Source: Takakia lepidozioides
Lineage: Eukaryota; Plantae; Bryophyta
DNA length: 64,000 nt
Direction: 5' to 3'
NCBI GenBank assembly: GCA_030704615.1
Contig: CM060732.1
Span: 66,278,001 to 66,342,000, forward strand
The position numbers were made by a program, and so were the translations under genes. A model generated the notes under the pieces. It worked only from the letters and a program-made list of their open reading frames with translations. It was not told where the DNA came from and searched no databases. Positions 1-64,000 of this stretch are shown piece after piece (position 1 is the stretch's first letter; every line of letters begins with the position of its first letter).

Positions 1-794
1 TCATTATTACAGTGCTTCTCAAGATGAGAAACCAACTGAGTTCTACAGTCCAGCAGACATTAAGCACCTGTGCTCATAGACATGTTTGTGGATATGCCCC
101 CGCAGAGGCATATTTTCTAACTCGAAAGGAGAACGAATGGTATCAGCAACCCACAGCACAGGGATCATCAACTGATGAGCTGGACAAGACTAGCTGAAAT
201 GAAGAAAAGAGTAGCTGAGGGAATCACCTGCTGCCTCGTGGATATGAGACTAAGACATGAATTCTCCTACGTATCTCGATGTAGAGGGTGGCAAGAAAGA
301 AGAGGGGAAGGTGGAGGGCTGGAGGGCTGGAGGAGAGTAGATCAGCACTATCAATGAAGGATAGAAACAGGAGCTGTAACAAGGCTTCCTGATGAAGGGC
401 AGAAATAATTTATGAAGCGACTAATGTGTTACAATACAATCAAGATTGTCTGAGTGAAGCTATAACCACCATTTGCTGATGGTGCCTCATCTCGCAATGG
501 GATCTTTCAACTGCCTTAGTCAGCTAATTGCTGTTGCCTATTCAATGCACATACTTATAGTTAGTAGGTTTCAGACATGGTCATCTCTCAAGGCTTCATA
601 GACCATGAGAAGAGCGCAAGAAGAGTAGAAGGGCTCAGACTAATTTGCAGCTAACCAGAGCTTTGCAACCACCATGCCCACTAACATACTCTTTTCTAGT
701 GGAGCTTGGGAGAAGTCTAAAGGTTTTGCCATGGGGCCACCGCCCAAACCTTGACAGCATCACCTTCCCACTTGTGATCTAAAGCCAAAGGCCT

Positions 795-942
795 CTTTCA
801 CAGTAACCTCGCCATGAAGCTGTCCAAATGGGACACTGCCCAAGGGAAGGGGGAGAAGAGGATACCACACCCATCAAGTAGTAGGATTTGACCCCAGGAT
901 TATCTGGGTGGCACTCAGTGCACTGAGCTACCAACTGTTGAT
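795..942 (-). mobile_element. tRNA-derived SINE-like repeat, degenerate copy 1
   Basis: Aligns with 9765-9920 (gggacac..cccagggaagggg..gaagag.ataccacacc..ctgggtggcactcagtgcact). The minus strand has a tRNA-like head. Confidence 0.55.
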
Positions 943-1380
943 TGAGATTCTATTACCGAAGTTCTTATGATTAAAAGAGTCCATGCACTTCAACTACTAT
1001 CCACAACACATTTGGAGCCTACTTCTTAACTTTACATCATTGAATGACTTTGATTGGATGGTTTGAGTTAAATATGCACTTGCTGACTATTAATCTTGGG
1101 AGGTTTGAGATAGTGACCTTTCCAATCTCAAAACTTTTTGCACCAAAATCCTCCCCTTATTTCACGTAACCGCCGCGTAATCAATGTGAATTTAATTTAG
1201 GGTGAATACACTTTCTTGGGCACGAGTCTATCGACAACTGAGGTAGCCATAGAAAAGATTCTTTCAATCTCTATCACAGTGCGGGGACATGTCCAACAAG
1301 AAAAGCAACAGTGGGGCCCTAGTTAAGATTACAGCAAAGGCCTTGGATTTGGTTTGGTTGCATGAACCCTAACTAGTAAG

Positions 1381-1965
1381 CCCCGGGAGTCCTTCCTGAT
1401 CTGGTATTGGACTGAGCACCTGGTATTAACCCTGATAACAACCCTGGTATTAGAGAACAGACCAGCCTGGTAGTTCATTGTTGATACTAGCTCAGTTCGT
1501 TTTGCCGCCGTTACTCCACTGGTATCGATGACGAATGAGCTTCAAATTCGAGTCAAATTCATCACGAAAACAACTAGTGAAGCATGCAAATGAGGCCAAA
1601 GTGGAATTACGAAGCTTCTCTAGGTGTATTACACAACACATTTTGGTATATAGGACACCAACCAAGAGATTCACATATCAGACACAAATCAGGTCAAAAG
1701 TCACCGCAGATTCCAAAATGAGCTCATAGTTGCCCATAGTGCACAAAATCTCCCTAAATCTCACAGCAGTAATCACACCTGTATTCATACCAGGGCATAA
1801 GTAATTCACAATGCCTTCATTATAGATACCAGACTGGTATGTAAATTCAAGCAATCCATTCCAGCAATCCTCCGGTACTTCATTCTGGCAGCCACCCATA
1901 TACCAGGATCAGCCTGTTATCACAAAATGCCAATACCAGACCAACACTGATCCTCACCCCCGGAC
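1381..1965. mobile_element. Possible degraded MITE with ctggtat/ataccag subterminal motifs
   Basis: The left end carries repeated ctggtatt and the right end the inverted ataccag. The ccgggg-like termini are only loosely matched and no clear TSD was seen. Confidence 0.25.
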
Positions 1966-3469
1966 AAAAGAATCTTGAACAGAATTAAAACTGAGAGTTT
2001 GAGAAGTGTAGATCAGTTGGGGGGGGGATTCGATGCCAGAGTAGATACCTGCCCAATACGAATCGTGTAAGGCCCCACATTTGTTGGCACGCGTGAAATG
2101 TCACATCGCAGTGACAAGCGCAGCACGCTTCCCAGGGTTCTTCCAAGGCTTTCGCGTGTGCAATCTGCAAAGCTCATCACCTCTGCTGTAATGGGGGCTC
2201 ACACATCTCTCTCAATTTCCTGCTGAACCAGCTCTCTGTTGCTTTCCGGCTTCTCTTTGCATGATATGCTTACAGGTAAGGTTGGACATCCTTTTGCAAT
2301 GACCTCATCGCTTGTGCTCGACTATGCTGATCTCTCGGTTCCCTCTAGTTTCGTTTTGTGGGCAGAGAAGTGGAAATCTCAAGCTTCATCTCACGCTTCG
2401 TAGATTCATTTCTCTACTTCACGGATCTATTATCTGTGGTGTTTTTTCACTTCAAGGATTCTCGTTTCATCTTGTGAGCAGAGGAGTGGAAAGCTTTGCA
2501 GTCTCATCGCTCTAAGCTCATTCATTGTCTGTGGTGTTAACGTTTTTCTTGGACCTAGATCAAACTGCTTCAGGAATCACCTGCAGCCGAAGAGCCGAAC
2601 GTATTGAACCACATATATAGACCAGATTACTGTGGTCCAATTACACCGACAGGTGCTCTCCAGAAATCTGCCCAACTTTGTTAGCTGTAGACGAGCTCCA
2701 ACCTCCACTGAATGTCGTTGCCGTAGTTTCACCTGTGTTTCACTTCCAGATGTACCACTTTGGTCTTGCTTACTTTCCTGGATCACGCCCACTGCATGTG
2801 GGAACAGCCACGTTATTGCTATTCACTAGGATCAGATGAGGTTTCCAGAAACTTGGGATGATTGAGCAAGAGAAGTCTCTAACAGAGCATTCATGTCGAA
2901 TTGTGCATTTTTTCTCTAGTGTTTGCAGGATTATAGGTTTACAGATAATACACGTGTATCTGTGTTGAGCATCCTTTCAGAGGTACATATCTACGCACAA
3001 GTGAACCTCTGGGATGTTCTAGTATTTGTGCAGAAGCGACCCAGATCTGGAAGTAGATCTCATGAGCCACAGGAGAGCCACAGAGCTAGGGGAGGGCATT
3101 CTTGTGATTTATGAATAACCGGGGTTCCCAGTAGATGCAGAGGAAACTTACATGTAATACAAGTCCTCTTGAAAGCTCTTATTAACGTACATCTGAACCA
3201 AGATTATGCTCAAGCTGCTGGATTGTGATTGTAGGTTTAGGTGTACCCATACACAGTTTCAGACATTTCCTGAAGGGGAAGGATTTACATCAGGGTGCGG
3301 CAAACATAGAACAAGTAAGGAGAGCTGTTTCCGGATGGACTCTAGTAACGTACCCTGTTGAAGTTTGGCCCTTGGATCTTAGAATGGACTCATGAAGCCT
3401 GAGATGTGTAAGACCTTTGAACATCGCCATTTTTATCATGTGTATTCTGGTGAAGTGCCTTCCTTCAGG

Positions 3470-5273
3470 TCAGACTCGTAGCCTCACCTGCAAAGTAGCC
3501 AGAGATTCCGACTTCCAGTGGGACATCGATGTTCCCGAGTTGCAACAATTTCCCAGTTGGGAAGTTTCTCAGAGACAAGATTCGCTCACCAGGCTGGATC
3601 CCACGGAGAGCTTAGTTTACTACAATCAAATGCCGAACGACTATATGGAGAATTCTGAAGTTCAGGGCGGAATGCAAAACCTACGCAATGAAAGTAAAGG
3701 CAAGGAGAAGGTCATGGAGTCAGAGGAATCAGAGGAAGATACACATTTTCTTACAACTAACCATGTTGCCACTGAGGTGGATCATTTTGAGGATGGACTA
3801 GGAAGAGCGCTGACCTTTATGGACTTAATTAATGGACAGAGAGACTCCTTCAGATCAGAAGAGATTCGAGGAGGTAGAGCTCACTACTACAATCCCCTAT
3901 GCGGTTTAAGTACTGGAGTGAAAAAAGTACTCTAACGTGTATTGTCTTGTTTTATGCGTGCAGATCTAGTAGTGCTCAGGTCACCACTCCAGTCTAATTG
4001 CTACTGAACTGGATTTTTCTCAGGCTCGAATGATTGCGGAGCTGCAGCAGTTTTTCGGCTTATCGGACACAGAGAATGAAAATCTGCAGAGATCGGACTG
4101 CCAGGTTATACGTACCACCACTAGAAATGTTTTTCCATCCAGCTTGAGATGGTCATATCCTCTTTACAATAGTACCCTCTAGATACGAAAGTGTGATAGC
4201 TGATACTGGCCAACGCTATCTTCAACTCGCTCTTCAACGTTGTAGAATTTTCTCCTGTTTTCCTGACCTTTCAGAAACCACCTCATTGCCCAGGCTACAT
4301 GTTGAGGTACTACATTTGGTGTACATTGATCAGACATGGATCATGCAATTTAAATTGGGTGATCAATCATGCAGACTGACTGGGACAATGAGCAAAGGCA
4401 AAAAACAGACTGGGGAAGTGCTAAACAGAAAGCAAAGATTGTTGCACACCCTCTATATCCAGACCTGATGGCCCATGTGGCTTGTCAACGGGTTGTGACA
4501 CCTATGGATCAGACCCCATACCTTGACGAGCAGTTGGCGCAGGCTCAATCTGAAACAACCAAGAAGTATTGTGTTCTGTACCCTGATGAGCTTGATATCA
4601 GCCCAGAAGAGAAGGTGGAGCTTGATCAATTCATGGTAAGTCTTGAACCCCTAATAGATAGAAGATGGGATTCCGGTACCTAGATCAGTCACCAAGGTTC
4701 CATTTATAAATGAAAGAGTAGGCTTTAGAGTCAGTCACCTACTGGAAAGCTTGAGCAACAGTGTTCTTTCCTTCAAAACTACAAAGTCATATATAGCTGG
4801 CATGAACTATATGATAGAGCCCACGTGTACCTCAAAGGGGAATTACCCCCTCCAAGAGGACCAGGCTTGATATTATTTAGGCCAACTTCGCGGTCAGGGT
4901 CATCTTTTCTCGTGTGTACATGGCATAATATGGCTGAGATTCAGTTCTCTGTACATCTATTCCAGGTGTACAGAGCATCTGACTATGTTCTTGGCCGAGC
5001 TACTATCTAGATGGACAACTTCATTTCAGATTCATGCTTGTTAGCATATATTGACGAGACATTGACATCTGTCTTTATGCTGCAAATGGCACTGCTCCTA
5101 GATGGGTTGATAATTTATGAAGCACTTGTCGTTTGGATTTTGGATTTTTCAGGTCCACCATATTATGCTAATCACTGCCTACAAGGATCAGCTGCAGCAA
5201 CGTCTTAACAGGGCTGTGAGTGAAGCTATGATGTTCTGCTGGAACACAGAGCAGGAACTCTACAAACTGACAG
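3470..5273 (+). CDS. Class II KNOX-like protein, MEINOX (KNOX1+KNOX2) exons only; predicted exons ~3470-3926, 4024-4104, 4375-4635, 5153-5273; 3' end not found
   Basis: [34 protein letters not shown] and ELDQFM|[34 protein letters not shown] match the class II KNOX (KNAT3/4/5-type) MEINOX consensus. GT/AG sites are phase-compatible. The start and the upstream exons are less certain. Confidence 0.75.
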
Positions 5274-5639
5274 GTAAGGAGAACTTGGGCTTGCATGTGT
5301 TTGTTAGTACGTACTGCAAAATAGGGTAGCCGCGGATTGGAGACACCTGATCCAGGAAATTGAGCTCAAGCCATTGTACTTCCTTTAGCCTAGCCAGAGG
5401 ATGTTAAAGAGTCTAACCGAGCTACGTTCCTAGGGCCTGGGGTATAGTTGTACAGAGGTAACTAATTCGGAAGGGCACTATGAACAGGGCACTATAAACG
5501 TCCAGTTATCTGCAAGTTAAATTATACTGGGCTGCTAGCTATTATTACAAAGTTCTGTCCTTGGAAATTTACTTACCCTTGGAAATTAACAATGCGTGGA
5601 CTCTCAGGAGCATCCCCGGTTTATGGCAAAGGAGCAGCT

Positions 5640-5910
5640 ACTCTCTCAAGCTCGGCCTTCTCTTCTGGGCTGATTTCAAGCTGATCAAGGTCCAAAACGA
5701 ATATTTCTTGCTCACAATCGGAGCCTGCGTCAGCTGCTCATCAAGATCTGGGATTTGAGCCATAGGTGTACCAACACGAAGGCAAGCAGCGTGGGCCGCC
5801 AGTAATTCTGGATATAAAGGGTAATGTGACACAATCATTGCTGTCTGTTTTGCACTTACCCTTTCTGCGTTTTGCTTTTGTACATTGTCCCAGTAAGTTT
5901 GCATAATCAC
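5640..5910 (-). pseudogene. Inverted paralogous class II KNOX1-domain exon fragment
   Basis: HYPLYPELLAAHAACLRVGTPMAQIPDLDEQLTQA, then after a frameshift LDQLEISPEEKAELE. Colinear with exon 4375-4635 but diverged. Confidence 0.75.
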
Positions 5911-8900
5911 TCAACCGAAGGCGCCTTCAGGAATATCTGTGTACCATATAATACTCTCCCACCCTCAGGTACCTATCCTCAACAATTTGTCGCAAGTGGG
6001 TCTTTCCTCGGGTCCTTAGAGGTCCTTCGCGCTCTAGTAGCTGCTAGTACTGGCGTAACTCCATCCTTCCTTACTGATGCAAAGTACCCGCTGATCCATG
6101 GACTAGAATCTCCAATGTTCCTCCCGCAGCAGTTCCCTCATGAAAAAGCTTTTGCATCACTGTTAATGCAGATCAAGGGACACTAGCCCATCCCCAGCCC
6201 CTCCTCAACCCCCGCAGGCCAGACCTTAGTGAACCTCAGTCATCAACATAATCTTGAACAAACTAACAAATCGAGAGAGAGGAGGAGTGACTACACTACA
6301 CTTGTGCTTTGCTTCTCTTTCGCTCTCTCTCACCCATCCCTGCGCCTGCTGCCCCCTCGTCTTCTCGCCCACCGATTTGCCCGCGGACTTAAATGGACTG
6401 CTTTCAATCTGACGGTACTTTCGCCGGATTCCGGCAGCTGGCTCCTCCGGCGGGGACCCTGTCAAATCCTCCCCACCCTGAAATGCTACTTTTTTCTTTT
6501 CTTAACTTAACAGAGCCATTCTTCTTACAGAATATTGTTCAATGCTTGTTAAATGTATGGTCATGTATATTTTATTTGATCCCTAAAGATCCAGACTGTC
6601 CTTCTTTGTAACATCTCTGACGTGGTTCCCTGGGTGTCTTGTCAGCTTTGGAGTTGCCTCAGAGCCTCAAGTTTGTGGCACATCTGCAAGTCGAGATGTG
6701 CCTGGCTGTATGATGGTGAATCCCAAGCTTGTGTATTTGCCACTCTTGCTCGCATTTACGTTGAACTAATTATTCAAGGCCGGAAAATGTGGGAAATGTT
6801 GGTCTTAGCAGTACGCAGCACAGATGTTTTGAAGCTTTGATGGAACTTGGGCCCTTCGAGGCATCTTCTGCACCAGGGCTGGAGATAGTCCCTGCTGGGC
6901 CAATAGACCACCTGATGGCTGGAGGCTCACCTAGCCCGTGGCCCTCCCCGGCAAGCAGGGACAATTTGGAAGAAATCAACTGGAAGCACAAAACCGTGGC
7001 TCTAAAGTCAAGGCTCAACTTCGAGCCGCTTCGTAGAAAGCGTTAGTTAGTTCAATGCCTCTCTCGGACAGTCAGGCTGGTTGGCTTGTTGGTACTTTAG
7101 ATGCAGTTCTTGAACCTTCGGCTTGATCTGTCTCGCTTTAGGCTTAGCTTGGCTGCAGACGCTTTCTTCTGCTGGCTGGGCCCAAGCATGCTCTGTATGG
7201 TAGCATAAGTGATTCAGAACTTCTGTTTATCTTTCTGCTGCTGGAAGATGTTCTTTCTAGTTCAGGCAAACCTTGTGGTCTGACTGAAGTTTACTCATTT
7301 GAGGCAGATTTTCTTAGCTTGCTGTCATCCAAGAGAGTGAATCTCTGTACCTTCTTTGTACCTTCCCAAAGACGTACCGAGGGGAGCTTGTCTGAGCCAG
7401 CCTGCCCTTGCCCTTAGACATGACCGGCTGGCTTCTATATGAAGAAACCATTTATAGCCATGTCCCGCAAGGAAAAAATGATTGTACATTATGCAAGTCC
7501 GTTGGGCGACAAAAATCTTTGTTTCCTCATAAGTTCGGGCCGGTGTGCTTTTAATGTGTTTTCATATTGAGGAGTCCGGCCCCTAGGTCATATCCTCAGT
7601 GACATAACTGCCCAACGCTAGTTAGCACCACAAGTCCTTTGGTTGGTATCCTTGAAGAATATGAGCATGTCTATGCAGCTTGTCTAATTTTTTGTACTTG
7701 GCCTTTTTTCCAAAGGTTCTTGCTACATGTAAGTGTGCCATCCTTATCACTGGATAATGTTGTAGCCAGATTTGAACCCAGGTTTCATGGGCAATGAATT
7801 GCCTGCAATTTAAACTCGTTCCATAAGGGTAGGATAGGTTAGAGTATTTTAGTGGTGGCATCCAAATCAAGCAACCCATCCATTGGAGTGGAAAAAAAAT
7901 CATTTCCCTACCTTTCGGTGGACGAATATTTGTGGTGTCTTATCATAAAGCATTGTTGCAAGGCTCACACACCAAACATTGGTAGATAGTGTGGTTGAGG
8001 GTTCGTCCTCATCCTAAGTCAACCGGTCTGTTAGTTGGTGCATGATGTTAACAAGAACGATTGGGATGGTCTCCCTGGCCCCTCATGTTTTGAAGGGCCC
8101 ATTCTGCAGTTTGTTTTTGGGGCCTACCGGAGTGTCATGGAATCTGGGTCCCGCCGTGTGAATAAATAAGTGCCTAAGCTGATACTTGGGTTACTTCCGA
8201 ATTGTGGAGTTCTTGGTAGCCCAAAAGTTATAGGTTTATTTTGAATGAGGAAATAGTTTTGGATACACATAAATTCAAACAAGAAATATATATATATATA
8301 TAGCCAAGAAAGGGGACAGATGTCCTTTTAATCAAATTAATGAAAAAAGTAATCACATCGGCGGAAAAAATAACCATCGTAGAGGCCATGAAGGCTTGTG
8401 GGGGAAACTTCTAGCTAACCAGCTAATGAAGCGAAAAGAGAGAGAGCAGAGTGCACAGGGGGGAGTTGTGATTGCTAAGGAGATGCTATGTCTGAAGTGC
8501 GATAGATTTGCTAAGTAAGATACGAGACATGCAGCCTATATATATATCTAAATGTGCAATGGTACTCCGAAGGAGATCTGAGCTACAAGAGAGTTAAGCT
8601 TCAGGAGGCATTAAGCTATAGAGGGAGCGGTAATTAATGATGATGAAGTAGGGAGCTCGATGGCTTAATTGAAGTGCTCAGGAGCTGGAGAGGAAGCAGA
8701 GTAGAGACGGTCGACTGGAGGTCCATGTTTCAAAATCTCAGCTGAGTTCTAAACTTTGGGTCTCGAGCTTTCTTGTGACGCCAATTTTAGTATGCCTCAT
8801 CCCCCTCACCAGAGGACTTCCCATTGAGGGGGGCTGGAGATTTGCCAGGTAAAACGCATGTTGGGAAGACTGAAGCCAAGCAGGTTGCCTTTGCCACATG

Positions 8901-8993
8901 AGTGTTGGAAATGTTGAAACAGCTTCCTCCCTCGTTGTTCTGTAGTTCTGGGATTAACTGCACAGACATTAACCCACATTTTCCTCCCCTAAG

Positions 8994-9660
8994 TTAACAT
9001 ATCATGATATGTATGAAACAAGACTGATCTGCCATTGGGGGGTTTCCCCTCATAAACCCAGGCACATCTTGTTTTCCACAGACTCCACAAAGTATGGGCG
9101 CTAAGAGATGCCCATACTGGGCAGACATTCTGGGATTGACCAGGCAGAAAGTTGAGAAGCAACAGAGACGGAGAGGGTGGAGATGGAAAGGAACCCCAAT
9201 GAAATAGAAACCAAGGACCACCCGCCAGATCCTACTTGACAGATTGCAGAACAACAAACAATGTTCAATGGACTTTGGTTCTGCAAGACAAAGAGTGCAG
9301 GAAGGTTGGTCTTCATGTGTCACTTGTCTAACAGGGAGTATTCGGTATGTCAGTTTCGAGAGAAAGCCAGACATTTTTGCTGCTCAGTCTTTCCAGATTT
9401 TATCCCAGATGCCTTGAGTGAAGTGTCTGTTGCCCCATTTTGTGGACCATTTTGGTGTAAAGGAACGAGGCGAGTTGATGAGAGAGTAACCCAATTTCAC
9501 CGAGTAGGCAAAGAAAGGGTATCCATCCAAATCCACTCCCTTGGGTCAAACTGCAAATCTGCGAGCGGGCAAGTGAGAAACCAGGTAAAAGATTGGTGGT
9601 TTGCCATTGGGTTTTCTTGTCCAAGCGTCCAACACATCTTGAAAAGTAAGATTGTCTTCA
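8994..9660 (-). mobile_element. L1-type LINE ORF2 C-terminal fragment (zf-RVT), degenerate
   Basis: Cys/His knuckle CTLCLAEPKSIEHCLLFCNLSSRIW, typical of the plant L1 ORF2 C-terminus; frameshifted. Confidence 0.6.
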
Positions 9661-9764
9661 CTGTCTGGCTAGAAGCTCATCCCTGATGCCACCATTTGGA
9701 GAGTTGATAGAACTAAGATGACTGACATCTGGTTGCGGTTGAGGCCATCCAGGCATGGGATTTT

Positions 9765-9920
9765 TTTTCACAGTACCCGCGCCATGGAGGCGAATAAGTG
9801 GGACACCGCCCAGGGAAGGGGAAGAAGAGAATACCACACCAGTTAGATAGCAAGCTTTGACCCCATAATCATCTGGGTGGCACTCAGTGCACTTAACCAA
9901 CTGAGCTACTGATTGTTGGT
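9765..9920 (-). mobile_element. tRNA-derived SINE-like repeat, copy 2
   Basis: Minus strand has an A-box-like tagctcagttggttaag and a B-box-like ggggtcaaagc. Homologous to 795-942. Confidence 0.6.
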
Positions 9921-10131
9921 TTCTTTTTGAAAGAGGGGACAGATGCCTTGAAGAACCTTTGGATTTTAAAGATGTCTGAATCTAATGCTATAGAACTGGC
10001 TGGTATTAAAATTAAGAAAGTATCTCAATATCAAGGCCCGGTAGGTATTAGTAGAAAAAGAAATACCCGCCCACGCTGACATATACACGAGTTCTTTGGA
10101 AGACACAACTTTGCCAACATGTGATACATTA

Positions 10132-10540
10132 CAGTCGACCCTGGATAATTGTTATGCCTATAGAGCAGAAAAATTATAACATTTATGTAGATATATCAGA
10201 TAACGGAAATACAGGTAAAAAAAAACAATAAAACAGGTAAGAAAAAACAAAAATAACAGTTGGACAGCCTTCACTGTATATAGCATTTCTTCAATCCAAC
10301 AGAATACAATACTTATTCATTAGAGGGTTGAAAATACACATGGATGAATGATAAGAGGACAAACTATATTAAGGCTATGCATAAGATCTAGCAACTATGG
10401 AGGTGTGCTAACAAAGAGGAGAGCCATATAAAATAACCCTCTCATGCCATTTTCAAGTGTAAATTTTTACAGAGCAAAGATTTCATAACATTAGGAGGAC
10501 ATAACAAAAAAGCAGGTAACATTTATCCAGGGTCGACCTT
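10132..10540. mobile_element. MITE, Tc1/mariner-like (TIR CAGTCGACCCTGGATAA, TA flanks)
   Basis: cagtcgaccctggataa at 10132 and the inverted ttatccagggtcgac at ~10522-10536, with TA flanks. A related end lies at 59767. Confidence 0.7.
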
Positions 10541-12185
10541 ATAGAGCCACTGGATAAATGATGATGCCATCTCCCAACCACCTAACCTCATTGGACAGGG
10601 GGTACATGTGCAAGTTTGTCTTTTTTAAAAGAAAGCGGAAAAAGGGGAAAGCAAAAATTAACCTTGCAAGGTCATGAGGCATACAGAAAGGGTACTTTGC
10701 AAATGGGCATCACAATCCTTTGGTGAACAAATGTACATTCTATTTGGGCAGTGCTCTTGTTTGCAGTCAGTGTTCATGTCCTGCAACTTGTGTCCTGTGC
10801 CTTTCCATGAAGTGAGGTAGAGTGACAGTGAGTCTCGGTCAAATGACATTTACATCATAGCTCCAATATCAGCTTGGCTGACACTTGCGTGAGGACAAGG
10901 TCCCGCAAATTTTTATTGTGTTGTGTAAGAGCCAATTCAACAAGTCAAGATTACGTTGTACCAGCAAGGTCTAATATATACTACATTATAGAAAAGGACA
11001 TCCATAGCAGCTGAGAAGGTCAGACACAATGGCAACCCAACAGACTTGCATTCTCGACACAAAGCAATGCTCAATTTGGCCACATCTACAAGGAAGGAGG
11101 TGGCACAGACCTTAACCATCTCCAGAAAGGCCAGTATAAGGCTCCAAAAGTTCTCTGCATTTTGAACCTGAAACTGTGCATTCTGGAGCCCAACCAAGCT
11201 TTCATTGAACTGGGCAGTTCAAGCATTAAAGTTCCAATGAGCCCAAAAAAGTAAATCAAGAACCAACCATGACAGTGCTCCAACTTCACGCGACTGAAGA
11301 GTCAACATCAACTACTCATTGACTATGACTAAAGTCATTGCTTCGGAAACATATTCAAAGTTCAACTATCAACAAATCCACATCAGGCAACCATGTGTCC
11401 AAAGTAGCAAGACAGACTTACTCCTGTATAAGCAACACATAAGTGGGAGTCCTGACTTCATAACCTATTGTATATTGGAATACATGGGCACCGAATAGCT
11501 TCCAGCTTTTAGCAACTTAGCAACTCCTGAGAGTGAAGACATCAACCAGCATGCAGAAGGATTCATCTTGTCACTTATATAGATCTTACATCTTAATTAG
11601 AACCTGTCACAAAGCTTCATTTCTTAACAACAGACTGGACTTAAATTCAGGAATTCACTTGTAGTGAACACAAATCAACACAAATGAAAACCCAGTGTGC
11701 AAAATTTGCTCCCATTCCATTGAGACATTACCATCCTTGGCTAATCAAAGAAACACCTACAGAATGGAGTGGCGACGAGGAGAATATATGTGGAGCATTT
11801 TACCTGCTACAACTAAACTTCTAAAACTACTTAATGCCCTGAATGGGAAAATATAAGAAACAACCAATACGTAGGTGATAGTTGGCATAATAAGCCTGAT
11901 CTAACTCATACACCTTGCGAATAAGAAAAGAAAGTACTCTTTCCGTTAACTGCAACCGTTGGCTTGCCATAGCCGTACTGTCATTTACCCCGCACCCTCC
12001 TGAACCTTTCGTGGGGTTCGCCCCACCAGGGTTTAGTTTATCCCCAAGCTCAGCTGCAGGTATAATCTTATTTTCCCACAACTGCCACTAAGACGCTCAC
12101 AGAGGCACTTGTCCACACGCAAACTCAACAGCCCAGTTGCAGGGTTGTTGATTTTAGTTTTAGCCTGCGTTTACCATAGAAAAGA

Positions 12186-23061: not shown

Positions 23062-25542
23062 CATGATAACAACTGCTTCTGAACGAGGGCAAAGAGAGGG
23101 AGTTCACAAAAACTCTTTTGGCTCTGGTGAGGATGTGAGGACACTATGCAAGGCAGGAAAACTGACAGAGGCACTGCACATTCTGAATCAAGGAGGCATT
23201 TTGGCAAACTCAAGTACTTATGTCTGTCTCTTACAGGAGTGCATCAAGATGAAAGGCCTAGCAGAGGGAAAGAAGGTGCACGCCCACATCTTGGAAAGTG
23301 GATTCAAGCCAAACATCTTCTTACAAAACACCCTCATCAACATGTATGCCAAGTGCGGGAGTGTTGTGGATGCACGCCTAGTGTTTGACAAAATGCCTGC
23401 ACGAAATATTTTTACATGGACTATAATGATGACAGGATATGCCAAGCATGGGTATGGTAGTGGGGCCTTTGAGATTTATGAGCGAATGAGACAGGAAGGG
23501 GTGATGATTGACCAAGTCACTTTTGTTTGGATTCTCAATGCGTGTGCCGGCCTGGCCGACCTGGAAAAGGGCAGAGATGTACACGCTCAGATCATCAAAG
23601 CTGGAATTGAATCAAGTATCATTCTGGACACTGCACTTGTGGCCATGTATGCCAAATGTGGGAGCATAAAAATGCAAGCCGAGTGTTTGACAACATGGCT
23701 CAAAGGAGTGTGGTCTCATGGAATGCGATGATTGCAGGATATGCCCAGCATGGGTGTGGTAGGGAGGCTCTAGAGATCTATGAGCGTATGGTACTGGAAA
23801 GGGTGACACCTGACAAGGTTACCTTCATCTGCATTCTCAATGCATGTGCTAGCATTGGAGCCCTAGACAAGGGCAAAGAGGTCCATGCTGACGTCATTGA
23901 GGCTGGGATTGTACCAGATATCATTCTGGAGAATACCCTTGTTGACATGTATGCCAAATGTGGGGACATAAAGGATGCGAGTCAAGTGTTCCACAGTATG
24001 TCTCAACGAGATGTGATCTCATGGTACACGATGATTGCCGGATATGCAAAACACAGGTGTGGTGGGGAGGCTTTGGAGAGCTTCAAGCAAATGGTACTGG
24101 AAGGGGTGAGGCCCAACAATGTTACGTACATTTCCGTTCTCAATGCATGTGGCAGCCTTGCAGCCCTGGAAAAGGGCCAAGAGGTGCACGCTGACTTCAT
24201 CAAAGCTGGAATTGTGCCAAATATCATTCTTTACACTGCACTTATTGCTATATATGCCAAATGCGGGAGTGTGAAGTATGCTAATCAAGTGTTTAATAGT
24301 ATGGGTGAACGAGATATTGTCTCGTGGAATGGGATGATTGCAGGATACGCTCAGCATGGGTGCGGTAGGGAGGCTTTGGAGACCTGTGAGCAAATGTTAC
24401 AGGAAGAAGTGATGCCCGACCAGGTCATGTTCATTTGCGTTCTGAATGCTTGTGCCAGCCTGGCAGCCCTAGACAAGGGCAAAGAGATCCAGATTGACAT
24501 CATCAAAGCTGGAATCGTGCCAAATGTCCTCCTGCAGAATGCCCTTGTGGACATGTTTGCCAGATGTGGGAATATAAAGGATGCGCGCCAAGTATTTGAG
24601 AATATGCCTCAACGAGATGTTGTCTCATGGAACGCAATGATCGCAGGGTATGCCCAGCATGGGTGTGATGAAGAGGCCCTTCAACTATTCAAACAAATGC
24701 AACAGGAAGGTTTTAAGCCGAATGGTATCACCTTTATATCTCTTCTTTCTGCTTGTAGCCATGTGGGCCTAGTGGATGAAGCCCGTCACTACTTTGATTC
24801 CATGAGTCGAGATCATGACCTCACTCCTACAGTCAAACATTTTGGCTGCATGGTTGACCTTCTTGGCCGTGCAGGGCAATTGGATGAGGCACATGATTTC
24901 ATCATAAAGATGCCAGTAAAGCCAAACACTGCAGTGTGGGGGGCCTTGCTTGGTGCCTGCAAAATTCATGGCAATGTGGAGGTGGCAGAGCATGCAGCAA
25001 CATGCCTTCTCAAGTGGGATGCTGAGGATGCTGCAACTTATGTGCTGCTATCAAACATCTATGCTGCAGCTGGCAGGTGAGAAGACACTGCAAAGGTGAG
25101 AAAGATGATGAATGTCAAAGGTATCAGACAGGAGCCTGGTCGCTCCTGCATTGAGGTCGACAATAGGATGCATACATTTGTGGTACACGATAAATTGCAT
25201 CCACAAATTGAGGAAATCCATGCCAAGCTAAGGAAATTGTCTGAGCAGATGAAGGCAGCTGGGTACGTGCCTGACACACACTATGTATTGTATGATGCGG
25301 AGGAGCAGCAGAAAGAATTTTCACTTTGCCACCACAGTGAGAAGCTGGCCATTGCCTTTGGGCTCATCAGCACACCCCCTGGGAGACCTCTTCGTCTTAT
25401 CAATATCCTTAGGGTGTGTGGCAACTGCCACACAGCCACCAAGTTCATCTCAAAGATTGTTGAGCGATCAATTGTTGTGCGGGATGCCAACCGCTTTCAT
25501 CACTTTCAAGATGGGGCTTGTTCTTGCAGGGATTACTGGTGA
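23062..25542 (+). pseudogene. PLS-E-DYW (DYW:PG type) PPR RNA-editing factor, disrupted
   Basis: PLS triplets, E domains, PG box (PGRSCIEV), HSEKLA, CGNCH and a terminal CSCRDYW. A 1-nt deletion in an A-run at ~23670 and TGA in place of the conserved Trp (GRW) at 25078-25080. Confidence 0.9.
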
Positions 25543-27346
25543 AACGAGCAACATTCATGAAAGAGTCTGTTGTTTAGTGGTTATGTAAAGAGTGAAGTGG
25601 AAACTGTGGCCTCACAAGATTGAAAAAGACGCTGCAATGTGCAACCTAGCCGAGCCTAGTTCTGAGGTGCAAAGATCTATCCATATTTTTTGATGCCGGA
25701 TCGAGGCATGGATGGAGTTGGACCAGATAAACTCAAGAGACCATGGATGAATAGCTGTACAAGAAACCTGAGTGGGTGGATGGTCATTTGGAGAAGCTGG
25801 ATGCAGCTAGGGGTCAGTATCATGAAATGCCAGAGATGGAGCTTTCTTCACACTGCATTCGTGCAGGCACTTTGGCACGCAGGGCTCTTTCCACAGGCTT
25901 TTTACTGCTAGGGCTCATGAAGATTGTTTTATGCCACCGGTATCATCATTGTTCCAGGCTCAGTATTTTCTCTTTCTTCACTGTGGTCAGCATTGCACAG
26001 CCCAAGTCGTGCCACCCTACCCTCCCTAGAACCTCTCTCGCCATCGATCCTACAACCCCAACAACAAAGTAAGTATTGGTAATTGTTATTGTTAGTAATT
26101 GTTATTTCAGTACTTATGTTTTCTCTCTTGGTAAGTTTTCCAAGTTTTGTGAGGAAGTTAATCCTTGTAATTGGAAAGTCTGTCCATATCAGTGTTGGGT
26201 TCAAAACTTCATATCCAGTTTTACGTAGGCATGCTGGACTACCTGTCTACATCCAATGGTTCCCTTCTCTCTGGCTCGTGTCCGGCTCTCTCCACCTCTA
26301 TCTCTTCCTCCCTAGCTTCGTACTCCATCGTCAAGAATTGGAGTGGGTTTAGAGTTTAGACTCACAAGGATGGACACAGCTCACGAAGGATGGTGCAACT
26401 GAGAATTGAGAGGAGATCATGGCAAGGGGACGGATTTGAATTAAAAAGGTGACGACAGGGGAGGATGGAGATGGTGTGGAGATGGTCACTGCCTACTGCC
26501 ATGTGGGAGCTGTGAGGTTGCAAGGTTAGTGATATAGTGCATAGTCACTACATATCACTATGAGATACGTTATCTTATGATGAGCTTATTGCCACAACCT
26601 TAGCTGGTCGGAGTCCCAAAAAATGAGGCCATGCAAAGGTATGAGACTGGTGAGGACAGCAGGGATGAGAGCACGGCAAGCAGACGGATTTGGTTTTGAA
26701 AACAGGTGACGACGGGGTGATGATGGAGATGGGGGATCGCAGACGTAGCACTACTGTGAACACTGTCTACTGCCCTGTCTGATGAGTGTGGAAGTGACTC
26801 ACTGATTACGACGTACGTAGAGATCACAAATGTACTAGCAACAGGACTCCCAATAGATTTACAGAGATTGACGCCTGTGTTTGGAGTAAGCTTATACAGG
26901 CATGATGAAACTGGTTAGTTAGGCACTATTACACGTGAGTCAGTGAAGGATGAGATCAGATCTGAAGAACCAGCTAGTGACTGATGTACTAATCAATCAC
27001 CAAATGGTAGGATATGAATGTAGGCAGAATAGAGTGTGCAATCAGAAGCCGTAATAGAGACAGAGGTCTATGCCATGGTATTGTTGACTGAACAGGGTGT
27101 CGACCAGAAGGTTGATAAGGTATTCCAGGATGACGCGCGGCACACAAAATTACACAACATGGAGTTCACCTGTGCAGCTCAGATAAATCACATATACAAA
27201 GTTGTAAATGAGATCAGTGGTGGTGTGCTGATGATATTTCCTCTTCCGCTGCAGTATTATTAGCATGCTGTGATCTAACTGGTGAAAGAGGGATGCGCAC
27301 AGGTCCAATTTCACCTACATTTCTTTGTAGATTGTTCCAAAGTTTA

Positions 27347-28476
27347 TCAGTCTCCAATGGGCCAAATTTCAAAGATCATCAAGAAGCGGATGGAAGGTTG
27401 GTACACCATCGAGATTGAGGAGAGTCTCATGAAGTGCTTTCTAGAATTTGTGTCCTGCCCTGCCAGCATGATTGTGTGAAGCCCCTGCAGCACTTGTTGC
27501 ATCGATGGCCGGTCCTGACCTCGCTCCGCCAAGCACTGTGCTGCCAGCTGTGCCACACGCCCTACAGATTGCATAGCTTCGAAGTCCCCAAATCTTACCT
27601 TCCCTGAGGACATCATGTACTCCAAACCTTCCACTAAATGGAGGTCAACAATAGCGTCTAGCTGCCCCTTCTCTATGTAGGGGATCGCCCAGGATACCAG
27701 TGCAAAAACCTCGCCATGTACACCATGTAGTGGTTTTCGAGAGGTGATCAACTCCAGCAACACCACCCCAAAGGAGTATATATCACTCTCCATCATTAGT
27801 TGACCAGTGCGAACGCACTCCGGGTCGATGTAGCCTACTGTCAAAGGTGTTTCGATGTCGCCTAGTGACAAAGGTGTTGAAACGATGTGTGGTATCTCTT
27901 GATACAATGAAAAACACCCAATTTTTGCAGTGAGTTTTTCATCCAATAGGATGCTATGAGTTGTCACATACCTGTGGCAGATGCCGTGAGAGGTATGTAG
28001 GTATGCCAAGCCCTCTGCAATCTCAGTTGCAATTCGCAAGCGCTGGCTCCAAACCAATTTTAGCCTTTCAGACCCCTTTCCATGCCAGTGGCCAAAGAGG
28101 CTACCCTGTGGCATGAACTCATAGACAAGAATTGGGACCTCGCCCTGTAGGCAGCATCCAAGGAGCTTCAACACATTCCGATGGTTGAAATTTTCGAGTT
28201 TCAGCACACCTTCATATTGCTGCAAAGACTTTCTGCTAAGGTCGTCATCATCCAGTTTCGTTACAGCCACATCCATCCCATTTTCTAGAGTACCTTTGTA
28301 TACTGTACCCAAAGAGCCCATGCCAAGTATGCGACCACCTGCAAACCTCTCGGTTGCCCTTTCCATCTCACGGATGGAAAACATGTTCTCTGTACTGGCT
28401 GCTACCTCAATCATTGGTTGATGGAATATTTTATCCATCTTTCGTCTTTGTAGCCATCGGACTGGAAGTTGAAGCC
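27347..28476 (-). CDS. RLK/Pelle-type pseudokinase domain, probably the last exon(s) of a tandem kinase gene
   Basis: FSIREMERAT, LGMGSLGTVYKG, GYIDPE and SDIYSFGVVLLELIT are present. The catalytic motifs are altered: VAVTK, HRY instead of HRD, CFS instead of DFG. Confidence 0.8.
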
Positions 28477-29069
28477 CTGCAAGTTTCACAGCCAACATTC
28501 TTAACGCATCAGCTATTGGTAGCATTCAAAGTATACTAAAGACTTGAATCCCAAGTTGAATTCTGAACTTGTTGCTGGTGCTGAGATTTTGTCGGTCTCT
28601 AAACAGTGTCGGACAAGACCAGAAGACTAGCAGATAAAGGAAGTTCTATATCCTCGGTAGCTGGGAGTATTGACACAACCGAAATAAGCCCATTACCTTT
28701 GCGAAAGAGTTTCGAGTCCAGTTGGCGTGTCTTCTCACCTCTTGATTGGTTGTTGCCGTCTGGTCTGCATGTGAAAAAACAAAGGCACGGGTAATCAGAG
28801 ATTCCTATGTAACAGAGAAAGTGGGAGCCTCTATGTACCCTGTGAGCTAGCACACTCTGGACAAGTCCCACTGAAAGCCCCAGAAGAACCAGTCATGCAG
28901 ACACAACATCCAATTACTTTTGCAGCTTATTACCAGCAGTAAACAAAGAGAAATGTACCTTAAATTCCAGCTAAAGTTGGGTAGCATACATTGGTAGAGA
29001 ATGAGCAAAATTTAGAAACACTTTAGTCCCAGCAAGCACACAATCAGTAAGTGATGTTGTCCAAGGTAC

Positions 29070-30592
29070 CTGGATGCATCCATCCACTGCATCACTCCGT
29101 CATGGGTCTTGTATGCAAACACGAATGGCTCAATCCAACTATCAGTCATTCCCAAGACTCGGCCTTTTGCATGCCTGAGCATTTTGCAATATCTGAAAAG
29201 CTTGGTCGGGACTGGGGTTGGATCTTCCAGCAGCTAGAAATGCAAAATCTCAAGTATGGTGGACAATAAGCTGGTAATTCTGGTCTTTCCCCGTGGACTG
29301 TGATTCTCTCCTGGATTTTCTGATTCTCCACATTTTCAAAGGGTGCTTTTCCTGTAAGGATCTCAAAGCATGTCATTGCAAAACTCCACACGTCAGCCTG
29401 CAGTGGGTATGATCGTCTACTAGAATTGGGCTCTTCCTCGTACCTGTCGTCTGATACTCCAAAAAGCTCCGGTGCTCTCCATTTCGTCGTACCAACCTTC
29501 CAAGTCTGATCCAGATTCGATGTGGAGCTCTTGAGATTTGTCTTGGCTGTACCAAAATCTGCTAGCTTCACATCCACATAGCCCTCAGTGGACTGTTCGG
29601 CAAGAGAGCTGGGCTTATACAGAATGTTACTGCACTTGAGGTCCCGGTGTGCCACCCCTTTGCTATGCAAGTATCGCATCCCCTTTGCCACTTGAAGCAT
29701 AATGTCGATCGCTACAAGCAGTGTGAATGGACTATCTGCCTTGCTTTTCTGCAATCTCTTCATCAGGGTCGAAAGGTCCCCGGTCGTTAGCTGCATAACA
29801 AGATTGGAGTTGTCATCCGTGTCCCAATAACACAACAATCGCACAATATGCGGGTGTTGAAGTCCTACCAGTATGGATGCCTCTTTCTGAAATACACTGT
29901 AAGCAAGCACTTTCAAAGCGCATCTTTTTTCCATCCATGTAACCTCCAGGACTGTTCCGTATCCACCCTGGCCCAGAACCCCATGATATGTATAATTGTG
30001 CAGTGATTCGTCTTCCTGCAGTTTTTCTATCCACGAAGAATAAGGAAGAGTCAATCTTTGATATAAATAGCCTGCAAGATAACAATCTTGGTCAAGTCCC
30101 CCTATACTAGTACTTGGTCTACTGACAGGCTCCAGTTTGGCAAGTAGCATCTTCTCATCCTCCAGGATCATCTTATGGAGATCATCTTTTGGCGTTGTTC
30201 GCTGAGTTTCATAATAATTCTCCCCTGCAGACTGTAAAAATGGAAAATCTTGGAGTCCCTCTTCTATCTGATGTGATGCTTTACCTTCCAGGCTGGTCTT
30301 CCGCATTGAAAAGGACACCAGATCAGTCCACCATTGTAGCTCGAATAGAAGCTCACCAAAGTCCTCTTTGGATTGTGCAATTGTAATTGCCACTAGGAGC
30401 CACTGCACACTGCAGCACTTTTCCACAAGAATCTCAGCCCTCTTCACCACATATTCAAGTTGTTTAAAAGCTGGCTGACATTGCTTCATGACTGTACTCT
30501 CCGATGTCTACAAGATTCTATTGCAAGGACCCATTCATAAGTCGTACTTTATCCATAGTTGCTAGGATAAACTGGAAGGAGTCTGCAGCCAT
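29070..30592 (-). CDS. N-terminal helical (4HB/HeLo-like) domain plus Raf/MLK-like Ser/Thr kinase; possibly pseudogenised
   Basis: Kinase motifs LGQGGYG, CALK, HRDLKCSN, DFG, WRAPE and DVWSFAM are intact. Helical N-terminus LEYVVKRAEILVEKC..WLLVAI..ELQWW. Lesions between ATG 30592 and ATG 30489, and a 1-nt A-run frameshift at ~29183. Confidence 0.8.
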
Positions 30593-31541
30593 GGTGTAGG
30601 AGTGGTGTATATACCACCAAGTGCACTAACGGAAGGTCCACCATAGAAGATTGCTCAAGTAAGAGCTGGGAATCCGAGACCAATTATTTGTACCATTGAT
30701 ACCCAGAGGGCTCACCAAGATCAATTATCACAGTTTTTGGAGAAGAGGCACGCGCAGCACTATGGTTGATTGAAATTCAACATATGACCCCTCCACATAT
30801 GACAAATTATACTAATCTGGATTGCAACCGAGAAAGAGTATGGAGTGCCAATGTTCAACCATCTGAATCAGGTGCTCTTCACTTGATTCCACATCTCTGT
30901 TAGAACTGCAAGACAAAATAGACAGACAGGAACAGATGGAAAACATATAATCAACCCATTGCAACTGGACCAGTTGTGATTGAGGAGAAACAACAGTCAT
31001 CTCAACTTCAGGCTCTAGATGGCTGCGAAAATCCTGTCTTCAATGGGGAACAAAGACAAGACATTTCATCCAGCAATCTCTGACTAATTTCAGGTGACTT
31101 CAGAGCTGCGCAAGAAAAAGACACAAACAGTGCACAATGGAGAACATAAACCCTGGAACATTCTCCCCAAAAAATGCCATGGAGGCTGGAGCACCTGACA
31201 GTACTAAGAGCCACGGGCTTTATTATGGTCCTGATTAAAAATCATTGGCAACTATCGATTGCACCTCCCCCTCACCTCCCTCAGCTTGCTTGACCTGCCA
31301 CGTCTAAACACTCCCTGGGCTGGCCCGGCCAAACTACTGAAGATACAAAATAGAGATGAACCCCTCACCGCCAGGTGGGCGAGCAAGCCGTGCTGTTGCA
31401 CTGAACTCCTGTGCTCACTCTTGTCTGCGCAGCACGCACGATTCGCCATTAATCTTTGAGAAGAGCATCCAGATATACACAAGATTTCAGAAGAGCATCC
31501 AGTCGTTGCAGGGATGGTCAACGCCGCGTTCCAACAAGGAA

Positions 31542-32165
31542 CATGGTATTACCTTTGTGAAGGTACTCTGTAAATCTTTCTAAACCCACGTGTTTCCGCT
31601 CGTGTAGAATGAGATCGTCGTCTGTCGTTCGCACCATCTTTGTTTCTTCAGAGCAGAGAGGGGCTGCGAGGTCAGTAGAGCTCATCGCTGGTGAGGGGCG
31701 TACGAAGCCCACAATTCTCAAAGATTTCGTGGCGCTGGCTCGACTTAGCACTCTGGATTTTCAACTGCGGACTCGTAGACACTCAGATCGACAATGGAAG
31801 GAAAAAATGGAGAAGGAAAGCCCATCGCCAAGTTGCGGGCCGTTTCTCACAACGGTATGCACATCCGAGAGTGAAATAGAAAGAGGGAGAAATAGAGGAA
31901 AAGAAATTCATCACAGCAAAACAAGCAGCAATCGCCATACGACAAAGTTTTCCGTCCCTTTCGAGCCGCCGCACCCAAAATCCTAGCAGTGAATGGGAGG
32001 GGAGCCTCACATCATGCCGCAGATTAGCTCGCCATCTGTTGGAGCTGAAATCTCCATCCAATTTGCCGGGACCAAGACCCTTGGCAACGATGACTTCAAC
32101 GCTTCCCCAGCCTCCGGGGGTACCGGAGCAAGGTGTGGACATGAAAATCCTGCGCACTTATCCTG
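31542..32165 (+). repeat. Second copy of segment 22270-22890
   Basis: Colinear alignment. Confidence 0.9.
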
Positions 32166-32736
32166 GCTTCATATTGATCTTGACCCATCTTTAGCAGAAA
32201 CTACAACCATCTTGAACTGAAATATTTTTCCGTTGTCATACGCGAATGTAACCGGCCCGCTTGTCCTACCTTCCCAGTTGTTCTGCTGAAAGATCTTAGT
32301 TATTTGTTATGTTTTGTCTTCGACCATTCGCTTTGTTAGAGAGTGAAACTTTGTTAGATAGTGAGAGAGGTGTTTGTATCCAGCCCCGAATCTCGAGCTG
32401 TAGACATTTTGCGATCAGTCCATGTAGAAGGCTAGTTGCTACAGATGTGACACAGATTGTTGTACGTAGTCCTCTTGGAGCGGCGGATGCCACTCATATT
32501 CAGGGGTTGACAAAGGGCGGGCAAATTCACTCATTAACAGTTCATTCAGCATTAGCTATGCACAGCCAGTTACAGGGATCTGAGTGTTAATGCAAGGGGC
32601 CGGTTTAAATATTGTGCTAGAAATCATTCTGCTGGCTCCGGCACTGTTGCTTCAGCCCAATCCAACACAGGTGTCACATGAGTCATAAACTGTTTGAGAA
32701 TGTACTCCTAAGACTTTGTTTGTGGTAAGTGCGTTG

Positions 32737-33215
32737 AGAGAGAGAGAATGTACTCATAAGACGTCGTTTGCCGCAGCCTTGTGGCCATTGACCCCGCGCC
32801 CAGTTTGAGTGGAACACTAAACAGAAACTACCTTTGTCAGGGGCTGACGCCGGTAGTATGACTTACCTTGAAATAGACAACTTATCCGAGTTTTCCAGAT
32901 ATCCTCTAGAAATCCCTTATGCAAGCATCAATCTGATGTGTGTGATTTGCCCAATAACTAGACCCCCAAAAAGGCCTGGCTCAACCTCAAGATTTTCAAA
33001 CTTGAAACAGAGGTTCCCTTGATGGATTTGAAGAGGGTGTCTCTCTGGTGAGAGTACCCAGGACAATGAATCAGAAAGTGGATATTGTCTTCATGTTGCC
33101 CTCACAACGGGCATTTGCAATCCCCCTTTCCTCTCTGCGTCTGTCTGCTGTTCAAAGTAGGGTTCCCACGCCGAGTTTAAATTTCAGTCTAGTGCCGAGA
33201 GTGGGTGAACCCTTG
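32737..33215 (-). mobile_element. 3' fragment of the same LINE family with a (TC)n tail
   Basis: Aligns to 12186-12660; gagagagagaatgtactcataagacg terminus. Confidence 0.85.
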
Positions 33216-33231
33216 AAAGAGAGGGAAAGAT

Positions 33232-34245
33232 AGATTGTACTCATAAGACGTTGTTTGCCGTAGCCTTGTGGCCATTGACCCCGTGCCCAGTTTGAGCAGG
33301 AACAAAAGGGACAGAACCTACCTCTGTCAGGGGCTGACGTTGGTAGTAAGACTTACCTTCACATATAGAATTAATCCGGGTTTTCCAGATATCCTCTAGA
33401 AATCCCTTCACACGAGAATCAATCTGCTGTGTGTGATTTGGATTCTAAAGACTTAGCCTGGTTGGAGTTATCAACCCATATTGCAGATCCGTACTCCAAG
33501 GCAGGTCTAATAACGCCACAAAGCATGGTTTTCTTAACCTCACAGTTGACCCCTCTGCAGTGGAAAAATTTAGTGAGCCCCAGAGCTTTGCCCTTGCCAG
33601 TTTGAACAACTTTCCGGATATGTGCATCCCAATTACAATTGGAGGAAAACTCAACGCCCAGGTAAGTGTAGGAAGGGAGGACCGGGATCTCTTGGCTACC
33701 CCACTGCCACTTAAGATCACTTCCTCCCTCTCCTCTGTCGTTGAATGCTACCACTGCACATTTGCTGACATTAGCCTCTAGCCCCCAAAGATCAAAGTAT
33801 CTCTTCGTGCAATCAATCAACTCCTGGAGATTCCCCTATGCCTGCGAAGTCATCCGCAAACATAAGGGCTGGTATGGTGGTATCACCCACCCTGAACCCA
33901 AATCCCTCACTTTCCACATCCTCGAGGAGTTGATTGATGAAAACATTGAAGAGCAGAGGGGAGAGAGTACATCCTTGAGCTACACCTTGGTCTATGTCAA
34001 AGAAGTTGGACTTCTGTCCGTTAACAGTGACACAGCTTTTGGCGTGAGCATACAAGTTGTGGCCAACTCTCCACATCTTTCCCTTGATTCCACAAGACCA
34101 GAGGCGGAACCATAGGCCATCTCTCCACACTGTGTCATAAGCCTTTTTGACATCCAGGAAAAAAACATAAGTGGGTTTCCCTTCTTTTTTCCTTCCCTGG
34201 ATAATCTGGCTTAGAGTGAAGATATGATCCACACAGCCCCTGTTT
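33232..34245 (-). mobile_element. LINE copy retaining the RT core, with the 3' end fused by internal deletion
   Basis: FLDVKKAYDTV, QGCTLSPLLF, LMFADD and YTYLGV. The junction at ~33440 joins the 3' end to the mid-ORF. Confidence 0.9.
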
Positions 34246-34414
34246 AGATGAGAAAGGCAATTGGAAGCTTGCAAATTCCTCATAATCTTGTAGTTCTTGC
34301 AGGCAGTTAGCAAATGAGGACTTCGACAGGCTTTTTTCTCAGATACTTCGCAGTGGTGGCACGGCAGGTTGGCTAAGGTGAGCTATCTACATTGAGGAGA
34401 AAGATTTTGTCATG

Positions 34415-34786
34415 GCTTGTGACTGAAGCTGACATGCTGATGTGCATGGAAGTCCTTAAGTTAATGACAGTTCTGCTCTTCATCACAACAAAGTAGCAGT
34501 GAAAGTGCTCATGAGCTTTGCTAGCAGTGGGTGTTTGACGGTAGGTTAAACAAGGTTGATCTCTGTTATTCTGGTCGTTGTACCCTGGTCTATGAAGGGG
34601 GCTTGTGACTGAAGCTGATGTGCTGATGTGCATGGAAGTCCTTAAGCTAATGACAATTTTGCACTTCATCACAACAAAGTAGCAGTGAAGTGCTCATGAG
34701 TTTTGCTATCAGTGGGTGGTTTGACGGTAGGTTAATCGAGGTTAATCTCTGTTAGTCTGGTCGTTGGAGCCTGGTCTATGAAGGGC
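34415..34786 (+). repeat. Tandem duplication of a ~186-bp unit (third degenerate copy ~35163-35260)
   Basis: gcttgtgactgaagctga..ctggtctatgaaggg occurs twice in tandem. Confidence 0.85.
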
Positions 34787-35754
34787 TGCGAAATTTTAAG
34801 GCTGCTAAGCTGCCCATGTCAATCCAAGGTACCTTATTTGTGTGCTTATATCTGAAGTCTGGTGATCTTGGACATTTCTACAAAAGGTTTGGTGGACATA
34901 ACGGACTCATTCACCTGCATCATTCCAGTACTTTTGTAACCCTTGTGTGCACAAGGAAAAAAAAGAGGCAAGAGTAACTCGGAGAAAGCTATCAAAAGTT
35001 ACACTAGCACTCATGAATAGACACTGAGGCAATTGCAGGTCAAGCCATGAGCCAAAAACAACTAGGGCAGGAATTTTTCTCAGACCCTACACAATGGTCG
35101 GACAACAGGCTCGATAAGGTGAGGTTATCGTCATTCAGGATGTGAAAGAGTTTGTTCAGTATGCTTGTGAGTGAAGCTGGCATGACGATGCTTCATGGAC
35201 TGGACTCTTATCTCCAGTCCCCTAAGTTAATGACAATTGTGCTACTTGCAACACAAAAAACGTTGAAAGGTCCTCATTGAATTGTTGGTTCAAGGTACTT
35301 CGGTGAAAGCCAGATGGTGGTTGAAGTTTCCGGGTAGCTGCCCACTGCTGTTTTGTGCAGAGCATTCCAAGATCACTGGACTTCAGACCTAAGGGCACAA
35401 ATGAGGGCCTTCAGATTGAGGGTTTGTTAAACCCTCCTTGGATGAAAGCAGAGCTAGCTGCCATGATACAAGGTCTAGCGCAATATGCTCATTGTGTCAA
35501 TGCCAATGTACACCATGGAGCTCCAGGCCGAGAATACCACTGGTATTGTTTTGAGTGCAGTCGAAACACAAACAGATAGAATTGGTGTGGTTTATTCTCA
35601 AATGATTGACTGCAGTTATTCGTATATCCATGTTAATGTGTGGCAAGAGCCTGTCCTCAAGTAGAAATGTACTTTGGACTAGTGAGAAGCTTTGAGGTAT
35701 ATTATGTGAGTTTAACTTCAGAGGTTTGTAATTTGAATTGTCCCACCATGCAGG

Positions 35755-37764
35755 ATGGCAGCAGCGGTTGAGTCAGACACTTCCACCATGACCACTTCTT
35801 TTCAAAGCGGACCAGGAGAGGGGGTGCACATGGACTCTTGTAGCACTTGTGGTGATGTGAGAGCACTATGTAAGGCAGGACAACTGAAAGAGGCGCTTCA
35901 CATCTTGAACAAACAAGGCATTTTGGCTGATTCCAATACTTATGTTTGTCTCTTGCGGCAGTGCATTAAAACCAGTGACCTTGAAATGGGAAAGCGAGTG
36001 CATGTCCACATCATCCAAAGTGGATTCCAGCCAAAGTTCTTTCTACTCAATACTCTTGTCAATATGTATGCAAAGTGCGGGAGCATGGTGGATGCACGCC
36101 ATGTGTTTGACAAAATGCGTAAACGAGAGGTTTGTACGTGGACTATAATGATTGGAGGATATGCAAGGCATGGGTGTGGTAGGGAGGCTCTCAAGATGTA
36201 CAAAAAAATGATACAGGAAGGTGTGATGCCTGACAAAATCACATTTATTTGTGTGCTCAAGGCAAGTGCCAACCTAGGAGTCTTGGAAAAGGGGAAAGAG
36301 GTCCATGCTGACATCCTCAAAGCTGGAATTGTGCCAGATATCATGCTAGAGACTGCTCTTGCTGACATGTATGCCAAATGCGGGAGCGTAAAGGATGCAC
36401 GTCAAGTGTTCGACAATATGGCTGGACAAGATGTGGTCTCATGGAATGCGATGATAGCAGGATACGCTCAGCATGGGTGTGGTAGGGACGCTCTTGAAAT
36501 GTATGAACGAATGATGCACGAAGGGGTGATGCCTGACAAGGTCACATTTATTTGTGTTTTGAATGCCTGTGCTAGTCTGGCATCCCTGGATGAAGGCAGA
36601 AAGGTCCATGCTGCCATCATCAGAGCAGGAATTGCACCAGATATCATTCTGGAGACTGCCCTTGTAGACATGTATGCCAAATGCGGGAGCAGAGAGAATG
36701 CACTCGAAGTGTTTGACAAGATGGCTGTACGAAATGTGGCCTCATGGAATGCAATGATAGCAGGATATGCTATGCATGGATGTGGTAGGGAGGCTTTCGA
36801 GATGTATGAAAAAATGATGGGGGAAGGAGTGATGCCTGACAAGGTCACATTCAATAGTTTGCTGAATGCATGTGCCAGCCTGGCAGCCCTGGAAAAGGGC
36901 AAAGCGGTACATTCTGACATGGCTAAATCTGGAATTGCTCCAGATATTATTTTGGAGACTGCCCTTGCTTCCATGTATTCCAGATGTGGGAGTTTGAGGG
37001 ATGCACGTCAAGTGTTTGACAATATGACTGAACGAGATGTTGTCTCCTGGAGTGCGATGGTTACAGGATATGCTGAACATGGTTGTGGTAGGGAGGCCTT
37101 TGAGTTGTATGAGCAAATGATGCAGGAGGGGTTGATGCCCAACAAGGTCACGTTCATTTCCGTCCTCAATGCATGTGCCAGCATGGCAGGGCTGCAAAAG
37201 GGAAAAGAGGTCCACAACAGCATCATTGAAGCTGGAATCCCATCAGATATTAATTTGGACAATACCCTTGTTAACATGTATGCCAAATGCGGGAGCATAG
37301 ATCATGCTCGTCAAGTGTTCAACAATATGGTTGAACAAGATATTGTTTCATGGAATGCCATGATCACAGGATATGCTCAGAATGGTTGTGGTAGGGAGGC
37401 CCTGCAACTATTTGAACAAATGCAACAGGAAGACTTGAAGCCGGATGGTATCACCTTTCTTAGTCTTCTTTCTGCATGTAGCCATGTGGGATTAGTGGAC
37501 GAAGGCCATCACTACTTGGATTCCATGAGTCGAGACCATGGCCTCACTCCTACGGTAGAACACTATGCCTGCATGGTGGATCTTCTTGGCCGTGCAGGCT
37601 GGTTGCATGTGGCAGAGGATCTCATTAACAGACTACCAATCGAACCAGGTGCTACAGTGTGGGGGGCGTTGCTTGGAGCCTGCAGAATTCATGGCAATGT
37701 GGACGTAGCAGAACATGCAGCGAAGTCCCTTATAACGTTGGATCCACAAGATGTTCCAACATAA
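35755..37764 (+). CDS. PLS-class PPR protein ending after E1 (no E2/DYW), 669 aa
   Basis: Uninterrupted ORF with L-S-(P-L-S)x4-P2-L2-S2-E1, then a stop after LDPQDVPT. Confidence 0.88.
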   Translation: MAAAVESDTSTMTTSFQSGPGEGVHMDSCSTCGDVRALCKAGQLKEALHILNKQGILADSNTYVCLLRQCIKTSDLEMGKRVHVHIIQSGFQPKFFLLNTLVNMYAKCGSMVDARHVFDKMRKREVCTWTIMIGGYARHGCGREALKMYKKMIQEGVMPDKITFICVLKASANLGVLEKGKEVHADILKAGIVPDIMLETALADMYAKCGSVKDARQVFDNMAGQDVVSWNAMIAGYAQHGCGRDALEMYERMMHEGVMPDKVTFICVLNACASLASLDEGRKVHAAIIRAGIAPDIILETALVDMYAKCGSRENALEVFDKMAVRNVASWNAMIAGYAMHGCGREAFEMYEKMMGEGVMPDKVTFNSLLNACASLAALEKGKAVHSDMAKSGIAPDIILETALASMYSRCGSLRDARQVFDNMTERDVVSWSAMVTGYAEHGCGREAFELYEQMMQEGLMPNKVTFISVLNACASMAGLQKGKEVHNSIIEAGIPSDINLDNTLVNMYAKCGSIDHARQVFNNMVEQDIVSWNAMITGYAQNGCGREALQLFEQMQQEDLKPDGITFLSLLSACSHVGLVDEGHHYLDSMSRDHGLTPTVEHYACMVDLLGRAGWLHVAEDLINRLPIEPGATVWGALLGACRIHGNVDVAEHAAKSLITLDPQDVPT

Positions 37765-38332
37765 TTTGACAGAAGCTGGGATGATCCAGCAAAATGAGAA
37801 CAATAGTTGGACAGGCAGTTTTTGTTCAGGATGCCAACTGCTCTCACCAATCAGTGTTTGTTCTTGTGGGAATTACTGGTAAGACAAACCCCGCACATGA
37901 GAGAAAGAGTGTTGCATAAAGTAGAAATTTGAAAAATGTCATTTGCAACAAAGGAATGTGACAGAGTACTTTCTACTGAGCTGCTTTGAGAACTCAGGAA
38001 TGTACATAAAAATATCTGTGCATTGAAGTCATTGAAAATGAAACAGATGGCAGGGAAGAACAGTCCCGAAGAATTTCTGAGTTGTCCGGCACGGCACCCT
38101 GCGGCTGGAAATCCCACGCAGCCATATTCTGGGGCGGTGAACAAAATAATGTTGAGCAAGAGGACCTCCAGAAGATGAAGGGGATGATCTCATGGGACTT
38201 CTTTCGAGTAACTAGGAAACATTTCATAAATATTGGTGTTCAGACACCTGCTTTCCAGATCAAGTGGAGACGAAGCTCTGAAAGAAAGTAAGCGTGTACT
38301 GGTCTTGGTGCGCGATCTGAGATTGTAGTGGA

Positions 38333-39001
38333 TCAGACTGAGTGCTGGAAGGGGAGCGGCCGGCGCAGGGTGGCAATGGACTTGAGAGGGGTGAGCATGG
38401 GCGTCAATCCGCCGCTGGAGAAGCGCATGTCGATGTCCTCGCAGCGCAGGCCTCGGGCGGGAGCCCAGTGGAAGCTGTGCACGAGATTGCCCACAGCGAT
38501 GCACAGCAGGGAAGTGCTCAGGTTTGCACCGGGGCAGGATCTGCGGCCGACTCCGAAGGGGAATATGCGTATTTGTGGGTCCGAGAGCAGCGCCAGGTTG
38601 GAGGTCTCCCACCGCTCGGGCCTGAACACCAGAGGGTCGGGCCAGAATTTGGAGTTGATGCCCAGCTCGATGTTGCTCACCATCACTTGGGTGCCCGCGG
38701 GTATATCGTAGCCCATCACTTTGGTTTGCGACACGTCGGTAGAAGAGAGTGGAACATAAGAGAGCGACACGTCGGCATAGGTCGGGTGGGAAGAGGGAAG
38801 AGCGGCAGGAAGAGGTACGAGCGGCAGGCACCCTACCCTACCGACACATTTTTTCCACTGGCGGTCCAGATATTTGGCACATATTCTCTTCCACGAATAC
38901 GAGTGATCGGCACCCTACCGAGGTAGGAGGTCTCGTGCGTGGTACCCCGAATGGACCGGAAGGGTGCAGGCGGAAGATCTCCTTGATAACGCACTTGAGG
39001 T
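38333..39001 (-). pseudogene. Truncated duplicate of the CYP last exon, interrupted by a ~200-bp insertion (38731-38930)
   Basis: Near-identical to 55501-55973 (RPERW, FGVGRRSCPG). The 5' part of the gene is missing. Confidence 0.92.
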
Positions 39002-39429
39002 ATTATTATTAAACGTAAAAACCTAGCTAGTGTAGTTTGGGTGGGCTTTAAATAGCATAAAATCACGTAACACCGTGGAGCCCATGGCCTGGGGTCCGTA
39101 ATCTCAGATTATGGGCAAATAGGCATGTAGTTTTCTTTTCACCCGTCTACAATGCAGTTTTTACGCTGTAACTCGGGCTTTACGTGATTCAAGATTCCCA
39201 CGCTCTGGGGACTATGGAATCTTGAATCGCTTAAAGCCCTCGTTGCAGGACTTTACCTAATACTCAATAACGGCCGGATGCATACTCAGATCCGTTGTTT
39301 GACGGTCATGTGGTAATACCCGGAACTAGAGGATATCTGTTAGCGGAATCAAACCTACCTCCTATCTTAGGGGGTTGGTATCCTCTGAGCAGAGTGTGAG
39401 CATGCTCACATCAGCACAACCCACGGTCA

Positions 39430-39600
39430 TTCCAGCGACCGAAGGTCGAGAGCTAGTCTAGCGTAAAGCAGATATAGGGTGCCATAGTGCCACGCCTTCG
39501 TCGCCACGCCATCGTAGACACGCCTTCGTCGCCACGTCATCGTAGACACGCCATCGTCGTCACGCCACGTCATCGTCGTAATTTCCTCAACGGGCGTACG
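39430..39600 (+). mobile_element. Helitron/Helentron-like non-autonomous repeat end (hairpin, CTAG, cgtc-rich tract)
   Basis: cgaccgaaggtcg hairpin, gctagt, then tagggtgccatagtgccac. Homologous to 42795-42915. Confidence 0.4.
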
Positions 39601-40394
39601 TGGCGGAGCACTTGGGGCATGGGTGTGTGTGTCTTCTTCTTGACAAACTACATTTCAAGTACAAAAACCTGAAAGACGCAGCTCACGCGAGTTGTGTGTA
39701 GACTTGCCGAAGTTTTGTTATGATCTAGGGAGAGAGACTGCAGGCGAATTTTTTCACATTCTTTTGACATTCAACGTTATCACTTTGATTCCGGACCATC
39801 TCTTTTTTCGGGGCTGTCTTCGCATGGGCTTCAGGCCAACCCCTTGGCACAGGTAATAGAGAATGTTGAGATGCAACTACTTTTGCTTACATCGTTTCTA
39901 TTGAAATGCAATCATTACTTCTACACAAGTTATCAGTGAGGCCTGAATAGGTCTGGTGACCACAGATATGATCCTTGATGGCAGCTTTCCTGATATATAC
40001 TAGCAATTAAAGATCTTAGTACTCGTAGTAAGCAATGGAGGTTGGCAGGGTTTTGATGCATTGGGAGAGACAGTGGATTGTTTGAATACGATTCATGGAT
40101 GGTTCATGTTCCCGGGGGCAGTTTCTCTCACGCATCGGTCCCACCGACTTTTACACGGTACAGTAATGTTTTACGCTGATGTCCGCAACAGAAGCACACA
40201 TGCTGCACCTGGGATGCTTACACACTGCATTGTTGAGTCTAAACCATCAAAGCAGCCCATCTGGGAGTCCAGAATCCACTGCTTTGTCCGACCCATAATT
40301 GTCCACATCTGCCCAACCTTTGCTTTTAAGTAGGAGTTTATGGTAGTCATGGATATGAGAGAGAAAGACAGTGCCAGATTTCTTTCTGGAGAAT

Positions 40395-42195
40395 AAACTT
40401 GTTGACATGTATTCCAAATGCCAAAGCATGAAGCGAGCACATCAAGTGTTTGACAATATGTTTCGCTGAGATGTGGTCTCATGGAGTGCAATGATAGCAG
40501 GATATGCTCAGCAAGGGTTTGGTAGGGAGGCTTTTGAGCTCTATGAGCAAATGATATCAGAAGGGATGAAGCCCAACAAGGTAACATTCATATGTGTTCT
40601 AAATGCATGTGCCAGTTTAGGAGCCCTCGAAAAGGGCAAAGTGTTACGTGCTGACATCATCAAAACTGGAATTGTGTCATATGTTAATTTGGAGAACACC
40701 CTTGTTGATATGTATGCCAAATACAGGAGCATGAAGGATGCATGTCAAGTGTTTGACAGAATGGCTCAACGAGATGTGGTCTCATGGAACGCCATGATTG
40801 GAGGATATACTGAGCATAGGTGTGGTACAGAGGCTTTCAAGATGAAGCGGGAAATGCAAGAGGGGGTGGTGCCAAATAGGGCCACATTTGTCTCCCTTCT
40901 CAAAGCCTATGCTAGTCTAGGAGCCCTGGAAAAGGGCAAAGCTGTCCATGCTGACATTAGCAAAAGTGGAATTGCTCCAGATATTATTCTCGGGGGGGGG
41001 GGGGGGGGGGGGGGGGCTTGCTGACATGTATGCCAAATGTGGGAGGATGAAGGCTGCACATTAAGTGTTTGACAATATGGCTCAACCAAATGTGGTCTCA
41101 TGGACTTGATTGCAGAATATGCTCAGCATGGGTGTGGGTGGGGGGCCCTCCAACTCTATGAGCAAATGCAAGCGGAAGGGGTCTGACATGGTCACATTCA
41201 ATGGCCTTGTCAATGCATGTGCCAGCCTGGGAACCAAGGGGAAAAAGTACATGCTGACATCATCAAAGCTGGGATATTGACACAGATATCTTTCTGGAGA
41301 CTACCCTTGTGGTCATGTATGCAATTAGACAGGATGACACCCAGTACTGCACACTTTCCATGGCCGCCATTTGTCATGATCACAGATGAAAAGAATCCCA
41401 ACATTGCCTTAAGTATTACTCCTCGCATGGTGGACCAAGTTTTGGGGACACAGAGCCTCAGCCATGATGATTTCAAGAGCGGTTCAAAAGTGAAGTTCTG
41501 CTATTTCAGAAACTCCATGCGTTGAGACACATGGAGAAAGACTGCCATCATGCTAGAGACATGGAGTGGAGTAAGCTCAGACCCTAAAGTTTTGATTTAG
41601 TTGTCCTGTCCTGGCACCTAAGGCAGAACTGTTTCTTTTGTAGATTTCCACTATTGATGGCTCCCACGTTGAGAACACTTGGAAGTGTGTTTTGATATCA
41701 TGACACATTGAGCTGCAAAGGTGTTTGTTGTGATACCTCTTTTGCAGCTGTACAGAAGTTCAACAGGGGCTTGCACAGTCAAATGAGATTCTTGCTCACT
41801 GGGTCTTGTGATGCAGGACCCAGAATTTTTCGGCCATGCAGGCTGGTTGGATGAGGCAGAGGACTTCATTTGCAACATGCCAATTGAACCAGACAACTTG
41901 GTGTGGAGGGCTTTCCTTGGTGCCTAAATTTTTTTTGATGATATGGCATCTCAAATTGGATCCACAGGATGCTGCCGCTTATGTGCTGCTATCAAATGAT
42001 AAGCTTCGACTGGACAGTGGATGGTAAAGCAAAGATGAAAAAAATAATGGCTAGAAAGGGGTCAAGGCACGTCTCCACAATGAGAGGTATACATTGGTTG
42101 TGGCAGACACTGCGTCCACAAATTGAAGAAATCCACGCTGAGCTGGACAGATTGTCTGGGCAGATGAAGGAGGCTGGGTAGGTGCCTGACACAGT
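40395..42195 (+). pseudogene. Degenerate PLS-E PPR relic with insertions and a poly-G run
   Basis: VSWSAMIAGYAQQG, NTLVDMYAK, LDPQDAAAYVLLSN and [22 protein letters not shown] occur in broken frames. Confidence 0.85.
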
Positions 42196-42757
42196 TTGGC
42201 CTCTCTATGTCATAAAATGGTCTAGGAATGTTTTTTTTTTCAGTTCATAAAAACAAACAACATCATTCATCCCCAGACAGATTATGAAACCCTCAATCTA
42301 TTATCATTCATCTAATGTCTTGTGAAAAGACGAAGTAAAGTTCAGCGTCTGATTGAAGCTAGGGCAGCTTAGGTGCCTCTCACAGAAAAGTCTAAGGTTG
42401 CCAGACTTCAGACATAACCCGAATCTCTTGTCATTACCACCATGGTAGTTTGACTTTATTCCAGTGTATAGCTTGTTCCACTCTAATTCTTCTGGGACCT
42501 AGCTGTTTGACATCTTTGCGGATAGGTAGCACCTTGCCCACAATTCTTTGTTGGTTTTCAAATTGCAGCACTCTTTGGAGAAATAAAAAATATATCATAT
42601 AAACAACATTCATACAAATTTGCTTGCCATTGTATCAAAACAAGCCGTGCAGGACTTCATTACACCGGTCAAATAAATATGGAATAAAATGAATGTTTGT
42701 CATGTCATAAAAGTTGAATATACCCCATTTATCTTGACATTGTTCTCAGAAGTTGTC

Positions 42758-42915
42758 ACTAGTAGTGCGGAGCAACGCGAAGCCCTAGTTCTAGGGACGG
42801 CCGAAGGTCGGAAGCTAGTTTAGCGTAGACCAGGAATAGGGTGCCATAGTGCCACATCATGCCGTCACGTTTCGTCGTTGACAGGTCATCGTAGACACGT
42901 CATCGCCGTCAAATG
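42758..42915 (+). mobile_element. Second copy of the Helitron/Helentron-like end
   Basis: ctagtagtgcggagcaacgcgaagccctag (also at ~45203-45232) followed by ccgaaggtcgg..tagggtgccatagtgccac. Confidence 0.4.
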
Positions 42916-43094
42916 TTTTTTCGACCCTGCCCGTTCTGCCCGACTATAACAAAAACCCGGGAGAGATGGTCTATACACCAGCGTCGTTGTGAGTGGGAAG
43001 GGAGGATGATGGGAGGCACGATGGTGGGACAACCGCAATCACAAGGTGTGGCTTTTTCTTAATGCACGATGTGAAGAAGTTTCCATATTCCATT

Positions 43095-43335
43095 ATGTAC
43101 ACTGCCTTGGTCGACATGTATGCCAAATGTGGCAGCATAAATGATGCACGTCAAGTGTTCGACAAAATGCGTCAACGAAATGTGGTCTCAATGTGGTCTC
43201 ATGGAATGCAGTGATCACAAGATATGCCCACTATGGGTGTGGTAGGAAGGCTTTGGAGGTCTATGAGCAATTGATGTCTGTGCTAGCCTCGCAGCCTGGG
43301 AGATGGGCAAGGAGGTTCATGCGGACATTCAAAAG
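43095..43335 (+). pseudogene. PPR fragment
   Basis: YTALVDMYAKCGSINDARQVFDKM..VSWNAVITRYAHYGCGRKAL. Confidence 0.8.
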
Positions 43336-43339
43336 GCTG

Positions 43340-43482
43340 AAATTCAGGTTGCCCACACAACGGGCGCTTACAATCCCTCTTTCCTCTCTGCGTTTGTTTG
43401 CTATTCAAAAGTAGGCTACTCGCCCTAACTTTGAATTTCCATCTAGTGCCGAAAGTGGGTAAACCCTTGAGGTCATCCATGA
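43340..43482 (-). mobile_element. Short fragment of the same LINE family
   Basis: MDDLKGLPTFGTRWKFKVRA..CKRPLCGQPE matches the 12540-12670 region. Confidence 0.8.
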
Positions 43483-44598
43483 ACTATGTCATCAGGCCCA
43501 GTACCTTAGCTGAAAGAGCAGGGATAGAGTTTGGGTCCAGATCCTACTACAAGTATGGGATTGTTTTTCTTGCATGGATTCATTGTATGCTTTATAAGGG
43601 AACATTTTCTAGTGTGATTTCAGCGCAATGATGCTTCATCTGCTATGCCTGGAAGCATTTTTCCCATAATCCTTTTCAGCAAGCACTTGGCATGTCTTCA
43701 GATCTTTGCAGTGTTGCTAATAGATTGAACCAGTGTGTGCTGGTTAAACATATTCTACAATACAGCAGCTGCTGTCACTTGCTGATGCCTGCAAGTTTTC
43801 CCATCTTCTTTAGCGATGAATTCACATGTCTTCAAGACATCTTCTTTGCTTCTGAGCTGTGGGCATGGCTGTGGTTTACAGGTATGAGGCAGCGCAGATA
43901 TTACGTAAGAGAGTGGAAGTGCTCATTTGTCTAGGATGGTATTAAGAGAAATTTTCAAAATACTGCAGTTTGCTATCTCAGTGCTGGGATGGCTGCACCC
44001 TGCATCCCCAAATACATGGGCGCCTTTGTCTGTCAGCCTTGTGAATATCTCTGAGTTTTCCAGTTTGTATCTTACCTCACCTATACCGTGTCCCCAGGTT
44101 TCTGCGTCTGCCAAGATGCCAGACATCCCTTTGCTACCCATTCCTCACAACCTAAATGTGGTGGGTGTCGCTGAGTCAAAACGTGCAGCAAACGGACACC
44201 TGGAAACTCTGGCTCCGTCCAATAATATTGCAAAAAGTATTCTGAAAAGCCTATGAACTAGGCTCGTCCAATTCGTAAGTTTGGCAACTGAGAGAGGCTA
44301 GAGGGGGTATGATATAAGTCTTATGTCTTATCCCCCGGAACTTCGAAATTGCAACAGACATCCGCCTTGACCAACAGACACTAGGCTCTTTAAAGCTCAT
44401 GGATCTCGTGTTTCCAGCAAGACACAGGGCATCAGACTTCCCACCTCCTCGCAAGCAACAGGACATCAAAGAAAATTACCTTTAGGTATCTTTATCAAAT
44501 AGGTTATTTTCCCCTCACTGAAGGGGTCTGATTTGTGAGAAGTAACTTCCGTTTTCTTTCTCTTTATCTTTTTCTTTTTTAAAGTCTTAGGTGTGTAC

Positions 44599-44929
44599 CA
44601 GTGTTGGGCGGTTATTTGATTGTCTTCATAACCGGCGGTTCCGGTCGCTTCAAATTTTAGAAAACTATTAACATGTTGTTGCGGTTATTAAATTTTTTAT
44701 GGCTAGATATAACCTGCCGGTTACGGTTAATTTCAAAAACCTCAAATAACTGCGGGTATTGGGCGGTTCTTTAAGAGGTTTTTTGCTCGGTTATTTGAAT
44801 GCGTGACCTCTGCCGATTCCTAACTGGACCGGTTACTTCATTTTTTCACCTCCGCCGGTCATATATACATATAACCGGACAGGTAACCGCCGGGTATTAG
44901 AGAGAAATTCAAATAACCGCCCAACACTG
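44599..44929. mobile_element. hAT-type MITE with perfect TIRs and 8-bp TSD
   Basis: TIR cagtgttgggcggttatttga / tcaaataaccgcccaacactg. TSD gtgtgtac at 44591-44598 and 44930-44937. Internal cggtta/taaccg subterminal motifs. Confidence 0.93.
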
Positions 44930-45269
44930 GTGTGTACCTATCGTAATGCAGCTTAGTCTTAATGGCAACCTTTATGTGCTTCCAATTGATATCAGACTTG
45001 TCAAACTCTGGGGAAGCCTAAGAGGAGGGACCAACAAGATTTCGGCTCTCTTTCCTTTCAAAAATAAAAATAATATGATAGCTCCGGCAACACTCCGCCG
45101 TTCTTCTTCCGGAAAACAATGAAATATGGGATGTATGTATGTAACACCATGGGGATGACTAGCTTTTTTTGTGAAAATTGAACATAGTTCTCAGAATTCG
45201 TCGCTAGTAGTGCGGACCAACGCAAAACCCTAGTAGGGGTTGTATGTTTTTAAACACTTTTAAGCACTT

Positions 45270-45448
45270 GAGGAGGTAGCCCAGTGGTTGGGTGTTTGTG
45301 CCTTGCATGCGCATAACCTAGGTGATCATGGGGTTCAATCCTTCAACATGTGCCTTCAGACCGTCCATTGGGCCCTCGATGGCTTGTGCGTTGAGCTATA
45401 GGCTCTGTAAATTCACTGGACGTTAAAGAAACTTTATCTTTATCTTTA
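45270..45448 (+). mobile_element. tRNA-derived SINE-like element
   Basis: A box tagcccagtgg, B box ggttcaatcc and a (tttatc)n tail. Confidence 0.55.
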
Positions 45449-45553
45449 TGTTCTTAAACCGCAATCGTAGGATTTACACGTTTTGAGGCACGGTGCATTT
45501 ATAGGGTGCAGTTGCACCAAAACGATAAACTATCTTATCTATCTTTCAATTAT

Positions 45554-45861
45554 GCATTGAGAAATTAAAATTAAGTAGTAGTTTCGGGAGTGAGAGTTTT
45601 AATTTCGCATTGAGAAATTAAATTAAGTGGTAGTTTCGGGAGTGAGAGTTTTAATTTCGCATTGAGAATTTAAATTAAGTGGTAGTTTCGGGAGTGAGAG
45701 TTTTAATTTCACATTGAGAAATGAAAATTAAGTCGTAGTTTCCGAGTGAGGGTTTTGATTTCGCATTGAGAAATTAAAATCAAGTGGTAGTTTCGAGAGT
45801 GAGAGTTTTAATTTCGCATTGAGAAATTAAAATTAGGTAGTAGTTTCAGGAGTGAGAGTTT
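45554..45861 (+). repeat. Minisatellite, 6 x 52-53 bp
   Basis: Unit gcattgagaaattaaaattaagtggtagtttcgggagtgagagttttaatttc. Confidence 0.95.
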
Positions 45862-46169
45862 CGTCTCGACAAATTATCCATGGGACGTGACAACCTTTAA
45901 GGTCTCTTGGAGTCTCAAGTCTATCATGGAAAGGGCCTAGTATCGGGTGAGCATAGCCTGAGGAAATCCAACGCCTATAGGATAACATGTTTATCATGTA
46001 TAGGGGTTACTTGTTTCTTAAGTGTAGCTATGAGGGCCTATTTGGGTAATTAAAAATAATTTCACAAATTTTTTAGTTTCTCAATTTTCGTTTCGTTGAA
46101 GGATATTCAAAAGGCATCCTAGGAATATGCGATAAATTCGCTTGTGCTCACGTGACCATGCTCACTCGC

Positions 46170-49100
46170 TACCCAACCTCCTATATTTATGGCCTTATGC
46201 AAGTGGCTCTCACCAGCATAAAGGTCGCCGCCTCTATCTTGTAAAGTTGTTCAAGTTATCTGATCCTCGTTAGTGTAGGTAGGTAGAGTAGTTAAGGCCA
46301 CATTACATTAGGTAGGTAGAGTAGTTAAGACTTTTAGGATATTGTGTCCACCACTCAAAAACTGACAAAGACATGCAGATTTCTCATGGTATTAGAGCTA
46401 AGAACTAATTAGCTTACTAGACTAATAGTGTTTCTGCACATAGAAGTATTCTGCACAAACTCCCAAGGCTGATACAAGGCTCATACAGTTCTATATGTAA
46501 GGAGGGTGTAGGATAAAGCTACACCTGCACGACCAAATTACATGTGTAGTACCAAGCTTGGGTCCGCAAGACAAAAACGTAGATATTCTCTTGTTCTGTG
46601 CAATACACATGTTATTTCCTCGTCTATTATTCTTTCAAAAGATTTTTTTTCTGAACTTACTTTGCACTCCCAATAGATAAAATAGTTAGACTATAGTTCA
46701 TCATGTCGGATTTTGAATCATCGTTCTTTGAGCTCCACAAATTACAATGAGCCTCAAACTACGTCGCCTGGAAATTTAGAATCCAGAGTATTCTTGAACA
46801 TTAGGATTTATGGGAACTGGTTGAGCCAAAGCCGGTCCTCACTATCTCCAACTCAACAACTAGTGCTACTGCTACAAGTGTCATCTCCAATATTACCTCC
46901 CAACCAAGCCCCGCAGACAATGTCATACTCGGAAAATCGCAAGGCCTTATCCATCCATTATCAAGTTGTCTATGAAGGATCAAATCATCATGTTCATTCT
47001 AAACGCCAAAACACCGCGTGATTGTTATTAGGAAACACTTCGCAAACAGTTCGAGGTCAAAAACAACACAAAGAGACTAGTAGTTCGTAGCGCATTCTCC
47101 ACACTAATTCGTATAAAAGAAGGTTCTAGTGTTGCCAACTTCATGAGGTTAGTTCAAGACACATATTTTAACTAGCTCATTGAGTTCGGAGACTAGCGAC
47201 CAACGGATGAGATAATCGTGGAGCAAGTTGTAAATGCTCTCCCACCGAACTTTGATAGCTTTGGCCGAGCAATCTCTAGTACCAGTGAATTCTTGTTTTG
47301 GAGTAAGACCAAACATTTGTGGGAGAGAGATTCACTGGGAAGTTGGCAGTATTGACTGCTTCACACCATAAGTAGGTTGGCACATTGCACTCGGCGGCCA
47401 TACTGCGAGCTCTATCCAGAATAGTTAGGTTTTTGCGTTCCGAGATTCCGTTTTGTGGTGTAGCAAGAGCTGTTAGTCGATTTTTTTCTCTTTAATGTTG
47501 CAAAATTCCTCAAACTCTTTGGAGCAATATCCTCCTCCTCTATCTAAGCGTGCCAAACATTTGAATCTGAGTTTTCTTATTTATTTTTCAATAAAAGCTT
47601 TAAAGATTTTGAAGCTGTGAAGCCTGGCTTGGCTTTTGAATGCCAGAAATAAATATATCCAAGTCTTCCTTGAGAAGTCATCGGTGAATGTCATAAAGTA
47701 GTTTGAATTTCCTAGTGACCGCACGGTTTTGTGGTCGGACCACACAAGTCACTATATATGATCTCTAGTGGTTCACTTGCTCTAGATTGACTTTTCTTGG
47801 GAAATTTCTCGATCTTAATGTAGTTTTCCGTACTGACAGCATTTGCAAAATGGAGCCAAGAGATGAAGAGTGGGTAGTCCAATTACTACATTTTTTGAGC
47901 TTAGGTGGTCATGAAGACTCCTATAATTCAAAGTGTCCAAGATGCCTATGCCACACGACCATATCTTTATGGCTTTCTAGTAAGTTGGTCTACAATCCTC
48001 GTTTGTGCAGATGTAATCTATATAATCCAAAGACTAGGTCACGGAGACCCTTCGCAACTAGTTTTGGAATTTTTGCTTTGTCAAGTACTAGACATATCCA
48101 AGTATCGAAGATGAGAGTCAGACCTTCATCAGCAAGGGCTCCAATTGACGACAAATTCTTGTTTACACCAGGCACGTACAAAATATTTTTGATAGCCTTT
48201 ATTTCTCCATTAGATAATGAAACTTTGAGTTCTTGTAATTTCCCTTCTAATATAGGAAGAGACTGGTCGTTTGTCGTCTTGACTGAACACGATGCTACAG
48301 GTTCTCTAGATGTTCTGTAACATGTGCACTAGCACCGGAGTCCGCGAGAATCCAAGATTCATCCTGAGTCCCTAATGCCATACCTATGAGATCAACAACT
48401 TCAAACTCCATGGTGATATCGTCGTCAAGTCGACAATTTCCATCATCTTCTTCACTGTTTTCTACCAGCACGTTGATCTGCTTCTCAGCTTTGTTGTTTA
48501 GGGGACATTCCTTTGCCCAATGACCCCATTGCCGCATTTTCCACAGAAACCAGATTTGGTAGAAGATTCGGTACGTCCGCCAATGTCGTTGGGTCTACCA
48601 TCATCAAACTGTCGTCATGGCTGAGGGTAAAGCTCTTTGCTCTTTCTGAACTTCAGCACCTTTTGAACCAACACATGCATGATTATGGCTTCATCCTTGT
48701 GATGATGATTCATATTCTCGTTGTGGGTCTCTTCTAGGTAGAGTCTACCTGCTATCTCATTTAGGCATGGTAGTTCGTTCTTTCCTGACACGTATATCCA
48801 ATCTCAAGGTGTTTGGTTGTGATAAATAAAGACATTCACAGTGATGATAGGAAGAAGTCAACCAAATTATCGCCTAGAGCTCTCAAATGCAAATTTGTTG
48901 GTTATGACAATGAAACCAAGAGGCTATAGATGTTATCATCCGTAGAGTAGAAAAATCCCAGTGTTAAGAGATATTCAATTTGATGCTTGGAACAAAAAAT
49001 CTAGATCATTTGACAAATCTAGTAGATTGAAACCTTCAGTCTATTCTCATACCATCTAGTGTGGCACCCGATGAAGATAAATGTTTAACCCCTAAGCGCC

Positions 49101-51844
49101 GGGAGCCAAATTGGAAAACACCCCCAAAATGGGACCCACCTTCATGAATAACCCCGTATCTTCTGGCAGGAGTTCAGCCATGGAATTGAACCATACTAAC
49201 TGGTTCTTACCTACTCCATGCAAGTACTGACCAAATTTCAGAAGAAATGACTGTCAATTTAGTGAGATTATAACGATTTACCATGGTGGATTTATCAAGT
49301 CCAAGCAAATGTGGACAGAAAAAATCACTTTGACCAAGGAAATTTACCATCACAATTTATTTTGCTCAGTCTCGGACCACCTCAGACAGATTCCTTGCTG
49401 GGTTGTAGGTCTCTTCCTGAAATTGGAGGACCAAATTCCAAAAAAATCTACTAGCTGGTTTGTATGTGCAATTAGGGGGGTGCACTTGGTGTGGAACAAT
49501 AGTGACATAGAAAATGTTGCATAGATCCTGCACATTGTGACCAAATGCACTTTCCTCTGGTGCAATCATGCAGTGCCCAAAGGTGAACATGAATGTGAAA
49601 TGGTTTTTAGAAAAATCCAAAAGCACAAGTGTAGATGGGTGCACACAGTTACCCGCCACGTGGTAGGTCAACGGGCCCTGGCCATGGATTCCAGGGCTTG
49701 GAAAAACCGTGACGGCCCGACATTTTGTCCGATGGGGGCGTAATAAATTCCCTCGTGCGCAGCTCCATGCCACGCTCACTTTTCCTTCGGCGACTTTTTT
49801 CATCCAAGTTCATCCACGGAAGTTATCCGTGGATGAAAATGCAATCGACCCGATTCGGGTCGCACCGGCTTTTAGGGGTTAAATAGTCAACCTACCTTAG
49901 ATGACACAACACCCATCAGAAATGATGAACCCACCAATCAATCAACTGACAATACAGTAGAACCAAACATAAATATTCCCTTAGTTGTTCCAATGGCACC
50001 ACAAGTATCCCATCCAACAAATACTTCTTTAACTTCTAGTCCTTTCCAAATGACGGAGTCTATGTCCTCTATCGACAAAAATCATGGATGACACTTAGTG
50101 GATCTTCCAAAAGGTAAGTGTCCAATTTCTGCGAAGTGGGTGTGTGAATTGAAGGAGGGTCGTAACAACCAGTCAAAGATCTTCAAAGCACGGCTCATGG
50201 CGAGAGGTTTTGAGCAACAACAAGGAATTAACTATGATGACATTTTCGGACATTTTCGCGCCAGTCGTAGAATGGAACACATTAGTGGCACATAATGCTT
50301 GGAATATGTATGACCTTGATATGAAGACTGCCTTCTTGAATGACAATCTTCAAGAGGAGGTATTTATGAGTCAACCTGATGGCTTCATAGTTCAAGGAAG
50401 TGAAAACAAGTTATGTAGACTGAACAAGCCACTCTATGGCCTCAAGCAGGCTTCTCGAGCTTGGTACCAGAAAATAGATAGTTACCTCCAGTCACAAGGA
50501 TTGAAACGTAGCAATTCTGATTACAATTTGTACTATATTAATGAAGGAGGGAAGCTAGTTCTAATTCCGGTCCTTTATGTAGATGACCTACCCATAACAT
50601 CACAAATTAAACTCATGGGCAAATGGATAATAGATCAATTGCAATTGCGCTTTAAAATAACCAACTTAGGTCACATGAACAACTATCTTCGGATTGAGTT
50701 CATATATGTCTTAGAGGAGTCTTCATGACGCAAAAAAACTATGTTCTCAAGATGCTTACCAATTTGGTCTCTCCAAGTGCAACTCTTGTCAAACACCCAT
50801 GTTGCAGAAATGAAATTAATTGCTGACATGGAAAGGGAGCCAATTGACACAACCTTGTACCAACAAATGGTAGGCAAACTCATCTACCTCACTAACACAA
50901 GACCAGATATATCATACCCGGTGGGAGTTGTGAGTAGGTTCATGAGTAAACCTCTCAAACCGCACATAGAGGTAGTAAAGAGAATCTTTAGATATCTCAA
51001 CAGAACGACAGACCTAGGGATTCTCTACTGAAGATGAGGCTCCTCGAAAATCGTTGGCTACACTACAGTGATTGGGTAGGCGATCAAGAAACTCAGCGAT
51101 CAATGGCAGGTTATGTATTTCGTCTTGGTGGTTCACCCATCACATGGTGCAGCAAAAAACAGCCAACTATTGCTAGGAGGGAGGATATATGAGCTTGGCG
51201 GAGGGGGCACAAAAATCTGTATGGCTAATAAGACTATCCCTTGAGCTCGGGATTTCGAATAGAGACCTGACAAAAATAAACTGTGACAACATGAGCAGTG
51301 TAAAAATTGTTAAGAACCTAGTACAACATGCTCGAACGAAGCACATAGAGGTTCACATCATAATTTTGTCATGGATCAAGTCCAACAGGAACTGTTGATC
51401 ACAAGCACATTGCAATAGAAGATCAATTGGCCGACATGATGATCAAACCACCGGAAATTAGAAAGTTTGAAGAGATGAAATTTGGAGTGCTGCCACTCCA
51501 CACATTGAAGATCAAACAGATTGAAGAGTGTTTTTCAGGAAGCTCTTTTTGTGTCTCAAACTCTAGGCACTGTTTTGGGCACCATTGCTCTTCTCTTAGG
51601 TTTTGCTTAGAATGACAATAATTAGGTTTGAGAGATCAAACCTATCTCATATATTCATGGCCAAATGCAAGTGGCTGGCAATCAGCATAAGGCTGTCCTC
51701 CGCATTTCTCTATCTTGTAAAGCTGCTCTTATCTTATCCTCATTAGTTTAGGTAGGTAGAGTAGTTAAGACTTTCAGCATATAAGTACCCCTTAGTATAA
51801 TGTGTTCCTCACTCAAAAACTGACGAAGAAATGCCCATTTCTCA
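46170..51844 (+). mobile_element. Decayed Ty1/Copia LTR retrotransposon
   Basis: LTR similarity between ~46178-46386 and ~51641-51844, both ending ttctca. PBS tggtattagagc (Met-i type). RT/RNaseH motifs LDMKTAFLN, LYGLKQASRAW, LYVDD, TRPDISY and HARTKHIEV. The 5' LTR start is uncertain. Confidence 0.9.
49089..49878. mobile_element. piggyBac-like non-autonomous DNA element nested in the Copia
   Basis: TTAA|CCCCTAAGCGCCGG ... CCGGCTTTTAGGGG|TTAA: 12/14 TIR match, CCC termini and a TTAA duplication. Confidence 0.7.
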
Positions 51845-52166
51845 ATATTCAAAACCAAAAGATTTTAGTATAGGGTGAGGCATTATCCCCAGGGATTCCA
51901 GTACCGAGGCCCTGTAATACGAGGGCGGAGCCTCACACGTTCTCCCCCTCACACGTTCGGCTGGATTTCCCTTACACGTTTTCCCCCGGGTTGCAGGGAT
52001 CTTACGTGTAAGCTCCCTCCTCGTGGGCGACCTCACCGTTGTGACGCCCTAAGACCCCCCATGCTGCTCTATAACCCGCCCCATAAAGCTCTAGGAGAAA
52101 ATTTGATAGGGCTTTACGTACCCGGAACCTGGCCAATACTAAGAAAAAGTTAATGTCCGCCCAACA

Positions 52167-52960
52167 GTGGTACATTCTGACATCACTAAATCTGGAATTG
52201 CTCCAGATTATTTTGGAGACTGGCCTTGCTTCCATGTATTCCAGATGTGGAGTTTGAGGGATGGACGTCAAGTGTTTGACAATATGACTGAACAAGATGT
52301 TGTCTGCCGGAGTGCGATGGTGCGATGGTTACAGGATATGCTGAACATGGTTGTGGTATGGAGGCCCTGGAACCATTTGAACAAATGCAACAGGAAGGCT
52401 TCAAGCCGGATGGTATCACCTTTCTTAGTCTTCTTTCTGCATGTAGCCATGTGGGATTAGTGGACGAAGGCCATCACTACTTGGATTCCATGAGTCAGGA
52501 CCATGGCCTCACTCCTACGGTAGAACACTATGCCTGCATGGTGGATCTTCTTGGCCGTGCAGGCTGCCAGTTGCATGTGGCAGAGGATCTCAATAACAGA
52601 CTACCAATCCAACCAGGTGCTACAGTGCTTGCTTGCGGCCTGCAGAATTCATGGCTACGTAGCAGAACATGCAGCGAAGTCCCTTATAACGTTGGATCCA
52701 CAAGATGTTCCAACATAAATTGACAGAAGCTGGGATGATCCAGCAAAATGAGAAAAATAATGTAGGACAGGTGAATTGTTGTAGGCAAAGTGCATCCACA
52801 AATTGAGGAAATCCATGGTGAGCTGAAGAAATTGGCCAGGTTGATGAAGGATGCTGATTATGTGCTGGACACGCACTTTGTGTTGCCTGAGATGGAAGAG
52901 CAGCAAAAGGAAGTATGTCTTTCCTGCCACACGGACAAGCTGGCCATTTCTCTTGGGTGA
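52167..52960 (+). pseudogene. PPR 3' relic, paralog of the 36905-37800 region, retaining degenerate E+/DYW-start sequence
   Basis: Near-identical P2-L2-S2-E1 with the same LDPQDVPT stop, followed by remnants [11 protein letters not shown] and CHTDKLAI. Confidence 0.88.
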
Positions 52961-53274
52961 TCAGCTTACTCCCTTGAACTCCAATTTGACATGGAATGCG
53001 ACATGGAATGTGACAGAGTACTTTCTACTGAGCTGCTTTGAGAACTCAGGAATGTTCATAAAAACAGTTGTGCATTGAAGTCATTGAAAATGAAACAGAT
53101 GGCAGGGAAGAGCAGTCCCGAAGAATAGTTGTGGGCGGCGAACAACATAATGTTGAACAAAAGGGCCTCCAGAAGATGAAGGGGATGATCTCATGTGACT
53201 TGTTTCTAGTAACTAGGAAACATGTCATAAATATTGGCGCGAGTACCCTTTCACACATTTTCTTCTACCCTGAA

Positions 53275-54093
53275 AGAGGGGTCAACTCTGAGGTTAAGAA
53301 AACCATGCTTTGTCGCGTTATTAGACCTGCCTTGGAGTACGGATCTGCAATATGGGTTGATAACTCCAACCAGGCTAAGTCTCTAGAATCCATTCAAGTG
53401 GGGGTGCTTAAGGAGTGTATGTCAGCATGCTCCAAAACAGCCAGTGGCTGTTCGGGGGTGAGTTTGGCATTCCGTCCTTTAGCTCCCGACGAGATGAATT
53501 CAAGGTCAGATGGTGGGGTCAGCTGCAACATATGTCCAACACCAGATATCCTAAGTTAATCGATCGACTCTATATCTTGGAAACAGGACCGCCCTGTCAG
53601 GCTAAGTCCTGGCATAAGAGAGTAGAAGAGATTCTCAAGGACCTGGATCTGGATCCGCAAGTCTTGACCCTGCTGGATAAATCTGACTTAGAGGCTGTAG
53701 TGTCCAAAGCCATGTCTGTTGCCATGAAATTGTATGATGAAAATGAAGTTAGGCAGAAAACTTCCCTGAACTTGTTTCCAGTCTGTGACATGGCGGAAGA
53801 CATCTTGGATGACCTCAAGGGTCCACCCACTCTAGGCACTAGACTGAAATTTAAACTCAGGGCAGGAAGCCTACCTTTGAACAGCAAACAGAAGCAGAGA
53901 GGAAAGGGAGAGTGCAATTGCCCGTTGTGTGGGCAATCTGAAGACAATATTCATGAATTTTATGATACACTGTCAGGGGTTCTCTCACCAAAGGGACTCT
54001 CTCTTCAAATCTATCAAGGGAATTGTACCTATACCTCTGTTTACCAACTTTGAAAGTCTCGAGGCTGAGCCAAAAGCCCAGGCCCTTCTGAGG
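53275..54093 (+). mobile_element. Internal fragment of the same LINE family (opposite orientation)
   Basis: RGVNSEVKKTMLCRVIRPALEYGS..CNCPLCGQSEDNIH. Confidence 0.9.
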
Positions 54094-54119
54094 TCTTCCG
54101 TCAATCCATAACCATCCAA

Positions 54120-54625
54120 GTATTCTGGATGCCAAGTTTTAGAATGATTCCTCAATGATTCGAAAGGAAGGGGACTAGTGCCAAAGTTTTGTTGAGGGCT
54201 GTTCTCTTGCTCAAATTGTATGTTTCAGACAGCTTCCCATCATCTCCAGACACATGCCCAGGTCTCCTTCTTGCCCAATGCTTGGTTGATCGGTAATAAC
54301 CTAAGCTCTTCCGACACTTTTTGAGAACTGTTTTCCTTTGACCCACTCAGACTACACATTCATGTTTTGATGTAAATAAAAACAGTACTATTACAAAGTA
54401 AAGTCTGTTTAACGTGGATGTAATCTCCAATAACAAGCAAGTAAATCTGCATGTGAACTTTCTTTCAGTGGAAGCATACCAGACGCCATTGATCATGGAG
54501 AGAATGCAGTTTGAGAGTGGACTCTGAGCAAGATGACAGCCCTGGTGACAGCCTCGTTGCAGACATGCGTGCCCACAAACCCAGTTCCTCCCAATACTAC
54601 CATCGACCAATCCTCTGATTTGGAC
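54120..54625 (-). pseudogene. Degenerate NAD(P)-binding Rossmann (atypical SDR) fragment
   Basis: VVLGGTGFVGTHVCNEAV glycine motif and a downstream YNLSKR..GIILK remnant resembling YxxxK. Broken frames. Confidence 0.4.
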
Positions 54626-55500
54626 TCTCTGACACAATGGCAGACCTGCGTGGGATGTGTGCCATGGCTTGCCCCGCTTCCTCCTCCCAAACCACACTAC
54701 TGTACGCAAGACATACAACACTAACACACTGGGTGGACCCAGTACCCGAAACAGTGAGAAATGCAAAACCCGCAAGAATGAGAGCCCACATATGCAACAC
54801 CCACGGGCACACACAAATGGACTTTCTAGCACGGCAACGAGGCATTTGTCCTAGCCTAGAAGGTACCGGAGATCACAAATTGAGCGAAGTCTCTTGGTTC
54901 ACCCATGCACACTCTTTCTCACTTTGCTATGTGGCATCGCCCCCTCGAGTCACAGTGGAATTTCATTCACTGGTAGATGAATTGTCTCTCCCTGTTTTCT
55001 CGTGTTATGACAGAGAGAATTCCTCAACCGGCAAAAACAGATGGGACCACTTTCATGACTTCAGGATCATCGTGTGATGGTAGACTGGAGTGGTTGGATA
55101 TCTCGAACAGAACAGTGGTATGCGACAAGTCAATAATAGGCATTCATTAATCGCTGGATAAGGAATACACAAACCATAAATGTACAATCTTTTGGCATAT
55201 AAATCCACATACAATCTTTTGGCCCCTTAGGTATAAATACGGGTATGAATATATGGATGTAATGCACCACTGCATGCACAGTCTTGGGCTCTGATTTCTA
55301 CAGGACTACAAATTCTCTACAAGGTTTTAGTAGTTGATGCCTACTGATTTTTTGCAGGAGCCAAAACACGAAAACTGGCAGAAGCAGCAGCAGCGTGTAC
55401 TTGTGCTCAGGCACCTGCTTTCCAGATCAAGTGGAGGACGAAGCTCTGAAAGAAAGTAAGCTTGTACTGGTCTTGGTGCGTGATCTGAGATAGTAGTGGA

Positions 55501-57500
55501 TCAGACTGAGCGCTGGAAGGGGAGCGGCCGGCGCTGGGTGGCAATGGACTTGAGAGGGGTGAGCATGGGCGTCAATCCGCCGCTGGAGAAGCGCATGTCG
55601 ATGTCCTCGCAGCGCTGGCCTCGGGCGGGAGCCCAGTGGAAGCTGTGCACGAGATTGCCCACAGCGATGCACAGCAGGGAAGTGCCCAGGTTTGCACCGG
55701 GGCAGGATCTGCGGCCGACTCCGAAGGGGAATATGCGCATTTGTGGGTCCGAGAGCAGCGCCAGGTTGGAGGTCTCCCACCGCTCGGGCCTGAACACCAG
55801 AGGGTCGGGCCAGATTTTGGAGTTGATGCCCAGCTCGATGTTGCTCACCATCACTTGCGTGCCCGCGGGTATATCGTAGCCCATCACTTTGGTTTGCGAT
55901 ATGCTCGTGCGTGGCACTCCGAATGGACCGGCAGGGTGCAGGCGGAAGATCTCCTTGATAACGCACTTAAGGTAGTGCAGATTAGGCACATCTGAATCTT
56001 TTACGATGTGGTCGATGCCAACCACGCTGTCGAGCTCTTTCTGTAGTTTTTGCTGCACTTGAGGATGGCGCACTATCTCTGCTATTGCCCACTCAGTATG
56101 ATTCACGGGCAAATCCAATCCGGACCACATCAAATCCTGCATAACATTACACGAGAGGCTTGCGCAGTCAGAAAAGCACGGGTGCTCATCCGGCCACACC
56201 TTCAAGGATCGAAACATGCCAGTCTGTTGCAAGCATACTGCCTTTCCAAGGATTAGGATTCATCGACCAAGACGTACACTGTACAAGAAATTCAAAATGG
56301 GTCAATCGGTTCTATTTCCAATGCTTACAAGAATCAGCGCCTTGATGGTGATGTCCTCCAAAAGTTCCCCACCGTTCTCGCCAGGAAGATCTAGCAGCAC
56401 GTCCACGAAGTCATGAGTGCGAGTCTTGGACTCAGAAACCGTGTCACCATGTGCCCGCTGTTTCTTGGCTGCGCGGTGCTCGTCAACAATGGCTTGCAGT
56501 TTCACGTCCAATGCCACATGTACCTGTGGAGGCAGCAACGTTCAGGTCCAATTTATTATTTTTAGTTGTCCGGTTGAGCAGATCAGATTGGAAATCGACA
56601 TCCAACACAAACTCTCACAATTTTGAAGCTCGGAAGGCTCTTACCACACAAGAGTCTGAATCAGACCGACAGACTTGATCAAATTTCAAGGTCATGGACT
56701 CGGCATGGATGGGGAGGTTTTTCAATGGCCAGTGTACATACCCACTTCACCTTCTTTTTGTAACCTTGTAAGTCCAAGGGTGCAAGCCAAGGAACGAAGT
56801 CGCCGATGTTCATGACGCCAAATAGTTCAAACGATTCCATGAGCAGGCGCATCACGTCTTGGGTGTCGTCTTGATCGGCCGAATGAGTGCCGAAGTATTT
56901 CTTGCCCAAGATCATGTCAGTCAAGATGTTCATGCTGAAGTTCTCAATCTTGTGTCTGACGTCCACTTCGGCCCCTTTCTTGCTCGTCTGCGATACAGCC
57001 TCCAACATTTCACAGGCTTCCTCCTCCCTTCTGGGTGCAAAGGATTCTACCCGCTTGTTAGAGAGCAACTCCATTACACAGATCTTACGCATGGCTCGCC
57101 AGTGCTCACCAGGAGGTGCCATGATGAAGTCGTGCACGCCGTATGTCAAGTACTGGCCACAGATGGTCTTCGGACGCGAACTGAAGACATCGTCCTGCTC
57201 CTTCATGATTTCGTTCAGGATCTTCGGGTCGCTGGTGATGAGAGCCGGCAGAGAGCCGAGCCTGAGGAACACGATGGGGCCATACTTTCTGGTCATTTCC
57301 GCCACCGTGAGATGTGGCTTGGCCCCCAGACTGAGGATGTTGCCCACAATGGGCCATGGCCTTGGTCCCGGAGGATAATTGAGCTTGGGTTGGCGAGCAT
57401 GTCGGATGATCGCGACCAGCACAACTGCAGCTACTGCTACCGACACCTGCATCCATCCGAAGCTCGGAAGCCTCACAGACTGCAAGAGCGAGGAATCCAT
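55501..57500 (-). CDS. Cytochrome P450, CYP71 clan, CYP703-like; exons 57500-56742, 56523-56329, 56136-55501
   Basis: TM anchor, PPGPRPWPIVGN, QDDVFSSRPKT (CYP703-like), EIFR, RPERW and FPFGVGRRSCPG. Two phase-0 GT-AG introns. Confidence 0.92.
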
Positions 57501-57789
57501 GCCCCCAGACCGCTGCAGCGAGACTGATCTTCTAGAGCGGGATGTGCAACTGAGAACTGAGTTCCTGACTTGCGACTGGGGAGGAGGAGCTTATCTAGTC
57601 TTGCATGGAGACTGACGGCGCTGCGGTTTTTGCGTACGTGATTTCAAGCGAAGGTGACGACAACAAAGTTTTAATAATATCATTTACAGCATTGCGATGG
57701 TTTTAGAAAACAAAAACTACAAGCTGATCAAAATGTTCCATCTCGAGTGCATCTCCGGAGGGGCCATGCCTACTAAAATCAAATGGAGC

Positions 57790-58012
57790 TAATTTCCTCG
57801 GTGTCACCCCTTCCGGTTGCACATGCGTTGAGAGCACAAGTGAAAGTTACTTTGCTGCGTGTCACCCCTTCCTGTTGCATTTCCTTATAGAGCTCAAAAG
57901 CCTCCCTAGCACACCCATGCTTGGCGTATCCTGCTATTGTTATATTCCAAGTAAACACATCTCGGTCAGGCATTTTGTCAAACATTTTGCGTGCATCCAC
58001 CAGGCTGTTAAC
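57790..58012 (-). pseudogene. PPR fragment
   Basis: SLVDARKMFDKMPDRDVFTWNITIAGYAKHGCAREAFELY. Confidence 0.8.
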
Positions 58013-58578
58013 CTTCAGTGAAAGCCCATTAAATATAGTGTTCCATAGCTTGCACCTCACCTCTGCAAGGAACAGTCCATATGCACCAAATGAAGAATAT
58101 ATAAAGAAATATACTTCGAGTGTAGATCAGATGGGACATTTGCTAAGGTCTGTGGCCCATTTGCAACAAACGTTATCCACGTTTCTATTCACTTAAGGAT
58201 GGTTCAGGTTCCAATTTACATTGTTAAAGGGGACTGCTTGGAGAGCCCACCATAGTAGGGTTGAGGCAGAAGAAGCCCTCTAGAAGACAGGCCCTACTGA
58301 CAACCAAGTTGTAGCCCTGTGGTAATAGGCACAAACCACCTCGGAAGTGGGTTGTGGGTTCAATCCACCCATTCGTGTGACAAAGATGTCCACCTTCGTA
58401 CGTACCGAAGTTCCGGGTCAAGAGACACCATAATTTACGCTTCCTTCGGGAGTATAGTCCTCGCTCTCTTCGCTCTCTTTTACGTGTTATCTCTAGGCCA
58501 TACTACATGAAGTCTTCTAGAAGCCCGCCCAGGGCCTCTACTTTTGGAAAGCTCTAGAAGGAGGGCCCACCGCCTCTA

Positions 58579-58581
<3 letters not shown>

Positions 58582-58615
<34 letters not shown>

Positions 58616-58625
58616 TTATATATAA
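58582..58625. repeat. (TA)n microsatellite
   Basis: Direct reading. Confidence 0.9.
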
Positions 58626-59766
58626 CGCCAGTTGGATCCAGTGTAAATAAAAGCCTCTTCCCCTTGTGGGTATGCCCCCCTTTCAAGAGTGGGCTCTATC
58701 ATAACCAGAACCAATTATGTAGTGGCAAGCTAGCCGTGCCTGTCAATCTTTCTTGTGAAGGAGTATGGCTGTAAATGATGTGAAGTGCACGGTACGTAGG
58801 AAGGGGGTGGTGTATTTGAAAGAGTTTGAGGTTTTTTCTAAGGAATTGACTATTGTGACAATGTACTCCTTTGACACCAGCAAGAATGATAGTAAAAGGG
58901 GTGGTGCTCCATCCACGTTGACATAGGGCTAAAACATTGGGCGATTCATATTTTTCACATTTATATATAATTGATTGGTCATTGTGTTTATTATCGCAAA
59001 AAGTAAAATCTGTTATATGAAGGGTGAGAGAGGGGTGTGGTCTTGTCGGTATTGTTGAAAAAATAGAGAAACTACTCAATAATTCAATCAAACATCCACT
59101 TTGAAGTCAAATATTGTGACAAAGACCCCTACTTGCACTTGCGCCACAACAATGTCATGAGCACGACTTTTCTTGTGGACACATTTTATTCTTATTTTTA
59201 AAAAGAGACGTGTGTACAAAAGAGTCAAGACCAGGACCATGGCTTTTTTTTTCATTTTGGCTAAGAAGCGTAGATGGCTACAAAATTTGAAGGCTAAGTG
59301 CAAAGGTGGCGATGACATAGATGCTTAGCTAAAAATCAACTGGCTACAGGCTATTTCATTTGCATGCAATATGGCGATTTGAGCCCACTCACAATCTGAA
59401 ATCTAAAATAATTAATCAAAGAAGTCCAAAGATGGCCACCAAAAACCATAGCCTCAATTTCAAATAGCAAGGGTCCAGGTCGTGCTCCATGGCGAGATCT
59501 CCACCGTTGATCGCGCAATGGGGCGACAGCCGCTAGATGTAGGGCTGTGGGGAACGTGTATTTCTGGCGCACCACGCATGTTCCCCTGGAGCTTTCTGGC
59601 ACCAGCCCGTGCGCCCCCCTATTTTCTGGCACATTTTTTGTTTTTTTCCCCATGATTTTACATAGGGCTGTCGCAGCCCTTTGTTATTTTATCGCTTTTA
59701 GGCTCCAGTTCGCCTAAAAAAGAAGCGCTGGTCGGGACCTGCGTAAACGTCGTTGCAAACTTTGTA

Positions 59767-59940
59767 CAGTCGACCCTGGATAATTACGTGTTTTTTTGTT
59801 ATATCATCATAAATATTATGATTTTCTTACTCTGTAAAAATATACACTAAGAATGACAAAAAGAGTGTTATTTGTTATTTGTCATTGAATACCTACTCTC
59901 CTCTTTGTTAAAACACCTCTGTAATTGTTACATTCAATAT
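59767..59940. mobile_element. Terminus of an element of the same family as the 10132-10540 MITE
   Basis: ta|cagtcgaccctggataa, and the next ~170 bp align with the reverse complement of 10380-10540. Confidence 0.7.
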
Positions 59941-60659
59941 ACACCTCTAAACTAGTTGGATCAAATAAGGAGTAATCCATTTTGGCCACTAGCAAATCAC
60001 CTCCATGAATGACAGCCCCTAAAGTTGGTGACACATTCACTTAACACTTAAGTAAGGTCAACACCAGTGTTGTTATGATATCTTGAATTGGAAATACCAT
60101 AAGGGTCTAGGTACGTAGTGCTTTTTTTTCTTAAAGGCAAGTAGGTTTTCCAATAATGGAGCCCCTGAATTTCAAGTACGAATCTGGTACGCATAGGTGG
60201 TTTTAAGAAAAAAATCAATCCGGATATGAGCAATGGTATCTGAATGTCAAGAACTTGGAAATATGAATTCGGATATGGTTAGGAAAATAATAATGAAATA
60301 AAACTGGTACTGGTATTCAAATTCAAACTCAATATTGAAATGGCCATTTGAATAGCCTAAATGACCCATTCCAATATTGAAATGGTCATTTGAACTATTA
60401 CACAAATTTTTTTAGTATCAACTTTTGTCCTTTATAGCCCCCTCTACTGCTCAGATTTGGGATGATGTGTACACAGACTTTGATAATTCATATGAATTAG
60501 CCAACTCATTCCAAAATTTTACAATTGATATCACAAACTCATTGTTGAATTGCTAATATGCTCCTGTAATTTTGGTTGTAACTGCACCCTTTAAGTGGGC
60601 CCCACTGCTTAAATGCTCACATTTGGATGTAACTACCTTACCCCAAAGTAAGAATGTGT

Positions 60660-62620
60660 TTTTTTAACGAGCTTCCAAATAGATATAAGATTTTAGGGGC
60701 ATAAAGTTTAAAAAAAATTATAAGTATAAATCACACAAAATATGCAGGAAAGTTTATGACCTATAAAACTTCAATCAAATAATATTTTAACCATAATTGT
60801 ATTATACCCAAAGCTGGAAAAATGATTTGAGTGAATTTCAAATATTTGAATGAGGTTTAGGGTATAGGAGTTTGGAGATGTAAAGATAATATGAAGTACG
60901 ATAAAATTGGACGAGTATGTAGAACATATAAGAATTTCCAAGTAAATATCTCGATGACTCTATCATATATATAAGCGGATAAAATGAATCAATGAACTTC
61001 AAATATAGAAACTACGTTTTAGGGTATACTAGGGTTTAGAACAAGCAAAAGTGTGAATGATACAAATAACGGGATACTATTTAGGACCAATACAAAATTT
61101 CAATCAAATATTCCAACAACTCTTAGTAGTATGCAACCCAAAGTTAGAAAAGAAATTTTTGAGTGAGCTTCAAACATTACAAAGATATTTTTGGGGTACT
61201 GGGCTTAGGCTTTTTGGGGTACTGGGCTTAGGCTATTAAGCTAAAGTATAGGTAAGAACAAATATGGAAAAATGGAACTTAGGATCTACAAAAATATCAA
61301 TTAAAAATCCAGACCACTTATTATAAAGTGAGTCAATGGGAGAAAAAAAATAATGAGCTTTAAACAATCAAAAAATATTTTTAGGGTGACATACTAGGAT
61401 TTAGGGTAAGCCAATTTGGTAGACAAACAAATTTACAAGAGTAATAAAGACATATAAAATCTCTCAATTAAATATCGTAAAATTCTATAGACTAAGTCCC
61501 CAAAGCTTAGTACTAGCCAAAAAATAAAATAAAATCTATTCAATGTAAACAAAGGGTTGAAAAATGCTTATAAGGAAGTTCCATACAAAATTGCTACCAA
61601 GTAGTACTAAGCAATTGTTTTAATGAGCTAATTCAGTCTTATACATGTTGGGATTAAAATTTGTTCCGACCACGTCCCCACTCTATTGTACCCCAAAGCT
61701 GAAAAATTTAGAAATGGGAGGAAAAACAAATCCAAAAAAATAATTTATAATTTATATTTTTTATTTTTTTTAAACGAGACTTGGGCTTCAAACATGGATA
61801 TGAGGTGGACAAAAATATCAATGAGAAACTAATATGGAAGAGACAGTTTGTGTACGAGGTCCTATAAAAACTTTCAAAAAACAACAACAGTGTATAGAAC
61901 CTGTAAAAACTCTCAATCAAATATCCCAACCTTGAATGCATTGTATTCCACAGTAGGAATTTGCTTTCTTAATAAGCTTCAAACATGGATATAAGGTTTT
62001 AGGGGCATAAAATTTATAAGAAAATATGAACCACATAAAAATATGCATGAATGTTTAGGACCTATAACATTCAACAATCAAGTCAATATAATATTCTAAC
62101 CATTATAATTTGTATTATACCCAAAGCTCAAAAATTGATTTGAATGAACTTCAAACATTTGAATCAGGTTTTGCGGTATAGGGTTTTGGATAAACAAAAG
62201 TACTTCAAGTAAAAAAACATATGGAAGAGTAAGAATTTCTAAGTAAATATCTCGATGACTCTGTCATACATGTGATTAATTGAGCTTCAAATGTAGCAAC
62301 TACGTTTTAGGCTATAGGGTTAAGGCTATAGGGTTAAGGCTATAGGGTTAAGTCTCCGGCAAAAGTATGAATGATAGGGGTAATGGGAGAGTGTAGGACC
62401 TATACAAATTTTCAATTAAATATTCCAACCACTATAGTATGCAACCTCAAAGTTAGAAAAACAATTAATTCTGAGTGTCAAGCTTCAAACATTACAAAGA
62501 TATTTTTATAGTACTAGGCTTAGGCTAAGCTAAAGTATATTAGATAAGAAACAAATATTATGAAAGAGTAACATTTAGGACCTATAAAAATGTCATTAAA
62601 AATTCCAAACCAATTCAAAA
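60660..62620 (+). repeat. AT-rich diverged direct repeats (~60660-61330 vs ~61965-62620) with short internal tandem units
   Basis: Shared blocks tgtattatacccaaagct, aagtaaatatctcgatgactct and gcttcaaacattacaaagatattttt. (ggctatagggttaa)x3 at ~62310. Confidence 0.8.
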
Positions 62621-62871
62621 AAAAAAATAGAAAAGTGTTTAGGAGATTATATGAAAACGACTAAGCAAAAGGTTTTTTTTTTAAATCCCAACCACTTTAA
62701 CAAAATTTATTCATACAAAATTTATTGAAAGTGGTCCAAAATTGGCTAGAAGAATGAACAACATTACAATTGAGTATAACAACTATTTTTTATCCATCAT
62801 TCAAAGTAATTGAGATTTAAAACATTACAAGAAAACAAGAAAGTTGGAGAGTTGTCTGCATTCATACCATT

Positions 62872-63530
62872 TTAGTTTTCATTATCTTGACGATTTGCTG
62901 GTTCCAAATTTGCTCTAGCACTGTCCGCCTCTCGAACAGTTATCTTTTTTGTGCTTGCTTTTGTCGTATTTTTTCTCGGTAGTATTGTCCACACTACATT
63001 GTCAACATGAATCCATTGAGCCCATTGGGTTGAACTCCCAATTTTTGGACCAACAATCTTTGTATCTATCTGCATCCGTAGGATTGCCCCCTTTCTTCGG
63101 TCTCCACCACTCCACAAAAAGCTTTTTGTAATTGCAATCTTCACTATCTCGTACAACATCCGATATGTCATTCCAATCCAAACAGGAAAAGTCTCCGTAT
63201 CATTTGGGCGAACAAGGACAAAGAATCCCTTCTCAATATCATTGAATGGATTCAACGGTATTTTCGGACGGTCACATCTTGGCAAAAAAAAAAAAAACCT
63301 TGATTCGATTTGTTCTACATATCTTCCTCTTCATCATCTTCATGCTCATCCTCCTCTTCCTCTTCCTTTTCCTCTTCCTCCTCCTCCTCTTCCTCGTCTT
63401 TTGTTGCTTCATCCTCATCTGCATCGTCGTCATCTGTTTCTTCTTCTTATTCCTTATCTTCCTCCTCATCCTCACCATCTTATGTTTCTTCCTCCTCTCC
63501 CTTATATCCTCTATCATTGTTTGTCCCACT
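62872..63530 (-). pseudogene. Degraded, probably TE-associated ORF: Asp/Glu-rich tract followed by an aromatic beta-rich domain
   Basis: A purine-rich tract encodes E/D runs with stops, followed by KGFFVLVRP..PVWIG..VEWWRP in shifted frames. Confidence 0.4.
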
Positions 63531-63860
63531 ACAAGAGATGAGCGTTTTTAGGACTACGGCTTTGGCGGAGTCATAAAAACTGCACTAGGTAGACGACTAC
63601 AAAGCGCTGAAATGCGTTGCAGTCATAGTTTTATGACTCTGTAGTAATGAATATTACTACATGACTCCGGAAAGTTAGGGAGCATTGGTCAAACATTGTT
63701 GACCATGATGACAGGGATGGTTTATATGACTAGTGTGATATGTTTGACTACACATGGACGTCGTTTCATGGAATCTTATGACTCCATGACTGAAGATGGT
63801 TTCACAACTCTATTTATACGACTACATCACTACACGTGTCATTTTGAAGGCACATATAAT

Positions 63861-63965
63861 GCTAATAAGGTTGCCCATTAGGTTTAAAAAAATTAAAAAG
63901 TTACTAATAAGGTTGCCCATTAGGTTTAAAAAAATTAAAAAGTTGCTAATAAGGTTGTCCATTAG
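63861..63965 (+). repeat. 42-bp tandem repeat x2.5
   Basis: ctaataaggttgcccattaggtttaaaaaaattaaaaagtt. Confidence 0.9.
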
Positions 63966-64000
63966 GGTAATCGTGAACAGATAGAAGGGCTGGGACTTGG

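Follow-up and report, generated by a model that had tools for sequence, protein, structure and literature searches.

MLKL-type proteins and the tandem kinases of cereals are the described systems that come closest to the gene analyzed here. AtMLKL1-3 consist of a DUF1221/HeLo bundle, a brace and a pseudokinase (PDB 6KA4, 6LBA), and they belong to a family described across seed plants. Their bundle and brace are cytotoxic and auto-repressed, and AtMLKL immunity is separable from cell death (10.1101/681015). The wheat MLKL kinase fusions Pm13 and R3AK combine a four-helix bundle with one catalytically intact kinase (PMC10951266; 10.64898/2026.08.07.743466). The Pm13 kinase belongs to the DLSV receptor-kinase group, and the Pm13 bundle clusters apart from DUF1221 (PMC10951266). 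R3AK kills via helix 1, is auto-active upon perturbation of the kinase site and requires a sensor NLR; an NLR or TIR signal lies upstream of both R3AK and AtMLKL (10.64898/2026.08.07.743466).

The cereal tandem kinases Rpg1, WTK1/Yr15, WTK3/Pm24/RWT4, Sr60 and Sr62TK carry a kinase and a pseudokinase in one chain, originated by fusion and have no membrane helix (PMC8761531, PMC6170490, PMC12365797). The functionally studied ones treated in PMC8761531 join two RLK/Pelle subfamilies and possess no executor domain. Effector binding and kinase/pseudokinase release are features of tandem kinases; WTK3/RWT4 and Sr62TK in addition depend on a linked NLR, which is contacted through the second kinase (PMC12365797). 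The field has yet to establish how such proteins trigger immunity and whether any of them can do so in the absence of an NLR (PMC12365797), and in non-flowering plants effector-triggered receptor immunity lacks direct evidence (PMC11218826). The literature search on tandem kinases, MLKL and Ceratodon returned no report; the 2025 tandem-kinase atlas (Reveguk et al. 2025) lay outside that search.

The gene described here lies in a 64-kb stretch of Takakia lepidozioides DNA (the window). It shares with AtMLKL a homologous bundle, brace and kinase lineage, but it comes from a non-seed plant, its first kinase (kinase 1) retains every catalytic motif, whereas that of AtMLKL is a pseudokinase, and an RLK-type pseudokinase (kinase 2) stands where AtMLKL has a serine-rich tail. 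Like the cereal tandem kinases, it encodes a kinase and a pseudokinase of fusion origin in one chain free of a membrane helix; unlike them, it starts with an MLKL bundle, which is followed by a TKL-group kinase and an RLK/Pelle kinase, and it has two kinases where Pm13 and R3AK have one. The parts and the logic are individually known, and the novelty is in the combination, not in the kind of system.

Results

The window was compared with the sequencing runs X5, an RNA-like run from a sample other than the source, X2, a DNA run from the source sample, and X6. In searches, folds and trees each exon or ORF piece was queried separately. Pfam detects both kinase domains (E 6e-45 and 1e-37); they and all features given below are on the minus strand. 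The gene has four exons and a product of about 910 aa. A non-coding 5' exon (at least 31369..31409) is defined by an X5 joint (30904-31369, with 41 letters on the exon side) and is followed by a 463-nt GT..AG intron of the 5' UTR (30906..31368). Exon 2 (29070..30905) holds the rest of the 5' UTR, the start codon at 30592, the bundle, the brace, kinase 1 and a post-kinase tail. A phase-2 intron of 305 nt (28765..29069), a linker exon (28697..28764) that leads from phase 2 to phase 1, and a phase-1 intron of 220 nt (28477..28696) separate it from the last exon (26862..28476, the 3' end being approximate), which comprises a basic juxtamembrane-like stretch, kinase 2, a C-terminal tail and the 3' UTR.

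The sequence-only reading had proposed that both kinases belong to one spliced protein, with a phase-2 donor at 29070, a phase-1 acceptor at 28477 and a CTGAT branch-like site. The proposed splicing agrees with X5, in which the in-phase joints 29070>28764 and 28697>28476 appear as skips of 305 and 220 nt (CT..AC) at depths of 65.8 and 56.4. The splice sites are canonical (donor GT at 29069, acceptor AG ending at 28765, donor GT at 28696, acceptor AG ending at 28477), and CTGAT lies about 31 nt upstream of the last acceptor. Within this splice model the linker exon had to be corrected, from 69 nt (28764-28696) to 68 nt, as the X5 joint shows. Binned depths in X5 fall almost to zero within the introns. 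ORF finders return two ORFs, and no single read or contig spanning both kinases of this copy was found, which would suit two separate neighboring genes. However, the two joints meet in one 68-nt exon and have similar depths, and X5 contains no alternative 5' end for kinase 2. Two separate genes, or an intact gene disguised by assembly errors, are therefore highly improbable. The existence of one real spliced gene, which joins a helical bundle, an intact kinase and a dead receptor-type kinase, is confirmed. A paralogue about 86% identical uses the same outer splice donor and acceptor and has a homologous linker exon.

Kinase 1 (29182..29994) carries the motifs CALK, QKEA, HRDLKCSN, DFG and APE, with the Lys and the αC Glu intact, and is predicted to be catalytically competent. 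It had been called Raf-like; the TKL group stands, but the best PDB matches are 6KA4 and 6LBA (AtMLKL3/2, E 1e-35), with Raf and MLK1 behind, which refines the assignment to the AtMLKL/DUF1221 lineage. Since kinase 1 belongs to the plant-MLKL lineage, the bundle and kinase 1 form a single ancient module. The post-kinase tail (29070..29187) is conserved in a shifted frame: after restoration it reads D-I-C-K-M-L, which fits the family motif C-x-M-L-x-x-A-K, and it is 44% identical to Ceratodon P0380 over 34 aa.

In front of kinase 1, the region of bundle helices 3-4 and the brace (30007..30489) matches the family profile in hhalign with a probability of 99.7% (E 4e-27). This profile in turn matches AtMLKL2 (6LBA, E 2e-12) and AtMLKL3 (6KA4, E 2e-10); the AtMLKL alignment spans residues ~16-225 and so extends through the brace, whose helices are predicted. 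Helix 1 (30521..30592), an amphipathic segment of 24 codons, aligns weakly to profile positions 10-27 (E 6e-4, probability 28%). DUF1221 is matched by 24 of the 91 family members and MLKL_N by seven of the 91. For a Ceratodon homologue of the same layout, the structure model (pLDDT 89) found human MLKL as its top fold match (Z 12.2, rmsd 3.1, 139 residues aligned), followed by AtMLKL3 (Z 11.3, rmsd 4.2, 199 aligned) and mouse MLKL (Z 10.2). Because Z values of 10-12 can be reached by chance among helical bundles, the sequence profile bears most of the weight. The N-terminal piece of the window, taken alone, is uninformative: it has no Pfam match and yields only generic helical matches in the fold search, which is to be expected of a piece that lacks helices 1-2. 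A query of the protein collection with 30145-30489 for the N-terminus of the expressed allele gave no candidate. At the family level, the profile evidence identifies the N-terminus as a HeLo/DUF1221 four-helix bundle, which bears out the earlier suggestion of a 4HB/HeLo-like domain.

The frame in the window is broken by one stop and three frameshifts. The in-frame stop (30518..30520) lies where about ten codons of the L-N-x-x-Q-C motif region are apparently missing. The spacing from helix 1 to the Cys is 14 residues here and 18-32 in 82 homologues, and about 30 nt were probably lost near the stop. X5 and X6 contain a net 31 extra nt within 30494-30695, which would leave the expressed allele out of frame if they formed a single block within the coding sequence; X6 has no substitution that removes the stop. 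Relative to both, the window carries a 35-nt frameshifting deletion at 30494. At the end of kinase 1 a 1-nt deletion (29188..29189) shifts the frame. It had been placed in an A-run near 29183, and restoration of one base proved right, whereas the A-run site was rejected, as X5, X6 and the paralogue put the extra base behind 29187 (A on the plus strand, i.e. the T pair 29189-29188 on the coding strand), in X5 at all depth. A further 1-nt deletion (27410..27411) swaps the last 13 codons for another tail; at full depth, X5 and X6 read one more base behind 27410, and the alternative frame stops after 13 codons. A 27-nt in-frame duplication in the activation segment of kinase 2 (27842..27878), with a 10-nt direct repeat spaced 27, is missing from X5 and X6, whose records show 27-nt gaps.

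Across 28273-29217 and 30142-31786 the source run X2 is identical to the window, which rules out assembly errors at the lesions 29188, 30494 and 30520. At 27410, X2 has a depth of about 26 without the extra base, which also favors a genuine lesion, although none of the X2 pieces listed covers the position. The window allele is a pseudogene, a null allele in the sequenced individual; the sequence-only reading had allowed for a dead allele on account of its 5' end, and the breaks extend further downstream. In the X5 sample, a copy that has none of the three deletions is expressed and spliced. The adjoining PPR-DYW gene is also frameshifted.

Kinase 2 (27470..28384) is an intronless WAK/WAKL-like RLK/Pelle domain. 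Its assignment as a pseudokinase, made earlier from the loss of the VAIK Lys, the HRD Asp and DFG, agrees with its motifs, which read VAVT, HRY and CFS, with Gly at the αC Glu. Its nearest relatives are WAK-like RLKs of mosses and Selaginella (39-46% identity), and the tree places it, with a long branch (1.49), beside WAKL kinases from Selaginella and mosses at an SH-aLRT of 85, the references being biased to its own best matches. Together with the AtMLKL matches of kinase 1, this bears out the claimed fusion of two kinase groups. As in WAK/WAKL RLKs, the intronless kinase exon is entered in phase 1 and starts with a basic post-membrane stretch. Unlike in WAKs, the ectodomain and membrane helix are missing, both being absent from the last exon and the linker exon, and catalytic residues are lost; the product is a soluble protein. 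The fusion consists of an MLKL module and a captured WAK-like kinase exon, connected via the short phase-2/phase-1 linker exon.

Catalytic loss as mere pseudogene decay was considered and rejected, as the losses are common to expressed copies: the DFG position is Gly, not Asp, in X5, X6 and the paralogue, and among the differences listed for an X5 contig none changes the Thr of VAVT. Another explanation is a neutral chimera, in which read-through and splicing would have linked an MLKL gene with a WAK-like neighbor in decay and the locus would be drifting to a pseudogene in all samples. The lesions of the window allele (at least four), the net 31 extra nt at the 5' end of X5/X6, the length of the kinase-2 branch and the frameshifted neighboring gene are in its favor. 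However, splicing in X5 is efficient at high depth, the expressed copies are free of three breaks, the paralogue has retained donor, acceptor and linker exon at ~14% divergence, the reading frame of kinase 2 is open and its fold complete, and the architecture recurs in other genera. The neutral chimera is distinctly improbable.

The tandem architecture is not unique to the Takakia gene; comparable fusions have arisen repeatedly, in mosses and also in other plants. A bundle, an MLKL-type kinase and an RLK/Pelle kinase also occur in Ceratodon (KC19_3G076400, KC19_12G027000, KC19_2G198300), in Sphagnum (CY35_15G004200) and in two continuous Logan ORFs (P0296 and P0299), with a kinase 1 that is 41-49% identical to that of the window. 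KC19_3G076400 and CY35_15G004200 share the single-exon MLKL module, the phase-2 donor, the short linker exon and the phase-1 intron before the RLK part, and the second kinase of KC19_3G076400 also reads VAVT. In contrast to the intronless kinase 2 of the window, these second kinases have many introns and cluster separately, and that of Sphagnum is catalytically intact. On the kinase-1 tree, fusion to an RLK kinase requires at least six changes, which suggests at least six independent MLKL-RLK fusions; the AU test did not reject a single origin of the window and Ceratodon/Sphagnum second kinases (p 0.13). In mosses the MLKL module is also fused to NB-ARC, TIR-NLR, LRR, lectin-RLK, ARM and several RLK kinases, and five of the eight other tabulated RLK-type partner kinases are without at least one catalytic residue. 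The catalytically intact AtMLKL-type family, found in mosses, one lycophyte and one fern, has undergone a large lineage-specific expansion. Each kinase occurs only once in the window, and a metagenome scan with kinase 1 yielded three distant loci, all of which lack a second kinase.

Discussion

We consider it somewhat probable (about 0.55) that the intact protein would be an intracellular immune receptor, in which an MLKL cell-death executor and an integrated kinase decoy or sensor form one chain. At rest, the bundle would be buried by the brace and kinase 1 in an AtMLKL-like oligomer. Kinase 2 may serve as a decoy for pathogen effectors attacking receptor kinases or as a sensor of receptor-kinase state; its binding or modification would disturb kinase 1 and free helix 1, and the freed bundle could form a membrane channel, causing cell death or calcium entry. 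Bundle-dependent killing, as in the wheat fusions Pm13 and R3AK, is the model for this proposal. The catalytic losses of kinase 2 in expressed copies, the moss fusions of the MLKL module to immune-type partners and the losses among the other partner kinases favor this reading; the separability of AtMLKL immunity from cell death, the 5' end of the expressed allele and the outcome of the AU test speak against it. With sensor and executor in one chain, the partner NLR of the cereal tandem kinases would be unneeded. The stack of lesions would be consistent with birth-and-death turnover of resistance genes.

Alternatively, the protein may serve as the tandem-kinase sensor that is paired with an NLR, or as a helper that follows an NLR/TIR signal, with kinase 2 docking or relaying an NLR and the bundle only oligomerizing or being activated in trans. 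The NLR dependence of WTK3/RWT4 and Sr62TK (PMC12365797), the position of R3AK and AtMLKL in NLR/TIR signaling (10.64898/2026.08.07.743466) and the moss fusions to NB-ARC and TIR-NLR all argue for such an arrangement. However, NB-ARC, TIR and LRR have no match in the 64-kb window, and the protein has its own candidate executor domain. This arrangement is rather unlikely.

Regulation of a kinase by a pseudokinase partner is common. Kinase 2 may be an allosteric regulator or scaffold in non-immune signaling, by which receptor-kinase complexes are linked to an active MLKL-type kinase, with a bundle that only multimerizes; the intact kinase 1, unlike that of seed-plant DUF1221 MLKLs (10.1101/681015), also fits this role. 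A lineage-specific expansion, many independent immune-type fusions and a multiply broken natural allele would, however, be unusual for a developmental regulator, which makes the non-immune role improbable. A wider and more tentative extension of the immune-receptor reading, somewhat less likely than not, is that catalytically active MLKLs of non-seed plants could be a modular immune chassis that repeatedly captured receptor-kinase exons, lectins, ARM and NB-ARC as integrated sensors, the Takakia family then being NLR-independent, a singleton receptor whose one chain would hold the decoy, the switch and a pore-forming executor.

If true, this extension would provide a missing link between animal/plant MLKL and the cereal tandem kinases. 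Known so far as seed-plant pseudokinases, the AtMLKL-type proteins are now extended to a non-seed-plant family predicted to be catalytically intact, and the fused protein makes both immunity questions raised above addressable in a single construct. Ceratodon is a transformable moss. It offers intact models of the same layout, and the natural null allele and the expressed allele are a ready comparison. The receptor reading is further favored by one X5 contig, in which eight codons, seven of them non-synonymously, differ from the window within 40 nt at β3-αC of kinase 2, against eight differences in 737 nt of kinase 1; this contig may derive from another paralogue.

Gene structure and transcript

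ORF and domain searches recovered two kinase open reading frames on the minus strand (30489-29146 and 28525-27347), linked by a canonical phase-2 donor after 29070, a linker exon (28764-28697) and a canonical phase-1 acceptor before 28476. The splice sites predicted in the sequence-only reading were canonical and in phase, although the linker exon measured 68 nt and not 69 nt. Both predicted junctions, 29070>28764 and 28697>28476, were present in X5, a run from a different sample bearing the same species label, where 305 and 220 nt were skipped at depths of 66 and 56, with CT..AC on the plus strand. A third joint takes out a 463-nt 5' UTR intron. The bin depths of X5 leave no room for reads within either coding intron, and the flanking bins are empty. 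Joints, depthless introns and empty flanks together indicate that X5 is RNA, which its record merely guesses. Since the two coding joints have the linker exon in common, the presence of both kinases in one transcript is strongly supported, and two separate genes or an assembly error are a most improbable explanation. No Logan contig, these being short, covers both kinases. The intact product, as the sum of its pieces, would comprise about 910 residues; searches, folding and trees used these pieces individually. One X5 contig of low depth (7.5) traverses the 5' UTR intron (window 30864-31288) and represents either a retained intron or an alternative 5' end; the UTR part of exon 2 contains six short upstream ORFs.

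A plant MLKL module joined to a pseudokinase

The N-terminal piece belongs to a moss, lycophyte and fern protein family (hhalign 99.7%), the profile of which matches AtMLKL2 (E 2e-12) and AtMLKL3 (E 2e-10) and nothing else below E 0.07. DUF1221 was matched by 24 of the 91 family members, MLKL_N by 7 and RPW8 by 6. When the complete N-terminus of P0253, a Ceratodon homologue, was modelled (pLDDT 89), the top fold ranks went to human MLKL, AtMLKL3 and mouse MLKL (Z scores 12.2, 11.3 and 10.2). The proposed helical bundle is thus borne out by the family profile and this model, but the piece present in the window, without helices 1-2, gave no specific match. Kinase 1, earlier described as intact and Raf-like, does retain every catalytic motif, but its nearest solved structures are the AtMLKLs, with Roco4, Raf and MLK1 ranking behind them. 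Because the N-terminal family and kinase 1 both point to the AtMLKLs, bundle, brace and kinase 1 form a single module, namely a plant MLKL whose sequence is still that of an enzyme. Proteins from Sphagnum and Ceratodon share a starred clade with kinase 1 (41-49% identity); this placement and the PLS-type PPR-DYW genes nearby point to a moss or another non-seed plant as the source.

Kinase 2 is of the RLK/Pelle type, with SYMRK, FERONIA and Pto as best solved matches, and its nearest relatives are moss and Selaginella kinases of the WAK-like type. Its exon retains the basic segment found after the membrane helix of such receptors, whereas the helix itself is missing. The beta3 Lys, alphaC Glu, HRD Asp, catalytic-loop Asn and DFG are lost, in agreement with the pseudokinase suspected before. 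The pseudokinase state is most likely older than the lesions of the window, since Gly takes the place of the DFG Asp in the expressed copies and in a paralogue, and the differences listed include no change at the VAVT Thr.

Lesions and variants

X2, a DNA run of the source sample, showed 0 differences from the window across 28273-29217 and 30142-31786, and therefore the lesions in these stretches are real. Compared with X5 and a further run, X6, the minus-strand gene carries a 35-nt deletion at 30494, 1-nt deletions at 29188-29189 and 27410-27411, and a duplicated stretch of 27 nt within the activation segment of kinase 2. Restoring the base at 29188 gives D-I-C-K-M-L-R-H-A-K, which agrees with the family motif; a base is indeed missing near the kinase-1 end, about five bases from the A-run first proposed. 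Adding the 35 nt back brings the start codon at 30592 into frame with the main ORF, as determined by hand from the comparison with the runs. An in-frame stop lies at 30520 (-), where homologues carry about ten further residues, and the spacing in this region is 14 in the window versus 18-32 (median 23) in homologues. X5 and X6 contain a net 31 extra nt somewhere within 30494-30695. If these form a single coding block, the expressed allele is out of frame as well; if they are 30 nt plus 1 in the UTR, it is intact. The gene is real and the window allele is dead, as had been suspected, the 5' and kinase-1-end lesions being matched by X2 DNA.

The paralogue is present in X2 as well. Its kinase 1 shows 108 differences from the window over 767 nt, an identity of about 86%, and a DNA contig belonging to it connects donor region 29067 with acceptor region 28498. 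In X5 and X6 the paralogue parts from the window at the shared donor (29070) and continues into a similar linker sequence. Around beta3-alphaC of kinase 2 (window 28213-28252), an X5 contig showed 9 base differences in 40, with 8 altered codons and 7 amino-acid changes, and may represent a hypervariable surface, gene conversion or another paralogue. Such variation would be in keeping with pathogen pressure on this surface. In X7, a plant metagenome run, short contigs match kinase 2 and the 5' UTR at 95-99% identity, which indicates that the species itself or a sister species is present in that sample.

Distribution and origin of the fusions

The search for the same architecture in bryophytes recovered the same domain order in Ceratodon KC19_3G076400, KC19_12G027000 and KC19_2G198300 and in Sphagnum CY35_15G004200. 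It also occurs in P0296 and P0299, continuous Logan ORFs with DUF1221 matches and degenerate second kinases, and partial versions are seen in a Pteridium transcript and one more Ceratodon model. In KC19_3G076400 and CY35_15G004200, as in the window gene, the MLKL module is a single exon closed by a phase-2 donor; a short exon and then a phase-1 intron precede the RLK part. Their second kinases, however, contain several introns, whereas kinase 2 is intronless, and they cluster separately from it, a common origin not being rejected by the AU test (p 0.13). Fusion to an RLK kinase, mapped as a label onto the kinase-1 tree, requires 7 changes, of which starred branches force at least 6, and shows no clear clustering (46 of 500 shuffles gave a count as low). 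RLK kinase exons often start in phase 1, and the simplest reading is that such exons were captured repeatedly via a phase-1 junction. That the fusion is a neutral chimera seems improbable.

Elsewhere the MLKL module is joined to NB-ARC, stands behind a TIR-NLR or a lectin RLK (L-lectin), occurs with LRR, ARM or GIL1/IRKI domains, or is doubled; the moss proteins with fused or doubled modules are P0375, P0298, P0344, P0322, P0300, P0244 and P0249. This suggests that moss kinase-NLRs may have an overlooked DUF1221-like bundle ahead of the kinase. P0034 (M758_3G077300), the apparent counterpart of KC19_3G076400 (L001) in another Ceratodon strain, is annotated with 615 aa and no second kinase, which reflects either an annotation difference or a presence/absence polymorphism of the fused domain.

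Proposed mode of action

AtMLKLs are auto-repressed tetramers with a cytotoxic bundle and brace (10.1101/681015). In the wheat MLKL R3AK, helix 1 does the killing and a perturbed kinase site leads to auto-activity (10.64898/2026.08.07.743466). In cereal tandem kinases one domain binds effectors and the other relays to a linked NLR (PMC12365797), and a decoy role of the pseudokinase has been proposed (PMC8761531). Putting these precedents together, we infer, with a probability of roughly 55%, that kinase 2 would act as bait, kinase 1 as switch and the bundle as executor. A sensor or helper paired with an NLR, as in cereals, is possible though doubtful, and no NLR lies within the 64-kb window. 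A regulator outside immunity is considered unlikely. Tandem kinases, fusion types included, are already known, one of them from Physcomitrella (PMC6170490), and wheat has MLKL kinase fusions (PMC10951266). No account of a non-seed-plant tandem kinase combining MLKL and RLK parts turned up in the literature searched, which did not extend to the atlas by Reveguk et al. (2025), whose 2,682 proteins may include these models.

Genomic neighbourhood

The kinase gene adjoins a second pseudogene, a PLS-type PPR-E-DYW gene (22757-25542, plus strand) whose frame is shifted near 23656-23731 and interrupted by a stop at 25080. A block of about 620 nt spanning the 5' end of the PPR gene (22265-22887) is duplicated 9.28 kb away (31537-32163), with pieces 85-100% identical. 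The second copy lies head-to-head with the kinase gene, directly upstream of its first exon, and the promoter of that gene may be shared with or supplied by this copy. Decayed reverse transcriptase fragments resembling those of non-LTR retrotransposons occur on the minus strand at 33419-34313, judged by eye, and 12530-14184, with an RVT_1 match for 13348-14184. A cytochrome P450 gene (55501-57500, minus strand) is split over two ORFs.
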